Source of the DNA: an uncultured Lentibacter sp. | GTDB taxonomy: Bacteria; Pseudomonadota; Alphaproteobacteria; Rhodobacterales; Rhodobacteraceae | Assembly (NCBI RefSeq): GCF_937123735.1 | Contig: NZ_CAKZKL010000011.1 | Span: 1,833-65,832 of the forward strand | Reading direction: 5' to 3' | DNA length: 64,000 nt | Shown: positions 1 through 64,000 of the stretch, piece after piece | How the letters are laid out: each line of letters begins with the position of its first letter | Position numbering within the stretch: the stretch's first letter is position 1 | Notes under the pieces: generated by a model | What the model was told of the DNA's origin: nothing | Database searches by the model: none | Seen by the model: only the letters and a program-made list of their open reading frames with translations | Program-made: the position numbers and the translations under genes

Positions 1-33
1 AAGCGGCCATGGTCGGGCTCACATAAGCCTGCT

Positions 34-402
34 TCAGCTTTGTTGCACAACCGGTGCACCGATCAATTCGTTGAGCAATGCGCGGTGCCCACTGGGTATC
101 TTTCCGAGAGCTGCTTGAAGGCTTTCAAAGCTGAAAGCCACCATATCAAGCGGACCATGTGCAATCCCGAGACTTTGCCAAGTGCCGCCCACCAGCGCAT
201 CATTGATCCCGACAATCTGCTGTGGTCCAACCCAGCGCTTAAGCTGGGCTCCATCGGCCGAAAAATTGAGCAAAGTGCCTCTCACAACCAAAAAAATGGA
301 TGTCACAGGCATACCCTGCACAAAAAGCACCTCCGAATGGAAGAGGTGAACAGCTTGCCCATGACCAAGGGCATGGGGGCGGTGTAAACTTGCCATGGAC
401 AT
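34..402 (-). CDS. degenerate cyclic-nucleotide-binding-like (Crp-type beta-barrel) domain protein, 122 aa
   Basis: ORF track. The pattern VLFVQGMPVTSIFLVVRGTL...VGPQQIVGINDALV resembles a cNMP-binding fold, but I see no canonical phosphate-binding cassette. Its ATG (400-402) directly abuts the TGA (403-405) of the upstream ORF, in the same frame. Confidence 0.45.
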   Translation of the reverse strand: MSMASLHRPHALGHGQAVHLFHSEVLFVQGMPVTSIFLVVRGTLLNFSADGAQLKRWVGPQQIVGINDALVGGTWQSLGIAHGPLDMVAFSFESLQAALGKIPSGHRALLNELIGAPVVQQS

Positions 403-768
403 TCACGCCACACGATTTTGCGAGAGACATTCAACAGCGATTGATCGCGCGAGGGTCCAGGTGAGCGGATTCTCCTCACAAAGGCTGTCGCGAAAAAGCC
501 CGCGGGGAATATGAATAAGGATACAGGGCGCTTGGGTGCGCACTTCGCTCTGATAGTGCGATAAAGCAAGAAACTCGCGCAGGTTCAAAACCTGGCCACC
601 CTCATAGGCAACCCCGTCACTGCCCCTTGCCAACCCTTGTTGCAACCAAACCATACGATCTGTGGGCAAACCTGTGAGGTTCAAGGTCGTGCGCGCACTT
701 ACCTTTTGGCGTGGCAACTCGGCCAAAGACAGCTCGTCTATAAATTCTGATCGCATAGGCTCCCCCAT
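403..768 (-). CDS. degenerate cyclic-nucleotide-binding-like domain protein, 121 aa
   Basis: ORF track. GGQVLNLREFLALSHYQSEVRTQAPCILIHIPRGLF resembles the C-terminal half of a cNMP-binding barrel. It ends in a TGA that is in frame with the next ORF. Confidence 0.4.
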   Translation of the reverse strand: MGEPMRSEFIDELSLAELPRQKVSARTTLNLTGLPTDRMVWLQQGLARGSDGVAYEGGQVLNLREFLALSHYQSEVRTQAPCILIHIPRGLFRDSLCEENPLTWTLARSIAVECLSQNRVA

Positions 769-828
769 GTATGAGAGAACGGCACCCAGTGCGAATACTT
801 TAGCCCTTTCCAGGAAAAACGCGTTAAG

Positions 829-1623
829 TTAGGCCTGTGTTTGTTGTTCACGCAGACGTTTGCGCTCGAGCCTGTTGGGCCTGACCTCTTTTTGCTCCTG
901 CTCAAATGCAAAGCGAACATCCGGAGAAATCTGGCGGCAAACCTTGCGTGCCTCGCTTTCAGAGGTTGCTGCAACGGTCAGCCAATAAAGTTTGTCTTCA
1001 AACAAATGATAAGAGCGCAACAGGTTTATCTGAGCACGCTTCACATAGAGACTTGTCAGAATATAGGCCAAAACAAAAAGTGCGATATGGGTTAGAGCCG
1101 TGATTGCATAGACTATGCTGACAGCAATCATCGGATAATATAGGCGATGATTGAGCATCCAGAGAAGCGGCGCAATGGTCGCCAGGCCGTCAGGGCGTGT
1201 CTCATGCAAAGCGGCATTCAACCGAATATCGCGGAAAACTTCGTAGTTCTGGTAGGTTTCAATGCGGTCAAAATGCAGCTTCTTGAACTCTTGCGCAACT
1301 TCAAGCGCTTCCTCGGGCGTCGCAAAATCAAACCGGGCCCGAAAAGGTGTCTCAAAGCAGAGATTGAAGAAAACTCCATCGCGCCAAAACGTAAGCAACC
1401 ATGCGATATCTGGCTCGTTGGGGTCATAATCTTCAAAGGCCGCCTTAAGCGTCTCTTCATCACCCAAGAACGGCTCTCCATCAATGGCAGCCAGAATATC
1501 TCCCTCTCTCAGCCTGAAAGACACGCCCAAAGCGCTCATACCGGATTTCTGGAGTTTGAGCATCTGCATCGGAGGCAAGCCATCTGCTGCTGTCTCTTGC
1601 GTATTGTTTTCGTCCATCGTCAA
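829..1623 (-). CDS. membrane protein with an N-terminal PDZ-like segment and a C-terminal two-TM (DUF2628-like) region, 264 aa
   Basis: GVSFRLREGDILAAIDGEPF is PDZ-like. Two hydrophobic helices are present (LATIAPLLWML...MIAVSIVYAITALTHIALFVLAYILTSL). It is co-directional with the flhB operon. Confidence 0.5.
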   Translation of the reverse strand: MTMDENNTQETAADGLPPMQMLKLQKSGMSALGVSFRLREGDILAAIDGEPFLGDEETLKAAFEDYDPNEPDIAWLLTFWRDGVFFNLCFETPFRARFDFATPEEALEVAQEFKKLHFDRIETYQNYEVFRDIRLNAALHETRPDGLATIAPLLWMLNHRLYYPMIAVSIVYAITALTHIALFVLAYILTSLYVKRAQINLLRSYHLFEDKLYWLTVAATSESEARKVCRQISPDVRFAFEQEQKEVRPNRLERKRLREQQTQA

Positions 1624-1674
1624 ACCTCAATACCGCGTGCACAGATGTGCAATTATCTGGCTGCGCGCTTTTCG

Positions 1675-2469
1675 TCAGGGATAGGTGATCGGGTCATCTG
1701 CTTTCGGCTTCGGAGCCTTCTTCACGGCGACCGGCTTTTTGCGCGATTTTGGTGGCGGGCTGTTCGCCGCTGTGATCTTGGCTGAGATTTCTTTTTGCAA
1801 CAGAAGGATACCTTCTATCTTGGCGCTCAACTCACGAGAGACTTCGCCGCCGCCGGAAGCATCTCCAGCCATTGTTGACAAGATTTCTGACAGATCGCTT
1901 TGCGCCGTTTGCAGCTCGCTCAGAGAGGCCAAAATGGTCTCTGACTGCGCACTCAGGTCTGTCTCAAACTTTTCGAGCATCGCCGAACTGAATTGTGAAA
2001 CTGCCGCATTGGTTGTTTCTGCAATTTGGGTCAGGCCTTCGCTCGTCTCGCTCTGCACCTCAAGTTGCTTTTCTTCAAGGCGCCCAAGCATGAGCGTTGT
2101 TTCCTCAGCCGTTTTGGCCAAGCTCAGTTGTTGCTCGATGGCTTTGTCCAGAGAGGACGTGCTCATAGCCAGCTTATCGACGTTTTCTGCAAATATAACC
2201 AGCGCCTCCAACGACGTGCTGCTGCTGGTCTCCATGGCCTCCAATGTGCGGTAATACATCATTGAAGCTACGACGACTGCGACCAGGCTTGCCACCGCCG
2301 AGCTTACAAAAACAATAGTCGCATTTTTGTATATCTTTTTCACCTCGCCCTCCACGGCAGCATATTCTTGGTTAATACGGGCAAATTCATTCGTCGCATC
2401 CGTGGCCGCGTCCGCAGCGTCCAGTGCAATTTTGATACTGTCTTCAACAGCTTTGGCTTGCGTGCTCAT
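1675..2469 (-). CDS. single-TM coiled-coil protein, 264 aa
   Basis: I chose the internal ATG at 2467-2469 because GAGGAGAT lies just upstream. One TM helix (ATIVFVSSAVASLVAVVVASMMYY) is followed by a long Ser/Glu/Leu/Thr-rich heptad-like region and a Lys/Pro-rich tail. Confidence 0.55.
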   Translation of the reverse strand: MSTQAKAVEDSIKIALDAADAATDATNEFARINQEYAAVEGEVKKIYKNATIVFVSSAVASLVAVVVASMMYYRTLEAMETSSSTSLEALVIFAENVDKLAMSTSSLDKAIEQQLSLAKTAEETTLMLGRLEEKQLEVQSETSEGLTQIAETTNAAVSQFSSAMLEKFETDLSAQSETILASLSELQTAQSDLSEILSTMAGDASGGGEVSRELSAKIEGILLLQKEISAKITAANSPPPKSRKKPVAVKKAPKPKADDPITYP

Positions 2470-2471
2470 GC

Positions 2472-2687
2472 CTATCTCCTCACAGTGTTTGGTGTTGCGC
2501 GGGGTCGGCGCTGAAACTTGTCTTTGAACTGAGCACAATTCATGCCAGTTGCCGCAAAAACTTCAAAACTGGGTGGTTGGCTCGATTTGAAGCCGAAAAC
2601 CTTGCAGCCGTGCGGACGGGCCGCTTCAAAGGTCACAAAGTAGTGTTCACATCGTCCACAGGCGATATGGCGTGTTTTCTCTTTCAT
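2472..2687 (-). CDS. small four-cysteine (CxxC...C...C) protein, 71 aa
   Basis: Sequence MKEKTRHIACGRCEHYFVTFEAARPHGCKVFGFKSSQPPSFEVFAATGMNCAQFKDK. A GGAGGAGG RBS lies upstream. The ATG overlaps the TGA of the preceding ORF (ATGA). Confidence 0.55.
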   Translation of the reverse strand: MKEKTRHIACGRCEHYFVTFEAARPHGCKVFGFKSSQPPSFEVFAATGMNCAQFKDKFQRRPRATPNTVRR

Positions 2688-2905
2688 TTTGAAAACCTCC
2701 TCCGCCCCGCCTCGGCAACGTCTGCTATTACAAAACGCAGACCACCCAAGAAGCACATGAAAGACGCGCAAAAAAGCCCCCAGACTTGGATCTTTGGCAC
2801 TTGACCAAGGAGTGCGAGCGCTTCCAGCAATATCCATGCAGACATGCCAAAGAAGCAAACTGTCGAAATCATTTCGCCCATACTGCGGGTGCGTTTTCCA
2901 GCCAT
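2684..2905 (-). CDS. small two-TM membrane protein, 73 aa
   Basis: The ATG lies 1 nt after the flhB TAG stop. Two hydrophobic helices are present. There is a 4-nt stop/start overlap with the next ORF, which suggests translational coupling. Confidence 0.45.
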   Translation of the reverse strand: MAGKRTRSMGEMISTVCFFGMSAWILLEALALLGQVPKIQVWGLFCASFMCFLGGLRFVIADVAEAGRRRFSK

Positions 2906-2906
2906 T

Positions 2907-4067
2907 CTAGATCTCTCCGTTCAGGGCTTTGCCGTGTTCGTCAAACTGCAGTTCATCAGGAATATCCACCCAAGGCTCCTCCGGATTTTCACCCCGGTCC
3001 AAGCGGAAAACATAAGCCAAGACAGCCGCAACCGCAGTGTAAACCCCATCGGTAATTTCCTGGCCTATATCGCCAGTGAAATAGAGCGCCCGTGCCAACA
3101 GAGGGCTGCGGAAGACCGTCACATCATGCTCAGCACCCTTTTCAATAATCCGTTCTGCCATCTTTCCACGTCCCATTGCTAAGATAACTGGCGCGCGCAT
3201 TTCGCCGGGCACATATTTTAGCGCCACAGCAAAATGCGTCGGGTTGGTAATGATTGCCGTTGCATCGGAAACATTTTCCAATGCGGCATTTTGCTCTGAA
3301 GCTTTGCGGCTGGCCTCATATTGAAGGCGGCGAATGCGTGATTTTACTTCCGGCGAGCCTTCTTGCTGTTTGTGTTCATCCTTGAGGTCTTGCCGGCTCA
3401 TCCTGAGCTTTTGCATATGCGCATGCCATGAATAGGCGAGATCGAGGCCTGCTATTAAGCCCAAGACAACGAGCGCCGCCGCCAAGGCAAACAGGGTTCC
3501 CCAGAACACCTCATGAAGGGCTGGCACCAACCCTGTGCTCGTCAAGCGCAAGACTGTGGGCAATAACGCAGCGATCACGCCTGCAAAAGCCGCCCCCAAC
3601 AGTGTCACCTTTGCAATCGCCTTAGCCAACTCAACCAGACCTTTGACAGAAAACATGCGCTTGAAGCCACTCAGTGGGTTGATGCGATTGCCCTTGAAGG
3701 CCAGCGCCTTGGCCGTGAAGTTGAGCCCTCCCCCCACGGCTCCCTGAGTTGCCAATACAGCAACCAGCATTGGCAAACCGATAATGGCAGACAGCACAAG
3801 GAATATCCAAAGTGCATCCCCCAAGCGGATCAGAACTTGGCTATCCATTTGGTCCAAAGATCCAAACTGAAAAAACGCCATCCAATGGCCGATTTGCGAG
3901 GGGATATAGAGCGAAAATGCGTAAAGCATCGCAATACCCATGGCCATGGTCGAAAAAACGAACATCTCTTTTGAAGATAAGACCTCCCCATCTTCTGCCG
4001 CTTTCTCAAGCCGTTTCTGGGAGGGGTCCTCTGTCTTTTCCTGGCTCTCGTCACCACCTTCAGCCAT
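2907..4067 (-). CDS. flhB: flagellar type III export switch protein FlhB
   Basis: The NPTH autocleavage motif is present (AIITNPTHFAVALKY), with four N-terminal TM helices. I prefer the ATG at 4065-4067 (MAEGGDESQEKTEDPSQKRLEKA) over the TTG at 4082. Confidence 0.95.
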   Translation of the reverse strand: MAEGGDESQEKTEDPSQKRLEKAAEDGEVLSSKEMFVFSTMAMGIAMLYAFSLYIPSQIGHWMAFFQFGSLDQMDSQVLIRLGDALWIFLVLSAIIGLPMLVAVLATQGAVGGGLNFTAKALAFKGNRINPLSGFKRMFSVKGLVELAKAIAKVTLLGAAFAGVIAALLPTVLRLTSTGLVPALHEVFWGTLFALAAALVVLGLIAGLDLAYSWHAHMQKLRMSRQDLKDEHKQQEGSPEVKSRIRRLQYEASRKASEQNAALENVSDATAIITNPTHFAVALKYVPGEMRAPVILAMGRGKMAERIIEKGAEHDVTVFRSPLLARALYFTGDIGQEITDGVYTAVAAVLAYVFRLDRGENPEEPWVDIPDELQFDEHGKALNGEI

Positions 4068-4881
4068 CAGGCATACCCCCAATCATGGTTTGCAGGACAT
4101 TGAATGCATCATTCAGCAAGTCTGAAAAAGACCATGCAATCGGCGTCACGGATAAAATGAGCAGAACAAAAACACTCAAGATTGTAATCGGAAAGCCAAA
4201 TGAAAACAGGTTCAGCTGTGGTGCTGACTTGGTGATGACGCCAATTGCCAAATTGATGATGAACAAAACAGCAACAATAGGCAGCATGATGCTGGCCGCA
4301 AATGCAAACATCAAACCGCCGGCATCAATTCCGGTTTGGATCATTACGGGGAACACCACGGCACGCCCTATCGGCACTGTGTTATAGCTTTCAATCACGA
4401 GTGCGAGGATGAGCATGTGACCATTGAGTGAAAAGAAAATAACGAGCAAGAAAAGTGTCAACATCTGGCTGATCACCGGAGATTGGCCGCCACCAGATGG
4501 ATCGACCTGCATCGCAAAGGACAGCCCCGAAGTTGCGGCGATTTTCTCGCCCGCCAGGCCAACAGCCGCAAAAAGGATTGTCAGCGTCAACCCGACGCTG
4601 AGACCGATTGCCAACTCCTGGATCACCAGGGGAATTACATAAAACGAAGTCAAAACCTCCGGAACCGGCGGCTCAATCTGCGAAAAAACAAAGAGCCCCA
4701 AACCAAACGAAAACACGATCCTGATCTGCAAGGGCACCATCCCTGAGCCAAAAAAGGGTGATGAAATAAGAAACGCCCCGACCCGTAAGGTGACCACTAA
4801 CAACTGCAAGAGCAAATCAAGCAGACCTTGAAGGGGGACGCCCGGCAACCCGCCAAGTGATATGGCGTTAAGCGCATTCAT
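4060..4881 (-). CDS. fliR: flagellar export gate protein FliR
   Basis: A polytopic membrane protein of 273 aa sitting between fliQ and flhB. There is an ATGA overlap with the fliQ stop. Confidence 0.92.
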   Translation of the reverse strand: MNALNAISLGGLPGVPLQGLLDLLLQLLVVTLRVGAFLISSPFFGSGMVPLQIRIVFSFGLGLFVFSQIEPPVPEVLTSFYVIPLVIQELAIGLSVGLTLTILFAAVGLAGEKIAATSGLSFAMQVDPSGGGQSPVISQMLTLFLLVIFFSLNGHMLILALVIESYNTVPIGRAVVFPVMIQTGIDAGGLMFAFAASIMLPIVAVLFIINLAIGVITKSAPQLNLFSFGFPITILSVFVLLILSVTPIAWSFSDLLNDAFNVLQTMIGGMPDG

Positions 4882-5147
4882 CGGCCGACAGCGGCAATTT
4901 CTTCAAAGATGAAAGCAAAGTAATCACTCAGCTGGGTCATCATAAATGTCGATAACAAAGCAATCGTCATCAGCACAAGGATCAGCTTGGGCACAAAGCT
5001 CAAGGTCATTTCGTTGATTGATGTGGCCGCTTGCAAAATACCAACCAACAAACCAATCGCCAGCGCCACTCCCAAAATCGGGCCTGATGCCATAATGATC
5101 TGCCAGAAAGCGAGGCGTAGGTATTCTATATTATTGTCAAATTCCAT
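4878..5147 (-). CDS. fliQ: flagellar export gate protein FliQ
   Basis: An 89-aa two-TM protein with the typical FliQ sequence (ILGVALAIGLLVGILQAATSINEMTLSFVPKL). Confidence 0.95.
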   Translation of the reverse strand: MEFDNNIEYLRLAFWQIIMASGPILGVALAIGLLVGILQAATSINEMTLSFVPKLILVLMTIALLSTFMMTQLSDYFAFIFEEIAAVGR

Positions 5148-5153
5148 GGTGCC

Positions 5154-5921
5154 TCAAGGGGTGCTAAAGGTTGCGGCAAGTGAGCCCACTGTCATCGCCC
5201 AGCCATCGACCAGAACAAACAACAAGAGCTTGAAAGGCAGGGAAACCAGCATAGGCGACAGCATCATCATCCCCAAAGACATCAGGATGGAAGCAATCAC
5301 CATATCAACCACCAAAAAGGGTAGGAAAATCAAAAAGCCAATTTGAAATGCTGTCTTCAATTCCGAGGTGATGAACGCGGGCAACAATGTTGAAAACGGG
5401 ATATCCGCGTTGCTCTCATAGGCCGTTGCGCCCACCATATCCGAAAACATCAAAAGCGTATCACGCCGGGTGTTGGCCACCATAAAGTCTTTCATAACCC
5501 TCGAAGCTTCCGCTATCGCCGCATCTGCTGAGATCGTCTCAGACAGAAATGGCGACAGGGCAGAGTCATAAATTTGCGTCAAAGTGGGCTGCATAATGAA
5601 CAGCGACAGAAAAAGCGCGATCGCGATCAAAACCTGATTGGGCGGCGTTTGCTGGGTGCCCAACGCTTGACGCAAAATTGACAACACAATGATTATTCGG
5701 GTGAAAGAAGACATCCCCAGCACCAGAGATGGCAAGAGGGTCAACGCAGTCATCAGCGCCAAAATTTGCAACGACAGTGAGTAAGTCGTCGCGCCGTCTT
5801 CCCCCTGCGCAGACGACAGAGCCGGCAAGCCAGACACGTCAAACCCCTGTGCAACTGCGGGCGCAGCGCTCGCGATCAAAGCGACTGAACAGAACCCAGC
5901 AATGAAATGTATCTCACGCAT
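5154..5921 (-). CDS. fliP: flagellar export gate protein FliP
   Basis: FliP signature FQIGFLIFLPFLVVDMVIASILMSLGMMMLSP. The start was set to the ATG at 5919-5921 (MREIHFIAGF...) because it has an AGGAGA RBS. Confidence 0.95.
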   Translation of the reverse strand: MREIHFIAGFCSVALIASAAPAVAQGFDVSGLPALSSAQGEDGATTYSLSLQILALMTALTLLPSLVLGMSSFTRIIIVLSILRQALGTQQTPPNQVLIAIALFLSLFIMQPTLTQIYDSALSPFLSETISADAAIAEASRVMKDFMVANTRRDTLLMFSDMVGATAYESNADIPFSTLLPAFITSELKTAFQIGFLIFLPFLVVDMVIASILMSLGMMMLSPMLVSLPFKLLLFVLVDGWAMTVGSLAATFSTP

Positions 5922-6195
5922 CTTTGCTCTCCTGCGAAACCGAAGAATCTGGCAGTGGCAAAAGCGTGATGGCCCCCTGCTTGGCCTGGCCAACAAGAAT
6001 ATCAACCTCCCTCACCCGCACGAGCATGAGGCGCTCTTTTTGGCCGAGGCTCAAAGACTGCACGATCTGGATCGGCTGGCCGGAGAGCTTAAGGCTCCCA
6101 TGCCGACCGAACCGTTTGACAAAGATTTGCACAGCCAGAAGGGCTGCGAGAAAACAAATCACGATAATGATCTGAAAGGGTTGAATATCGACCAT
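5914..6195 (-). CDS. fliO: flagellar protein FliO
   Basis: A 93-aa protein with one N-terminal TM helix, then LSLGQKERLMLVRVREVDILVG, typical of FliO. It sits directly upstream of fliP. Confidence 0.8.
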   Translation of the reverse strand: MVDIQPFQIIIVICFLAALLAVQIFVKRFGRHGSLKLSGQPIQIVQSLSLGQKERLMLVRVREVDILVGQAKQGAITLLPLPDSSVSQESKDA

Positions 6196-6227
6196 GTTGC
6201 ACCTTGCTGGTTCACAGCGTTAACAAA

Positions 6228-6242
6228 GCAAGTTGCGTGCCA
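6228..6242 (-). promoter_or_regulatory. sigma54 (-24/-12) promoter for fliOPQR-flhB
   Basis: The minus strand reads TGGCACGCAACTTGC(T). This matches TGGCAC-N5-TTGC exactly. It lies about 33 nt upstream of the fliO ATG. Confidence 0.8.
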
Positions 6243-6331
6243 ACCTTTCGGGATACGGAAAAATTGAGTTAAATCAGTGTATATGGGCGAAAATCACTAT
6301 CCCCACTGACGGGAATTTGACGGCGCAGAGG

Positions 6332-6649
6332 TTAAAGGCTTTCAACGCGTTTCTCTGGTTCAACAATCTCGCCGAACCGTATTCCAAACCGCTCGCCGAC
6401 CATAACCACCTCGCCCTTTGCGATCATGGTGCCGTTGATCAAAATATCAAGCGGATCTCCGGCAAGCCGGTCAAGCTCCATGATCGACCCCTCGCTCAAG
6501 CGCAGTAGGTCACGAATGGTGATTTCAGACCGGCCGACCTCGACGGTCATTTGGACTTCAATGTTTTCAAGCACACGCAGGTTTTCGCTGCCGTCGCGCT
6601 CTGGCTTGCGCTCTACATTTTCTTCTGCTGTTGAGGCCTCATCTACCAT
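6332..6649 (-). CDS. fliN: flagellar motor switch protein FliN
   Basis: The SpoA-like C-terminus is present: VEVGRSEITIRDLLRLSEGSIMELDRLAGDPLDILINGTMIAKGEVVMV. Confidence 0.93.
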   Translation of the reverse strand: MVDEASTAEENVERKPERDGSENLRVLENIEVQMTVEVGRSEITIRDLLRLSEGSIMELDRLAGDPLDILINGTMIAKGEVVMVGERFGIRFGEIVEPEKRVESL

Positions 6650-6663
6650 GGGGTGCCTTTCCT

Positions 6664-7656
6664 CTAATTGCTATCTTTGTTGGTTTTGACGCGTTCACGC
6701 AAGTGAAGCGCCGCTTGTGGGCCAAGTTGACCGAGCTCAGCAATGAAAATATCCTTTCCCTCGACCAAAACCTTGATGCCATCGGAAAGCTGGATGGGAA
6801 AAGTGTCACCACTTTGCAGAGTCAGCAAGTTGCGCATGGACACCTTGGGTTTCGCCAGTTCAGCAGTCACCACAAGTGGGATGTTCAAAATAGCCCGCTC
6901 AAGCTTTTGGCGCCAAGACATGTCATCATCAACAAACTCTGATTGAACACGCGACCTTAACAGAGAGGCGATCGGCTTAAGGGTTTGCAAAGGGTACACG
7001 ACGTCAAAAGCAGCCGGCTCATTGCCCGGGAGCTGCACGAGGAACGTGCAAACAATCACGGTTTCGCTGTTGTCGACAAAAGACGCAAACTGCATGTTTT
7101 CTTCATGGCTTTGCACCGAAAAAGATACTGGCGTCAAATCACGCCAGGCCATCTGCATCGAGCTCATGAGCCCTTCTGTCACAATCTCGATCACCCGCTG
7201 TTCCGTTGCGGTGAACTCGCCCGTTGGCTTGCGCAGAGGGCGCACGGCGGTGCCGCCATAATAGGCATTCGTCAACAGCGAGATAAAATTCGGGGGCATA
7301 ACCAACAGGCTGCTTCCACGGAGCTCTTCCATACGGCTTGTGGTCAAGCTCATGAAGCTTTCAGCATCCGAGCTGTATTCCTCGAAAGTTTTTACTTCAG
7401 GTGGAAAAGACGAGATGCGCGGTTGAATGCGCAACATCGGCAAAAAGACGCTGCGTGCAAAACGACAGAAGCGCTCGTTGATCATCCGAAGAGCATAATA
7501 GTCGCCCAGAAGCGACAGATCGTCAGACCCGAAGGAAAAGGCACGCACCTCAACATGTTCGCCAGCACTTCCAACCGAGAGCGTTTCTGCCTGGTCTCCA
7601 AGCCCGTCTATCAGTGCATTCACTTCATCGGAGGTAAGTTTTTTGGAAGACGCCAT
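6664..7656 (-). CDS. fliM: flagellar motor switch protein FliM
   Basis: A 330-aa protein with an N-terminal LTSDEVNALI (CheY-P binding-like) motif and typical FliM middle and C-terminal regions. It sits between fliL and fliN. Confidence 0.93.
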   Translation of the reverse strand: MASSKKLTSDEVNALIDGLGDQAETLSVGSAGEHVEVRAFSFGSDDLSLLGDYYALRMINERFCRFARSVFLPMLRIQPRISSFPPEVKTFEEYSSDAESFMSLTTSRMEELRGSSLLVMPPNFISLLTNAYYGGTAVRPLRKPTGEFTATEQRVIEIVTEGLMSSMQMAWRDLTPVSFSVQSHEENMQFASFVDNSETVIVCTFLVQLPGNEPAAFDVVYPLQTLKPIASLLRSRVQSEFVDDDMSWRQKLERAILNIPLVVTAELAKPKVSMRNLLTLQSGDTFPIQLSDGIKVLVEGKDIFIAELGQLGPQAALHLRERVKTNKDSN

Positions 7657-7670
7657 CTTTGAACAGCCCT

Positions 7671-8261
7671 TTACTGCAACACAAATGAGGTGAAATGGAC
7701 ATGCTCGATACCACCAAAACCTTCGAGCATTTCCAGCCTCGCGTTGATGGCCTCAACCATTTTTTGCGCCAGCAAATCACGCCCGGCCTTGCCTTGAATG
7801 TCCTCTTCGCTGAATTCACTAATTGTGCCCAACACCTCCGAGCGCAACGCGAGCTGATGCGTTTGAACATGCTCGATAACACTGTCATCATATTGAGTAG
7901 ATACGCCGACACCAAGCTGCAAAAACTTCCGTGAATTGCGCAAATTGGTTGTAAAGTTGCCGTCAAATTCGAAGTAAGTCGTCACAAATGTGTCCACATC
8001 AGGGACATCTTTCTTATTCAATTCCGGCTCGGCGTCAGGGTCTTCTACAACCTCCTCCTCTTCAGGAAGCTGCCCACTCTCTTTGAGCTTACGTTCAATG
8101 ATCTGCTCAATTTCATCACTCGGCGACAAGTTAGAACCACCAAACAAAAAGAAACCGGCTCCCAGGCCTACGCCCACGAGCAGCAGCCCTCCTACAACGA
8201 AGCCAATAATCTTGACAAGTCCGCCTTTTTTCTTTGGTTCTTCGGTCTCTTGGTCAGCCAT
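7671..8261 (-). CDS. fliL: flagellar basal-body-associated protein FliL
   Basis: A single TM helix (IIGFVVGGLLLVGVGLGAGFFLF), then a FliL-type periplasmic domain ending in HVHFTSFVLQ. Confidence 0.85.
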   Translation of the reverse strand: MADQETEEPKKKGGLVKIIGFVVGGLLLVGVGLGAGFFLFGGSNLSPSDEIEQIIERKLKESGQLPEEEEVVEDPDAEPELNKKDVPDVDTFVTTYFEFDGNFTTNLRNSRKFLQLGVGVSTQYDDSVIEHVQTHQLALRSEVLGTISEFSEEDIQGKAGRDLLAQKMVEAINARLEMLEGFGGIEHVHFTSFVLQ

Positions 8262-8278
8262 GAAATGACTCCTAAAAT

Positions 8279-10093
8279 TTATGCAATAAGATTAACGGTG
8301 CCGGCGTGATCTCCACCACGCAACGCCGATGCCGCAGCGGTTTCCCCACCGCGTTGAGAGCTTCTGTCTGAAGAAACGCTTGAGCTATGTTTTTGCTTGC
8401 CATTTTGTGGCTGCCCCTGCCCAGACGGCGGATGATGAAATCCCGACATCGACGCTGACATCGAGCTCAGACGAAAGCCCGCCGCATCCAACATTTGCGC
8501 CAATCTATCTTCAGCGCCAATCAACACGCGGGAAGCTGCGGTGGTTTCTGTAACGATGCGAACTTGTGTATCATCTCCGCGAAACTCCAGGCTCACGCTC
8601 ATATCTCCCAAGTTTTTTGGCCGTAGCGAAAAATCATAACGTGCCACGCCCTCGCTGTGCATCTTCTCAATATGCGCGACCAGTTTTTGCCCCCATTGGG
8701 CGTCGCGCATATTCAATGCAATCGCTGTTCTCAACACTTGCGTTTGGAGTTGCGCCAGAGGTTGATTTTGCGCCTGTGATGGCGCGCCGCGTTCCATTTG
8801 CCCAAGCTCGGGCTTGGCTGGAACGGCTGAAGCTGGCGCAGACTCGCTATTCGTGGTCGAAACTTCCTCGCCCTCAAAAGCCAGCTTGAGCACAAAACGC
8901 TCGGGCTGTTGCTCTGGCTGTAGCTCTGGCGAAGGCAACGAATGGTTGGTGTCCTTTGCGCCTGTCATATCTGGGGCTGCACTGGCAAGATCCGGCTGGC
9001 CAAGCGGCCCTTGGCCCAAGTAGCGGGCAAATTGCGACAGGGCCGGTTCTGGCTTGGCATTGTCTGTGGCGTCGGCATCTGCCAGCTTGACCAGGGGGGC
9101 TTTGGCGTCAGCAAGAATTGTCTCCTCAGCACGCACCTTTGAGCCTGAAGCCTTGTCGCTGCTCGCAAGTTTTGAGTGAGGTGCCACGAGCGGCGCGACC
9201 AAACGCGCTTCGTGCGATTGCTCTTCTGAGGGGGTGACCTCAAGCTCAGTGGTCGGTGCAGCCGGCACAGCGCCCGCAACCTTATCTCTTATCTTGTCCA
9301 CGGAAGCTTCATGTCGCAGACTGGTACCAATGGGTTCAGGTGTCGGCATTTGCGGGGGCGTGCTGTTGTCTGCCTTGAGCGAATGCGCATTGTGCATGGC
9401 ACTGCTGAGAGCAGCTTCAGCAGTCGCGGTAGAAAACGTCTTTGCGGGCGATGGAGCGAGCCGCGCGGATGTTGACGCTTGTGCCGAATTCGTGTGCTCC
9501 AGCACGTCTTGCTCCGGCGTCACAAAGCCGAGCGCCTTAGAATTTTGAACAGATAGGGTCTCTAGTTTGGGCCTTGAAGCAGTATCTACAACCGCAAATT
9601 TCTCGGTTCTTTTCTCACTATTGGAATCAGTCGATCCCAGGAGTGCGCCCTGCCCTGCGCCCACTGCGTCATCGCGAAACTGCACTGGAGGAGTATCATC
9701 AGCACTCAGCAATAGCGGACCAGTTTCTGGCGTAATAAGATCAAGACCTCGTTTAGCACCCGAGCTCACAGTTTCAGCGGCAGGCACAACAGCGGCAAGC
9801 GGTTCTGCTGGTGTTAATTTCACATCAACAATCTCAGAAGCCTCTGTGAGGTCTAACGCGTCCGCCTCACCAAAGGTGGCTTCTTGCCCTTGGGCCAAGA
9901 GTTGTTCAAACGTGTTCTGATGATCGCTTTGCTCATTCGCTTCGCCATCTTGATGTGAGGCAACGACATTTCTTGCAACACTGACATTTGGCGCGCCAAG
10001 TGTGGATTTCAGAGGCGGCATTTCCTCAAATGCAGTTTTTTGCCCCGCGTCCTTGGGAAGCGCAATATCTGCCGCTGATCCAACACTGTTCAT
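8279..10093 (-). CDS. fliK: flagellar hook-length control protein FliK
   Basis: A long Ala/Pro/Ser/Glu-rich disordered region, with a C-terminal Flg_hook-type domain (LRPKNLGDMSVSLEFRGDDTQVRIVTETTAASRVL). It sits after fliJ. Confidence 0.8.
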   Translation of the reverse strand: MNSVGSAADIALPKDAGQKTAFEEMPPLKSTLGAPNVSVARNVVASHQDGEANEQSDHQNTFEQLLAQGQEATFGEADALDLTEASEIVDVKLTPAEPLAAVVPAAETVSSGAKRGLDLITPETGPLLLSADDTPPVQFRDDAVGAGQGALLGSTDSNSEKRTEKFAVVDTASRPKLETLSVQNSKALGFVTPEQDVLEHTNSAQASTSARLAPSPAKTFSTATAEAALSSAMHNAHSLKADNSTPPQMPTPEPIGTSLRHEASVDKIRDKVAGAVPAAPTTELEVTPSEEQSHEARLVAPLVAPHSKLASSDKASGSKVRAEETILADAKAPLVKLADADATDNAKPEPALSQFARYLGQGPLGQPDLASAAPDMTGAKDTNHSLPSPELQPEQQPERFVLKLAFEGEEVSTTNSESAPASAVPAKPELGQMERGAPSQAQNQPLAQLQTQVLRTAIALNMRDAQWGQKLVAHIEKMHSEGVARYDFSLRPKNLGDMSVSLEFRGDDTQVRIVTETTAASRVLIGAEDRLAQMLDAAGFRLSSMSASMSGFHHPPSGQGQPQNGKQKHSSSVSSDRSSQRGGETAAASALRGGDHAGTVNLIA

Positions 10094-10132
10094 AACAAGC
10101 TTTCTTGGGTTTCAAAATTCGAACTTAATCTA

Positions 10133-10147
10133 GCAATAAAAATGCCA
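10133..10147 (-). promoter_or_regulatory. sigma54 promoter for fliKLMN
   Basis: The minus strand reads TGGCATTTTTATTGC(T), with correct GG-N10-GC spacing. It lies about 40 nt upstream of the fliK ATG. Confidence 0.75.
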
Positions 10148-10159
10148 ACCAACAAAAAT

Positions 10160-10573
10160 TCAAAAAGAAACTTTTCGTGTTGGTGCCAATTGCTCGGCGA
10201 CTTTTTCTGCCTCTTTTATAAAGTCTTGATGTTCGGCATGGGCTTTTTCACCCAATAATTGCTCTCGCTGTTTGGAATGCGCAAGTCTTGTTTGCGCAGT
10301 TACTATTTCTATGTCCAAGAATTCCAGACGGTTTTTGGCAAACTCTTTTTGCTCCGCCATTTCACGACCGTAATGCGCGCGCGACCGCAAGGCTTGCACT
10401 GTTTGAGGGCCGGCCTTGTGCTCGTTTTCCGTCAACAAATTTGCCAGTTTTTCATTTAACTCTGCAAGCTTAGCTTGATCTGTCAAAAGCCCGTCGAGCG
10501 CATGTGCCTTTTGTCGCAACAAGAGCTTCTCTTTTTTCATCATCAGAGTATAAAGGCGCGATTTTTTGGACAT
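10160..10573 (-). CDS. fliJ: flagellar export chaperone/stalk protein FliJ
   Basis: A 137-aa all-coiled-coil protein immediately after fliI. Confidence 0.75.
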   Translation of the reverse strand: MSKKSRLYTLMMKKEKLLLRQKAHALDGLLTDQAKLAELNEKLANLLTENEHKAGPQTVQALRSRAHYGREMAEQKEFAKNRLEFLDIEIVTAQTRLAHSKQREQLLGEKAHAEHQDFIKEAEKVAEQLAPTRKVSF

Positions 10574-10575
10574 AA

Positions 10576-11907
10576 TCAGTCAGCTATGAGTTCCAACAAA
10601 CTTTGTGCGCTCATATCAAACGATGCCGCATCATGCGCAGGCTGCTTGATAAACGCCGTAATTTGAGGCCAAAGGGCTATTGCGAGATCGAGCTCGGGAT
10701 CCTGACCGGCCGCATACCCTCCCATCAACATCAAATCTCTGTTTTCCATATATACTGATACCAACCTTTTGAATTTCACTGCCGCCGCCTGATGCGGGCT
10801 CGAAACAATATCATTCATGACACGGCTGACAGATGCGGTAAGATCAACTGCCGGGTAAATTCCCAATTGGGTTTGCTTGCGTGACAAAACAATATGACCA
10901 TCCAGAATAGCCCGCGCCGTATCAACCACCGGATCATTTGTGGTATCGTCGCCATCGGCAAGAACAGTATAAATAGAGGTAATTGCCCCCTCCCCTTTTG
11001 TTCCTGTTCCTGACCGTTCCACAAGGTTGGGGATCATCGAAATGACAGATGGCGGATAACCTTTGGCAGTGGGTTGCTCGCCCAGTGCCAATCCAACTTC
11101 TCGTTTGGCGTGAGCAACGCGTGTCAAGGAGTCCATAATCAACAACACATCCTTGCCCTGCGCACGGAAATATTCGGCAATCGCAGTTGCTCTGTTTGCT
11201 CCGCGAATGCGCAGGAGTGCCGCCCGATCTGCTGGAACGGCAACAACACAAATTTTGTGTCGCGCCTCAAGAGTCATGGAACGTTCGACAAAGTCGCCAA
11301 CTTCGCGCCCACGTTCCCCTATCAGGCCAACGACAATAACATCCGCCGTTGAAAAGCGTGTCATCATTGACAACAGAACAGATTTCCCAACACCCGAGCC
11401 AGCGACAATCCCAACCCTTTGACCACGACCAATGCTGAGCAACGCGTTCACCGCGCGGACACCGACATCCAATGGCTTGGAAATCGGACGACGCTCAAGC
11501 GGGTTCACTGGCTTGCCATGCAAGGGCCACTCCTGATCCAGCGTGAGTGCCCCCCGACCGTCAAGCGGATTGCCTTGCGCATCAATCACGCGTCCAAGCA
11601 ACGCCTCTCCAACAGCGATGTTCCTTCCCGGATTTTCAACAGTGACCCGCGCGCCCACTTCAATATCCGCGTTCTGATCATAGAGAAATGCGAGGTTTCT
11701 TCCGTCACGAAACCCGATGATTTCTGCTTCCACAGTGCCTCCATCGGGGAGATAAACATGACAAATCGAGCCGACGGACACTGGAAATCCGTCGCACTCA
11801 ATCACCTGGCCATCAAACCGTGTCACATGCCCGGAGGCCTGCAAGACAGGCGGCTTGCCCATTTGCCGGATCAATGCATGTAAAGGCTCTATAACGCTCG
11901 CGCTCAT
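10576..11907 (-). CDS. fliI: flagellum-specific ATPase FliI
   Basis: Walker A (GSGVGKS) is present, with F1/T3SS-ATPase-like sequence throughout. Confidence 0.97.
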   Translation of the reverse strand: MSASVIEPLHALIRQMGKPPVLQASGHVTRFDGQVIECDGFPVSVGSICHVYLPDGGTVEAEIIGFRDGRNLAFLYDQNADIEVGARVTVENPGRNIAVGEALLGRVIDAQGNPLDGRGALTLDQEWPLHGKPVNPLERRPISKPLDVGVRAVNALLSIGRGQRVGIVAGSGVGKSVLLSMMTRFSTADVIVVGLIGERGREVGDFVERSMTLEARHKICVVAVPADRAALLRIRGANRATAIAEYFRAQGKDVLLIMDSLTRVAHAKREVGLALGEQPTAKGYPPSVISMIPNLVERSGTGTKGEGAITSIYTVLADGDDTTNDPVVDTARAILDGHIVLSRKQTQLGIYPAVDLTASVSRVMNDIVSSPHQAAAVKFKRLVSVYMENRDLMLMGGYAAGQDPELDLAIALWPQITAFIKQPAHDAASFDMSAQSLLELIAD

Positions 11908-13010
11908 TGCTCGTCATCACCATTGATATTGGACAAATCCGGGGCGGCCTCTAGATTCTGCTCGGCGGAGGACAGGCTATCAACGTTGTTTTCCTCCTCG
12001 GATGGTTCCTCCGCCAAGCTCAAATCGTGCATCTGTTCTTGGGGCTCGGGCTGCTCAGCGATCTCGGCGGCTGAAACAAGCGGAATATATTCCACGCGCG
12101 TCGTTTTTGGTTCAATTCGTGGCAAGACATCCGTCAGGCGTATGCCTTCCAGGGCAATGTCAATATCTCCCCGCTGCAACTCGGCGTTTGGAACAAGGCG
12201 CAAGCCCAACAGGTTTTCTGACTCTTCCAAGATCGGTTTCAGAACCAGTAGATCATTGGGATGAAGGCGCACCACCGGATGAGATACCGAGGCATGAACG
12301 CGCTCTGCCAAGGTTTCAATACGGGCCAGAAACAGCTCGGGCAACGCATCTATCTCAACCCCAGCCCGAGCGGTGGCCAAGCTGATCACACTTGCTTCAA
12401 TCGTCTGGGCCAAAGTTTCACTGGCGCTATGAGCGCTTGCTTCAAAAGCCCCAACAGTCTGCTCCAGGAGCGAAAGCGCTTGTGCCATCATGGCCTCCAC
12501 TTCGTCTCTGGCTTGTTGTTGCCCATCCGCGAGACCCGCCTCATAAGCTTGCTGAAGAGCAGCCTCAGAGACGCTCGAGCTAGGTGACTCGCGTTCTTGC
12601 TCCAAAGGCTCTTCATCTGCTTGCATCGCCACGGGCTCTTGCGCGACCGCATCTTCTGGCGCGTCCTCATAGGGCGGTTCGGGCGCAAGATCTGTTGGTT
12701 CTGGAGCCTCCGAACTGGCCGCAATTTCGGCTTCAGGTTCCGGCGAAGTCGGCTCCGGTGCCACTATAGGAGCGGGTTCCTTTTGGGCGGCTTCTTCTGC
12801 CATGCGCGCTGTTGCTTCACGCGCCAAATCAAGCAAGCTCTTGGGCTGGAAGGGGCTTTTCTCACGGCGAGAAGCCTCTTCATCTTTTTTGAAGACCTCC
12901 GCATCCATGGTGTTGATGAACTGCGTTATCTCAGACTGTTTCAAAGGCACGCCAGAAACGACATCCTCAGAGCGCAAGAAGCCCGTATGTGGCACAAACT
13001 CTTGGGTCAT
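11904..13010 (-). CDS. fliH: flagellar assembly protein FliH (expanded, acidic/Pro-rich)
   Basis: It sits between fliG and fliI with ATGA overlaps on both sides. The central helical region and C-terminal domain are FliH-like. Both termini carry long low-complexity extensions. Confidence 0.75.
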   Translation of the reverse strand: MTQEFVPHTGFLRSEDVVSGVPLKQSEITQFINTMDAEVFKKDEEASRREKSPFQPKSLLDLAREATARMAEEAAQKEPAPIVAPEPTSPEPEAEIAASSEAPEPTDLAPEPPYEDAPEDAVAQEPVAMQADEEPLEQERESPSSSVSEAALQQAYEAGLADGQQQARDEVEAMMAQALSLLEQTVGAFEASAHSASETLAQTIEASVISLATARAGVEIDALPELFLARIETLAERVHASVSHPVVRLHPNDLLVLKPILEESENLLGLRLVPNAELQRGDIDIALEGIRLTDVLPRIEPKTTRVEYIPLVSAAEIAEQPEPQEQMHDLSLAEEPSEEENNVDSLSSAEQNLEAAPDLSNINGDDEQ

Positions 13011-14047
13011 ACCATTTCGTCTCCGCCACGGCCGGCAAGAACAATCGTCCCATCATCCGACATCTTGCGAGCAACCGAAATAATCTGTTTTTGCGCTTCT
13101 TGAACGTCCGTGAGGCGGACAGGCCCAAGCGCCTCCATCTCATCCTTAATGTTCGAAGCGGCCCGCGTTGACATACAACCAAAGAGCTTGTCACGCAGCC
13201 CTTCGTCAGCCCCCTTGAGCGCAAGCACCAAGGCTTCCGTATCAATAGAGCGCAACAATGTCTGAAGAGACCGGTCGTCAGACATCACAAGGTTATCAAA
13301 GACAAACATATTGTCCTGGATGGCCTGCATGAGATCTTTGCTATCTTTCTTGATGTCCTTCATGATGCGCTGCTCCATGGCCGTCTTCGTGAAGTTCATG
13401 ATTTTGGCCGCTGCCTTCACGCCGCCAATTTGCGATGCGCGCAAGGTGGTGTTCGCTTGGAACTTTTGCTGCATCACACGCTCCAGCTCACGCACAGCAT
13501 CAGGCTGAACCGTTTCCAGCGTCGCAATGCGACGGACCACCTCTGGCTGAAGATCTGGCGGCAAAAGGCCCAAAACGTCGGCCGCGAGCCCGTAATCAAG
13601 ATACGAGACAATCAACGCAACAATTTGAGGGTGCTCATCGATGATCAATTCAGCGATGGCGCGCGCGTCCATCCAATCAAGAATTTCAATCGGGCGTTCT
13701 GATGAGGCCGGTGTGATACGGCTGAGGACGGATTGAGCCTTATCTCCCCCAAGTGCTTTGGTAAGGACGTTGCGGATGTAGTTGCCCGCCCCCAAGCCAA
13801 GGCTGGTTTGCTGTTTGATGATTGCCAAAAACTCGTCCAACACAGAGTTAACGGTGTCCTGGTCAACGCCTTGAACAGAATACATCGCGCCGCCCAAATG
13901 CTGCACTTCGCGCGGAGACAGGTTTTTCAATATCTCTGCTGCCTCATCCTCGCCCAAGAGCATCATCAATATTGCCGATTTTTGTGTCCCCGTGAGGGTA
14001 TCAAACAGGCTTTCTTCTTCGTTTTGAACGGCCGTTGCATCAGACAT
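13007..14047 (-). CDS. fliG: flagellar motor switch protein FliG
   Basis: Typical FliG sequence, including the C-terminal torque-helix region (LRDKLFGCMSTRAASNIKDEMEALGPVRLTDVQEAQ). Confidence 0.95.
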   Translation of the reverse strand: MSDATAVQNEEESLFDTLTGTQKSAILMMLLGEDEAAEILKNLSPREVQHLGGAMYSVQGVDQDTVNSVLDEFLAIIKQQTSLGLGAGNYIRNVLTKALGGDKAQSVLSRITPASSERPIEILDWMDARAIAELIIDEHPQIVALIVSYLDYGLAADVLGLLPPDLQPEVVRRIATLETVQPDAVRELERVMQQKFQANTTLRASQIGGVKAAAKIMNFTKTAMEQRIMKDIKKDSKDLMQAIQDNMFVFDNLVMSDDRSLQTLLRSIDTEALVLALKGADEGLRDKLFGCMSTRAASNIKDEMEALGPVRLTDVQEAQKQIISVARKMSDDGTIVLAGRGGDEMV

Positions 14048-14072
14048 AATTAATCCTCATCAGAGTTTAGGG

Positions 14073-15815
14073 TTAACCCAAAACATCCATTTCCTTTTTC
14101 ATCATCTGCTTGAATACATTCGAAACACGCCCCGCTTCATCGGATACGATCATCCGAATAATCGCAACTTTGTCATCATAGGTATTGGCGGTGTCGAGCA
14201 TTTCCATGGATATGTTGGCCTTTTTAGGCTTCAGCTTCGCTTTGATATCCTCCAAGGTTTCACCGGCGTTGACTTCGACGGACTCAAGCGCCGCTGCATC
14301 TTCGTCAGAAAGACCGCCACGCGCGACCATCTCTCCTCCAGCAGGGACCAGAAGGCGGTTCAGCAGAGGCCGGATCACGCCCAAGGAAACCACTGCAAGC
14401 ATCAAAATCATGCCCACCTGCTTGGCCAAACCCTCAACCCACTCAGCCTCATACCAATCAACTTCAATCCCCTCCAGTTCCTCGATGAAGGGTTGTGATT
14501 TAACGGTGAGAACGTCTCCGCGATCCGCTTGCAAACCGATCGCACTCGCCACCAAGTTCTCAATATCGGCAAGAACACTGGCATCAACAGGCCGCACAAC
14601 CATTTCACCAGTTTCCGGATCTTTGACTTTTTGATCCCGCACCAGCAACGCCGCATTGATACGGACAATGGTGTTTGTTGGCTGCTGGGTGGTCTGAACC
14701 TTGCGGCTAACTTCGTAATTTCGAACCTGGCTTGAGGACTCACTTTGCACGCCGTTTTTGTCGCTCATGCCAGCAGCCTGCGAACCATCGGTAATCAGCT
14801 CCGCTTCGGTGGGGGCCGTGTTGGACAATGCACCGGGGATTCCGATGGCTGCGCTTTTTGATGTTACATCCAATGTGCTTTGCTCGCTACGCAACGCATT
14901 TCCCTCAGGATCGACGCTTTCCTCAGTCACTTCACGCCGCGTAAAATCAAAATCGATGTTCACGCGCGCAGTTGCGTTGCCAGGCCCAACAATGGGTGTG
15001 ACGAGGCTTTCGATGCGCGAGCGGTAGATGTTTTCTAGGCGCATACGATACTGCAGCTGGTTGTCTGTCAAAATCGAAGACGGATCATCAGGCGCCTTAG
15101 ATAAGAGGCGTCCACTTTGATCAACAACAGTGACGTTGTCTTTTGCCAGGCTCGGAACGGAAGCAGCTACCAGGTTGATGATTGCAGCCACTTGGTTCTC
15201 ATCCATTGCGCGTCCACGGTCCAACTGCAAAAACACGGACGCCGTGGGCGGCATTTGTTCGCGCACAAAGACAGATTTTTCAGGCAATGCCAAATGAACC
15301 CGAGCCGAGCGCACCGCAGAAATCTCAGTGATGGAACGCGCCAGCTCGACTTCCTGCGCTTGCTTGAGACGCATGGTCTCGACCGAGCGAGATGTTCCCA
15401 TCGGGATATTTCCCAAAGTATCATAGCCGTCCGGCACAGACTGTGGAAGACCGAGTGCCGCCAGCTGTATCCGCGAGCTGTGATAATCCGCTGCAGGAAC
15501 CATCACTTCCCCCGTTGTCGGGTCAAGCGTGACATCCACACCGGCGTTCGTGAGTGCGTCGACAATGCGTGACTTCTCGGCTTCAGGGAGAGATGCATAA
15601 AGCGTCGTGCGTTCAGGTTTTTGCATTATTGCAAAAACAATCAGGCAAATTGCGATTGCCAAAACAGCAATCAAAGTCGGAAAGGCCCGCTGAAAGCTGG
15701 GTTGCTGGGTCACATTCCGAATTGTAGCAAGCATATTTCCTGAGGCAGGCACCAAACTGTTCCCGCCAGAATTTACTGCTGTCGTCCTATCGAGAGTTTG
15801 TGTGTTCGTGGCCAT
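14073..15815 (-). CDS. fliF: flagellar MS-ring protein FliF
   Basis: A 580-aa protein with two TM segments flanking a large periplasmic region that has typical FliF motifs. Confidence 0.95.
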   Translation of the reverse strand: MATNTQTLDRTTAVNSGGNSLVPASGNMLATIRNVTQQPSFQRAFPTLIAVLAIAICLIVFAIMQKPERTTLYASLPEAEKSRIVDALTNAGVDVTLDPTTGEVMVPAADYHSSRIQLAALGLPQSVPDGYDTLGNIPMGTSRSVETMRLKQAQEVELARSITEISAVRSARVHLALPEKSVFVREQMPPTASVFLQLDRGRAMDENQVAAIINLVAASVPSLAKDNVTVVDQSGRLLSKAPDDPSSILTDNQLQYRMRLENIYRSRIESLVTPIVGPGNATARVNIDFDFTRREVTEESVDPEGNALRSEQSTLDVTSKSAAIGIPGALSNTAPTEAELITDGSQAAGMSDKNGVQSESSSQVRNYEVSRKVQTTQQPTNTIVRINAALLVRDQKVKDPETGEMVVRPVDASVLADIENLVASAIGLQADRGDVLTVKSQPFIEELEGIEVDWYEAEWVEGLAKQVGMILMLAVVSLGVIRPLLNRLLVPAGGEMVARGGLSDEDAAALESVEVNAGETLEDIKAKLKPKKANISMEMLDTANTYDDKVAIIRMIVSDEAGRVSNVFKQMMKKEMDVLG

Positions 15816-15857
15816 ATCGCAACGCGTCCTTATTTACATTCACCGCAAGAGAACAAC

Positions 15858-16172
15858 TCAAACGGGCATGTTCATGATATCCTTGTAGGCGCTCAAAGCC
15901 TTATTTCTAACATTGAGAGTAAGCTGAAAACCCAGTGAGGAAACCTGTTGGCTCACCATGACCTTTGACAAATCCTGCTCAAGGCCAAGCTCGAAATCTC
16001 GCGCAAGCTTTGATGCTTCACCCTGAGCTGAAGCAACATCTTGCAACCCGTCTGAGAGCCTTTCTGAGAAGCTCGGGCCAGCTTGTTCTGTGCCTAGCGT
16101 CTCATGAGCCTTTTTCAGGCTTTGCAGATGGGTCTGGTCAACTTGATACTTCAATCCGCCAATTTGTGTCAT
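15858..16172 (-). CDS. fliE: flagellar hook-basal body protein FliE
   Basis: A 104-aa protein whose C-terminus (QQVSSLGFQLTLNVRNKALSAYKDIMNMPV) is typical of FliE. Confidence 0.9.
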   Translation of the reverse strand: MTQIGGLKYQVDQTHLQSLKKAHETLGTEQAGPSFSERLSDGLQDVASAQGEASKLARDFELGLEQDLSKVMVSQQVSSLGFQLTLNVRNKALSAYKDIMNMPV

Positions 16173-16185
16173 CGCTCTAACCCCC

Positions 16186-17340
16186 TCAACTGCTCAAGCG
16201 GCTCAGCGCCGGATGTGGGTTTGTCGGGCTGGGCATGACATGGGGAATTCGTGCGCCATCAATGATGATGTCTTCTGCTTGAATCATCCCATCAACTTGC
16301 AAAACAAGAGCGCGTTGGATCACGTTTTCAAGCTCTCTGACGTTCCCGGGCCATTCATGGCTGATTAGCAAAGAGCGCGCCTCAGCTGTTATCCAAGGAA
16401 TTGCTTCAATCGACGAGGCATGCTTACGCAAGAGCCCAATAGCGAGTGGCAAAATATCAAGCGGGCGCGCGCTCAAAGCTTGCGTGCTCATTGGGAAGAC
16501 GTTCAAACGATAAAAGAGATCTTCACGGAAGCGGTTTTCCTGAATTTCAAGCCGCATATCGCGGTTGGTTGTCGCTAAGACGCGCACATCAACTTCAATC
16601 TCCGCCTGTGCACCAAGCGGCGTCACCTTCCGTTCTTGTAAAACCCTTAATAACTTGGATTGCAAACCAAGGGGCATTTCCGAAATTTCGTCGAGCAAAA
16701 GGGTGCCTCTGTCAGCAGCCCTGAAAATGCCTTTGTTGGCAACAGACGCACCTGTGAACGCCCCTTTCTCGTGGCCAAAAAGCACCGCTTCCAGCATGTT
16801 TTCAGGGATAGCCGCACAGTTGATAGCAACAAAAGGTGCTTCGGCCCGATCAGACCGATCATGGATATAGCGCGCAAGAACCTCTTTCCCCGTCCCGGTT
16901 GGTCCGTTCACAAATACAGTGACGTCAGAGGTTGCGACACGGCTGGCCAAAGATAACATTTGCGAGGTCGCTGGATCAGCGGCTACCATCTTTGAGATAT
17001 CCGCAGCCAGTATCTCGGCTGCAACGGTGAGCTCGAAACCCTCATCTTCAGGTAAGCTCACGCGCAACAGCTTGCCTCCAAGTGAACTTACAATGGAAAA
17101 CTTGTCTGCACCAAATTTGAAAACAACGACACACTTTGGTTTTTGAGCTCGCGCAATGTTCAGAAGCGCTTGCTGCCCTCCGAGTACCTCTTCATAATCT
17201 GCTGAATATGCCCAAACAGCCCCAACAGAACCTTCAGCTGGAGCCTTTACGACCTCAGCGCTAATTTTCCGAATAGCCACACTGGCACATAACCTTTCGG
17301 CCTGTGGGAATTTGGCAGCTTCAATCAAAATAGAAGTCAT
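16186..17340 (-). CDS. fleT: sigma54-dependent activator lacking a DNA-binding domain (FleT-like)
   Basis: An AAA+ sigma54-interaction domain is present (VNGPTGTGKE, GAFTGA, NVRELEN). It follows a ~135-aa N-terminal domain. The protein ends about 45 aa after NVRELEN with no HTH. It is the first gene of the fliE-J operon, which as I recall matches R. sphaeroides fleT. Confidence 0.8.
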   Translation of the reverse strand: MTSILIEAAKFPQAERLCASVAIRKISAEVVKAPAEGSVGAVWAYSADYEEVLGGQQALLNIARAQKPKCVVVFKFGADKFSIVSSLGGKLLRVSLPEDEGFELTVAAEILAADISKMVAADPATSQMLSLASRVATSDVTVFVNGPTGTGKEVLARYIHDRSDRAEAPFVAINCAAIPENMLEAVLFGHEKGAFTGASVANKGIFRAADRGTLLLDEISEMPLGLQSKLLRVLQERKVTPLGAQAEIEVDVRVLATTNRDMRLEIQENRFREDLFYRLNVFPMSTQALSARPLDILPLAIGLLRKHASSIEAIPWITAEARSLLISHEWPGNVRELENVIQRALVLQVDGMIQAEDIIIDGARIPHVMPSPTNPHPALSRLSS

Positions 17341-17371
17341 AGCGCGTCTCCGAATTTCTCAGAACCAAAAG

Positions 17372-17386
17372 GCAATAACCGAGCCA
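17372..17386 (-). promoter_or_regulatory. sigma54 promoter for fleT-fliEFGHIJ
   Basis: The minus strand reads TGGCTCGGTTATTGC(C), with correct GG-N10-GC spacing. It lies about 32 nt upstream of the fleT ATG. Confidence 0.7.
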
Positions 17387-17564
17387 ACTTCCGGAGAACG
17401 CAAAATTATTCTCAAATATTTAACTCAAACATATGAAATAAATGCACAAAAACTGGATCAGTTCAGAAACAAGCTCAAAGCTTAATCAAAAAATTCTAAT
17501 GTCAAAAAGTCGTCAAATCAGAATTTTCCACTTAGCCAGCCTTTCAAAAAAATGACACTGCGCC

Positions 17565-17591
17565 TAAAAATGCTAAAACAAAGGTCGTTGC
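17565..17591 (+). promoter_or_regulatory. candidate sigma28 (FliA) promoter for the fliL paralogue
   Basis: Reads TAAA-N15-GTCGTTGC. It shares the GWCGTT core with three other candidates in this window and ends about 22 nt before the ATG at 17614. Confidence 0.35.
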
Positions 17592-17613
17592 TCTATTGGG
17601 GAGAATAATATCA

Positions 17614-18156
17614 ATGCGCGCGCCAATAAAACTTGCAGCTCTATACGGCCTCCCGGCCGCGCTCACAATTGGCGCATTTTCCATCGGCCATTTAAGCATT
17701 AGCCCTGAGACAAGCCCCCTGAACCCGCCGAATGTCGAGGCAATCAACGAAGCAGCCTCTGAGCAAGACGCAGAAGAGCCCTCAGTAGATGACACTGAAT
17801 TGGCAGAAGGCAACATACTTTCAGAGCCAGACTTTCAATACTACCCTTATCCTTCGACCGTTATTGGCAATATTCCTGGTAGCAACAAGTTATTCAGTTT
17901 TGAAATAGCGGTTTCCATATTTGAAACCCCTCTGAGCGCAAGCAACTTAATGTCCGCTCTGGAAGAACGAGAACCTCAGCTACGCCCTGTAATCCTCGAT
18001 CAAACTGTTGATCTAACAGAAGAGGCATTGCTCTCCAAAGAAGGACGGAGCAACCTGGCTGAACTTATAAAGGCTTCAATAAACAACTCACTCATCCGCT
18101 GGGGGTATGAACCGTTCATTCACTCTGTGGAAATAACATCCTTTATCGTCACCTAA
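17614..18156 (+). CDS. FliL-family protein (second paralogue)
   Basis: An N-terminal TM helix and a C-terminal region (KLFSFEIAVSIFE...EGRSNLAELIKASINNSL...VEITSFIVT) that resembles the FliL domain. The ATG has a GGGGAGA RBS. The track ORF starts at an upstream TTG. Confidence 0.6.
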   Translation: MRAPIKLAALYGLPAALTIGAFSIGHLSISPETSPLNPPNVEAINEAASEQDAEEPSVDDTELAEGNILSEPDFQYYPYPSTVIGNIPGSNKLFSFEIAVSIFETPLSASNLMSALEEREPQLRPVILDQTVDLTEEALLSKEGRSNLAELIKASINNSLIRWGYEPFIHSVEITSFIVT

Positions 18157-18181
18157 CTCTTAAGGGCAAAAATCTGCCCCT

Positions 18182-18197
18182 TGGCACTAAAATTGCA
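18182..18197 (+). promoter_or_regulatory. sigma54 promoter
   Basis: TGGCACTAAAATTGCA matches the consensus exactly. It lies 34 nt upstream of a 56-codon ORF and upstream of fliS. Confidence 0.75.
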
Positions 18198-18230
18198 GCT
18201 GTTTGGCAGGAAGCAAGGTTAGGGTCAGCA

Positions 18231-18401
18231 ATGGAATTATTCAAAAACTTTACGCAGCGTGAAAGACAAACAGACGCTCAAATGAGCCAATTGAACGTCT
18301 ACGTTGAAATTTGTCACTTTGACGAAGCAGGACACGAACAGGTCAAACTGACCGTTCCACTTGCCGAGTACTCAGCTGACAGGGAAGCTTTGAAAAGATA
18401 A
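18231..18401 (+). CDS. small hypothetical protein, 56 aa (below the ORF-track cutoff)
   Basis: My own translation: MELFKNFTQRERQTDAQMSQLNVYVEICHFDEAGHEQVKLTVPLAEYSADREALKR. It lies directly downstream of a consensus sigma54 promoter. The RBS is weak. Confidence 0.3.
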   Translation: MELFKNFTQRERQTDAQMSQLNVYVEICHFDEAGHEQVKLTVPLAEYSADREALKR

Positions 18402-18420
18402 CTTTTGCTGTGCAAATAAC

Positions 18421-18447
18421 TAAACAAGACGCCCCTTCAGACGTTAT
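18421..18447 (+). promoter_or_regulatory. candidate sigma28 promoter for fliS
   Basis: Reads TAAA-N15-GACGTTAT and ends 33 nt before the fliS ATG. Confidence 0.35.
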
Positions 18448-18479
18448 ACTTTATAACAAATGAAGCTCGGGAGCGATCT

Positions 18480-18851
18480 ATGAATTACGCGTTTGCACGA
18501 AATCAATATGCAAGATCAAAGCAAGCTGCATTGAGCAATATTTCTGATCCACATGAGATGATCTTGCTAACCTTACGCGAGCTCACGCGCAGCTTGGCTT
18601 TGCTTGATGCGCCAAATCTCGGGGCCGCTAAGCGCAAGAACCATTTTTCAAAAGCCTTCACTGCAATCTATATTTTGCAAACCAGCTTGGATTTTGAGGC
18701 CGGCAGTGAAATTGCTCAAAATCTTTTTAAAATATACGAGTATTGCCGGGACCAGCTATTACTGGCACTCAAGGGTAGCTCCGATCACGATCTGAAGAGC
18801 TGCATCACTATTGTAAATGACATAATTGACGCTTGGGAGCAGATAAAGTAA
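18480..18851 (+). CDS. fliS: flagellin-specific export chaperone FliS
   Basis: A 123-aa four-helix pattern typical of FliS (HEMILLTLRELTRSL...KAFTAIYILQTSLDFEAGSEIAQNLFKIYEYCRDQL...IIDAWEQI). Confidence 0.8.
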   Translation: MNYAFARNQYARSKQAALSNISDPHEMILLTLRELTRSLALLDAPNLGAAKRKNHFSKAFTAIYILQTSLDFEAGSEIAQNLFKIYEYCRDQLLLALKGSSDHDLKSCITIVNDIIDAWEQIK

Positions 18852-18907
18852 TCCCGCTTCCTATATAGATCAACGCTTTGTGGCGGACGTGTCTTGGGGA
18901 GAAATAA

Positions 18908-19396
18908 ATGCTTCGTTACTGTCCTATGTGGATTTACTCGGCCGTATGCTCGCTATCTGCCCAGCGTTATCTTTCCGAGAACTTGGGCTTGGAAGCCTAT
19001 GCCGGCAAATACGCAAACGAATTATCTCTTCGATACGCTGATATCAGCAGCGATATGATACTGGACACATCTGAAAGTTATCTACGCCACCTGATGGACG
19101 CAGAAATCGAAAATGCCTCTGAAGTATTGGACGCGTTTGCTTTTAAACAACTAACCTATGAGGCAAACGGACTTCCGCGCAAAATTAGAAGCTTCTTCTC
19201 TTCAAGTCTCGATGGGCTTAAAGCACCGGAAATAAATATCGATACAGCCGATAAGGAATTCAAACCGTTCATTTACATGTTTCGTGCCAAACCTGAGCTT
19301 GCCCCACCAGCAGGCTGGAATTGGACAAAAATCGAGGATGGTGAATTTCTCCAAGATTTTCCCAACCTAGAGGTATCTTTTCTCGACGGGATCTGA
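18908..19396 (+). CDS. hypothetical protein, 162 aa
   Basis: Good RBS (GGGGAGA). No recognisable motif. It follows fliS, the position where fliT often lies, but it shows no FliT-like features that I can verify. Confidence 0.4.
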   Translation: MLRYCPMWIYSAVCSLSAQRYLSENLGLEAYAGKYANELSLRYADISSDMILDTSESYLRHLMDAEIENASEVLDAFAFKQLTYEANGLPRKIRSFFSSSLDGLKAPEINIDTADKEFKPFIYMFRAKPELAPPAGWNWTKIEDGEFLQDFPNLEVSFLDGI

Positions 19397-19407
19397 CTCC
19401 GAACGGC

Positions 19408-19749
19408 TTAGCACAACAAATCTACAGCAGATCCAAATCGTGGTGCATCTTGGAACATATTTGACAGCCGAGCCATCTTAGTCGCTGCCGAAGAATGTGC
19501 AAAGACAGGAGACATCAAGGCCTTGGCCAAGAGCGCATTCTCAGTTGAAATACCCGAGGGCGCCTGGCTAGGATGGTAAATCTGGATCTTAGATGCATCA
19601 GAGTTGTAAGCACGCGCAAGCTCCCGTTCGTCACCAACATTGACCGCTGGCAGCAAAGTTTCGGCCTTTGGCCGCATGCGATTGTCAGTTCTCGTCAGGC
19701 CAAAATCATTACTGCCAATCAGTCCAGCCGAGGTCGGCAATTGAGGCAT
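19408..19749 (-). CDS. hypothetical protein (~113 aa from the ATG)
   Basis: The track ORF starts at a TTG (19764). The first ATG is at 19749 with no clear RBS. The sequence is hydrophilic and looks disordered. Whether it is coding is uncertain. Confidence 0.3.
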   Translation of the reverse strand: MPQLPTSAGLIGSNDFGLTRTDNRMRPKAETLLPAVNVGDERELARAYNSDASKIQIYHPSQAPSGISTENALLAKALMSPVFAHSSAATKMARLSNMFQDAPRFGSAVDLLC

Positions 19750-19867
19750 ATTTAAGGGTAGCAATCCCGCAACTCCAGTTTAGTTGCAGATTATCTAAAG
19801 TAAATTGTAACTTTTCTCCAGTAAATTTTTCTTGCTATCGAATGGCACATCATTGACTGGAGCACTC

Positions 19868-20107
19868 ATGAAGCGTGAAAAACAAAAATCACCGATATGC
19901 CGTCAATGCATGATTATAAGATATTTTATATTTGCCGCTGGCTTGGGTATTCTCAGCATTCCCTTTGCAGGAGAGCGCTTTTCCCCCCTGTCAAACCTCA
20001 CGGCTTGGCATTTTGTTTTTGTCATTTGGGGCATCGGGGTGATTGGGTTTCTTTTGAAGCTGGTGCTTGAAATGCGGCCAACGTCTGAGACTGAAACCGA
20101 CGAATGA
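19868..20107 (+). CDS. small two-TM membrane protein, 79 aa
   Basis: The ATG has a GGAG RBS. Two hydrophobic helices are present (YFIFAAGLGILSIPF; WHFVFVIWGIGVIGFLLKLVL). Confidence 0.4.
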   Translation: MKREKQKSPICRQCMIIRYFIFAAGLGILSIPFAGERFSPLSNLTAWHFVFVIWGIGVIGFLLKLVLEMRPTSETETDE

Positions 20108-20134
20108 GCCTCGACGCCCCTGTTAAGGGTTTAA

Positions 20135-20950
20135 TCATCGCGTCAACTTTTCAACGAGATCCGAATTGGCCTGAAGAACGCGCGCAGCCCCGCTAAACTG
20201 TTGTTGTGCACGGATCATTACAGTCATTTCTTGAGTAATATCAACGTTTGACCCCTCAAGAGCCCCTGCCTCGATCGACCCAAAGCCGTTCTGACCGCCG
20301 ACCCCAATGAGCGGTTCTCCGGATTGACCAGACTGTGCGAAACGCGCGGACCCAACATTGCGCAAACCACCCAAGTTTGAGAAAGTGGCCAGTGCCAGTT
20401 GGCCAACCTCTTCAACATTTTTATTTCCATAAGTCACGGTCACAACACCGTCTGCACTCACTTCAAGTTGGCTCATGGTATCGCCTTCCTCAGACTTAAA
20501 AGGAACCTGAATCGTGGTTAGCGTAGCCCCAGCAGCTCCATCTTCCGATGCAACCACGCCACGCACAAATGAGCCATCTGACGCGCGCAAAAATCCGTCT
20601 TTGTCTAATGACATCTCTCCATTTCGCGTGAACAAATTTGAATCTGAAACCTCGCCTGCGGCATCAGGCGCGGAGGTGACGAACATGCCTTGGCCAACCA
20701 ACGCCAGGTTAAGGGCGCCTGCGCGGTTTACAATTGTGCCTTGGCCATCGTTGCGCCTTGTGTCTGATATTGAGCTACCAAAACCTGTTGTTGTGCGAGC
20801 TACGGTATCAGGTGTTGCAGACCCATAGATATCAGTAAATGACACGTCGCTTTTCTTAAAACCTGTTGAGCCAGAGTTCGCGATATTGTTTGAAACAACC
20901 GCGATTTCATGCATAGCAGTTGCCATTCCCGCCCTGATAATTCCGTACAT
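20135..20950 (-). CDS. minimal flagellar hook/rod-family (FlgE/FlgG-like) protein, 271 aa
   Basis: The N-terminus carries VVSNNIANSGSTGFKK. The C-terminus carries GALEGSNVDITQEMTVMIRAQQQFSGAARVLQ. The middle region is FlgE-like (LALVGQGMFV...FTRNGEMSLDKDGFL). It is a separate gene from flgB, C, E, F and G. Confidence 0.75.
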   Translation of the reverse strand: MYGIIRAGMATAMHEIAVVSNNIANSGSTGFKKSDVSFTDIYGSATPDTVARTTTGFGSSISDTRRNDGQGTIVNRAGALNLALVGQGMFVTSAPDAAGEVSDSNLFTRNGEMSLDKDGFLRASDGSFVRGVVASEDGAAGATLTTIQVPFKSEEGDTMSQLEVSADGVVTVTYGNKNVEEVGQLALATFSNLGGLRNVGSARFAQSGQSGEPLIGVGGQNGFGSIEAGALEGSNVDITQEMTVMIRAQQQFSGAARVLQANSDLVEKLTR

Positions 20951-20985
20951 ATGTGTCTCTCCTTGTTTAGATCTCGCAAGGAAAC

Positions 20986-21001
20986 TGCATAAAGTGTGCC
21001 A
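20986..21001 (-). promoter_or_regulatory. sigma54 promoter for the flgE-like paralogue
   Basis: The minus strand reads TGGCACACTTTATGCA (GG-N10-GC). It lies about 36 nt upstream of the ATG at 20950. Confidence 0.7.
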
Positions 21002-21073
21002 TGTGGAATAAATTGATTATTAGAAATATATTCCGAAAGGAGTTACCCTTTTGATAAAATAAAGCTGATCGTG

Positions 21074-22792
21074 ATGAATATCGACCAAACAACAACAAAG
21101 CTTAAAAATAGCTACATTGTATCGACCTACGCGTCCTCGGCGTTTGGAGCTGTGATCGGGGTTATTGTTTCTATTGCCGCCGCTCTTTTTGTCCATATCG
21201 TTCGCTATTTTAGCGATCAAAACCATTTCTCGGACATAAAAGCCCTTAGCTACGGACCGATCACGCTAAACTTAACCACAGTCTTTTTGATTGCTTGTGC
21301 TGCCGTCGCAATTTTGGTTTTGCGGCGGTTGTTTAATGTCAACCGCTGGCATGGTCCGGCCGATACGATATACGCCGCACATCAAGATCTGGAACCCATC
21401 GATCTCAAAATGGGACTCGCCTCAACCTTGGCTGCACTTGTATCCGCTTGCGGGTCCGCTTCGGTTGGGCAATATGGTCCGCTCGTTCATTTTGGGGCTA
21501 CCCTCGGCCTTGCGCTCAAACAAACATTATTCGTGCCAATGCGCTCCAATGTTGTGATTGGATGTGGTGTCGCTGCTGCAATTTCAGCCGGCTTTGACGC
21601 GCCGATTGCGGGGATCATCTTTGCTCATGAAGCAATCCTGAGGCATTTTTCAGCGCGCGCGATGGCGCCCATAGCAACAAGCGCGATAGTTGCGGCTGCG
21701 ATGGTCAATTATGTTTTCCAACTCCCCAATCCCTTGTCATTGCGCAGCGAGGCCCCGCCCCTCCTTGAGGCTCTCTTGCCAGTCATTTTGTCAGCTGTGA
21801 TATTCGGGTTTGTCGCGATACTGTTCATGCAGAGCTTGCGGTTTTTCATGTCCCTGAACAAACGGCTCGCGTTGCCGGCTTACAAGTCGCTCTTTATTGC
21901 CTCGCTTTGCGTTGTTCTCGTCGGGGCCTACATTCCCGAGACGCTTGGGCTCGGCACCCAGACACTGGGCGAGCTACTAAACGTTCCTCCAACGTTGGGA
22001 TTTGCTTTGGCGCTCTTTGCGGGCAAGATATTCCTCACCAGCATTTGCCTTGGGTTTGGCTTCTTTGGTGGAGTCTTTTCACCTGCACTCTTTGTCGGTG
22101 CATCAGCAGGAGCAGTGCTCGGAAGCGCTTTTGTTTCTACTTCCCAAGGAGACCTAAGCACAGCATTAACCCTTGCAGGAATGGCCTCGGTTGCGGCCTG
22201 CGTGGTTGGCGCGCCTTTGGCGACAGTCTTTATTGTCCTTGAGTTGACCCTCTCATACGAGTTTACTTTGATTACACTCTTGGCTGTTGTGGTCAGCCAA
22301 GTGGTTTCTTCCAATATTTTTGGCCATTCGTTTTTTGACCGTCAACTGATTGACCGCGGAATAGATCTGCGCCAGGGCCGCAGCCAATTGTTGCTCACGC
22401 AAACAAAAATTGGCGCCTATGCAACATCAGATTTTGTCACAAGCCGATCAGAGCAATCTGTCAAACAGCTCCTCGACGCTCTCAGACGAAAAAACCATAC
22501 TGAGGCATATTTTGTTTCAGATAGCGGTTTGTTTGTAGGCAAGCTCACAATCAATCAATTGTTGACAGCACCGCCAGATGCGGCTGTTGATGATCTGGTT
22601 GACCATGCCCCTCTGTTGTTGGAGGCAAATACATCCTTGCAACAGAGCATCGAAAAAGCCTCGTCATTTGTTGGCGAAAGCATCCCCGTGGTTTCATCTG
22701 AAACTGGTCATTTATTGGGTGTCGTCACCGAAGCCGATCTATTTTCCGCTTACCTTGAAATCCAAGAAACCATCAGAGATGTAGAGCGCTGA
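21074..22792 (+). CDS. ClC-family chloride channel/transporter with a C-terminal CBS pair
   Basis: A polytopic protein with ClC motifs (GSASVGQYGP, GFFGGVFSPALFVGA). The C-terminal ~150 aa is CBS-like. The start could be the GTG at 21071 or the ATG at 21074. Confidence 0.85.
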   Translation: MNIDQTTTKLKNSYIVSTYASSAFGAVIGVIVSIAAALFVHIVRYFSDQNHFSDIKALSYGPITLNLTTVFLIACAAVAILVLRRLFNVNRWHGPADTIYAAHQDLEPIDLKMGLASTLAALVSACGSASVGQYGPLVHFGATLGLALKQTLFVPMRSNVVIGCGVAAAISAGFDAPIAGIIFAHEAILRHFSARAMAPIATSAIVAAAMVNYVFQLPNPLSLRSEAPPLLEALLPVILSAVIFGFVAILFMQSLRFFMSLNKRLALPAYKSLFIASLCVVLVGAYIPETLGLGTQTLGELLNVPPTLGFALALFAGKIFLTSICLGFGFFGGVFSPALFVGASAGAVLGSAFVSTSQGDLSTALTLAGMASVAACVVGAPLATVFIVLELTLSYEFTLITLLAVVVSQVVSSNIFGHSFFDRQLIDRGIDLRQGRSQLLLTQTKIGAYATSDFVTSRSEQSVKQLLDALRRKNHTEAYFVSDSGLFVGKLTINQLLTAPPDAAVDDLVDHAPLLLEANTSLQQSIEKASSFVGESIPVVSSETGHLLGVVTEADLFSAYLEIQETIRDVER

Positions 22793-22831
22793 GCGCCCCG
22801 CGTTCTCGCTCAGATTAAAAGACAGTTCAGA

Positions 22832-24121
22832 TCACCTGATCAGGTCAAAGAGGCTTTGTTGACCCACATTTGCAAAGACCTGGCGCAACGCATCACGATT
22901 GACCAACAGGCTTTGCAGCTGTGTTACAACAGCCGAAAGATCCGCGTCTTCAATGCCGGATAAAGTTTCCTCAACCATCAGTTCTTGTTGTGCCAGCATG
23001 TCAGATCTCAGTTCCGCAGTCGCAGAAAATGCGCCCACCTGTGCTTGGGTCAACGCCATGTGAGAAATAACTGCATCAAGGCCTGACAGGGATACATCAA
23101 GGGCACCATCTTTATCAACCAGCACCACGGATGAGCCTACGGCCTCGCCACTTACAATCTCCTGTACCAGGATCTGGTTGTCCGGCTTTGATTGCGCCCC
23201 CCGCACGGCACCTGTCTCAAACTGTGCAATACGAAATGGACGCTTTGACAAATCGCTCAGAACTATGCCGTTCCCGTCTTCAGAGGCTTCGGCAACCACA
23301 CCTGTGTGTGCGCTTTCGGCGTTGATTGCCTCGATCATTGGCTGCATGGCCCCAGAAACCATAGTTACGGTGATATCAGCGCTGCCAGTAGCCCCCTCAA
23401 TTCTGAGTGACTGCGGTTCAGGCTGCCGCCCAATGTCAAATGACAGCAGCGCGCCTTCGGCAGAGGTCACATTTACGTCGGTTTGATAGTGCGCTGACGT
23501 CTCCAAAGCTGTTTCAAACTCTCGCACAATATCAAAGACTGATTTTGGCCCCTGCGCTGTTTGGATGCGCATAAAGCTCGATGCCCCGTCTATGCCCGTT
23601 GAAATGCTGAGCGATGCCGAGACCGGCAGGCTGTGCATCCCATCATCTCCAGAATAAGACACCGAGCCGTCCAAGCCAATTTCAAAGGGGTCAGAATTGG
23701 TCATGTATCCACCAAACAATGCCTGACCCTGTGCATCTCGGCTGTTGCCCAAACCCACGAGGAACCGCTTATGTTCGGCAACCTCTTTTTGAATAGACAG
23801 CCGGTCTTGTGCATTCAGGGTGTCATTTGTAGCCTGAATCGCCAGTTCCTTGATACGGATCATAACGTTTTGAACCTGCCCAAGCGCAACATCCGTTTCT
23901 GACAAGCGATTTTCAATACGGGTCATATTCCCACGGTAGCGCGACAGACCAGCCTGCAAGTCTTTTGCAGCAGACAGCTTGGACATTTCGATAGGGTCGA
24001 TAGACGGCTTGATCGGCTTCTTCCCCGAGGCAACCTGCTCCTGAAGCCCGTTCAACTGGTCAGACAATCGCCCCAAATTGGCAATCGTTTGCTCATTAAA
24101 CATTTTGGTGCTGATGGTCAT
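22832..24121 (-). CDS. flgL: hook-filament junction protein FlgL (HAP3)
   Basis: Flagellin-like N-terminus (MFNEQTIANLGRLSDQLNGLQEQVASGKK) and C-terminus. It sits directly after flgK. Confidence 0.88.
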   Translation of the reverse strand: MTISTKMFNEQTIANLGRLSDQLNGLQEQVASGKKPIKPSIDPIEMSKLSAAKDLQAGLSRYRGNMTRIENRLSETDVALGQVQNVMIRIKELAIQATNDTLNAQDRLSIQKEVAEHKRFLVGLGNSRDAQGQALFGGYMTNSDPFEIGLDGSVSYSGDDGMHSLPVSASLSISTGIDGASSFMRIQTAQGPKSVFDIVREFETALETSAHYQTDVNVTSAEGALLSFDIGRQPEPQSLRIEGATGSADITVTMVSGAMQPMIEAINAESAHTGVVAEASEDGNGIVLSDLSKRPFRIAQFETGAVRGAQSKPDNQILVQEIVSGEAVGSSVVLVDKDGALDVSLSGLDAVISHMALTQAQVGAFSATAELRSDMLAQQELMVEETLSGIEDADLSAVVTQLQSLLVNRDALRQVFANVGQQSLFDLIR

Positions 24122-24136
24122 GGCCTAGCCCCTCTC

Positions 24137-27100
24137 TCAAATTGCGTTCATCAAGGTATCAAGAAGCTCTTTTGCCGTGCTCAAGACACGCGCGAGAGCC
24201 TGGTAGGCTTGTTGCTGCTCCAACAGCCGTGCGGCTTCGGTGTCCAGGTTCACACCTGAGAATTCTGACTCCATCTCAGCAGCAGCATCTCGCACAGCCA
24301 AGGACGATGCCGCCGCAATTGTGCTGGCCTGCACCTTCGCGCCTGCATCAGTGATCAAGACACTAAAACTTTGCGAAAACCCGCCTTTGCCACTCTGTAA
24401 ATCAGTTGTTTGCAAACCAAGCAGTTTGGCCACATTGCGGCCGTCTCCTTCGCCGGCAGTATTGGGTGCAATACTAAAGCGATCGCCCGTTTTCACCGCA
24501 CCGCTTATCACCAAGTCTACACCAGCCACGGAGAAGCGACCCGTTTCATCCAGATACCGGCTTGCGATGGAGTGCCCGCTTTCCCGGTCCAAAATTTCAA
24601 TACGTCCAGACGCACCATCTTCAACAACGATATCAAGTGGCCGCTGCAACCCAACTTCAATATCAGACGTATCTCTCTCAAATTGAGCCGAAAGCCTGCG
24701 CGCCCCATCCCCGGTCAGAATAACAATCAGCTCTTCAGGCGGCAGGTTTTTCAAAGAAATACGTTCAGAAATCAAACCACCAGACGTCGCCTGCACATCA
24801 ATCGCACTTTGGTCTAGCGCGCTTAAACGCAAGCCATCTTGATTGACCAAGATTTGATTTGGAGAGGTCACAAAGCCAAGCGCCCGGCCTCCTTCACTCG
24901 GAAGGATACGCAAGGCCCCAGCTGTTCCAGCCTCCGTGCGGCGAATGGTGATCTGAACTTCAGTGTCGGAAACGGAGTTCACAGACAGTGTTGTGCCCAA
25001 AGGCAAATCTGGGTTTTGTGCGATCTGAACAACGTCATTCTCGTCAAGAGTCAGCGAGATATCGTATTGTGTGTCATCAATCTCAAGCGACAGAACGTGA
25101 GGCTGGCTGCTCAACGTGTTTTGCAAAAACGAACGGCCCGTCAGAACTTCTAATTGCTGGTCCACTTCAAGGCCAAATGCGGTCATGGAAGCGGTGCTCG
25201 CATCGGACGAAACTCTCAAGGTCTGCCCGGTTTCAAAGCCTTGCGACGCACTGACAACAAGCTTGAAACTGTCGTCAAAACCAGCCGTTAACCGCTCCGC
25301 TTCAGGGCCCTCAACAACAACTTCGCCATCCACCATGCGCAGAACAAAACTTTGCTCTCCTAACTCTAAAGTTATGGTTTCGCCATCGCTGGGCAAACCA
25401 TCAACATCAGAAAAACTGCGCCCGCTCAACACTGGCACAGGCGCCAAAGACCGCAGATCAGTTGCAAGCGCCTGAGCAATCGCCTGGGAGCTCAACTCAT
25501 CCAGATCCGAGCTGAGAACCGAGGCAGATAAGCGCGCGCTTGATCCGTCCGTTTCAAGTGAAACCGAAAACGATGCCGCCGCGGCGCTTGCAAAGCTCCC
25601 ATCGGGGCGGGCTTCGTTCCCGTCGATCCCTTCGATTGCCCTAAAGCTCAACTGCTGCCAACTGCCCGCAGGATCAGCTGCGCGGCTGATGAAGCCCTGA
25701 TGAAGCGGATCGGCGGTGCTCGTTTTGGTGCCTCCAGCGCCACTCACCGTAAAGCTGCGCGCGGCAGACAGGCTCACCTCGCCACCAAAGCGCGCAAATT
25801 GATTTGCAGCTGTTCCAAGAAGGACGGGGCTATCGCTTCGCAGCTGGCCTTGCGCCCCAACAGCAAAAGCCTCAAAGCCCTCCCCCTCGACCACGATATC
25901 ACTCAACAAAATATCGGAACCTGCTTCGTTGACCAATACCAGCTGGCCCAAATCAGAGGACAGATGCGCGGATATACCCGTGTTGCTGGTTTGTGCGTTT
26001 ATCAGCTCAACCATGTCACTGAGATCGCCGGCGCGGGCGTAACCTTGGATGGCCACTGGGTCTTTGTTTTCCCCTGTTAGGCCAAAACTGACAATTCCCT
26101 CCGGTATCGCTTGCAACAAGACTCGTGTTTCGGCTTTTGCCCTGATCCCCAAATCTGAACTCAGCGTGTTGACTTGCTCTGCGATATAATCGGCCATAAC
26201 CCCTTGAGGGATCTCAAGTTTGGTCTCTGGATCACTTCCAACGGCAATCGAAAGCGTTTGCGCCGGAGTAGCGACGCTTACCGGAAGAGAACTTCCAGCC
26301 CATACAGGAGGTGCAAACCCTTCCCCCGAAACTTTGAGACCATAGGCCCCACCCGGCGTTGCACGCGAAACCTCTGTTGATTGGAAACCCCCACTGCCCA
26401 CCCCGTTCAAATGTTCAGCCCGATATTCAACCGTCTCTAGAAATCCATTCGCAGGGGTCAGATATCGCATCACCTCGCTGTCGCTGAGCGGCGTTCCGGC
26501 GATTTGACGCCCTTCACGGGTAAACACTTGAATTTGCGAACCGATGTCATTTTTTTGCGAAATGCTGCCTGTAACGGTTTCATCGGCTTGCAAGACGGCC
26601 GCGCTCAGTCCGGCAATTCCACTTGCAATCGACAGAACGCCCGCTTCACCACTTGCAAACAAGCCGAGATCCGCAAAGCTGGCCCCACTTGATGATTGCA
26701 AAATTCCAGCATTGAGCATGTCGGCCAACTCCGACAAGTTGACGTTGCTCTCAGTGCTGCGGCGCTCCGCAAAAGCCGCAGTATCAAACTGGTGGCTCAC
26801 CTCATCAAGCGTCAGGGTTATACTGCTCAAGTTGGCAAATTGGGCGTCGGCCAAAGTAAACGACGCGAGATCTTGCCGCGTGAGCGAGAACAGATCCACC
26901 TCAGATACATCCGCCGGGATAACACCAATAACACCGTCCGAGCGGAACCGTGTTGCCGCCGCAATACCAATGTCGTTGGCGAGCAGCTGCGTGAGCATTG
27001 GAAGGTCGCTCGGCGCCTGTGCTGAAAATGCCTCAAACGCCAAATTCGCAGAGCCTGTGTTGCTGACATCGGAGGTTGTAAGAAGTGGGCCGGCCGCTGC

Positions 27101-28387
27101 GAACTCTTGCGGACGGGTCAACAAGAACTGCATATTTGCAGCCTTTCCACGCGACAATTCCAGCGCGAACGTGTCACCATCAGCCGGCTGTCCCACCAAC
27201 GACACATTTAGACCCGCAAAAACAAATCCGTTTTGCCCCTGTGCGACCACATCACCTGCCTCATCGCGGCCTTGCCACATTGAGTTGGCAGAATTGTAAA
27301 CGATTTCTAGCTCCACATCTTCTTCTGGCAAGGGCCCTACAGACGAGACATAGCCGGTTACCGACCCGAGGTTTGTCGCAGAGGGTTCAAGCATAAAGCT
27401 ATCCAAACCGAACAGCGCCCCTCCCGTTTTTCCGTCAAGGCTGACACCTTCCGAATGCACAGAGTTCAGCTCGCTGGCCACTTTGCGTGCAAGAGCATCC
27501 AATTCTCGGGAAGTTTGCGAGACCGTCTCATATGCTGCGATCAAACCCGCTAATCCACCAGAGGTCATTTGCTGGGTCTGCAAGGCGCCCCCCCCGGCAC
27601 CGATATACACATCGATCTGGCTGTCTTGCGCGATAACCGAGATTTGGCTGGCAGTTTTTCCCTCCAAGAGCACGGGGCCACTCCCAGTTGCTCCGAGTGT
27701 CAAAGTTGTATCACCGCGCACGTTGTATCGGGCCGAAACGCCTGCGTAGTCGGCAATCGCAGCAATAGACTTGTCACGTTGATCCATCAGGGCGTTGGAG
27801 GCCTTGCCACTCCCTCCGGCAGAAATAAGGCGCGCTTGGATATCCGCCAAACCAGCCAACTCGGTGTTTAAAGAGCCCACCATGTTGTCAACTTCGCTGG
27901 TGATTGCCGATTGAAAAGTTTGCAATGAACCAGAGAGCGACTGAAACGCTGATGCCAAAGAACGCCCCTGCTCCAGCGCGACAACGCGCCCAGAGAGATC
28001 ACCTGGCGCTTGGGCGATACTGCTGATGCCGTTGAAGAACTCGTTTATTGAAAATGTCAGATCATAGTCTTCTGGCAGCAGGATGCTCTCAAGTGTCGTA
28101 AGCGCTTCTTTATACGACTCTGCTCTTTCGTAATCAGATGAGGTGTCTCGCGCGCGTGAGGCGATAAAGCTGTCAAAGGCTCGCGACACATCCGACACAC
28201 GCACACCAAGACCAGCTTGGTCCGATATACTCAGTATTCCGCCTTGTGTTGCTGAAACCTCTTCCATGGAAGCTTCTCGGCGGCGATACCCTTCAGTGTT
28301 GAGATTGGCAATATTTTGGCCCGTGACACTAAGGGCTTTTCGATAGGCCTGAATCCCGCTGCTACCGATGTCAAACAAGCCAGCCAT
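24137..28387 (-). CDS. flgK: hook-filament junction protein FlgK (HAP1), giant 1416-aa form
   Basis: The N-terminus (GLFDIGSSGIQAYRKALSVTGQNIANLNTEGYRRR) and C-terminus (VNLDTEAARLLEQQQAYQALARVLSTAKELLDTLMN) are canonical FlgK. About 1000 aa of extra central sequence lies between them. Confidence 0.9.
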   Translation of the reverse strand: MAGLFDIGSSGIQAYRKALSVTGQNIANLNTEGYRRREASMEEVSATQGGILSISDQAGLGVRVSDVSRAFDSFIASRARDTSSDYERAESYKEALTTLESILLPEDYDLTFSINEFFNGISSIAQAPGDLSGRVVALEQGRSLASAFQSLSGSLQTFQSAITSEVDNMVGSLNTELAGLADIQARLISAGGSGKASNALMDQRDKSIAAIADYAGVSARYNVRGDTTLTLGATGSGPVLLEGKTASQISVIAQDSQIDVYIGAGGGALQTQQMTSGGLAGLIAAYETVSQTSRELDALARKVASELNSVHSEGVSLDGKTGGALFGLDSFMLEPSATNLGSVTGYVSSVGPLPEEDVELEIVYNSANSMWQGRDEAGDVVAQGQNGFVFAGLNVSLVGQPADGDTFALELSRGKAANMQFLLTRPQEFAAAGPLLTTSDVSNTGSANLAFEAFSAQAPSDLPMLTQLLANDIGIAAATRFRSDGVIGVIPADVSEVDLFSLTRQDLASFTLADAQFANLSSITLTLDEVSHQFDTAAFAERRSTESNVNLSELADMLNAGILQSSSGASFADLGLFASGEAGVLSIASGIAGLSAAVLQADETVTGSISQKNDIGSQIQVFTREGRQIAGTPLSDSEVMRYLTPANGFLETVEYRAEHLNGVGSGGFQSTEVSRATPGGAYGLKVSGEGFAPPVWAGSSLPVSVATPAQTLSIAVGSDPETKLEIPQGVMADYIAEQVNTLSSDLGIRAKAETRVLLQAIPEGIVSFGLTGENKDPVAIQGYARAGDLSDMVELINAQTSNTGISAHLSSDLGQLVLVNEAGSDILLSDIVVEGEGFEAFAVGAQGQLRSDSPVLLGTAANQFARFGGEVSLSAARSFTVSGAGGTKTSTADPLHQGFISRAADPAGSWQQLSFRAIEGIDGNEARPDGSFASAAAASFSVSLETDGSSARLSASVLSSDLDELSSQAIAQALATDLRSLAPVPVLSGRSFSDVDGLPSDGETITLELGEQSFVLRMVDGEVVVEGPEAERLTAGFDDSFKLVVSASQGFETGQTLRVSSDASTASMTAFGLEVDQQLEVLTGRSFLQNTLSSQPHVLSLEIDDTQYDISLTLDENDVVQIAQNPDLPLGTTLSVNSVSDTEVQITIRRTEAGTAGALRILPSEGGRALGFVTSPNQILVNQDGLRLSALDQSAIDVQATSGGLISERISLKNLPPEELIVILTGDGARRLSAQFERDTSDIEVGLQRPLDIVVEDGASGRIEILDRESGHSIASRYLDETGRFSVAGVDLVISGAVKTGDRFSIAPNTAGEGDGRNVAKLLGLQTTDLQSGKGGFSQSFSVLITDAGAKVQASTIAAASSLAVRDAAAEMESEFSGVNLDTEAARLLEQQQAYQALARVLSTAKELLDTLMNAI

Positions 28388-28389
28388 GA

Positions 28390-28740
28390 CTATTCACCAG
28401 CCTTCGGAAGGCCGCGGCCTAGCTGTGTAACCATGGCATCTGCGATACCGAGGTTCATATTTCGGCTGCTGGCGCGCGCCATCTCAACATCCAACATTCC
28501 CTGAAATGTCTTCCCAGCCTCGGATGAAAACAGCCCTTCTGAAAGCTCTCCCGCGCGCGCTTGCTTCAAGAACTCGGTGAGGAAAAGAGCCTCATATTCT
28601 TTTGCAACGTCTGCAAGCTGCTCCCGTTGGCTTTGACCTTGATTTACCGATGTGCGGTTCCAAGCCGCAGTGCTACCAGCACTGCCGCTTTGATGCACAA
28701 CCGTCGTCAGGTTCATTGAACTGCTGATCATCTCCCCCAC
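28390..28740 (-). CDS. flgJ: FlgJ, rod-binding domain only (no muramidase domain)
   Basis: A 116-aa protein with the Rod-binding motif YEALFLTEFLKQARAGE...FQGMLDVEMARA. It has a GTG start with an AGGAGG RBS. No glucosaminidase or SLT domain follows. Confidence 0.75.
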   Translation of the reverse strand: MGEMISSSMNLTTVVHQSGSAGSTAAWNRTSVNQGQSQREQLADVAKEYEALFLTEFLKQARAGELSEGLFSSEAGKTFQGMLDVEMARASSRNMNLGIADAMVTQLGRGLPKAGE

Positions 28741-28749
28741 ATCAGCCTC

Positions 28750-29886
28750 CTATATCACAACCAGTTCAGCCCGCAGGGCACCCGCCTCGCGCAAAGCCTC
28801 CAGGATAGCCACCAGATCGGCGGCCGAAGCCCCCACGGCATTGATTGCATCGACAAGAGAAGACAGGGACACACCCGTATCAAAAATGAAGGCACGCGCC
28901 GTCTCAGCCTCCACATCAATATCTGTGTCTGGTGTTACAACTGGCTCATTATCCACAACGGTTGTCTGATCGCCGTTGCTCACAACTGTTTGCCCTTGAT
29001 CAACATTGAAGTCCTCATTCACCCGAACTGTCATGGATCCATGGGTCACCGCAGCAGGAGTCACCCGTACATTCCCCCCGATCACCACAGTGCCGGTGCG
29101 CGAATTGATAATCACCCGTGCGGGCGGCTCAGCCTGCGTCACCTCCACGTTCTCCATCAGAGAAATATAGGAAACGCGCTGGCTGGGGTCTTGAGGGGCT
29201 TGCACCCGCACAGAGTTGGCATCGAGCGGCACAGCGACATCCGGACCAAAGATCTGGTTGATCGCCTCGGCCATATTGGTGGCCGTTGTAAAGTCCCCTT
29301 TGTGAAGGTTCAAAATCAGATGGGGAGTCTCCAAAAAGGAGCTTGGAACCATTCGCTCCACCGACGCGCCGCGCGGAACACGCCCCACCGTGGGCACATT
29401 CACAACCAGCGAGGACTGGTCTCCACCCTGCACACCTAAGCCACCAACAACCAGGTTGCCTTGCGCTATCGCATATGTTTCGCCATCCGCGCCCAGCAAA
29501 GGCGTCATCAAGAGTGTGCCTCCGCGTAAGGAGTTGGCTCCGCCCATGGTCGAAACCGTTATATCGAGAGTTTGCCCGGGCTTCAGGAAGGGTGGCAGCT
29601 CCGCTGTCACCATGACAGCGGCGGCATTCTTTGCATTCAAGCCAGACACATCGGTGACAAGGCCAAATCGCGACACCATCGCCTGCATGGATTGCAAAGT
29701 AAGGCCCGAATTGCCGTCACCTGTGCCCGCAAGGCCAACAACGATGCCATAGCCAACCAGCTGGTTTGACCGAACACCCGCGACGCTTGCGATATCCTTA
29801 ATCCGCTCGGCGGCACTTTCGCCCACCGAAAACAACAGCAGAGCAAGGCTCGTCAAAACTGGTTTTGCCCAAGAGAACAGCTGCAT
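28750..29886 (-). CDS. flgI: flagellar P-ring protein FlgI
   Basis: Signal peptide plus [30 protein letters not shown], a canonical FlgI sequence. Confidence 0.96.
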
Positions 29887-29898
29887 CGACGTCTCCTA

Positions 29899-30579
29899 TC
29901 AATAAGGCGACAAGGTGGTGACAGCGCGTTGCAGCCAGCCCGCCTTGCCAGTGTCCGCCACATCACCAGCGCCAATGTATTTGATTTCAGCATTGGCTAT
30001 CCTATCAGATAGGATAACGTTATTTGAGGAAATATCTTCAGGACGCACGATCCCGCGAACGCGAATATATTCATCCCCGTTGTTCAATGTCAGTTTCTTT
30101 TGACCAAGAATTTCCAGGTTTCCGCCCTCAAAGACACGCGCAACAGTAACCGACATCTGGCCTGTGAGACTGTTTGATTGCGCAGCCGACCCCGAGCCCG
30201 AGAAGGACTGCGTTGTGCCTGCGCTCAGCCCCTCTTCCAGAGCGTTCAAGCCAAACACGTTCGGGAGATTCATATCTACGTTGGCAGATTTTCCATTGGC
30301 TGCGTTTTGCGATTTGGTCGCTTGAAAGCGTTCGGAAAAAGACACTGTCAGAATATCGCCGACTCGGCTGGCCCGCCTGTCGGTGGCGAAGAGGCCAGCT
30401 TGCGACGGATTGTAAATTGCCCCGGAAGGAAAGCCAGCCTGAATGGGAGTGGTTTGGGCCGGCATAACCGGCAGGTAGCTCAAACTGTTTTGCTCTTCCA
30501 CATAGCTGGCACCGCAAGCCGCGAGAAAAAGCGGCCACAACAGTATAACACCCGATCGCACGCAAACCGTCATCGTCAT
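29899..30579 (-). CDS. flgH: flagellar L-ring lipoprotein FlgH
   Basis: Lipobox LAAC, plus typical FlgH sequence (RASRVGDILTVSFSE...YIRVRGIVRPEDIS). Confidence 0.93.
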   Translation of the reverse strand: MTMTVCVRSGVILLWPLFLAACGASYVEEQNSLSYLPVMPAQTTPIQAGFPSGAIYNPSQAGLFATDRRASRVGDILTVSFSERFQATKSQNAANGKSANVDMNLPNVFGLNALEEGLSAGTTQSFSGSGSAAQSNSLTGQMSVTVARVFEGGNLEILGQKKLTLNNGDEYIRVRGIVRPEDISSNNVILSDRIANAEIKYIGAGDVADTGKAGWLQRAVTTLSPY

Positions 30580-30590
30580 ATCCTCTGCCT

Positions 30591-31379
30591 TTACAGATTA
30601 TTTGAGAGATAGCGCATCATCTCATCGACCGATGAAATCGACTTCGAGCTTACCTCATATGCACGTTGCGTTTCGATCATATCCACAAGCTGCTGAACAA
30701 CGTTGACGTTTGAGCCTTCCAAATATCCCTGGACAAGTTTGCCAAAGCCCCCGTTCAGGGGGGCTCCCTCAATGGGCGCTCCGCTTGCTGGCGTTTCAAC
30801 TGCAAATGTTTCACCGATTGGCTGCAAGCCCCGCGGGTTTGCAAAGTTGGCCAAGGTCAATTGCCCCACTTCTTGCGGCGCGGTCTCTCCTGCCAACATG
30901 ACAGACACAATTCCGTCTGAGGAAATATTGATTTCGCTTACATTGTCTGGAATTTGAATCTCAGGCTGAACGACATATCCGCTTGAAGTGGTCAATGTCC
31001 CCTCTCCATTGCGCGAGAAGGTGCCGTTGCGTGTGTAGCCCATGCGCCCGTCCGGCATCAAAACTTGAAAGAAACCCGACCCGTCAATGGCCAAATCAAG
31101 CGAATTGTCCGTGCTCACAAGGCCACCTTGGGAATACAGCTTCTGGGTGTTTACCAAGTTCACACCGGTCCCGACAGTGGAGGCCGAGGTCAGCATATTG
31201 CCGTCCGCAGTTTGCGCGCCCCCTGAGCGGGTGACCTGGTACAGCAAGCTTTCGAAATTCACACGATCACGCTTGAAGCCTGTTGTGTTCACGTTTGCCA
31301 GATTGTTGGCAATCACTTGCATCTTGGTTTGTTGTGCGTTGAGGCCTGTCTTGGCCACATGCATTGCATTTGAAGACAT
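30591..31379 (-). CDS. flgG: distal rod protein FlgG
   Basis: A 262-aa protein with MHVAKTGLNAQQTKMQVIANNLANVNTTGFKRDR at the N-terminus and LEGSNVNVVQQLVDMIETQRAYE at the C-terminus. Confidence 0.96.
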   Translation of the reverse strand: MSSNAMHVAKTGLNAQQTKMQVIANNLANVNTTGFKRDRVNFESLLYQVTRSGGAQTADGNMLTSASTVGTGVNLVNTQKLYSQGGLVSTDNSLDLAIDGSGFFQVLMPDGRMGYTRNGTFSRNGEGTLTTSSGYVVQPEIQIPDNVSEINISSDGIVSVMLAGETAPQEVGQLTLANFANPRGLQPIGETFAVETPASGAPIEGAPLNGGFGKLVQGYLEGSNVNVVQQLVDMIETQRAYEVSSKSISSVDEMMRYLSNNL

Positions 31380-31414
31380 CGCTTAACTCCTACATCAGAG
31401 ACTTACACTCATGC

Positions 31415-31430
31415 TGCAAGAGCTGTGCCA
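31415..31430 (-). promoter_or_regulatory. internal sigma54 promoter upstream of flgG
   Basis: The minus strand reads TGGCACAGCTCTTGCA, an exact consensus match. It lies in the 59-nt flgF-flgG spacer, about 36 nt before the flgG ATG. Confidence 0.75.
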
Positions 31431-31438
31431 ACCAAGCG

Positions 31439-32197
31439 TCAGTTTTGCGGCAACCGCATCAACTCTGCACCGCCGCGATCAATATCTTCTGCGAGCTTGA
31501 TAAATTTGACCCCCATTTCAAACTGGCGCTGGGTTTCAATAGAGTGAATCAGTTCTGATACCGTATCAACGTTGGAAGCCTCCAAGACACCTTGAGCGAC
31601 CTTGACTTGTTGGTCAGGTGCGGGAACCGAGCCGTCAGGGCGGCGAATTTGGCCATCCAACCCTTTGCTCAATCGCTCATCTGTTGCAGACGTTGTGCCC
31701 AAAAAATCGACCTGAAGAAACTGGCCAGCCGGCGCGTCTAGTGGGGTCACCGAAATTTCACCACTTTCTGAAAGCTTGAACTCAGCAAACGGCGGCAGCT
31801 CTATCGGTTCCAGGTTTTCGTTTAAGATGCGCTCTTGCGCGCCGTTTACCAAAAATCCGTCTGCATCAATTGACAGATCACCCCGCCGAGACAACGCAAT
31901 CTCTCCATTGAGAGGCTGCACATACAAGTAACCGTCTGACACCACCGCGATGTCCATTTCAGAACCGAGTTGGCGCAAGGCCCCCTGCCGTGTCGAAAAC
32001 CCCGCCTTCCCAGTTTCCAAATTCATGGCCCGCGCAGAGGCTTGATCCATAGATTGGATGAAGGCTGTGCCGCCATCATTGGGCAAGTCTTTACGAAAGC
32101 CCGGAATGTCGACACTGCTCAGATTGTTCGCCGTTGTTGAGCGCACATCATGCAGGTTTTTCAACGTGTTCAACGCTGTATGTATCATCCTGTCCAT
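31439..32197 (-). CDS. flgF: proximal rod protein FlgF
   Basis: A 252-aa rod-family protein with matching N- and C-termini (LEASNVDTVSELIHSIETQRQFE). It sits between flgE and flgG. Confidence 0.9.
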   Translation of the reverse strand: MDRMIHTALNTLKNLHDVRSTTANNLSSVDIPGFRKDLPNDGGTAFIQSMDQASARAMNLETGKAGFSTRQGALRQLGSEMDIAVVSDGYLYVQPLNGEIALSRRGDLSIDADGFLVNGAQERILNENLEPIELPPFAEFKLSESGEISVTPLDAPAGQFLQVDFLGTTSATDERLSKGLDGQIRRPDGSVPAPDQQVKVAQGVLEASNVDTVSELIHSIETQRQFEMGVKFIKLAEDIDRGGAELMRLPQN

Positions 32198-32220
32198 ATA
32201 ACTTCTCCCAGCTTGTCGCG

Positions 32221-35200
32221 TTACATACGGATATTGATGATGGTCTGGGTGAGGCTCGTGGTTGTTTCAATCGCTTTTGCAGAGGCCTGATAATTTCGCT
32301 GTGCCGTGATCAAGTTAACCAGTTCCTCCGTGATATCGACGTTTGAGCGCTCGAGTGAACCCGACAGAATATTCCCGAAGCCCTCTGCGCCAGCCTCACC
32401 AACCTGAGGTGTGCCTGAAACCGCAGTTTCAACGTAGGTCGCGTTTCCAATTTGTTTCAAACCGTTTTGGTTGTTGAAGTTCGCCACAACAATCTTGCCA
32501 AGAGGATTGTTTTGCCCATTTGTATAATTTGCACGGATGGTGCCGGAACTGTCAATTTCAAGGCCATCCAAGCGCCCAGAAGTGAAACCATCCTGCTCGA
32601 CCGACAGCACCGAAAATGGCTGCGCAAACTGTGTTGACGCCGCGTAGTCAATATCAAGTGAAATCGAAAAGCCTTCTGCTTGTTGCTCATAGCGAACATT
32701 GTTTTTGGGGCTGATGAGCTTACCTGTTTTGTCAAAGGTCAGCTCGCCTTCATCAATGTAGAGCGGGAAATAGCCATCCACCATATCTTCTGGAGGGGTG
32801 GTAACAACTGTGCCCTCAGGGTCGACATAGAGCGCGACGCCTTCAGCGTTTGTTGCCTGCACCAGATTGAATATTTTCGGGACCGAACCAACACCCAGCG
32901 GAACATCATCCAAACCCAGGCGAGAGGCGCCTTTGACTTTGATTGTCGATCCGTCGCCCGTTGTCCCCGTCTGGAAGACAAAGCCATTGTCGGCCGTCGA
33001 ATAGCGCACCGTCACGCCACCAACAGTTTGCCCTGTTACTGGGTCTGAAATCTGGTTGATTCTTTCCTCGAGTGCGGTGGCCAAAGTGGTGCCAACATAG
33101 TTGCCCGGCGGCACATCAATGATACCAGCAATGCCATTTACAGAAACATTGAAGCGGTTTTCGCCGTTGTTGGATGTCAGGCGGAACACTTCAGTCAAGT
33201 CGCCCTGGGCTGCGCGGCCAGTCGCAATTGCAGGTTCAGCCGCAAGACCGCTGCCTTCTTGGAAGGTAAAGTCCTGCTTGGACGCACCAAAGCCAAACAG
33301 TGCGTTTTCACCCCCGCCAATAATCCGGGAATCCAGCGCGATCGTCTCACTTTGGTCAGCACTCCCATCCCCGCTGGCCGGAATAATTCTGCGACCAATC
33401 TGGATATTGGAAGATTTCTGATTTGTGCTGACGCCAAGCGCCCCGTTGGCATCAATGCTTTCGCCTGTCGTGCCACTCGCAACAGTAAACGATTTCGTAT
33501 CGCCATTGTAACTGACGGACACACCATACCGTTTGTCGTTCAGCTGGATTTCTTCACCGTCTGCAATAAACGGCTCGGTAGACAAGATCTCTCCCCCGCG
33601 AATGAGAACTGTCTCAGCATTGCCCCCCGCAGGGATACCAAGCCCGTTTGTCCCATCGGCATCCGCAGATCCGTAAACAGTGAAGGCGTTAAAGTTACTG
33701 CCTGTGCCCGTTCCCAAAACCGTGCGATCAACATTGAACTGCAAGCGCTGATTGGTTTCATCATAGGATACTTTGATGGGAGGATTGTTTTCATCAACCC
33801 AGGCCACTTTGCTGGTTGTTGCGTTTGTGACGGTCTGAGCGCTCACACTCCCCAAATCAGTGTTCACATTGGCCGCCGTGATAACAATCTGATCGCTGCC
33901 ATTTTTGGAGAACACAACACCTGCGGCCGAGGTTGCTGTCAGCGCATTCAACCCGGTTACCACCGCGTCAATATCTGCAAAGTTGGCATCTTGAAAATCG
34001 GCGGTGACAGTTTTGTCTCCAATCGTGAAGCGCGTGAACTTGTTGTTCAATTCGGCAAAGCCGAGGGCTGAAAAGCTATGCACTTCGGCAACGGCTGTGT
34101 CCGCGGCTGTTGTTTCAGTCGCTGCAATTGCGGCCCCTGAAACAGGCAGGCCAAGCGCAGTCAAGGAAGCGCCGCTTGTGTCGATCATCGTCTGACCGAA
34201 GGCGATTGCCTCTTCCACGGAAAGCTCACCCGAGTTGCGTTGCGCTGCTGTGCCAATTTCGCGCATCACAATTCGCTTGGAATTGAACGTTTCAAAGGCA
34301 CCATCAACAGTTGCTTTGGCCCCTTCAAAGAAGGCCTCCAGATCTTGTGAGGGCTCATAAAGAAGCGACACATCGGTGCCATCCAGTTCAAAGCCAGATT
34401 CTGGCAAGTTCAGGCCCGAGGTGTCGATCCGCAACATTCGGTAGCCTGCATCCATGGCTACATTTTCAAAGATACGCAGCTCGCGCCCATTCAGGTGATC
34501 TTGAAAATCTGTGTTCGTAGAGGCGCCCACCAGACGGATAGAGGAGGATGTGGGTGCTCCAAATTCAGTTGGAACATAGACTGTCAAGGTGTTTTGCGTG
34601 TTGTCGTATACAACCGACTTACCACCAGAGCTTACGAGTGCACCCTCAGCATCAACCGATTTCAGCTCAGTGTTCTTATCATAAACAGAAAGACTGGGGC
34701 GCTTGCCATAGTATGAGTAGGCTAGGAAACGCTCTTGCGAAACCGTGCCGCTGTCGGTGTCTTGGGTGTGCGTAATGGTGACCACTTCAGGCTCAGGATG
34801 TGGTTCAGCCATCTCGCTGCCAATACTACGCACAAACAGCCGCCCTTCAACGCCGAGCGTTGCAGCCCCGGTGCCAAGAGTGCCATCGCTGTCATAGATA
34901 TAGTCGTTCATTTCATCTACGAGGCGGGTTTGCGTATGCGCCAAAAACTCTTCGCGCGTGAAATCCGGTGATGCGCCCTCAACGTCCATGCCCATCAGAT
35001 CTGAAACAGATGTGGGCTGAAGAAGGTCTATCTCGATTTTCTTGTCACCCAGACCTTGCAAAGAGCCGTCGGGCGCCAATTTGAAGAGATCAATCGTCAA
35101 CCGATCGTCGATATTCTGGAAAATTTGAATTTTCTTGTCATCACCATAGGCTTCGTTGATGGCCCGTTCCACTTCCGCTGCCAGCTGTTCAGCGTTGTAT

Positions 35201-36297
35201 TTTCCCGGGCGCAGATCAATGGAGACCGGTGCATCGCTGTCATCCACGTTCACGGTAAGAAAATCTTTACCCCAGAACAAATCACTGTCGGCATTGCCGG
35301 CTTCTCGAGTGGCCTTGAACAGCAGCGGATCCGTGACAATCTCTACGAGCTTGTCGCCTTCCTCGCCAAAATCAAATGCGCTTTGCTCGCCTTGAAGGGT
35401 GGCAGGTTGTGACTCGACCTGCTGGTTGAGGTCATCCAGCTTGTAAAGCGGAGAGCCCTTTCCTTCGAGGAAGTAGTTGTCATCTGGAACAGAGGTCGTT
35501 TGGTTCCCGAAACGGTCAATGAATATTTGCTTACCCGTATCATCCACCGCATTCACCAAGTCGGGTTCAATGATGGTATCATTGATGACCAGCCGGGTAT
35601 CATATTTGTTGGTTGGGTCTTCCGCAGAAGCATTTTGTGTCTTGATAAAATAGATTGTCGCGATCGTCGGGTTACCAAGGTCATCGAAGATCGTAATTGA
35701 CGTGGAGTTGGTGTAACTGTCCGCATCATTCGGATCAAACCTGTAACCATCGGCAAACTGATCCAGATCGGTGACAACCGGCGCATCCGCCGGCACGTTC
35801 ACACCAAGGTCAATTTTACCTGTCGCCTTGGGTTCTCCGGATGTCACCGGAAGCTGCAAAGGCACCGCGCTGTCTAGATCTTTCGCCGTGACAGACCCAT
35901 CTAGGTTGACAGGGTAGGTCATCAGATACTGACCGGCACTATCAACAACGTATCGGTCATTATCGACGTTAAATGACCCGTTCCTGGTGTAAACTGTCTG
36001 AGTAGACGTGAGCGACGGCTTCAACGCAAAGAAACCTTGCCCCGAAATGGCCAAATCAAGAGCATTCAGAGACGAGGCAATGTTGCCTTGGGTGAACTGC
36101 TGCTTGATCCCCTTCAAGATGGTGCCGGAACCGATTGAGGACGATGCGTTTTGCAACGGGGACGTCGCAAAGATATCACCAAATTCCGCGCGGCTTCTCT
36201 TAAAACCGGTCGTGCCGACGTTGGCAATATTGTTTGATGTGGCTGAAATATCGGCCTGCGCACCATTAAGGCCGGTCAATGCGGTATAAAATGACAT
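32221..36297 (-). CDS. flgE: flagellar hook protein FlgE, giant 1358-aa form
   Basis: The N-terminus (MSFYTALTGLNGAQADISATSNNIANVGTTGFKRSR) and C-terminus (LERSNVDITEELVNLITAQRNYQASAKAIETT) are canonical FlgE. It sits between flgD and flgF. A very large central insertion is present. Confidence 0.88.
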   Translation of the reverse strand: MSFYTALTGLNGAQADISATSNNIANVGTTGFKRSRAEFGDIFATSPLQNASSSIGSGTILKGIKQQFTQGNIASSLNALDLAISGQGFFALKPSLTSTQTVYTRNGSFNVDNDRYVVDSAGQYLMTYPVNLDGSVTAKDLDSAVPLQLPVTSGEPKATGKIDLGVNVPADAPVVTDLDQFADGYRFDPNDADSYTNSTSITIFDDLGNPTIATIYFIKTQNASAEDPTNKYDTRLVINDTIIEPDLVNAVDDTGKQIFIDRFGNQTTSVPDDNYFLEGKGSPLYKLDDLNQQVESQPATLQGEQSAFDFGEEGDKLVEIVTDPLLFKATREAGNADSDLFWGKDFLTVNVDDSDAPVSIDLRPGKYNAEQLAAEVERAINEAYGDDKKIQIFQNIDDRLTIDLFKLAPDGSLQGLGDKKIEIDLLQPTSVSDLMGMDVEGASPDFTREEFLAHTQTRLVDEMNDYIYDSDGTLGTGAATLGVEGRLFVRSIGSEMAEPHPEPEVVTITHTQDTDSGTVSQERFLAYSYYGKRPSLSVYDKNTELKSVDAEGALVSSGGKSVVYDNTQNTLTVYVPTEFGAPTSSSIRLVGASTNTDFQDHLNGRELRIFENVAMDAGYRMLRIDTSGLNLPESGFELDGTDVSLLYEPSQDLEAFFEGAKATVDGAFETFNSKRIVMREIGTAAQRNSGELSVEEAIAFGQTMIDTSGASLTALGLPVSGAAIAATETTAADTAVAEVHSFSALGFAELNNKFTRFTIGDKTVTADFQDANFADIDAVVTGLNALTATSAAGVVFSKNGSDQIVITAANVNTDLGSVSAQTVTNATTSKVAWVDENNPPIKVSYDETNQRLQFNVDRTVLGTGTGSNFNAFTVYGSADADGTNGLGIPAGGNAETVLIRGGEILSTEPFIADGEEIQLNDKRYGVSVSYNGDTKSFTVASGTTGESIDANGALGVSTNQKSSNIQIGRRIIPASGDGSADQSETIALDSRIIGGGENALFGFGASKQDFTFQEGSGLAAEPAIATGRAAQGDLTEVFRLTSNNGENRFNVSVNGIAGIIDVPPGNYVGTTLATALEERINQISDPVTGQTVGGVTVRYSTADNGFVFQTGTTGDGSTIKVKGASRLGLDDVPLGVGSVPKIFNLVQATNAEGVALYVDPEGTVVTTPPEDMVDGYFPLYIDEGELTFDKTGKLISPKNNVRYEQQAEGFSISLDIDYAASTQFAQPFSVLSVEQDGFTSGRLDGLEIDSSGTIRANYTNGQNNPLGKIVVANFNNQNGLKQIGNATYVETAVSGTPQVGEAGAEGFGNILSGSLERSNVDITEELVNLITAQRNYQASAKAIETTTSLTQTIINIRM

Positions 36298-36354
36298 AGG
36301 TTACCCTCTCGTCTCGTGTTTTCCAGCTCTACAGAGCTTCAATGTTCCAGCGCC

Positions 36355-37056
36355 TTAGCGAATGCGGCTCACTGTGCTTGCATCAATCGTGCCATAATCC
36401 TCAACATCCAACGTTGGAGCATTCTCGGCTTCGCCATAGGAGGAGGCAGAAAGCACACGCGCATAGATTGACGGACCCATCGTCTCCATCCCTGCGCCCG
36501 TATTGGCAGCCACATCCACTTTAATTTTCCTGTTCCCCTCTCGCAGCGCTGTGGGGATATCTGTCCAGCTAAACCCAACCAGGCCTGTGCCTTGTGGCCC
36601 CAGGTCATCCGAATGAAGCAATTCACCTGTTGTGGCATCTGTAAATGAAACCCGCGTTGCGCTGGCTGCTTGGGGCAGCTCAAAGACCCCGTGTATTTCA
36701 CCGTTGTCATCTGGACGGGCCATTGAACCGGGAACCAAAACAGAATGACCGAGCAAAGTAGATGCCGTTGCTATCCGTGTTTGAGACATCTCGGCAGATA
36801 GAGATTTCAGGTTTGTATTGATTTCCTCAATACCTGAAACAGTTGAAAACTGGGCCATTTGGGCGATAAAATCACCGTTTTCCATCGGCGCAAAGGGATC
36901 TTGGTTTTGCAGTTGTGCGGTCATAAGTTGCAAAAAGTCGTCCTGACCCAACTTGTCATCACTGGCCCGCTCTGCCGCCGACTTTTGTGTGTTAATCCCA
37001 AGTTTGTCAAAAATTGCTTGCTGCGCCGCTGCGCCCGTTGAGTCGATATTGGACAT
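36355..37056 (-). CDS. flgD: hook capping/assembly protein FlgD
   Basis: FlgD N-terminal motif LGQDDFLQLMTAQLQNQDPFAPM. It sits between flgC and flgE. Confidence 0.9.
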   Translation of the reverse strand: MSNIDSTGAAAQQAIFDKLGINTQKSAAERASDDKLGQDDFLQLMTAQLQNQDPFAPMENGDFIAQMAQFSTVSGIEEINTNLKSLSAEMSQTRIATASTLLGHSVLVPGSMARPDDNGEIHGVFELPQAASATRVSFTDATTGELLHSDDLGPQGTGLVGFSWTDIPTALREGNRKIKVDVAANTGAGMETMGPSIYARVLSASSYGEAENAPTLDVEDYGTIDASTVSRIR

Positions 37057-37070
37057 GTCTTTTCCTTTTC

Positions 37071-37487
37071 CTAGCGGCCCATGTTGACGGTGCGCATCAT
37101 AAGCGAGCGCAAAGTCGACACGACTTCCAAATTGTTTTGATACTGGCGCGAGGCTTCAAGCATCTCGACCATTTCTTCTTCGACATCCACTGCTGCGCCC
37201 CAAACATAACCTTCGTCATCGGCCTTGGGGTGCTCGGGTTGATAAACTTTGCTGGGTTCTCGGTTTGCTGTCACGATCCCAGCAACATTTACCGTTGCAA
37301 CACCGCTGGTCTTCGCGTGGCTTGCATATTCCGTTTCAAAAAGCGGCTTGATCGCTTGATAAGCCTCTTCGCGGCTGCCCGCGACACTGTTGGCGTTTGC
37401 GATATTACTGGCGACGGTATTCAAGCGCGTCATTTGCGAAGACATCGCCCGGCTTGCTATATCAAAAATATTCTCAATACCCGACAT
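37071..37487 (-). CDS. flgC: proximal rod protein FlgC
   Basis: A 138-aa protein with typical FlgC termini (ASRAMSSQMTRLNTVASNIANANS...MVEMLEASRQYQNNLEV). Confidence 0.95.
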   Translation of the reverse strand: MSGIENIFDIASRAMSSQMTRLNTVASNIANANSVAGSREEAYQAIKPLFETEYASHAKTSGVATVNVAGIVTANREPSKVYQPEHPKADDEGYVWGAAVDVEEEMVEMLEASRQYQNNLEVVSTLRSLMMRTVNMGR

Positions 37488-37488
37488 A

Positions 37489-37875
37489 TCACTCCCCCTT
37501 TATTGCAGCCATAAGACCCGAAACCTTGCGATTCAGAAAAGTTAACGAAGTCTGATAGCGCACCACATTTTCGGAAAACTCCATTTGCTCAACCGCAAGC
37601 TCGACCGTATTTCCATCCAGCGCAGGGTTTACCGGATCGCGATATTGCAAACGCCCAGCGTGAAGGTTCTCTGGCCGCGCAACATGTTTGTCATCAGATG
37701 TGCTCAAAAGCCCGCCGGGCAAAGCTTTTGCGAGGGTCGCCTCAAAATCGACATCTCTGGCCTTAAAATTTGGGGTCGCCGCATTTGCAATATTCGATGC
37801 CAAAATCGTATTGCGCTTTGAACGCAACGCTAAAGCCTCATCATGAATACCAAAGTGTTGTCTAATTCCGTCCAT
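37489..37875 (-). CDS. flgB: proximal rod protein FlgB
   Basis: A 128-aa protein (LRSKRNTILASNIANAATPNFKARD...FSENVVRYQTSLTFL). It is the first gene of the flg operon. Confidence 0.93.
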   Translation of the reverse strand: MDGIRQHFGIHDEALALRSKRNTILASNIANAATPNFKARDVDFEATLAKALPGGLLSTSDDKHVARPENLHAGRLQYRDPVNPALDGNTVELAVEQMEFSENVVRYQTSLTFLNRKVSGLMAAIKGE

Positions 37876-37915
37876 CTGTCTTTCGCTTCATCTTTTTGAG
37901 AAAAAGGGGCAATCT

Positions 37916-37931
37916 TGGAGCGTTATTTGCA
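37916..37931 (+). promoter_or_regulatory. sigma54 promoter for the divergent orf185-orf116 pair
   Basis: The plus strand reads TGGAGCGTTATTTGCA (GG-N10-GC). It lies 36 nt upstream of the ATG at 37967. Its -12 element shares the palindrome TTGCAA (37927-37932) with the flgB promoter. Confidence 0.6.
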
Positions 37932-37943
37932 AGTTGGATGCCA
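37928..37943 (-). promoter_or_regulatory. sigma54 promoter for flgBCDEF(GHIJKL)
   Basis: The minus strand reads TGGCATCCAACTTGCA (consensus spacing). It lies about 53 nt upstream of the flgB ATG. Confidence 0.8.
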
Positions 37944-37966
37944 AATAAAGAGAGGAGCGAAAATTT

Positions 37967-38524
37967 ATGGCAAAAGTCTCAGATTATAAAAAGGCAGATA
38001 CAGGTCACGACACCGTTTTATCGTATCAAATGAAACGACTACGCCTGCGTGTCTTGAAGACTGTTAAATCAAAAACGCTAGATGAAGCCTTAGAGGCGTT
38101 GCGCGCTCAGTTGCCCACCGAGAAAGACGCAACAGCGCGCCTGGGCCTGCTCGCCGCAAAGACATGGCTCATTCGCCAAAAAATTCTTTACATAGGCAAG
38201 GCAGAACCAAAATCAGTCGCGGACGACATCGCCTTGCTTGAGCCAAGCTCCAAGCAACCAAAGGCACAAAGCCTGACTGAAGCGGCACAAAATCATGATG
38301 CCGCGGGAGAAAACAGCACAGCCCCACAAAGCTGGAAAAAAGTCAAAATTCTGGAAGAAACAGTTGTGAATGGGATGAGGTTTTTTAAGGATTTCGTGAT
38401 TGAAGTGAATATAGAAGATGCCCAACGGTTGGTCGACGCGGGTAAAGCGGTGGTTGTGGAGCAATTAGATCAAGCTTCGAAACCAGAAACCAGCAAGCCC
38501 ACAAGTAAAACGAGTAAAGAATGA
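37967..38524 (+). CDS. hypothetical soluble protein, 185 aa
   Basis: RBS GAGGAG. No TM helix and no motif that I recognise. The tail is Lys/Ser/Thr-rich. It is divergent from flgB. Confidence 0.5.
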   Translation: MAKVSDYKKADTGHDTVLSYQMKRLRLRVLKTVKSKTLDEALEALRAQLPTEKDATARLGLLAAKTWLIRQKILYIGKAEPKSVADDIALLEPSSKQPKAQSLTEAAQNHDAAGENSTAPQSWKKVKILEETVVNGMRFFKDFVIEVNIEDAQRLVDAGKAVVVEQLDQASKPETSKPTSKTSKE

Positions 38525-38871
38525 CAAAAAATTGGGGGATTATTCTTGGCTTTATTTCAATCGCTGCTTTGTGTTTTTTTTACGCCCAAGGCAGCTTCAC
38601 GCGTTTTGAACATAAGACGCTGAGTTGCACGAGCCCGCTTATTGGTCCATTTGAATTGGTTATCAACAAGCCTCGCGTTGGTCAAAATATCCAGCTTACA
38701 CAGCCCCAGGGAATGAGCCTCATTCCAATCGCAGAAATCGAAGGGGATGTTGTTGTTGTGAAAAAGGGGGACTTAACTTTGGCCATCCATTTCGAAGATG
38801 CCCAAGTCCATGTTCAACACCGCTCGCAGTTAAGAATCTCGCAATGTGAGACGACAGTATTCACCATGTAA
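38521..38871 (+). CDS. hypothetical membrane-anchored protein, 116 aa
   Basis: ATGA overlap with orf185. An N-terminal TM/signal-anchor (WGIILGFISIAALCFFYA) is followed by a beta-rich region. Confidence 0.5.
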   Translation: MTKNWGIILGFISIAALCFFYAQGSFTRFEHKTLSCTSPLIGPFELVINKPRVGQNIQLTQPQGMSLIPIAEIEGDVVVVKKGDLTLAIHFEDAQVHVQHRSQLRISQCETTVFTM

Positions 38872-38886
38872 CGATAAATGCGCGCT

Positions 38887-39621
38887 CTAAAGGTCGCCCG
38901 CCTTTGCGCTCGCTGAAAAACTGGCCATGCCACTGCGTAAATGGCCTATTGCGGATTTCTTGATTTGCGACACACGCCCGGTGCTGATGCCCAAGATCTC
39001 GGCTATCTCATAGACGTTCAATTCTTCAACATAGTATAGCTGGATGACCATAGCCTCCCGCTCAGAAAGCTTCTCAAGCTCCCCCCTCAATCCACGTTTG
39101 ATCTCTTGGTTACTGAGCGCTTCCTCCGGATTCACATCATCCGAAACAAACCAAATTGAGTGTTCATCATGCACCTCATCAATGGATTGATGCAGATTTG
39201 CCTCAAAGGCCTGTTGCCATTTGCGCAGCTCTTCAACGCTGATTAACAGCTCTTGCGCCACTTCTTCGTCGGAAGGCACGCGCTGTAGTTTTCTCTCCAG
39301 ACCGAGTGATGTTTGATTGACCTTTTGCTTCATAGCGATTGTCGAGCGGCACAAATTCGAATTACGGCGCAAGAAGTCAACGATCGCGCCGCGAATGCGG
39401 ATTTTGGCATAGCTCCCAAAAGTGACGCCGCTTTTTTTCACATATTTTTGGCTGGCATCAATCAAGCCAAGGTATCCAACTTGCACAAGATCATCCACTT
39501 CAACCGCGCCCTTAACGCGGCCGTAGAAATAGAACGCAATGCGCCGGACAGTTTGAAGCTCGGCTTCAATCAGTTCCTCCGAGGAAGGGTTTTGTTCTGA
39601 GTATTGCCCGCGTGATACCAT
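38887..39621 (-). CDS. fliA: flagellar sigma factor FliA (sigma28)
   Basis: Sigma70-family regions 2-4 are present (DLVQVGYLGLIDASQKY; ELNVYEIAEILGISTGRVSQIKKSAI). It sits after flhG. Confidence 0.92.
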   Translation of the reverse strand: MVSRGQYSEQNPSSEELIEAELQTVRRIAFYFYGRVKGAVEVDDLVQVGYLGLIDASQKYVKKSGVTFGSYAKIRIRGAIVDFLRRNSNLCRSTIAMKQKVNQTSLGLERKLQRVPSDEEVAQELLISVEELRKWQQAFEANLHQSIDEVHDEHSIWFVSDDVNPEEALSNQEIKRGLRGELEKLSEREAMVIQLYYVEELNVYEIAEILGISTGRVSQIKKSAIGHLRSGMASFSASAKAGDL

Positions 39622-40427
39622 CAGACATCCCCTAGCTGTGCCAAGTCATCCGCAAAAAACCTGATGCCATCAAAGCTGTTTCTTGGCGATTTTAATACAG
39701 CCTGCGCAATATTTTTGAATGCAATCAACTCTTTGTCTGGCGTTCCATTCTGTGACGCTAACAAAGGTTTGCGTTGCACAACCGAGCGGCGCATCGGTGC
39801 CGAAAAAGGGACATGCCCCGCAAAGCTCAGCTCGACATCCAAAAAGCGGGCCGCGATCGCACGGAAGTTTTCAAAATTCCGCAACGCTTCCGCCGAATTT
39901 GTCGCCATGTTCAGCACAATTGAAAAATGCTTCAGGCCATGTTCTGTATGGGCGGCCTTGATCATTGCGTAAGCGTCCATGAAACTCGTGGGCTCTGCCA
40001 CCACAACGACCAACACCCGCTGGGATGCTGCGACAAATGACAAAGCATTGTCGCTTGCCCCTGCCGGCGCATCTGTAATCAGAATATCGGTTGAATCTGC
40101 AATGGCATCTACATTTCGAATAAGCTGAAAGCGGGCCTTGTCGTCGATATTCATCATATCGACCAGCCCGCTGCCACCTGCGAGCAGCTGAACTCCCTCT
40201 ACACCACGTTCCAATATCTGTTCAATCGGAACACCGTTTACCAAAGTGTCCCGCAGCGTTTTGCCTGCATTTTTTCCCATCAGAATATGAGAATTGGCGA
40301 GCCCAAAATCAGCATCAAACAAACATACCCTGTGGCCCAATCTGGCATACATTATCGCCAAGTTCACTGCGATACATGTTTTGCCAACGCCACCTTTTCC
40401 GCTCGCGATGGTAATGGATTGTGTCAT
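39621..40427 (-). CDS. flhG: MinD/ParA-type flagellar number regulator FlhG (FleN)
   Basis: Deviant Walker A IASGKGGVGKT. The start was set to the ATG at 40425-40427 (MTQSITIASGKGG), which overlaps the flhF TGA (ATGA). Confidence 0.9.
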   Translation of the reverse strand: MTQSITIASGKGGVGKTCIAVNLAIMYARLGHRVCLFDADFGLANSHILMGKNAGKTLRDTLVNGVPIEQILERGVEGVQLLAGGSGLVDMMNIDDKARFQLIRNVDAIADSTDILITDAPAGASDNALSFVAASQRVLVVVVAEPTSFMDAYAMIKAAHTEHGLKHFSIVLNMATNSAEALRNFENFRAIAARFLDVELSFAGHVPFSAPMRRSVVQRKPLLASQNGTPDKELIAFKNIAQAVLKSPRNSFDGIRFFADDLAQLGDV

Positions 40428-41872
40428 ACGTTTGTTTCCATTTGCGCAGTTTCGGATGACACCTCGTCGCCCAACAGGGTTTCTTGCAAGTATTGTTCCA
40501 TTATTGCCCCTGTGGCCTGCGAGACATTCCCCACAAGCGCGCGCGTGCCGGCCAGCCAACCGATTTCAACGGGGCTGGCATGAACTTGCGCCATTTCGAG
40601 AACCGAATAAGTGCACTCGTCCAGCTTGGTCAAAACAACTTCCGGTGCGGCAGGTGCAACAAGCGCAAGATCGCGCTGAAGACGCTGGCTTCCAAGGCCG
40701 CTTGGCACCGCAAAAACCGTGTGGATACGGTGCTGAGAAAAGAAAGTTTGCAATTGTGGCAGAATTTCAAGGGCTGCCTCAAGTGAGCACGCCATATCAA
40801 GGATCAAAGTTTGTCCTGAATTTGGCAGTCTCCAGCCCGTTTTCGTTTCAGGAGACCAGTGTTCCACCGGCACGTCAACAAGTCGGCCATAGTGCTCCAT
40901 CAAACCAAGCTGCGGTGCCGCCTCTCCAACAAAATTTACCAAAGACACCTCGCGTGCTTCGCGCGTTTCCTTGAGCAAAGCAGCAAATTTCGCTGCCAAG
41001 GTTGTCTTTCCGCTGCCAGAAGCTCCGATCACAAACAGCACATCAGCATCCAAAGCCTGTGTCGGATCATATGACACAATATTTTCAACCAATGCGCCAA
41101 TCAGATCTGATCGCTCAATTTTTGCCGCCGGAAAACCGCGCTGCACCAGCATATCCAGCGCATTTTCCACATCTGAGGGATCAAATCCGGCGTCAACAAG
41201 CTCACGTCCGTCGTAAGCTTGAGGGGCAGTCTCACAAATTTCGCGACTGTTTGGGACAACGCCCAACGCGATTTCAACCCGCCGCAAGCGCGCCTCAAGG
41301 GTTTCCTCTACCGTATCGCTTATGCTTTCAGCACTATAGGCTTCCTGATTCTCAGGGTCTGATGATTTTTCCGGCGCGCTTGGCCCGGACACCTCTTTTT
41401 CAGCCAACACGGGCTTTGCCGGTTCATCCTCAGCCTCAAGAGGAGCGGTTTGCGCAGCCATCAACTTGCCCAAATGTGAAGCCAGATCGCCGGTGTGTGA
41501 GGCCTGCGCAGCACCATCCCGCCCGAGAGACAAACCGCCCTCCATTGCCACAAGGTGTGGGCGCTCCTCATGTGGCCTAACCGTCTGTTGGGAAGGCGCA
41601 TTTCGCCCCCCGTCATCTTGGCCATTTTCCAGAGGAGCAGACCTTCTTGGGGGCTCTCCAGCCACAACGTGAAGCGCCTCTTCATCCTCATAAACGGTGT
41701 GCACGAGGCTGTTACGTTTGGGGGCACTGTTCATTGGATCGTTGGTGGCCTTAATCCGGATCATGCCGTCTTGCTGCGTCGTCGACAAAATATAAGCGCC
41801 GTCTCCCAATTGACGAACGACTTCATCCATGGCGAGTGCGCTGTCTGGCGCCATTACGGTGATGGTTGGCAT
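40424..41872 (-). CDS. flhF: SRP-type GTPase FlhF
   Basis: The C-terminal NG domain is present (VIGASGSGKTTLAAKFAA...LTKLDE). The N-terminal region is long and acidic. Confidence 0.88.
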   Translation of the reverse strand: MPTITVMAPDSALAMDEVVRQLGDGAYILSTTQQDGMIRIKATNDPMNSAPKRNSLVHTVYEDEEALHVVAGEPPRRSAPLENGQDDGGRNAPSQQTVRPHEERPHLVAMEGGLSLGRDGAAQASHTGDLASHLGKLMAAQTAPLEAEDEPAKPVLAEKEVSGPSAPEKSSDPENQEAYSAESISDTVEETLEARLRRVEIALGVVPNSREICETAPQAYDGRELVDAGFDPSDVENALDMLVQRGFPAAKIERSDLIGALVENIVSYDPTQALDADVLFVIGASGSGKTTLAAKFAALLKETREAREVSLVNFVGEAAPQLGLMEHYGRLVDVPVEHWSPETKTGWRLPNSGQTLILDMACSLEAALEILPQLQTFFSQHRIHTVFAVPSGLGSQRLQRDLALVAPAAPEVVLTKLDECTYSVLEMAQVHASPVEIGWLAGTRALVGNVSQATGAIMEQYLQETLLGDEVSSETAQMETNV

Positions 41873-41883
41873 ATTGAATTACC

Positions 41884-44046
41884 TCAGACGTTTTCTGGTT
41901 GAGATTGCGGCGAGGCCGAGGAGGCCGATGTGCTCCCCTCCGCACCAAGGGCATCAAAGCCGCCAATCGTGGCATAGACTTCAACGCGACGGTTTTCGGG
42001 GAGCTCTGTGAAGCTCAAGATGATCATATCCGGCAGATGCGTGCGCACAAAATCTGAGAAAACCGCTCTGATTTGTGGTGCAACCACCATGATGGTTGGA
42101 CGCCCATCTGCACTAAGTTTTTCGCTGGTATCGTTGATCGAGCGCATCAATTGTTCAGCAAGGCTGCCCTCCAAAACAAGCCCGTCCTGCCCATTTTGGC
42201 GCACTGTGCGCAACATCAGCTGTTCGAGCTCCGGAGTGAGCGTCATCAAGGGCAATACCGTGCCCAGAGGGGCAACCTGTTGAATGAGCAGAGGCGTTAA
42301 CGCGGGTCGCAACGCTTCAGCCATATCGTTGGGCGACATATTCGGCCCAACGAAATTTGAAAGCCCTTCCAAAATGCGCCGCAGATCTGAAATTGGGATC
42401 CGCTCTGACAAAAGCCGCCTCAGAACCAAGGTCAACATGTGCAAAGGCACAAGCTTCGGCACGATTGACTTCACAAGATTTGGGCTTGCCTCCCCCAACT
42501 GGTCTAACAACGCCTGAACATCATCCTGGCCAATCAGATCGGCCGCGTGCTTGTTGAGCAACTGGCTAAGATGCGTTGAGATCACTGAGTCAGGTTCAAT
42601 AACGACATAATCATTTGCCTCAGCCTCGGCCTGTTGCTGCGGTCTGATCCATACCGCATCCATGCCAAAGGACGGATCTTTCACCTCAATGCCGTCAAGC
42701 TGGATATGTGTCCCATCTCCCGGCAAAGCGAGCTTGCGGTCTGGATAAGCAATATCCTCCCCCACAATCGTTTGCCCGATCCGAATACGGTATTGATTGG
42801 GTTGCAACGACAGATCATCACGGATGCGCACCCCTGGCACAACAAAGCCAAGCCCGCGGGACACCTCCCGGCGCACACCGGTAATTCGGCTCACCAGCGG
42901 GCCAGACTGTTCTTCGTCCACCAAGCTGATAAGACCGTAGCCAAGCTGCATTGAAACGGCCGAATAGTCCGTGACATCCGACAGCAGAACAGACTCGGCA
43001 TCAGCCTGCTCCTCTTCGTCCAGATCTTGCGCCTCAACGGCGTCTTCCTCTGCGGCAAGCGCCTCTGACTTGCGCGCAAAATATGCTGCAACGCCTGTGA
43101 GAACAGCAAAAAACATGAACAGCTGATTGGGCATTCCCGGCACCAAGCCCAAAATAAAAATAACCCCTGCGGTGGGCATCCAAGCGCGAGACAGATTTAC
43201 CTGCCCACCTATGTGCTGTGCCATGTCCTGCGTGGAGGAAACGCGCGTCACAATGATGGCGGTCGCAATTGACAGAAGCAAAGACGGAATTTGCGCTACA
43301 AGGCCATCTCCGATAGACAATAGAATATAGGCTTGCGCAGCATCCCCCACAGCCATCTGATGTTGAGCGACACCAATAATCAGACCACCAATAATGTTGA
43401 TCGCCAAGATCAACAGACCAGCAATGGCGTCGCCCTTCACAAACTTGGAGGCACCATCCATTGAACCGTAAAAATCGGCTTCATCCGCCACTTCCTGGCG
43501 GCGTGCAGTTGCCTCTTCAGGGGTCATGATCCCGGCATTCAAATCCGCATCAATCGCCATTTGTTTGCCCGGCATGGCGTCAAGGGTGAAGCGTGCAGAC
43601 ACCTCGGAAACACGTCCAGCACCCTTTGTGATCACCACAAGGTTGATGATCACGAGAATGATGAACACAAAAATACCGACAGCATAGTTGCCCGCGACAA
43701 CAAACTCTCCGAACGCTTTGATAACCTGCCCGGCAGCATCTGCACCAGTGTGGCCCTCACTCAATACCACCCGCGTTGAAGCAACATTGAGAGCCAGCCG
43801 CAAGACAGTGGCAATCAAGATCAGGTTCGGAAAAGAGGAGAAATCAAGCGGGCGGTGCGTGTGCAACGCCACCATCAAAATCAGCAGAGACAACACGATA
43901 TTCACAACAAAGAAGCTATCCAGCAGAAATACTGGCAGCGGCAAAACCATCATCGCCACAAGGATCAAAATACCGATCGGAAGCACCGAGCTGCCCGCTG
44001 CCAGCTTTGCATCTTCTATCAGGGTTTGTTGGCGTGTCAGATCCAT
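41884..44046 (-). CDS. flhA: flagellar export gate protein FlhA
   Basis: A 720-aa protein with a canonical FlhA TM domain (FVVAGNYAVGIFVFIILVIINLVVITKGAGRVSEVSARFTLDAMPGKQMAIDADL) and a cytoplasmic domain. Confidence 0.97.
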   Translation of the reverse strand: MDLTRQQTLIEDAKLAAGSSVLPIGILILVAMMVLPLPVFLLDSFFVVNIVLSLLILMVALHTHRPLDFSSFPNLILIATVLRLALNVASTRVVLSEGHTGADAAGQVIKAFGEFVVAGNYAVGIFVFIILVIINLVVITKGAGRVSEVSARFTLDAMPGKQMAIDADLNAGIMTPEEATARRQEVADEADFYGSMDGASKFVKGDAIAGLLILAINIIGGLIIGVAQHQMAVGDAAQAYILLSIGDGLVAQIPSLLLSIATAIIVTRVSSTQDMAQHIGGQVNLSRAWMPTAGVIFILGLVPGMPNQLFMFFAVLTGVAAYFARKSEALAAEEDAVEAQDLDEEEQADAESVLLSDVTDYSAVSMQLGYGLISLVDEEQSGPLVSRITGVRREVSRGLGFVVPGVRIRDDLSLQPNQYRIRIGQTIVGEDIAYPDRKLALPGDGTHIQLDGIEVKDPSFGMDAVWIRPQQQAEAEANDYVVIEPDSVISTHLSQLLNKHAADLIGQDDVQALLDQLGEASPNLVKSIVPKLVPLHMLTLVLRRLLSERIPISDLRRILEGLSNFVGPNMSPNDMAEALRPALTPLLIQQVAPLGTVLPLMTLTPELEQLMLRTVRQNGQDGLVLEGSLAEQLMRSINDTSEKLSADGRPTIMVVAPQIRAVFSDFVRTHLPDMIILSFTELPENRRVEVYATIGGFDALGAEGSTSASSASPQSQPENV

Positions 44047-44060
44047 GACAGCCCCCCTTT

Positions 44061-44074
44061 GTCAAAAGGCTGAC
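44061..44074. promoter_or_regulatory. palindrome GTCA-N6-TGAC (FleQ-box-like) in the flhA leader
   Basis: GTCAAAAGGCTGAC lies 15 nt upstream of the flhA ATG. It has the same half-sites and spacing as the reported Pseudomonas FleQ box (GTCA-N6-TGAC). Confidence 0.3.
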
Positions 44075-44145
44075 TGGCCCCAACCACGAGATGGGAACTC
44101 AAGCTGCTGTAAAGCCTTATTTGCAAACGCATTGTCAAAAGTAAC

Positions 44146-44161
44146 TGCCTTATCATGCCCA
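44146..44161 (-). promoter_or_regulatory. weak candidate sigma54 promoter for flhA-flhF-flhG-fliA
   Basis: The minus strand reads TGGGCATGATAAGGCA, which has GG-N10-GC spacing but poor flanking matches. An alternative is aGGCTTTACAGCAGCt at 44103-44117. Neither is convincing. Confidence 0.25.
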
Positions 44162-44255
44162 CGCGGAAATCTGCGCACGCCTCAGATATGCAAAGCCCAT
44201 GCCAACCCCGTATTTCGGGCGGTTTTCTCCAACCAATCGAGCCAATCAAGAAAGC

Positions 44256-44271
44256 TGGCATAAATCCTGCA
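44256..44271 (+). promoter_or_regulatory. sigma54 promoter for flgP-flgT-flgA-flgM-flgN
   Basis: TGGCATAAATCCTGCA (GG-N10-GC). It lies 40 nt upstream of the ATG at 44311. Confidence 0.7.
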
Positions 44272-44310
44272 AACACCTTGGCAACCAACACTTCACAGGA
44301 GACACCGCCA

Positions 44311-44853
44311 ATGAGCCGTGCAATTTCGAACAGTCTGCCTCTGAAAACAGCCCGCGCCCTTGGCTTGGGGGTGAGCCTCGTGCTTGTTTCGGGCTGTCAG
44401 ATGGGCTTGGGCCAGATGCTGACATCATCCAAATCCCCACAGGAAATCACCTCGCAGGCGCAGGCCCGCGAGCTGTCACAGACAAAGAAACTGCTCGATG
44501 TAACGACAGTAAAATCTGTCCCCGTCCCAACGATCTCGGCAGTCGGCTATTCTGTCATCTCGTCTCAGCCGGGCAAGACACTCAATCAAAAACGCCTCAT
44601 GGCCATTCGCGCCGCGCGCATGGACGCCATGCGGATCTTGACCGAACAAATTCACGGCTTGTCTGTGCAAAGCGAAACGCAGCTCTCGGAGAATGTGCTC
44701 CAATCAGACACAATGCGTGCCTCCATTGCTGGTGTCATTCGGGGCGCCCGAACGGTCAAGATTGAGCCAAAGGGTGGCGATACCTACTCTGTGCATCTTG
44801 AGATTGATCGTGCAACGATTGCGCAAGTTCTCAAAGCACACAGAGGCTTCTGA
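44311..44853 (+). CDS. flgP: LPP20-family outer-membrane lipoprotein, FlgP-like
   Basis: The start is at MSRAISNS with a GGAGA RBS. The lipobox is LVSGC. An LPP20-like core is present (LMAIRAARMDAMRILTEQIHGLSVQSET...IAGVIRGA). Confidence 0.65.
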   Translation: MSRAISNSLPLKTARALGLGVSLVLVSGCQMGLGQMLTSSKSPQEITSQAQARELSQTKKLLDVTTVKSVPVPTISAVGYSVISSQPGKTLNQKRLMAIRAARMDAMRILTEQIHGLSVQSETQLSENVLQSDTMRASIAGVIRGARTVKIEPKGGDTYSVHLEIDRATIAQVLKAHRGF

Positions 44854-44860
44854 GGCCGCA

Positions 44861-46003
44861 ATGTTTCGTCTTTGGCCCACGCGCATGACAAACGTCATGC
44901 ACTATATCTTTGTTCTCGGCCTGTGCTTGGGCAGCTTGCCGCACGCCGTAAGGGCTGAGGCTATGGCCGTGCGCGCAACAGGGCAAGCTATTGCAACCGG
45001 TGCCCCTTCAGATGCGCGCCTCGAACAGCGCGCGCTTCAAGACGCCCTGTATCAAGCCGCTCTCCAAGGCGGCGCGCAAGTGAGCGGATACAGCGCAATA
45101 TCCCAATCGGTCATGCGCAGCGATGTGCTGGTTGTGCGCCCAGATTCCAAAATCCTTGGTTACACCGTTCTCAATAGAAAAACGACCAAACAAAAATCAA
45201 CCGTTACAATCAACGCGATTGTGGGCAACCTGAGCGCACCCGTGGTCTGCGGGCGACGGGCCGAACTTGACATTGCCCTGGCCCCGCCCCGCGTTGAAAC
45301 CTCGTGGCAATCACCTGCCTGGCTGGAAAATCTGGAGCCGCATATCTCGGCTGGGGTTCAGAAGGCGCTTGCAGCAAAACCGGGCATATCAGTGTCCGCA
45401 ACAGCTCGGGCGGCAGCCCAAACCTCAAACCCCAGCTTTGACTACGCCACCTTGACGCGCGGCGCTGCACCGCAAACCAAAAGATCACCAGCAACCGCGT
45501 CACTTGAGAGTTTTGTAACGATCAAGGCACCAGAGCGGCGCAACATGGCGGAAATTCTTCCGGTCTCCATCAGTGTGTCCTTGGACCGCCATCATATTGG
45601 CAAATCTGCGCTCTCTAAGGTTGTTCAAAAAGAAATCACTTTGAGCAAACGCACACCCTTCGCAAGCCTCAACGCGTCTTCCATCAAGTCGCGCCAAACC
45701 GTGATCGAGGACATTGTTCAAACCGTCACCGAGCTTTCGCAAATCGTTGCAGATGAGCGGGCCTGTGAGCCATTGACAGCGCGGCTTACCCTTAAAGGCG
45801 AACAGCTCACTTTGCCATTTGGTCGGCGTGATGGCTTAACCAAACATCACCTCGCCTACACAAAAGGGCGCGACACACCCTATGAACTTTTGGAAATCAT
45901 CACTCTGAACCCCAATTCAGTCTCCCTAAGGCCGCTAGACAGCAGTATGAGACCCAGAGATTTGTCTGGAAAAACAGTGCAATTCATGGAGTTGAGCAAA
46001 TGA
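44861..46003 (+). CDS. flgT: FlgT-like flagellar H-ring protein
   Basis: A signal peptide, then a FlgT-N-like segment (VRATGQAIATG...ARLEQRALQDALYQAALQGGAQVSGYS). It sits between flgP and flgA. Start chosen at MFRLWP. Confidence 0.5.
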   Translation: MFRLWPTRMTNVMHYIFVLGLCLGSLPHAVRAEAMAVRATGQAIATGAPSDARLEQRALQDALYQAALQGGAQVSGYSAISQSVMRSDVLVVRPDSKILGYTVLNRKTTKQKSTVTINAIVGNLSAPVVCGRRAELDIALAPPRVETSWQSPAWLENLEPHISAGVQKALAAKPGISVSATARAAAQTSNPSFDYATLTRGAAPQTKRSPATASLESFVTIKAPERRNMAEILPVSISVSLDRHHIGKSALSKVVQKEITLSKRTPFASLNASSIKSRQTVIEDIVQTVTELSQIVADERACEPLTARLTLKGEQLTLPFGRRDGLTKHHLAYTKGRDTPYELLEIITLNPNSVSLRPLDSSMRPRDLSGKTVQFMELSK

Positions 46004-46731
46004 TGCAGCGCCCTCCCCTCAGCATGACACTCATCACTTTGATCGTTGCTCTTTTGACGGCTCAGAGCGCTCAGGCACGCCAAGTCGTTACAGGGGCTGA
46101 CATCAAAGAAGCCATTCTGGAACAACTTCAAAATGAAAACATTTCTGCCAAGCCAATAGTATCAGACCGAAGACGCTTCTACGCCTGCGCAAGCCCTCTG
46201 CACGTTACGCCCAGATTTGCAGACAGCTGGGAAACGGCTCGCGTCTCCTGCACGGACCCTGAGAATACATGGCACGTTCTGGTGCGCACAGAGGTGCTGA
46301 TGCCACAGGTATCGGAAACACAAATCCAGACAAGTGATGAGGGCCCAAAAGGCGTCGTGTTGTTGGCCAGCGTCAAGAAGGGCGCCGTGCTGACGGAAGA
46401 CATCTTATCCCTTACCCAACTTCCACCAGGCAGGCGCCTTGGTGCCTTTTTCCGTTTGGAAGATGTAATTGGGCGGCGCGCCAAACAGAACCTGAGTGCC
46501 CTGCAACCCTTGAAAGCACGTCACCTAGAATTTAACTGGGCCGTAGAGGCGGGGCAAACAGCCATGATTGTGAAAAATGTCGGTGGATTTGAGGTTTCTA
46601 CAGCCGGAAAAGTGCTTGAAAATGCTCAAATTGGTGACATAATAAGCGTCGAAAACATAAAATCTGGCAAGAAAATCAATGCCATGGTAGAAAGTTCAAA
46701 AAAAGTATCCCCCATCACTAACACGAACTAG
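46000..46731 (+). CDS. flgA: P-ring assembly chaperone FlgA
   Basis: Signal peptide plus a C-terminal SAF/FlgA domain (VEAGQTAMIVKNVGGFEVSTAGKVLENAQIGDIISVENIKSGKKINAMV). Confidence 0.85.
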   Translation: MMQRPPLSMTLITLIVALLTAQSAQARQVVTGADIKEAILEQLQNENISAKPIVSDRRRFYACASPLHVTPRFADSWETARVSCTDPENTWHVLVRTEVLMPQVSETQIQTSDEGPKGVVLLASVKKGAVLTEDILSLTQLPPGRRLGAFFRLEDVIGRRAKQNLSALQPLKARHLEFNWAVEAGQTAMIVKNVGGFEVSTAGKVLENAQIGDIISVENIKSGKKINAMVESSKKVSPITNTN

Positions 46732-46745
46732 ATATGCGTCGTTAA
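46719..46745 (+). promoter_or_regulatory. candidate sigma28 promoter for flgM
   Basis: TAAC-N15-GTCGTTAA, inside the 3' end of flgA. It would place the transcription start just before the AGGAGG RBS of the ATG at 46766. Confidence 0.4.
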
Positions 46746-46765
46746 GGATGTATCAGGAGGATGTC

Positions 46766-47065
46766 ATGGTTGACTCAATTAAACATAATCTAAGGCAAAT
46801 GGTTGCACCGGCGCCGCAAGACGCCAAGGGTGCCTCCGCCCGCACAAGTGTTGCGTCCTCAGGCGCGACACCAAATGCACCTCAAGCGTCCGTGGACAGC
46901 CAGCTGTCCGTGAAAGCCTCTGTTGCCTCGCTGGCGTCCAGCCCACCCATTGATATGGAAGCGGTGACACGCATCAAGCAAGCAATAGCCGATGGAAAAT
47001 ATCCGCTCAATCTTGAGCTTATTTCCGAGCGCTTGATGGAAAGCTACATAGAGATGCAAGGATGA
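46766..47065 (+). CDS. flgM: anti-sigma28 factor FlgM
   Basis: Disordered N-terminus and a conserved C-terminus (DMEAVTRIKQAIADGKYPLNLELISERLME). The ATG at 46766 has an AGGAGG RBS. The track ORF starts at 46748. Confidence 0.75.
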   Translation: MVDSIKHNLRQMVAPAPQDAKGASARTSVASSGATPNAPQASVDSQLSVKASVASLASSPPIDMEAVTRIKQAIADGKYPLNLELISERLMESYIEMQG

Positions 47066-47096
47066 CGGGCAGCCTGCGCCCCTTGAAAGTTGGTCA

Positions 47097-47378
47097 ATGC
47101 AACTAAGAGAAGCGCTTGCCCGTTTAGAGACATTGCTTGCCCTCGCAAGGGACAAAGAAGAGACTTCGACGCGACCAGAGGAAGTGGCTGAAGAGATGAG
47201 TACTTTGATCGCTGAGTTTATCGCTCCAGCGCTCAAAACGGGTGGCGCATTGCCACTTCCAGAAACGACCAAACAAGAAATACAAAAACTTTTGCTCGAA
47301 ATCTCCAAATTGGAACAAAATTTGCTCCTAAAGTCCAAAGCGATTTCCGAGTTCAAGCCAGCCCGCCCTGGCCAGTGA
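47097..47378 (+). CDS. small helical protein, possible FlgN-type chaperone
   Basis: A 93-aa helical, acidic protein directly after flgM, the usual flgN position. Sequence similarity was not verifiable by eye. Confidence 0.35.
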   Translation: MQLREALARLETLLALARDKEETSTRPEEVAEEMSTLIAEFIAPALKTGGALPLPETTKQEIQKLLLEISKLEQNLLLKSKAISEFKPARPGQ

Positions 47379-47416
47379 GCAAACCAAATCGCTTCACCGA
47401 AAAAGGAGCGAGCTGA

Positions 47417-47839
47417 ATGCAACTTACTAATCTCGAAATTTCGCCGGAACTTATACTTGCGTCAGCGGGTATTTTGGCTGCTCTGCTGGTTGTATGCGCG
47501 GGCCTTTGGCTCACGCAGCGCGCAACCAAACGCTGCATTAGACTGTTGCAAGATCAACAAAACCGCGCCCAAAAAATCAACTCTGAACAGCTTCAGAAAA
47601 TTCGACACGATCTTGATGGCCTCGCAATACTTGTCGAGAGCCTTGGCAAGACCACCAAGAGGATGCCGCCGAAAGGCGCTTCACTGGCTGCTGAAAAAGT
47701 CGAGATAGCCATTTCCTTGGCTGCGGCCGGCGAGAGCGCAGAAAACATCTCACGCGCCACCGGGCTCTCAGACCTTGATGTCAACACTATCATCCGCTTT
47801 CACAAAAATAAGCCAGGCGGAGAGCCCGCCCTCATCTAG
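47417..47839 (+). CDS. DUF2802-like protein (N-terminal TM, coiled coil, C-terminal HTH-like segment)
   Basis: A TM helix (LILASAGILAALLVVCAGLWL), then a coiled coil, then AISLAAAGESAENISRATGLSDLDVNTIIRFH. This architecture is typical of DUF2802 proteins found in polar flagellar loci. Confidence 0.5.
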   Translation: MQLTNLEISPELILASAGILAALLVVCAGLWLTQRATKRCIRLLQDQQNRAQKINSEQLQKIRHDLDGLAILVESLGKTTKRMPPKGASLAAEKVEIAISLAAAGESAENISRATGLSDLDVNTIIRFHKNKPGGEPALI

Positions 47840-47863
47840 CAGCGTATTGGCAATGCCAGTTCC

Positions 47864-48517
47864 TTAGTTCTGCGGGTCCATAGCGTTCCTCTGACCAAAT
47901 GGGGACCCCAAGAATATCTCTTGGGCCTTGGCTTGGGCCGCAATCAAGGCAGCAGGCTCCATATTGTCAACCATCGCCGCACTGCCCTGCGCGCCCCCCC
48001 GTATGGCCAAAGCCTGCGCAATAGAATACCAAATATAGGCTGTTTCGAAATCAGGCTCTTCCAGAAACTCCGCGTGTATACGCGCATATTTCAAAATGGC
48101 TGATCTATTACCGTCTGCAAGCTGATCACTTAACCGTTTGATAATACGTTGATGCACTTCAGAACGCTTCTCAACAGGTAAAAACGCTGCAAGCTCTGTT
48201 ACCATTTTGACAGCCCGGTGCTCGCGCCCAAGGTCAGATAAGACAGCCCAATAATAAGCACCAATGTAGTTTTTGGGTTGCCCTAGTCCTGTTTTCAAAA
48301 GCAACGCTAAATTAAACTGCGCATCTGGCGCATCTGTTTCGGCCAAAGCCGTAAACCCCGAGATAGCCACAGCATAATCGCCAGCGTGAACAGCCTCCAC
48401 GGCCAAATCAAACCGCTCATCCGCGCTCAACTCTGCTTGCTGTGACAAAACAGGCGCGCCAAGAAGCGTCACGCTCAGTCCAAGCCCTATCGCATATGCC
48501 CAAAAAATCCTGCTCAT
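47864..48517 (-). CDS. secreted Sel1-repeat protein (MotX-like size and architecture)
   Basis: Signal peptide (AIGLGLSVTLLGAPVLSQQ). Sel1-like repeats are present (DAQFNLALLLKTGLGQPKNYIGAYYWAVLS; ...FETAYIWYSIAQ). It is 217 aa long. Confidence 0.6.
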   Translation of the reverse strand: MSRIFWAYAIGLGLSVTLLGAPVLSQQAELSADERFDLAVEAVHAGDYAVAISGFTALAETDAPDAQFNLALLLKTGLGQPKNYIGAYYWAVLSDLGREHRAVKMVTELAAFLPVEKRSEVHQRIIKRLSDQLADGNRSAILKYARIHAEFLEEPDFETAYIWYSIAQALAIRGGAQGSAAMVDNMEPAALIAAQAKAQEIFLGSPFGQRNAMDPQN

Positions 48518-48903
48518 TTTCCCGCCAACATAACGAGTTGAAGATAGAGCACCCGCGATTTGAACTTGGATCCATCCTGTTGTTCATAAACAACAATTTT
48601 TGGTCGATCTGCGACCGATTTTGAAACCTCAATAAACATCGTCGCCGGCAGATGAACTCCGGCCTCAGCCAGTGCCGCCAAGGGCTCCATACTGAACTGA
48701 CGCTCAAAATCAGGATCAAGCCACGCCTTTGCCAAAGCCCGCCCCAGGATATCGGGAAGCTTGTTGCGCACCTCTTCTCGGTTGTGCAGCGTGACATCCT
48801 TGCCGGCCAAGAGAGTGGCTTCTCCACGCGAAGCATTCTGCGGAACAAGTCCGGTTGAAGAAGTCGGGAGCGTCACCAGAGCGGTAGACTTGTTCGTTGT
48901 CAT
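48514..48903 (-). CDS. protein with a nitrile-hydratase-alpha/NHLP-leader-like domain, ~129 aa
   Basis: LGRALAKAWLDPDFERQFSMEPLAALAEAGVHLPATMFIEVSKSVADRPKIVVYE follows the AKAW-D--F...P...L-E-G+-LP pattern of NHLP/nitrile hydratase alpha N-terminal regions. There is an ATGA overlap with the Sel1 gene. The start is uncertain because no RBS is visible. Confidence 0.4.
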   Translation of the reverse strand: MTTNKSTALVTLPTSSTGLVPQNASRGEATLLAGKDVTLHNREEVRNKLPDILGRALAKAWLDPDFERQFSMEPLAALAEAGVHLPATMFIEVSKSVADRPKIVVYEQQDGSKFKSRVLYLQLVMLAGK

Positions 48904-49042
48904 TATGAGATCGCAGCCATGGCAATATAAACAGAGGCAAGTGTAGTATAAACGACACTCAATTAAACGCAATTAGCATATTAGGTGTCAAAATACGGAC
49001 TATTTATTAATCTGACACTAATCTTCGCACACAAATCAAATA

Positions 49043-50188
49043 ATGGTTACCAAAAATTTAAATAACCTAGATGGACACAAAATGGCCGATTGTTCGCACT
49101 CTGCAACATCCAAAATAATTGTCGGGGGTTCGCCTGCCACAATGCAGATGAAACGGCTGATAGAAACTGTTGCGCCGTCAATTGGGCCGGTTCTTGTGAC
49201 AGGGCCAACAGGCGCAGGCAAAGAACTTGTGGCTCAGGCGCTGCACGATGACAGCGCGCGCTCCGGAAGGCTTGTGGCCGTCAATTGTGCCGCTATCCCC
49301 GGCGAGCTGATGGAGTCAGAGCTTTTTGGCTACGAAAAAGGCGCCTTCACCGGGGCCGACAAGCGTCGTTTTGGTCGGTTTGAGCAATCCCATAATGGCA
49401 CGTTGTTTCTTGACGAAATCGGTGACATGCCCCTCAGCTTGCAAACAAAGCTCCTGCGGGTTTTAGAGAACCACACGATCCAACGGGTTGGTGGGAATGA
49501 AGATATCCCTCTCAATCTCAGGTTGGTTTGCGCCACCCATAAGGATCTGCTCGCCATGGTTGAGGCCGGCAGCTTCAGGGCAGATCTCTACTATCGGCTC
49601 AATGTTTTTCCCATTGCCGTCCCCCCCTTGAGCGAGCGCAGAGAGGATATCCCGGCCCTTCTGGAAAAGCTGGTTGAGAAACGCCGCGCTCAAGATGCCG
49701 AGGCCGCGCCACCAGTCTTTACCGAAACGGCCTTAACAGCCCTACTGGCCTATGATTGGCCGGGAAATGTGCGCGAACTGCGCAATCTGGTTGAGCGCGC
49801 ATTTGCCTTGTTTTCGGGACGAGATGTTACGGGGGCGCACATTCGCGAAAACCTGCTGTCGCTGAAGCTTCCAAACGAGCTGTTGCAAATCGAGCAAGAC
49901 GCTTTGTGGGACGCCAGCAGCGCATTGCTTGGAAATTCCGAGCTGGAAATTGAAGACCTCTTAGTGCCTATGCCGCCAAGGCCAGAAGACTATAAGCCCT
50001 GGTTTGTCCACCACGACAGCATTGATCTGCGCGGGCACTTGAGAGATATCGAAGTGGTGCTGATCGAGGCCGCGTTGACCATGACAGATGGAATGGTCAG
50101 CCATGCTGCCGAGCGTCTCAACATCGGGCGCACCACGCTCATTGAAAAAATGAAGAAGCTGGTCATCGACAAACCTCAAAATATCTAG
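49043..50188 (+). CDS. fleQ: sigma54-dependent master activator FleQ-like (AAA+ plus HTH, no N-terminal regulatory domain)
   Basis: Motifs VTGPTGAGKE, GAFTGA and NVRELRN, with a C-terminal Fis-type HTH (AAERLNIGRTTLIEKMKKL). Only ~30-45 aa precede the AAA+ core. The upstream region is AT-rich. Confidence 0.85.
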   Translation: MVTKNLNNLDGHKMADCSHSATSKIIVGGSPATMQMKRLIETVAPSIGPVLVTGPTGAGKELVAQALHDDSARSGRLVAVNCAAIPGELMESELFGYEKGAFTGADKRRFGRFEQSHNGTLFLDEIGDMPLSLQTKLLRVLENHTIQRVGGNEDIPLNLRLVCATHKDLLAMVEAGSFRADLYYRLNVFPIAVPPLSERREDIPALLEKLVEKRRAQDAEAAPPVFTETALTALLAYDWPGNVRELRNLVERAFALFSGRDVTGAHIRENLLSLKLPNELLQIEQDALWDASSALLGNSELEIEDLLVPMPPRPEDYKPWFVHHDSIDLRGHLRDIEVVLIEAALTMTDGMVSHAAERLNIGRTTLIEKMKKLVIDKPQNI

Positions 50189-50207
50189 CGCACCGCGCAA
50201 CCGCGGG

Positions 50208-51824
50208 TCAGTCGCGGTTCTTCCAGGCCTCCATCATGGTTGTGATATATTCGCCGGTCGATTTCAGTTGCGTGACCATCTGTTCCATTTTGGCAAAGCG
50301 CTGCATTTCACGCGCCTCGACAACAAGAGCCTTCGCATCCAACTCAGAAAGCTCCTCTGAATACTCGCGCGTTTTCGTGCCCAAATAGGTTTCCTTGGTG
50401 GCAATTTCGCCTTTGGAGCCCAAAACATCTGCGAGATAGGCATCAAGCTTATCAATGAGAGACACCCCAACATAGAGGTTCGTGCTTGCCGCCGCCCCTT
50501 CCAAGACTGTGATCGTCATCCCCGCAAAGTCACCGGTGAGGGCGTAATACTCCTGCTGGCCGGCCGAATTGGTCCGCGCCGAGAGGGTTTCGCCTTCAAG
50601 GGTCGCATCGCCACTGCTGTCAAATTCAAAGCTGTGGACACCCTCAGGCGGCGTAGCTGTGGCAGAAAAACTCACCTCAAGATTGCTCTGACCCATAGAG
50701 TTGAGGGATTGATAAATCGCCTGAAACTTCTCGGGAGCCTGCGCCAGCGTTGCGGTGAAGGCCTCCTCATCCAAGCTCAATGTCCCGTCAAGCTCTGTGC
50801 GGACACCGATTTCGGACAAATAAAGAGGGGTATCCCCAAACCCATTCAATGGTGCGGTGGTCAGGCTTGCCAATTCTCGCTTGATCGCGCCAATCGCAGC
50901 ATCCCCAGCCAAAGCGCCCCGCTCGCTACCGCCCAGGCCACGCGCTGTCGCCTCGTCCAAATACCCGCGCATTCCGTTGATCTGTTCAATCAGCGCGCCC
51001 AGACGCGCTTTTGCGCCAGATTCATCCATCGAAACCGTCAGGCTATGGGCGGAAGACGTCACCGCATTCAGGGTCAGCTCCACTCCAGCAATCACATCCG
51101 TGATCTGGTTGCTTGGGCGCTCCAGGGCAATCCCGTCCAGTTCGATCTGCGCGTTGCCCGCAGCGATCACCTCATTGGAGGCATCTGTTGTATCAAAGGC
51201 ATCCAGCGCCGCGGTCGATGCGGTGAGGCGTAACGCATTTTCAGCGCCCATGTCAGAGACAACACTGAGAGAAAACGTGCCGTCCCCTTTGTCAACGACC
51301 CGTGCACTTATACCGGTCAGCTCGGAAAGCGCTGTTGCAAACCCGGTCAGTGTCATCGTGCCATCGAGGCTTACAGACCGGGCCGCCACATCTGGGTTGG
51401 CCGCAAAATCGGTGCCGCTCCATGCGCCCACCTCAACGGAAACCGCACCCGCAGCAAGCACATCCTCTGCGCTGCTAAAGCCCCCGAACTCAAGCACCTG
51501 AGCAGTGGCAAGTTGGGTGACATTCAGTTGTGTCGCAGCCTCTGTCAGCGCATTGGGGGCTGTCACCTCAACAGAGACAGCCGTGGTTGAACTTTCAGCG
51601 CGATACAGCCCGCCTGTGCCCGCCGCGCCAAGCGCTGCCTGCAACGTGCTCATCCGGGACCGCAACAAGGCCACTGCCGAAATAGACAAATCGTTGGCGC
51701 TCGATTTCTCGTTGATCAGATTTTTCGCAGGCTCCGTCTCGGCCGCAACTATGCTGTCAACAAGCTGGGTAATATTCAGCCCCGAACCCTTGCTGTTCAG
51801 TGTGCTCAGATAGTCTACAGCCAT
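50208..51824 (-). CDS. fliD: filament cap protein FliD (HAP2)
   Basis: The N-terminus (GSGLNITQLVDSIVAAETEPAKNLINEK) and the coiled-coil C-terminus are typical of FliD. Confidence 0.9.
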   Translation of the reverse strand: MAVDYLSTLNSKGSGLNITQLVDSIVAAETEPAKNLINEKSSANDLSISAVALLRSRMSTLQAALGAAGTGGLYRAESSTTAVSVEVTAPNALTEAATQLNVTQLATAQVLEFGGFSSAEDVLAAGAVSVEVGAWSGTDFAANPDVAARSVSLDGTMTLTGFATALSELTGISARVVDKGDGTFSLSVVSDMGAENALRLTASTAALDAFDTTDASNEVIAAGNAQIELDGIALERPSNQITDVIAGVELTLNAVTSSAHSLTVSMDESGAKARLGALIEQINGMRGYLDEATARGLGGSERGALAGDAAIGAIKRELASLTTAPLNGFGDTPLYLSEIGVRTELDGTLSLDEEAFTATLAQAPEKFQAIYQSLNSMGQSNLEVSFSATATPPEGVHSFEFDSSGDATLEGETLSARTNSAGQQEYYALTGDFAGMTITVLEGAAASTNLYVGVSLIDKLDAYLADVLGSKGEIATKETYLGTKTREYSEELSELDAKALVVEAREMQRFAKMEQMVTQLKSTGEYITTMMEAWKNRD

Positions 51825-51859
51825 AGCTTTTGCATCCTTGCTTGCGCCTTCTCTTCACA

Positions 51860-51886
51860 TAAACGACCTATCAACCGCAAAGTTGA
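51860..51886 (-). promoter_or_regulatory. candidate sigma28 promoter for fliD
   Basis: The minus strand reads TCAA-N15-GTCGTTTA and ends about 35 nt before the fliD ATG. No GG-N10-GC motif is present in this spacer. Confidence 0.35.
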
Positions 51887-51896
51887 CCTTGCCGGT

Positions 51897-53120
51897 TCAG
51901 TAGCTGATCTCAATTTCGATCCGGCGGTTCTTCTCGCGGCCTTCAGGCGTGGAATTGTCTTCAATCGGCTGCGTTTCTCCCAAGCTGACAGCCTTCATTT
52001 TTCCGGGGGCCACAAGCCCGGTTCCCTGCATGGACTGAACCACACTCGCCGCGCGAGCCGCAGCCAAATCCCAATTGTCGCGAAACAGAGCGCCGTCGGA
52101 AATGGGAACATCATCGGTGTGCCCGGTCACTGTCACCTCGCTGTCCCCCTCCATGGAGGCAAAGGCGACACGGCTGAGGATCTCAGTGGCCTCACGGGTC
52201 AGATCCGCAGAACCTGACGGAAATGCCCCGCCCGATCCGATGGTCACAAAGACAGAATCTTCGCGTTGTTCAACCGTTACAAGACCCTGTGCAATCTCGC
52301 TTTCGAGCGCCACAGAGAGCCTGTCTTGTGTCAGGGATGCGCTCTGGATGGCGGCCTGTTTTTGCTGGGCTTCAATAATTGTCTGCTCAGACGGGCCCGC
52401 GCCCTCCCGGTCGGCACTGGTGACTTGCGCAAGCTCCTTGAGCTGCTGCTCCAGTCCGCCAAACAAAACTTCGCTCTCGGCTTGCCCGCTCGCGTTGCGC
52501 GCTTCTGCAAGCGCGGCAAGGGTTTCTTCCAGCAAGCTTGGCAGGTCTTTTTCGGTTTGATCCTGGGTCGGGAAGTTGATCACAACATTCTCACCCATCA
52601 TTTCAACAGAGACCTCACCACTCGCGATCGCGTCTTGCAAGGCTTCTCCCAGCTCGGCCGCATTCATTTCCGCAGCGGTTTTCTGACCTTCCGTTTCCCC
52701 GGGCTGGCCTGAGCCTTCGCTCTGTCCGAAATCATCATCCCGGTCGCCATCGACGGAATCTTCTTTTTTGCTGTCGACTTCTATCTCAGGTTTTTGAACT
52801 TCTGTGGTTTCCTGCGTCATCTCCTGCGTCACCGAAGGGCTGGGCGAGGGGCTAAACTCCATGGAGATCACAGTTGTGCCCTTGGGCTGCTCCACCACCG
52901 GAACAACTTTCTGAACACCAAACGCATTTTTCAAAGACCCCGAAATTTGCTTGAATTTGGGGGTGTTAAACTCGGCGAAAGACAAGATCAAAACGAAGAA
53001 AGCCATCAGAAGCGTTGCCATATCAGCAAATGTGGCCATCCAGGCAGGCGCCCCAACCGGGGGGCACTTTGGGCATTCTTCTTCCTCTTGTTCTTCTTCC
53101 AATTCAATCGGATCAGCCAT
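51897..53120 (-). CDS. motB: flagellar stator protein MotB (PomB-like) with a long acidic linker
   Basis: The N-terminus ECPKCPPVGAPAWMATFADMATLLMAFFVLILSF is very PomB-like. The C-terminus has an OmpA-like peptidoglycan-binding domain (VTGHTDDVPI...NRRIEIEI). Confidence 0.92.
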   Translation of the reverse strand: MADPIELEEEQEEEECPKCPPVGAPAWMATFADMATLLMAFFVLILSFAEFNTPKFKQISGSLKNAFGVQKVVPVVEQPKGTTVISMEFSPSPSPSVTQEMTQETTEVQKPEIEVDSKKEDSVDGDRDDDFGQSEGSGQPGETEGQKTAAEMNAAELGEALQDAIASGEVSVEMMGENVVINFPTQDQTEKDLPSLLEETLAALAEARNASGQAESEVLFGGLEQQLKELAQVTSADREGAGPSEQTIIEAQQKQAAIQSASLTQDRLSVALESEIAQGLVTVEQREDSVFVTIGSGGAFPSGSADLTREATEILSRVAFASMEGDSEVTVTGHTDDVPISDGALFRDNWDLAAARAASVVQSMQGTGLVAPGKMKAVSLGETQPIEDNSTPEGREKNRRIEIEISY

Positions 53121-53160
53121 GGGTGACTCCTTGAAAGCCTAAGGTTCTCTTACGGCGCGC

Positions 53161-53922
53161 TTAGGCCGCTTCGAGCTTGGCTTGCAGTTTGGGCGGCAGA
53201 TTTGCCGCCATTTGATCTTGAATGTTGCGTGGGCTCTCACTGCGCGCAATGCCGCGCAAGCCTTCGATCACCATCTCGCGATAGGTCACCTCGTAGGCGG
53301 TGTAGCCCTCCAGTTTGGTTTGCATGGGCATGAACAAAACATTCGCAATGAAGGCGCCATAAAGTGTTGTCAGCAAGGCCACGGCCATGGCCGGGCCAAT
53401 GGCCTTCGGATCGGCCATGTTGCCCAGCATCAAAACAAGCCCGACCAAGGTTCCGATCATGCCCATCGCGGGGGCAAGATCAATCCAGGCCTTGATACAG
53501 CCCTGGTTTTGCTCGTGGCGCACTTTCATGGCCTTGATTTCCTGTGTCAGCTGCTTGACGAGCTTGCCCTCGTCCGCCCCGTCCACCAGCATCTGAAGGC
53601 CTTTCTCAAAGAATTTGTCAGGCACGTCCTGACCTTCGAGCGCCATCATCCCGTCTTTGCGCGCAATCGTGGCCAGCTCGATCATGCGCTCAATCATCGT
53701 GTCCATCTTTTTGACAGGTGGCAAAAATGTCTTGGCCATGGCACCGAAGCTGCCCAGAAAAACCGGCAGCGGCGCCGTATACATGGCCGCAAAAAAGGTG
53801 CCGCCAAACACGATCAAGATGGACGGCACATCAATAAACGCACCCAGCCCCCCGCCAGACAGCATGGCCCCGATGATCATGCCGACAGCACCAATAAGCC
53901 CAATGAGTGATGCGAGATCCAT
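53161..53922 (-). CDS. motA: flagellar stator protein MotA (PomA-like)
   Basis: A 253-aa protein. MDLASLIGLIGAVGMIIGAMLSGGGLGAFIDVPSILIVFGG closely recalls the Vibrio PomA N-terminus. Confidence 0.95.
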   Translation of the reverse strand: MDLASLIGLIGAVGMIIGAMLSGGGLGAFIDVPSILIVFGGTFFAAMYTAPLPVFLGSFGAMAKTFLPPVKKMDTMIERMIELATIARKDGMMALEGQDVPDKFFEKGLQMLVDGADEGKLVKQLTQEIKAMKVRHEQNQGCIKAWIDLAPAMGMIGTLVGLVLMLGNMADPKAIGPAMAVALLTTLYGAFIANVLFMPMQTKLEGYTAYEVTYREMVIEGLRGIARSESPRNIQDQMAANLPPKLQAKLEAA

Positions 53923-53957
53923 TTTGAAACCTTTTCGTTATATTCGACACAAACCTG

Positions 53958-53972
53958 TCAAGTTTCGTGCCA
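53958..53972 (-). promoter_or_regulatory. sigma54-like promoter for motAB (imperfect -12)
   Basis: The minus strand reads TGGCACGAAACTTGA. The -24 element is perfect, but -12 has GA instead of GC. It lies about 36 nt upstream of the motA ATG. Confidence 0.45.
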
Positions 53973-54104
53973 ACCTTGGCAAAAAGGGCTGGCCGCTTGA
54001 GCATCTGATGAAAACAAATTTACTGCCTTCCAAACTCAAGAATTTGAGTTCTTGGTCCAAATCTTGCAAACTGGATGACAGGAAAAACCCGCGCGGAGAA
54101 AACA

Positions 54105-54584
54105 ATGGTGCGCTTTGCCTTCGTTATCATAGCCCTCATCGCCTGTCAGCCCGCCTCGGCCCAATACTACACGCGGGGTCATATTATTGACGACCTGCTT
54201 CAGGGGGTCAGCTGGTTGCGTTGCAGTGTCGGCCAAAGGTGGGAGGCAGAGAACGCCCGCTGCATCGGAGAAGCTGTCCGGCTCAACTACGATGAAATCG
54301 AACAGGCCATAGAACAAGCCAACGCACAGCTTGGCGGAACCTGGCGCCTGCCAACAGAAGAAGAGCTGAGCCAGCTTGTCTGCAAGACCTGCCCACCGCC
54401 CATGATTGATGCCGACCTTTTCCCGGACACCGCAGCTGAACCTTACTGGACTTCCGACAAGAACTGGATTGCGCCACGCAACCGTTGGAGCGTGAATTTC
54501 ATGACAGGCGAGAGCTATGGGCGTTTCTTCCCCGAACAACGGCTGGCTGTCCGGCTGGTCTCTGAGCGCGCGCCCCGGCCCTGA
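54105..54584 (+). CDS. secreted DUF1566 (Lcl C-terminal domain) protein
   Basis: Signal peptide MVRFAFVIIALIACQPASA. It carries WRLPTEEELSQLV and YWTSD motifs typical of DUF1566. RBS GGAGA. Confidence 0.6.
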   Translation: MVRFAFVIIALIACQPASAQYYTRGHIIDDLLQGVSWLRCSVGQRWEAENARCIGEAVRLNYDEIEQAIEQANAQLGGTWRLPTEEELSQLVCKTCPPPMIDADLFPDTAAEPYWTSDKNWIAPRNRWSVNFMTGESYGRFFPEQRLAVRLVSERAPRP

Positions 54585-54658
54585 AGATTGCCGCTTTCCT
54601 GACGTGACAATCTGTGCTGCACTGCACGACAGGAAAGCATCAACAAGAAGGCGCACCC

Positions 54659-55951
54659 ATGCAGCACCGGCAGGACAGTGTAGATGTGCTCGTCATCGGC
54701 GGGGGCACGGCTGGCTTTGGGGCCGCCCTCACGGCCGCCCGTGAGGGCCTGTCTGTGGTGCTGTTGGAAGCCAGCAGCAAAGTCGGGGGTGTTATGGCCT
54801 TCTGCCCGGGAATGCCCTGGGGCGGTGGTTACCCCGTCGACGAGATCATCGGTGGGGTGCTACAAGAGCTGACAGAGCGGCTCGCCAAGATGCAGCCCCC
54901 CGCCGCAGAAAAGCGCCCCTGCACGCTGGCCAATTTCGGCCCTGAAATTATTTATGACCATGATGTCGCCACGCTCACCATGTTTGAAATGCTGGAAGAG
55001 GCCGGCGTGCAGATCCGCTTGAACACGACCGCCATAACGCCTTGTATGCAGGACAACCGGATTGCGCGGGTGCAGTGCTATGACCGCCACGGCCCCTTGG
55101 ATGTGCTTGCGGGCATTGTGATAGATTGTTCCGGCGATGGCGATATTTCGGCCAAGGCGGGTGTGCCTTTCAGCCTGGGCGACGCCGCGGGAAATATGAT
55201 GGCTGTGACCATCTCCTTTCACATGATGAACGTGGATTGGGCCCGTGCCTTTGCCACAGATGACCCATATTTTGAAGCCTATGCCCGTCGGGGTGTGGCG
55301 CAGGGGCGGCTGCACCCGGACCTCGCCAAACTCTACCTGATGAAGGGGCTTTATGACGGGGATGTCTTTTGCAACTCCGTCCATGTGCGCGGTGTGGACG
55401 GCACCGACCCGGCCGCCGTGGCCAAAGCCACCCAGGAGGGGCGGCGGCGATGCTATCAGCTCGCCCAGTTCCTGCGCTCTGATGTGCCCGGCTTTGATCA
55501 TGCCTATATGGCCATGCTCTCTCCCAATGTGGGCGTGCGCGAAACCCGCAAACTCGAAGGGCTCTACCGCATCACCGGACAAGACCTTGCAAACGCAACA
55601 AAATTTCCAGATGGAATAGTCGCCTGTGACAATCCGGTGGATGATGTGATGCGCGCCAAGGGCGGCATGAGCCACGAAGCGGCTCTCGCCCCTGGCCAGT
55701 ATTACACGATCCCGTTTCGTGCGCTGCTGCCTGCAAAGATAGAGAACCTCATGTTTGCCGGCAGGCTGGTTTCGGCCGACCCTGTGGCCTTTGCTTCGGT
55801 GCGCGGAATGCCGCAATGCATGGCGATGGGACAGGCCACCGGCGTGGCGGCGGCTCTGGCTTTGGGCACGCGCGCGGCGGTGCAGGAAGTGCCAACGGCG
55901 CAGCTGATCAGCCGCCTCACCGCCTTGGGGCTGAACCGGATTGGGGCGTAG
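54659..55951 (+). CDS. FAD-dependent oxidoreductase
   Basis: Dinucleotide-binding motif VDVLVIGGGTAGFGAALTAAREG. The start is set at MQHRQDS. Confidence 0.8.
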   Translation: MQHRQDSVDVLVIGGGTAGFGAALTAAREGLSVVLLEASSKVGGVMAFCPGMPWGGGYPVDEIIGGVLQELTERLAKMQPPAAEKRPCTLANFGPEIIYDHDVATLTMFEMLEEAGVQIRLNTTAITPCMQDNRIARVQCYDRHGPLDVLAGIVIDCSGDGDISAKAGVPFSLGDAAGNMMAVTISFHMMNVDWARAFATDDPYFEAYARRGVAQGRLHPDLAKLYLMKGLYDGDVFCNSVHVRGVDGTDPAAVAKATQEGRRRCYQLAQFLRSDVPGFDHAYMAMLSPNVGVRETRKLEGLYRITGQDLANATKFPDGIVACDNPVDDVMRAKGGMSHEAALAPGQYYTIPFRALLPAKIENLMFAGRLVSADPVAFASVRGMPQCMAMGQATGVAAALALGTRAAVQEVPTAQLISRLTALGLNRIGA

Positions 55952-56046
55952 GCCGCCTGACGGCGGACCGCAAGCGCCGCCGCTGCGGACGGCTTTGCCC
56001 TTGGACGCGCCGTGCGATTGGCGCTATAGTCGGGCGGGTAACGAGT

Positions 56047-57063
56047 ATGAGCACCCCAATGGCCCCAGAGCAAGCCTCTTCCGAGAATTTCAACATTTGT
56101 GTGATCGGCCAAGCGGGGCGGCTTCAGTATGAAGCCCTGCTCTTCGTGGCCTCGTTGCGCCACTTCAGCCCCGGCTTTCGGGGCCGGGTGTTTGTGGCCG
56201 AGCCCCAGCCGGGGCCGCTTTGGCCACGCGATCCGCGCATCAATGACGGCGAAGTGCTGGCCGCTTTGCAAGCCCTTGAGGCCGAGATCCTGCCGTTTGA
56301 GAGCGCCGCTTTTGGCGCGGCCTACCCCTACGGCAACAAGATCGAAGCGCTGACGGCCCTTCCCAAGGGCCAAGCCTTTGTTTTCTTTGATACAGACACG
56401 TTAATCTTGGGAGATTTGGCCGCTGTTCCCTTTGATTTCACGCGCCCCAGCGCCTCGCTTAAGCGCGAGGGAACATGGCCAAAACCTGAGCTCTATGGCC
56501 CCGGCTATGGCCAGATCTGGCGCTCGCTTTATGACAAGTTCGGGCTCGATTACGACAGCTCCCTGGACCTGTCACAGCCCGATGAATATTGGCAGCGGTA
56601 TCTCTATTTCAACGCTGGTTTTTTCTATTTTCACTGCCCCCATGAATTTGGCGAGAAGTTTCTTTCCTATGCGCTGGCCATTCGCGATGATCCCCCCGCA
56701 GAGCTGGTTTGCCAGAGCCTTGACCCTTGGCTTGATCAGGTGGCCCTGCCCTTGGTGATCCATGCACTCGGGGGCGCGCGCGACAGCCTGCCAGAGGGCT
56801 ATCTTGATGGCGCGGTTTCCTGCCACTACCGTCTGTTTCCGCTGCTATATGCGCGCGAAAGCGACACTGTGGTTGAGGCGCTTGAAACTGTCTGTGCCCC
56901 CAACCGGATCAAGAAAGCGCTCAAGGCCCATGAGCCCATCAAGCGCATGGTGTATCAGGGGCGCGGCGCAAAGCTGCGAGCGCTTTTTGACCGGGACAAT
57001 TTGCCCCGCAAAGAGCAAGCCATTCGCAACCGGATCAAGCGCGAGGGCTTCTGGATACGGTGA
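56047..57063 (+). CDS. hypothetical protein with GT8-like glycosyltransferase features
   Basis: FVFFDTDTLILGDL (DxD-like) and YFNAGFFYF resemble family-8 glycosyltransferases. The start is set at MSTPMAPEQ. The long N-terminal extension in the track looks spurious. Confidence 0.4.
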   Translation: MSTPMAPEQASSENFNICVIGQAGRLQYEALLFVASLRHFSPGFRGRVFVAEPQPGPLWPRDPRINDGEVLAALQALEAEILPFESAAFGAAYPYGNKIEALTALPKGQAFVFFDTDTLILGDLAAVPFDFTRPSASLKREGTWPKPELYGPGYGQIWRSLYDKFGLDYDSSLDLSQPDEYWQRYLYFNAGFFYFHCPHEFGEKFLSYALAIRDDPPAELVCQSLDPWLDQVALPLVIHALGGARDSLPEGYLDGAVSCHYRLFPLLYARESDTVVEALETVCAPNRIKKALKAHEPIKRMVYQGRGAKLRALFDRDNLPRKEQAIRNRIKREGFWIR

Positions 57064-57310
57064 AAACGCGCTTGGCGCCCGTTTTGCGGTCTGAGGGCAG
57101 TTTAGCCTGAAAGAGCTTAACAGGGCTGGCACGCAGCGTGCGCTGCAAATTTCTGTCCGAATCGTTGGCACAATAGAAACGGATTTCCCGGTAACCCGCC
57201 GAAGACGAAACCAGTATCCTTATTGGCTGCGCACAGTTGCTCCCACGCGCCGATCCCCCTAAGGTCTCGCTCGATCCACATTCGCACCGCAGCACCAATG
57301 GGAGGCCAAA

Positions 57311-58591
57311 ATGGCTTACGGCTTTGACACACTTCAAATTCATGCAGGCGCAGCACCTGATCCGGCAACGGGCGCGCGCCAGACGCCCATCTATCAGACA
57401 ACCGCTTATGTCTTTCGCGACGCCGACCACGCGGCAGCCCTGTTCAACCTTCAGGAAGTTGGCTTTATCTATTCGCGTTTGACCAACCCCACCGTCGCTG
57501 TGCTTGCAGAACGGATTGCCACGCTTGAGGGCGGCCAGGGCGCTGTTTGCTGTTCCTCCGGCCATGCGGCACAGATCATGGCTCTGTTCCCGCTGATGGC
57601 ACCGGGGCGCAATGTTGTGGCCTCCTCGCGCCTTTATGGCGGCACCATCACCCAGTTCAGCCAGACCATCAAACGCTTCGGCTGGAGCGCGAAATTTGTT
57701 GATTTTGACGATCTGGAGGCCGTGAAAGCCGCCATTGACGAGGACACCCGCGCGGTCTTTTGCGAGAGCATTGCAAACCCGGGAGGGTATATCACCGATC
57801 TGGACGCCATTGCGGCGATTTCAGATGAAGCCGGCTTGCCGCTGATTGTCGACAACACCTCCGCAACGCCCTACCTGTGCAACCCAATCGCCCATGGCGC
57901 GACGCTGGTTGTGCATTCAACCACCAAATATCTGACAGGCAACGGAACCGTCACTGGCGGCTGTGTTGTGGATTCAGGCAAGTTTGACTGGTCCGCCTCA
58001 GACAAATTCCCCTCTCTGTCAGAGCCCGAACCTGCCTATCACGGTCTCAAGTTTCATGAAACCTTTGGCGCCTTGGCCTATACCTTCCATGGCATTGCCA
58101 TCGGGTTGCGCGACCTTGGCATGACCATGAACCCGCAGGCGGCGCATTACACGCTCATGGGGATCGAAACTCTGAGCCTGCGGATGCAGCGCCATGTTCA
58201 GAATGCCGAGCAAGTTGCAGCCTGGCTTGAGGGCCATGATGCGGTCGATTATGTGACCTACGCCGGTTTGGCCTCTTCGCCCTATAACGGGCGTGTTGCC
58301 AAGATCTGCCCCAAGGGCGCGGGCGGGCTGTTCACGGTTGCCCTCAAGGGTGGCTATGAAGCCTGCCTGAAATTTGTCGACAGTCTGGAAATTTTCAGCC
58401 ATGTGGCCAACCTCGGAGACACTCGCAGCCTGGTGATCCATTCGGCCTCCACCACGCACCGCCAGCTCACGCCCGAGCAGCAGGAGGCTGCGGGCGCTGG
58501 CCCCAGTGTTGTGCGCATCTCAATCGGGATTGAAGACCCGACAGACCTGATCGCCGATCTCGCGCAGGCTCTGGACAAGGCCAGCGCATAA
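57311..58591 (+). CDS. metY: O-acetylhomoserine sulfhydrylase (PLP-dependent)
   Basis: FDTLQIHAGAAPDPATGARQTPIYQTTAYVF and STTKYLTGNG (PLP lysine region) are typical of the MetY/MetZ family. Confidence 0.92.
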   Translation: MAYGFDTLQIHAGAAPDPATGARQTPIYQTTAYVFRDADHAAALFNLQEVGFIYSRLTNPTVAVLAERIATLEGGQGAVCCSSGHAAQIMALFPLMAPGRNVVASSRLYGGTITQFSQTIKRFGWSAKFVDFDDLEAVKAAIDEDTRAVFCESIANPGGYITDLDAIAAISDEAGLPLIVDNTSATPYLCNPIAHGATLVVHSTTKYLTGNGTVTGGCVVDSGKFDWSASDKFPSLSEPEPAYHGLKFHETFGALAYTFHGIAIGLRDLGMTMNPQAAHYTLMGIETLSLRMQRHVQNAEQVAAWLEGHDAVDYVTYAGLASSPYNGRVAKICPKGAGGLFTVALKGGYEACLKFVDSLEIFSHVANLGDTRSLVIHSASTTHRQLTPEQQEAAGAGPSVVRISIGIEDPTDLIADLAQALDKASA

Positions 58592-58732
58592 ACCGCTGAG
58601 GGCCGCAGGGTAAGAGCATTCCTGCCAAAAGCCGCCCAGCCTTGCGCCGGGCGGCATCTGCTATGTTTCATTTGCGAAGCAGGTGTTATAACAGGGGCTG
58701 AAGAGTGTTGTGACCGGCTTTGAGGCGCCTGT

Positions 58733-60715
58733 ATGAAACCAGATTTTGCGCTGAGTTTATCTTTTGAAGGCATTGGCCTTTTGCATCGTTCAGCCGAGGG
58801 TTGGACGCGGATAAAAGAAGTGCCTCTGGACACCCCAGACCTGAGTGCGGCGCTTGCAACGCTCCGGGCCGAAGCCGAGGCGCTTGGGGCGGCTCCGCTC
58901 ACAGCCAAGCTCTTGCTCCCAGAAGAGCAAATCAAATATCTGCACCTGACGGCTCCTGCGGACACATCCCAAGACGCGGCCGTGCGCGCCGCTCTTGAGG
59001 GAGCGACCCCTTACCCGCTGGACGAACTCGCCTATGATTTTGCGCAAAGCGAAACCGGCCTCAGCGTTGCGGCTGTGGCGCAGGAAACGCTGCACGAGGC
59101 CGAGGCATTTGCACGCGAAAACGGGTTTGAGCCAGTCTTCTTTGCGGCCACGCCAAACGCGCAGACCTATCCCGGCGAGCCTTTTTTCGGTTATTGCGAA
59201 GGCCACGGGCCTGCGCCCGAAAGCGCCGATGATAGCCCGGATGCGCAGTCCGAGAGCACCCCCCTCCCCCCAGAGCCGCAGGCCGCCCCGAAAGAGCTGC
59301 GCGCAGCAGAAGCGGTTGCCTTTTCAAGCCGCCGCAGCGTGCCAGCAGAAGACCTGCCCTCAGTGGCGGTGCCACCAGCGCCCCGCGCAGCGCCTGCGCC
59401 AGCCTTAAAAACAGGCGCGCAGGCGCCACAGGCGCGCCTCACTCAAACCGGCAAGCCGCGTCACTTGGGGCTTGTTCTCACGGCCATCTTGCTGCTGTTC
59501 TTGCTCGGCATTGCGGCATGGGCCTCGGTCTTTGCAGGCGAAGGGCTTTCGCGGCTCTTTGGCCGCGAGCGCGCCCCCGTGCAAACCGCGCTATCAGAGC
59601 CTGATGTCACCGACATCGAGGGAGAGGAGGCCATGCTGGCGCAACCACCGCAGCTGGCAGAACCACCCACGGACACCCCCGCGTCGCCACAGCTCGCCGC
59701 GCCTCTCAGCCCGCGAGAAGCGCAGGAAAAATACGCTGTGACAGGTATTTGGGTGCTGCCGCCCGACGCGCTGCCCCCCCCGGCGCTGCGCGGGGAAGAT
59801 GAGCTCTACATCGCCTCGATTGACAGTGGCATCCGCGCGCAGGATGCGATTGCCTTGCCGCCCTTGGCGCTTGAAAGCCTTGATCAAACACCGGGCCGCC
59901 AGACCGACCCCGCGCCACGGGGACAAAGCTTTGTGCTCGATGAGAACGGACTGGTTATTGCCACGCCAGAGGGGGCGCTGTCACCAGATGGGCATCTGGT
60001 TTTTGCGGGTCAACCTCCTAATTTTCCTAAAGAAATTCCCGCGCGTCTAGAGGGGCCGGCGGCTGTGGAGCCGGCGGTGGCCCAGCTGCGGCCGCAGGTG
60101 CGCCCTGAGGGCCTCGCGCTGGCCAATGAGCGGGCCGTTCTTGGCGGGATGAGCCGCGAGGAGCTGGCGGCGATTCGCCCAAGACCCCGCCCCGCAAATC
60201 TGCCCCAGCAGAGCGCCGCTTTGGCGGTCAGCGAAACGCTCAGCACGGCCATTGAAGACGCGGTGGCCGCCGCCGTTCCGCAAAGCCCGCCCACCGACAC
60301 CGATCTGGACCCCAACGCCACAGCCCAGGCTGTGGCCCGCTCTGTCAAACCCAAAGACCGGCCCAAGAACTTTGAAACCATCATCCAGAAAGCCGAGAAA
60401 GATGAGGAAAGTGAGGGGCTTACAGAGGTTGCGGCGGTTGCCCCCCGCACGGTGTCTCCGGCCATTCCCTCGCGGGCCTCGGTGGCCAAACAGGCCACGG
60501 AGCGCAATGCCATCAACCTCAGGCGGGTCAATTTGATCGGGGTCTATGGCAAGCCCTCCAGCCGCCGCGCGCTCGTGCGGCTCTCCAACGGGCGCTACAA
60601 GAAAGTGGCAGTCGGGGACCGTATTGATGGCGGGCGGGTCTCCGCGATTGGCGACACGGAACTGCGCTATCAAAAGAACGGTCGCGACGTGACCTTGAAA
60701 ATGCCTCGGGGCTGA
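58733..60715 (+). CDS. Pro/Ala-rich protein with one central TM helix and a small conserved C-terminal domain, 660 aa
   Basis: TM helix LGLVLTAILLLFLLGIAAWASVF. The C-terminus is INLRRVNLIGVYGKPSSRRALVRLSNGRYKKVAVGDRIDGGRVSAIGDTELRY. No function can be assigned. Confidence 0.5.
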   Translation: MKPDFALSLSFEGIGLLHRSAEGWTRIKEVPLDTPDLSAALATLRAEAEALGAAPLTAKLLLPEEQIKYLHLTAPADTSQDAAVRAALEGATPYPLDELAYDFAQSETGLSVAAVAQETLHEAEAFARENGFEPVFFAATPNAQTYPGEPFFGYCEGHGPAPESADDSPDAQSESTPLPPEPQAAPKELRAAEAVAFSSRRSVPAEDLPSVAVPPAPRAAPAPALKTGAQAPQARLTQTGKPRHLGLVLTAILLLFLLGIAAWASVFAGEGLSRLFGRERAPVQTALSEPDVTDIEGEEAMLAQPPQLAEPPTDTPASPQLAAPLSPREAQEKYAVTGIWVLPPDALPPPALRGEDELYIASIDSGIRAQDAIALPPLALESLDQTPGRQTDPAPRGQSFVLDENGLVIATPEGALSPDGHLVFAGQPPNFPKEIPARLEGPAAVEPAVAQLRPQVRPEGLALANERAVLGGMSREELAAIRPRPRPANLPQQSAALAVSETLSTAIEDAVAAAVPQSPPTDTDLDPNATAQAVARSVKPKDRPKNFETIIQKAEKDEESEGLTEVAAVAPRTVSPAIPSRASVAKQATERNAINLRRVNLIGVYGKPSSRRALVRLSNGRYKKVAVGDRIDGGRVSAIGDTELRYQKNGRDVTLKMPRG

Positions 60716-60789
60716 CCTTAAAATCTGCTTAAGGCTGCGTGCTGCGCCGTTAACTCTCTGACAGAGGCCAAATCCTGGGGGGTGACATG

Positions 60790-60818
60790 CGTGCACACCC
60801 CGTGCACCGGGCGTGCAC
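60790..60818 (+). repeat. three direct CGTGCAC heptamers at exact 11-bp phasing
   Basis: CGTGCAC occurs at 60790, 60801 and 60812, in the spacer upstream of the Lrp/AsnC gene. Confidence 0.6.
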
Positions 60819-60941
60819 CGCCCGTCTGCGACCCCTGTTAAGACTTTATTGATTAATCCAGCGCGCGCAGAAGGCCCGTCAAGGCCCGAACAAGCGGCCT
60901 GGCTTCTCGTAATGTTTACCCAAAGCGCGTAAAAGAGTGTC

Positions 60942-61397
60942 ATGAGAGATAGGATTGATTCCACATTGCTGGCGGCCTTGCAGGAGAATGCCCAAGTCAC
61001 CGCGCAGGAGCTTGCCGAGCGCTTGGGGCTGTCGCCCAGCCAGGCGGCGCGCCGCCGCTTGCGGCTGGAAGCCAGCGGGGTGATCCGCGGCTATCGCGCC
61101 GAGCTGGACGCCGAGGCGCTTGGGCTCGGTGTGCAGGCCTTTGTTCAGGTTCAGCTGCGCAACCATGACAGCGTCCAATCAAAAAGTTTTGGCAAGCTCA
61201 TCAAGGCCCAACCGGAGATTGTCTCGGCCTGGTCCATGACGGGCGATGCTGATCTGCTTTTGCGGGTCTATTGTCAGGATCTGGCCTCGCTAAACCATCT
61301 GATCCATGCCATTCTGCTGGCTCATGGGTCTGTGAGCCGTGTGCACAGCCAGATTGTCATGAACCAACTGAAACAAGACGCAGCTTTGCCCGCCTGA
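60942..61397 (+). CDS. Lrp/AsnC-family transcriptional regulator
   Basis: N-terminal HTH (DRIDSTLLAALQENAQVTAQELAERLGLSPSQAARRRLRLEASGVI) and a C-terminal RAM-like domain. Confidence 0.9.
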   Translation: MRDRIDSTLLAALQENAQVTAQELAERLGLSPSQAARRRLRLEASGVIRGYRAELDAEALGLGVQAFVQVQLRNHDSVQSKSFGKLIKAQPEIVSAWSMTGDADLLLRVYCQDLASLNHLIHAILLAHGSVSRVHSQIVMNQLKQDAALPA

Positions 61398-63256
61398 TGC
61401 ATTCCTTATTACTCCTTCCCACGATTTATCTTTTGGCAGCGGTGATTGCCGTGCCTCTGGCCTCTCGGCTGGGGCTTGGCTCGGTGTTGGGCTATCTCAG
61501 CGCCGGTATGATCATCGGGGTGATGCCGGGGCTGGGCGACGAGACCCGCGATTTGCAGCATTTTGCCGAGTTCGGCGTTGTGATGATGCTCTTTATCATC
61601 GGGCTGGAGTTGAGCCCGGGTGCGCTTTGGGCCATGCGCCACAGACTTGTCGGGTTGGGCGGGTTGCAGATTGTGCTGACAATCCTTGCGGTGTTTGTGG
61701 CTGCGTCCTTGTTTGGCTTTGCCTGGCAGACGGGCCTGGCCATCGGCCTTGTGCTCTCGCTCAGCTCAACGGCGATTGTGCTGCAAACGCTGAGCGAAAA
61801 AGGGCTTGTGCAAACCTCGGGGGGGCGTTCGGTTTTTGCGGTGCTGCTCACGCAGGATATTGCGGTCATCCCCTTTCTGGCGTTGATCCCGCTTTTGGGC
61901 GTGGCAGGGGCCGCCGCGATCAATCCGGACGGCTCCATCGCGCGGGCCGCGGGGGAGGCAGCGCATCATGCGACCCTGTTTGAAAACCTGCCCGCCTGGG
62001 GGGTGACACTGGCCACGTTGGGCACCATTGCGCTGGTGATCGCCGTGGGGGTGTTTTTGACCAAACCTATTTTTCGCTACATCCATGCGACCCGGCTCAG
62101 AGAGATGTTTACGGCCCTGGCTTTGCTGATTGTGATTGGCAACGCCTATGTGATGACCCTCTTGGGGCTGTCGCCCGCTTTGGGCGCGTTTTTGGCCGGG
62201 GTTGTGTTGGCCAACAGCGAGTTTCGCCACGAGCTTGAGAGCGATATTGAGCCGTTCAAGGGCCTGCTTCTGGGGCTGTTTTTCATCACTGTGGGCGCAA
62301 GCATCAACTTTGAGGCGCTGATGGCAGAGCCCGGACGGATGCTTGGGCTGGCGCTCGGGCTGATCGTGATGAAGGGGCTTGTGCTGTTTGCTCTGGGCTT
62401 TGGCTTCGGGTTGCGCCGCCGCGAGCTTTGGCTCTTTACGCTGGCGCTGGCGCAGGCGGGCGAATTTGGCTTTGTGTTGATTTCCTTTGCCGGCCAGCAG
62501 GGGGTCTTTGCTGACGTTGTCGGCAATACGCTTTTGCTTGTGATCACCCTTTCGATGCTGATGACGCCGATCCTGTTTTTGATCTACGATTTCGTATCCA
62601 AGCGCTTCGAAGGCGGAAAGCAGGCGGCGGAACCGGACGAGATCGACAAGGCGGGGCCGGTGATCATTGCCGGGGTCGGGCGGTTTGGGCAGATTGTCAA
62701 CCGGCTGGTGGAAAGCAGCGGCTTTAAGACCGTGGTTTTGGACAACAACCTTGAGCGCATTCAGCTTATGCGCAGTTTTGGATACCGCGCCTTTCTGGGC
62801 GATCCGACCCGGCCTGAGCTTTTGCGCGCCGCAGGGCTGCGCGACGCGCGGGTATTGGTTGTCTCAATTGACGACACCGCCGCTGCGCTGCGGCTGGTGC
62901 GCCATGCCCGCAAGGAGCGGCCTGACATCCATATCATCGCACGGGCGCGAGACCGTGGCCATGTGTTTGCGCTTTATGAGGCGGGGGCAAATGATATTGT
63001 GCGCGAGCTGTTTGACAGCTCGTTGCGCGCCGGGCGCTATGTGCTCGAGAATGTGGGCATGAGCGACTATGAGGCCGCCGAGGCCGAGCAGGCCTTTTAT
63101 GCCCATGACCGTATGGCGCTCAAGGAGCTGGCGCAGCTTTGGGAGCCGGGCCAGGATATGGCCAACAACGAGGCCTACCGCAAGCGCGTGCGCGAGCTGG
63201 AAAAAGAGCTGGAGCTGAGTTTGCAGGCCCTGGCCGAGGGCAAGAAAAGCGCCTAG
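61397..63256 (+). CDS. CPA2-family cation/proton antiporter with a TrkA-N (RCK) domain, KefB/KefC-like
   Basis: The start is set at MHSLLLLPTIYLLAAV, overlapping the lrp stop (TGATG). A polytopic Na_H_exchanger-type region is followed by VIIAGVGRFGQIV, a Rossmann motif. Confidence 0.9.
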   Translation: MHSLLLLPTIYLLAAVIAVPLASRLGLGSVLGYLSAGMIIGVMPGLGDETRDLQHFAEFGVVMMLFIIGLELSPGALWAMRHRLVGLGGLQIVLTILAVFVAASLFGFAWQTGLAIGLVLSLSSTAIVLQTLSEKGLVQTSGGRSVFAVLLTQDIAVIPFLALIPLLGVAGAAAINPDGSIARAAGEAAHHATLFENLPAWGVTLATLGTIALVIAVGVFLTKPIFRYIHATRLREMFTALALLIVIGNAYVMTLLGLSPALGAFLAGVVLANSEFRHELESDIEPFKGLLLGLFFITVGASINFEALMAEPGRMLGLALGLIVMKGLVLFALGFGFGLRRRELWLFTLALAQAGEFGFVLISFAGQQGVFADVVGNTLLLVITLSMLMTPILFLIYDFVSKRFEGGKQAAEPDEIDKAGPVIIAGVGRFGQIVNRLVESSGFKTVVLDNNLERIQLMRSFGYRAFLGDPTRPELLRAAGLRDARVLVVSIDDTAAALRLVRHARKERPDIHIIARARDRGHVFALYEAGANDIVRELFDSSLRAGRYVLENVGMSDYEAAEAEQAFYAHDRMALKELAQLWEPGQDMANNEAYRKRVRELEKELELSLQALAEGKKSA

Positions 63257-63978
63257 GCGTTTTGCAGCGCCGCAAGCTCACAAAGCGAGACGCGCGGGAG
63301 CGCCTCAAACAGCGCATGGGTGAGGCGGCGGGCTTCAAACCCGGCCCAGTCTTCGCCCAGCAGCGCCTCGGGCAATTCGGGCTGGCGCAGAATGATCCGC
63401 CGCCATGTGTGCAGCACCAGAAGGCGCAGCGCGAGCCTGTCTTGCGCGCAGAGTGTGACGCCAGAAGCCGCATTCAAGACAGGGCGCAGCGCTTTGGTAT
63501 AAAGTGAAAATTCCACCAAGGCTTCGGGGGGCATTAGGGCCGCGCGCATCCAGTCCGGGACATCTTCTGCTGCCAAGGTGAGCGGCGCGGCAGGTGTGGC
63601 CGGCGCAACAAGAATGTTCGGCCCGATGGCCACGGAGCCGGCTTTGGCCTCACGCGTGGCATCTTCCACAAGGGTGATCTGCCAGTCAGCGCGCCTGCTC
63701 TCGGGCGCGCGGTAGATGCGCACATAGGCGGCGCGGGTGAGCGCTTCGCCCGTGGGTGAGAGGTGATAGGCGCTGCGGCGGCCTGTCTTGACCGCCTCAA
63801 GCCAACCGTCCTTGCGCAAACGGTGCAGCGCCACGCGCAGCGCTTCGGGCTTGACCCCGAAAGGCGCTGTGAGCGCGGCGAGCAACTGGCTGTCAATGAG
63901 CCCATCGCGCGCCGGGGCGATATCGCCAAAGATTGTCACGATGAGCGACCATGTCTTGAGAGGCCCCTGCCCCTGCAA
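63253..63978 (-). CDS. PaaX-family transcriptional regulator (5' end uncertain, frame open to the window edge)
   Basis: SLIVTIFGD...ALRVALHRLRKDGWL is typical of PaaX. The track start is a TTG and the reading frame has no stop up to position 64000. Confidence 0.75.
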   Translation of the reverse strand: MQGQGPLKTWSLIVTIFGDIAPARDGLIDSQLLAALTAPFGVKPEALRVALHRLRKDGWLEAVKTGRRSAYHLSPTGEALTRAAYVRIYRAPESRRADWQITLVEDATREAKAGSVAIGPNILVAPATPAAPLTLAAEDVPDWMRAALMPPEALVEFSLYTKALRPVLNAASGVTLCAQDRLALRLLVLHTWRRIILRQPELPEALLGEDWAGFEARRLTHALFEALPRVSLCELAALQNA

Positions 63979-64000
63979 AGCCTGAAATGTCGTCTCAAAT

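Follow-up and report, generated by a model that had tools for sequence, protein, structure and literature searches.

An NHLP-like protein and a secreted Sel1-repeat protein encoded as a conserved gene pair in Fla1/fla3-type flagellar clusters

Within the 64,000-nucleotide stretch of DNA from an uncultured Lentibacter sp. analysed here (the window), a flagellar locus contains two overlapping genes. The first encodes a small protein remotely related to NHLP peptide leaders, the second a secreted Sel1-like repeat (SLR) protein. The two genes are consistently encoded inside fla3/Fla1-type clusters across taxa, and their pairing is far beyond chance, given purifying selection on both and synteny in 79 of 80 related loci. 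We see about an even chance that the pair is a dedicated accessory module, its function here inferred, of the gamma-proteobacterial-type flagellum (Fla1 of Cereibacter sphaeroides, "fla3" of Rhodobacterales). This motor is the flagellum studied in C. sphaeroides, and it propels many abundant marine bacteria; FlgT, MotF and FliL explain only in part how its stators are recruited and activated without MotX and MotY, and the pair is a concrete, conserved and unannotated candidate for a missing motor part.

A coupled gene pair

The small-protein gene occupies positions 48514 to 48903 of the minus strand (ATG at 48903) and encodes 129 residues, as given in the list of open reading frames; the SLR protein gene follows at 47864 to 48517 on the same strand and encodes 217 residues, as supported by its reading frame and its homologues. 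The upstream stop and the downstream start share the four nucleotides of an ATGA overlap at 48514 to 48517. The same 129- and 217-residue genes are called independently on six metagenome contigs with an identical small protein, which confirms both reading frames as real. The translational coupling first proposed from the overlap is a family trait, since the gap between the small-protein gene and the SLR gene stays between -4 and +8 nt in all 79 pairs examined; judged from this overlap and spacing, the two genes are co-transcribed and translationally coupled. About 60 non-redundant pairs of the two proteins are available, too few for inter-protein covariation. In both genes a pN of 0.18-0.38 against a saturated pS of 0.76-0.87 indicates purifying selection.

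Upstream of the pair, an AT-rich intergenic region of 139 bp (48904 to 49042, no strand) is shared with a divergent gene for a FleQ-like activator. No convincing match to a sigma-54 or sigma-28 promoter was found in the window. When the sequence ahead of the pair was scanned in 80 loci with strict and tolerant patterns, only four strong sigma-54 matches lay on the correct strand, and sigma-28 matches showed no enrichment over shuffles. The upstream regions of close relatives are not alignable.

Flagellar context and distribution

In the window, the pair is located between flgP-flgT-flgA-flgM and the FleQ-like activator, fliD, motB and pomA. The neighbouring products are FlgP (LPP20-like), a FlgT_N-domain protein, FlgA, FlgM, a sigma-54 activator, FliD, MotB and a PomA-like MotA, which bears out the stator and FlgP/FlgT context described in the initial annotation. 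Non-flagellar genes are also embedded in the cluster, encoding a CLC channel and an Lcl_C protein. A minus-strand "orf206" upstream of pomA was rejected as a gene, the true gene being the Lcl_C-domain gene on the other strand.

In a genome scan, the small protein had relatives in the genomes of 299 species, and the best 80 of these 299 hits (Rhodobacterales, SAR116 and others) served as the synteny set, with flanking genes identified by tblastn using the window's flagellar proteins. The SLR gene directly follows the small-protein gene in 79 of these 80 loci, and on every contig long enough to show the neighbourhood the pair has flagellar genes beside it. The flanking sets comprise either FlhA/FlhF/FliA or PomA/MotB/FliD/FlgM/FlgA/FlgT, and they recur in Rhodobacterales, SAR116/Puniceispirillales and "Rhodobiaceae"-labelled MAGs. 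The pair diverges from the adjoining FleQ-like activator gene in the window and its close relatives, and lies ~1.4 kb downstream of fliA, with two other genes between, in SAR116-type loci. A more distant member (P0171) has the order FliS - pair - FlgM-FlgA-FlgT-FlgP, and an apparent exception (L019) has FlgC/FlgD 3 kb away. Co-occurrence with flagellar clusters, which had been suggested as a check on the pairing, is thus strongly positive. The one plasmid-borne fla3 cluster found, reached via FlhA, is an IS-ridden fla3-type cluster of Octadecabacter arcticus that keeps the SLR gene and carries no NHLP-like gene or remnant; tblastn of the small protein against plasmids gave no match.

Protein searches returned 384 relatives of the small protein in one case and 1410 in another, all unnamed or "hypothetical", and those from named organisms extend no further than relatives such as Paragemmobacter, Plastorhodobacter and "Rhodobacter sp. 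CACIA14H1". In public annotation the small protein appears as a "hypothetical protein", and the few partners that bear a name as a "SEL1-like repeat protein" or "TPR repeat protein"; a family name would make many genome annotations more informative.

The small protein has a predicted NHLP-type fold

The 129-residue protein has no signal peptide and, as read from its sequence, no cysteine. A short motif at residues 6-13 (STALVTLP; codons at 48865 to 48888, minus strand), written [ST]xAL[VI]P from the alignments, stands out in an N-terminal tail that is otherwise variable and predicted to be disordered, with pLDDT below 50 for residues 1-28. The domain resembling NHLP leaders and the N-terminal part of the nitrile hydratase (NHase) alpha subunit spans residues 51-104 (48592 to 48753, minus strand) and carries the pattern LPDILGRALAxxWxDxxF...DRPxIxV. 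It is followed by a nearly invariant C-terminal strand, residues 117-129 (RVLYLQLVMLAGK; 48517 to 48555, minus strand), which closes on AG[K/R]-COOH: the protein ends ...LVMLAGK, a single invariant K or R follows AG in the alignments, and distant and phage relatives share this type of ending.

Over residues 51-104, the TIGR03793 NHLP leader model scores 27.3 bits (cut-off 50.9) and the Pfam NHase_alpha model 22.3 bits (cut-off 27.2), the latter being matched by six of 18 family members. A family profile searched against the PDB matched both NHase alpha (1v29_A, E 1.4e-5) and an NHLP leader (8tb1_A, E 1.3e-4). The predicted model consists of three helices and then a beta-hairpin, the order reported for NHLP leaders by NMR (PMC12537861). 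Since Foldseek of this model against the PDB gave nothing significant (best E 0.4), the fold assignment rests on profiles and on the order of secondary-structure elements rather than on superposition. The NHLP/NHase-alpha relatedness first suggested from the letters of the sequence is therefore supported only as remote homology, with scores below the curated cut-offs. We describe the protein as an NHLP-type fold that has neither a core peptide nor catalytic residues. It is far more conserved than the SLR solenoid in the alignments, as expected if it touches conserved machinery.

A distant branch of relatives occurs in large marine phages, where the small protein stands alone without any SLR gene and has an LPALV-type motif at its N-terminus, resembling that of the flagellar proteins. 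Because these relatives stand alone, the NHLP-type fold must be able to function independently of flagella and of the solenoid, and they point to a probably cytoplasmic action of the fold.

The Sel1-repeat protein is a secreted helical solenoid

The initial annotation described the 217-residue product as carrying a signal peptide and Sel1-like repeats, and both features stand. A Sec-type signal peptide covers approximately residues 1-26 (48440 to 48517, minus strand; MSRIFWAYAIGLGLSVTLLGAPVLS followed by QQ), with a positive N-terminus, a hydrophobic core and small residues ahead of the predicted cut between VLS and QQ; it was read directly from the sequence, the cleavage site being deduced without a dedicated predictor. 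A comparable hydrophobic, signal-like N-terminus is found in all 78 of the 78 orthologues. One canonical Sel1 repeat (Pfam PF08238; DAQFNLALLLKTGLGQPKNY...) lies at residues 64-90 (48248 to 48328, minus strand), scores 25 bits against a cut-off of 30.7, and holds most of the family-invariant residues (A66, Q67, G77, G79 and W90); precomputed PF08238 matches exist for several homologues.

The AlphaFold2 model is an all-helical solenoid (pLDDT 89.9) with eleven helices after the signal helix, and the protein shows the tandem alpha-alpha solenoid that defines the SLR superfamily (PF08238). In structure as in sequence it comes closest to generic SLR proteins, which Foldseek aligns with a probability of 1.0 and a low TM of 0.3-0.4. 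An identification with MotF was rejected, since MotF is a bitopic membrane protein, with a published transmembrane segment at residues 54-74 (PMC7277832). Elsewhere in the cluster, a second gene for a FliL-domain protein at 17596-18156 might be the MotF counterpart.

Proposed role and alternatives

For the SLR protein, a periplasmic stator-side scaffold would be the most economical job. Once exported by Sec, the solenoid would act as a protein-protein scaffold in the outer motor, near FlgT and FlgP (the H-ring and disk) and the long periplasmic part of MotB, where it could assist in recruiting, placing or stabilising stator units or components of the rings. It may in this way do a MotX-like job without any specific relationship to MotX. 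The NHLP-fold protein would be a "leader without a core" that now serves as a small docking adaptor, made in a fixed ratio with the solenoid. The adaptor could bind the solenoid, in which case it would have to be exported, with no obvious path other than flagellar type III secretion, or else a conserved flagellar partner in the cytoplasm. There is room for an unrecognised stator-side component of this kind because, according to reviews, the Fla1 motor lacks MotX and MotY and its known extra parts are FlgT, FlgP, MotF and FliL (PMC7277832; PMC10954123). Against this reading stand the Octadecabacter arcticus plasmid, where the SLR gene persists without its NHLP-like partner, and the phage copies without an SLR gene; furthermore, because the small protein has no signal peptide, a periplasmic complex would depend on an unproven export route.

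It is also conceivable, though on balance somewhat unlikely, that the pair is an assembly or regulatory factor and not a structural part of the motor. The solenoid could, for example, be a periplasmic chaperone or checkpoint protein, for which FlgA, which assists the P-ring, and MotE, which assists MotC, are models, and the small protein could act in the cytoplasm to modulate FleQ/FleT, FliA or the export gate. Consistent with such a role, the pair adjoins the divergent FleQ-like activator and is near fliA in SAR116-type loci, the small protein is extremely conserved and has no export signal, and its phage relatives argue for a cytoplasmic activity. Periplasmic SLR regulators exist, and one family member shows a weak match to ExoR. 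Nothing specific speaks against this role; neither protein contains a DNA-binding or known regulator domain, and a cytoplasmic regulator so closely coupled to a secreted protein would be an uncommon arrangement.

A bolder version of the accessory-module reading, which we hold to be rather unlikely, has the NHLP-fold protein exported by the type III apparatus and captured by the periplasmic solenoid; the two would build a previously unseen ring or stator-docking assembly in place of the MotX/MotY T-ring in the gamma-type motors of abundant marine Alphaproteobacteria (roseobacters and SAR116), and the phage copies would interfere with a host target. FlgJ, exported by flagellar type III secretion, and SltF, exported by Sec, offer an earlier example of partners arriving in the periplasm along separate routes. 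If true, the NHLP fold would for the first time be seen in a structural role outside RiPPs.

The SLR protein was originally likened to Vibrio MotX, and one could read it as a diverged true MotX orthologue that forms a T-ring, with the NHLP-like protein replacing MotY as its partner. Its size (217 versus 211 residues), secretion and repeat class hold up, as does its place in a flagellar locus with a PomA-like stator, FlgT and FlgP, and the MotX model finds weak matches in 12 of 26 family members, the best of them (E 2.4e-6) still weak for an equivalog. The profiles and structures, in contrast, place MotX no closer than unrelated Sel1 proteins. On the 217-residue protein itself, the NCBIfam MotX equivalog NF047621, whose cut-off is 330 bits, aligns with one repeat and reaches only 14.6 bits (E 0.017). 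A clean profile of the SLR family matches unrelated SLR proteins at 1e-23, but MotX chains only at 2e-3 to 5e-3, again over one repeat, and Foldseek ranks MotX (8z5n_C) 36th, with a TM of 0.28. The AlgK and MerG models match as many family members as the MotX model or more. The putative partner has neither an OmpA nor a MotY_N domain, nor a signal peptide. Orthology to MotX is therefore improbable, and "MotX-like" is reduced to a statement of class, a secreted ~210-residue Sel1-repeat protein in a flagellar locus. The accompanying observation that the locus has no MotY-like gene holds for the scanned ORFs of the window, among which no gene with a MotY_N or OmpA domain, apart from MotB, is present.

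It is very improbable that the pair is a mere passenger, in which a periplasmic SLR protein and a small protein, both unrelated to the flagellum, ride a horizontally transferred flagellar cluster. Clusters of the fla3 type do spread by horizontal operon transfer (PMC12363192), and the cluster in the window also harbours the non-flagellar CLC channel and Lcl_C protein genes. The pair, however, is kept at different positions, in two quite different arrangements and in at least two orders, always coupled, and both genes are under purifying selection.

The suggestion that the upstream gene encodes a real NHLP-type RiPP precursor or scaffold peptide, matured and exported by enzymes encoded elsewhere and only incidentally in a flagellar locus, is extremely unlikely and already close to refuted: beyond the distant relationship with NHLP leaders and with the N-terminal part of NHase alpha, it can point to a C-terminal ...MxAG that recalls the ...AVAGG cleavage region of real multi-NHLP precursors, and against it stand the lone K/R after AG, the lack of cysteine and of a Ser/Thr-rich variable core, a C-terminus that is invariant instead of hypervariable, a 50-residue N-terminal extension, and a flagellar synteny that is strict across orders. 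True multi-NHLP precursors have M(M/V)AV(A/S)GG at the corresponding place, ahead of the core, whereas the small protein lacks a Gly-Gly-type cleavage site with a variable Cys/Ser/Thr-rich core behind it. The scanned ORFs of the window are flagellar or housekeeping, and no cyclodehydratase, LanM, radical-SAM enzyme or peptidase-ABC exporter is among them, in agreement with the early remark that maturation enzymes are missing nearby. With no core peptide, no cysteine and no neighbouring maturase, the small protein is not a RiPP precursor.

Comparison with known systems

The pairing had been called undescribed, and we likewise found nothing in the searchable literature that describes it or links an NHLP or Sel1 protein to the Fla1/fla3 flagellum; papers on the Fla1 motor do not mention the pair (PMC7277832; PMC10954123). 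Among the systems nearest to the small protein are the NHLP leaders (TIGR03793; proteusins and NHLP lanthipeptides; PDB 8tb1), which share a remote similarity over ~55 residues, a three-helix bundle and beta-hairpin followed by a C-terminal tail used for recognition, and a small-residue pair at the end of that tail (AG in the small protein). The small protein differs in having no core, no Gly-Gly and no nearby maturase or exporter genes, and in its 50-residue N-terminal extension, its invariant C-terminus and its flagellar (separately, phage) context. The NHase alpha subunit (PF02979; 1v29_A) has a similar helical N-terminal part, with profile positions 42-92 of 184 corresponding to residues 54-104. 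The small protein lacks the catalytic half, and the metal-binding cysteine cluster of NHase alpha cannot be present because the protein has no cysteine; no NHase beta-subunit gene was found near the pair. To our knowledge, the NHLP fold has been seen only in the leaders of peptide natural products and in nitrile hydratase, and the family described here would show it put to new use as an independent protein in flagella and, as a separate case, in large marine phages.

MotX of Vibrio and Shewanella (8z5n_C, 9yec_Ea; NF047621) resembles the SLR protein as a secreted protein of ~210 residues with Sel1-like repeats that serves a polar, FlgT/FlgP-containing flagellar system using PomA-like stators. 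Beyond the repeat class, the SLR protein has no specific sequence or structural relation to it, and its gene differs in being placed inside the flagellar cluster, coupled to an NHLP-fold gene, in Alphaproteobacteria and without a MotY gene in the window. PflA/PflB of Campylobacter, MotK of C. sphaeroides Fla2 and SflA of Vibrio (6if6) are likewise periplasmic helical-repeat proteins, which scaffold stators or control flagellar placement, and the periplasmic domain of SflA is among the Foldseek matches of the SLR model. These proteins are much larger or membrane-anchored, have other repeat counts and lack a coupled small partner; their likeness to the SLR protein is one of fold class only. Finally, although none of FlgT, FlgP, MotF, FliL, FlgJ and SltF is an SLR or NHLP-fold protein, the accessory parts of C. 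sphaeroides Fla1 (FlgT, FlgP, MotF and FliL; PMC7277832), together with FlgJ-SltF, are, like the pair, lineage-restricted periplasmic or membrane additions to the same type of cluster.

The gene pair and its flagellar cluster

The pair sits on the minus strand within a large flagellar cluster and comprises an upstream gene for a 129-aa small protein (48903 to 48514) and a downstream gene for a 217-aa Sel1-repeat (SLR) protein (48517 to 47864). The Sel1-gene ATG runs into the TGA of the small gene, confirming at 48514-48517 the ATGA overlap of the initial annotation, and the plus strand across the pair holds only short ORFs of 41-68 aa. Identical copies of the 217-aa protein occur on at least 22 metagenome contigs, each time with the same 129-aa gene ahead. 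Compared with the four closest relatives, nonsynonymous differences are 0.18-0.24 in the small gene and 0.27-0.38 in the Sel1 gene, at saturated synonymous sites (0.76-0.87). Both genes are real, their pairing goes beyond chance, and they are co-transcribed and translationally coupled.

One flank carries flhA, flhF, a MinD/FlhG-like gene and fliA, beyond which, on the plus strand, lie an LPP20-like FlgP, FlgT (FlgT_N domain), FlgA and FlgM. Two small ORFs with no family match follow flgM: one of 93 aa (47097-47378, plus), which may encode a FlgN-like chaperone, and one of 140 aa (47417-47839, plus) with a hydrophobic segment at its N-terminus. At another locus (L089) and on an Octadecabacter plasmid, hypothetical genes of about this size take the same place. 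The other flank begins with a sigma-54 activator with HTH (FleQ-like), followed by fliD, a long motB of 407 aa and a motA of PomA type. On the strand opposite pomA and immediately upstream of it is an Lcl_C (DUF1566) domain gene (54075-54584, plus), which loci L001-L005 have at the same position; tblastn matches of the window's opposite-strand ORF suggest that it is conserved beside pomA in many Rhodobacterales loci. The 206-aa ORF on the strand opposite the Lcl_C gene is probably no gene.

Farther off are a second activator without HTH (FleT-like) upstream of fliE-J, FliS, a rod-binding-only FlgJ and two FliL-domain proteins (7671-8261, minus; 17596-18156, plus). The latter, a second copy of 186 aa that adjoins fliS apart from fliM, might be the counterpart of C. 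sphaeroides MotF. Pfam confirms a giant hook protein FlgE of 1358 aa (32221-36297, minus) and a giant hook-associated FlgK of 1416 aa (24137-28387, minus); large FlgK is known in C. sphaeroides, and a hook protein of 1358 aa is unusual. Between flgL and an additional FlgF-like gene lies a gene for a CLC chloride channel that has a CBS domain (21071-22792, plus), and a CBS-domain gene also stands amid the flagellar genes of the Octadecabacter plasmid cluster (L126:24338-24979). Among the window ORFs scanned there is neither a MotY-like gene nor a RiPP maturation enzyme, so that on this point, as on the PomA-like stator, FlgP and FlgT, the initial annotation stands. The organisation is that of the C. 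sphaeroides Fla1 system, termed fla3 in Rhodobacterales surveys (PMC7277832, PMC12363192).

Distribution and expression of the pair

Searches returned 384 relatives of the small protein, 1410 with a profile from more distant members, and, at 50 % identity, a full scan of cluster representatives yielded 381 clusters. A single scan over a genome collection showed relatives in 299 species-level genomes. Among the 299, the best 80 loci belong to Nereida, Planktomarina, Seohaeicola, Roseicyclus, Gemmobacter, Pseudorhodobacter, Plastorhodobacter and HIMB11, together with many SAR116/Puniceispirillales and MAGs labelled 'Rhodobiaceae'. In 79 of these best 80 a Sel1 homologue is next on the same strand, and in the remaining one the contig stops there; the spacing is always -4 to +8 nt (-4 in 30 loci, -1 in 23).

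The Rhodobacterales arrangement is pomA-motB-fliD / activator / pair / flgM-flgA-flgT / flhA. SAR116-type loci run flgT / flhA-flhF-fliA, short ORF, divergent FlgF-like gene and pair, with an SLT-domain gene a few genes past it. The pair of a more distant member lies between FliS and FlgM-FlgA-FlgT-FlgP, and a locus seemingly devoid of flagellar genes has FlgC and FlgD at 3 kb. The pair is strictly confined to one type of flagellar cluster, which bears out the flagellar association first proposed for it.

Octadecabacter arcticus 238 has, on its 118-kb plasmid pOA238_118, a fla3-type cluster broken by IS elements. Its Sel1 gene is kept (L126:15444-16037; RefSeq 'SEL1-like repeat protein' WP_245581578.1) and adjoins two hypothetical genes, flgM, flgA, an FlgT_N protein and an LPP20 lipoprotein. 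Upstream, a flagellin gene stands in place of the small gene, of which the 300-bp gap holds no trace. This absence may reflect decay, and the plasmid is evidence that the solenoid gene can survive without its partner.

Four SAR116-type loci (L066, L080, L084, L086) have near-perfect sigma-54 matches (TGGCAT-N5-TTGCA, TGGCAA-N5-TTGCA) 45-90 nt ahead of the small gene, a hint that expression of the pair there is of the FleQ/sigma-54 type (early or middle class); most loci have no such match ahead of the pair. In the window, the intergenic region that separates the pair from the FleQ-like gene contains a short inverted repeat, GTGTCA-N22-TGACAC (48985-49018), whose 6-bp arms could have arisen by chance.

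The small protein and its phage relatives

The small protein scores 22.3 bits against Pfam NHase_alpha and 27.3 bits against the TIGR03793 NHLP leader, both under curated thresholds; several other NHLP-clan models also match below threshold, every match covering residues 51-104. NHase_alpha is matched by 6 of 18 family members (best 4e-7), and in the PDB the family profile picks up nitrile hydratase alpha chains (1.4e-5) and the NHLP leader chain 8tb1_A (1.3e-4). In the AlphaFold model (pLDDT 73), residues 1-28 form a disordered tail, residues 42-80 fold into three helices and residues 89-108 into a beta-hairpin, and a third strand spans 115-122. NHLP leaders, by NMR, comprise a three-helix bundle, a two-strand hairpin and a flexible recognition tail (PMC12537861), so the order of the fold is the same. 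Foldseek of the model against the PDB gave nothing significant; the NHLP likeness first noted thus stands on profiles and fold order and is unconfirmed by superposition. Nitrile hydratase identity is rejected because the protein has no more than the N-terminal, non-catalytic part of the enzyme and contains no cysteine.

Conservation is far higher than in the Sel1 partner. The C-terminus (...RVLYLQLVMLAGK) is nearly invariant, with one K or R past AG, and an N-terminal extension of 50 residues has a variable tail rich in Ser/Thr/Pro, within which the short motif [ST]xAL[VI]P is conserved. Three metagenome proteins of 230-325 aa (P0277, P0295, P0302) match up to four NHLP-like stretches and look like real multi-leader RiPP precursors; P0277 and P0302 end in ...MMAVAGG and ...MVAVSGG, respectively, followed by a basic W/R-rich peptide. 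In real multi-NHLP precursors (E ~1e-10 to 1e-13) the last leader ends in ...MMAVAGG before a basic W/R-rich core, whereas the small protein ends one residue past AG; it does not resemble a precursor peptide and looks like a leader stopping where the core should start.

A distant phage branch (L094-L096, L097-L124; P0231, P0234, P0269, P0270, P0275, P0281) has the motifs DYLGxVLARCW ... RPRLVxYE ... KRICYLQLxMMAG[KR], shares the C-terminal ending of the small protein and stands alone, with no Sel1 gene nearby, in large marine phage contigs (IMG/VR, up to 202 kb). PstS-like, metallophosphoesterase, QueC-like and tail-fibre-like repeat neighbours suggest cyanomyovirus-like carriers. BFVD adds two matching 'uncultured Caudovirales' proteins, A0A6J5QI59 and A0A6J5SC77 (E 4e-7, TM ~0.6). 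A 25-kb viral contig (IMGVR_UViG_3300017739_002723) holds a 115-aa copy of the flagellar-type protein (L125:5947-6294; LPDILGRALARSWIDP), 42 % identical. Its N-terminus is shortened and its C-terminus altered (...LSLTMVATR); it lacks a Sel1 partner and may be host-derived.

The Sel1 protein

All 78 orthologues examined have a positive N-terminus and a hydrophobic stretch, followed in most by small residues, by inspection a Sec signal without a lipobox. The predicted structure is an all-helical solenoid of high confidence (pLDDT 89.9). The signal peptide and Sel1 repeats first described are thus recovered, the latter as a single canonical repeat (residues 64-90) that contains most invariant residues.

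An orthologue-only profile detects unrelated SLR proteins at 1e-23 to 1e-11 and MotX chains (8z5n_C, 9yec_Ea, others) at only 2e-3 to 5e-3, via that repeat. Against the NCBIfam MotX equivalog the protein scores 14.6 bits, the cut-off being 330; 12 of 26 family members match the MotX model weakly, compared with 18 for AlgK and 14 for MerG. Foldseek places LpnE, c5321 and other SLR proteins on top (TM only 0.3-0.4) and MotX at rank 36 (TM 0.28). By profile, equivalog score and Foldseek ranking the protein belongs to the SLR superfamily, with no evidence of MotX orthology.

Proposed role and comparison with known systems

The pair is widespread and unannotated, and we infer its function from context alone. 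Fla1-type motors, whose MotB has a long linker in the periplasm, need FlgT, FlgP, MotF and FliL around that MotB and are stated to be without MotX/MotY (PMC7277832), which would make a stator- or ring-side scaffold the most economical role. We propose a flagellar accessory module in which the Sel1 solenoid would be a periplasmic protein-binding scaffold in the outer part of the motor; we put this general statement at an even chance, and any particular partner of the module much lower. The small protein would be a docking adaptor, its compartment being the weak point: lacking a signal peptide, it could join a complex in the periplasm only through flagellar type III export. Mixed export routes reportedly have a precedent in C. 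sphaeroides FlgJ (type III) and SltF (Sec).

The stand-alone phage relatives argue against export of the small protein and for a cytoplasmic activity. That the pair is an assembly or regulatory factor is possible but unlikely. It is doubtful that the Sel1 protein is a true MotX orthologue with a substitute for MotY, and the equivalog score speaks against it. Passenger genes are very improbable given the near-constant pairing amid flagellar genes. A genuine RiPP precursor, for all the leader likeness, we discount almost entirely for a protein that lacks a core.

The initial interpretation is therefore borne out by half: the flagellar link and the NHLP-like fold hold, and the specific MotX relatedness fails. 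When named, homologues of the small protein are all 'hypothetical protein' and those of the partner 'TPR repeat protein' or 'SEL1-like repeat protein'. In agreement with the claim that the pairing is undescribed, we found no description in the literature of NHLP with flagella or of Sel1/TPR with Fla1/fla3, and a 2024 paper from a group studying the Fla1 motor still counts only FlgT, MotF and FlgP as extra parts (PMC10954123). The pair resembles the periplasmic accessories that particular lineages add to their motors, and the NHLP-like fold of one partner is unexpected.
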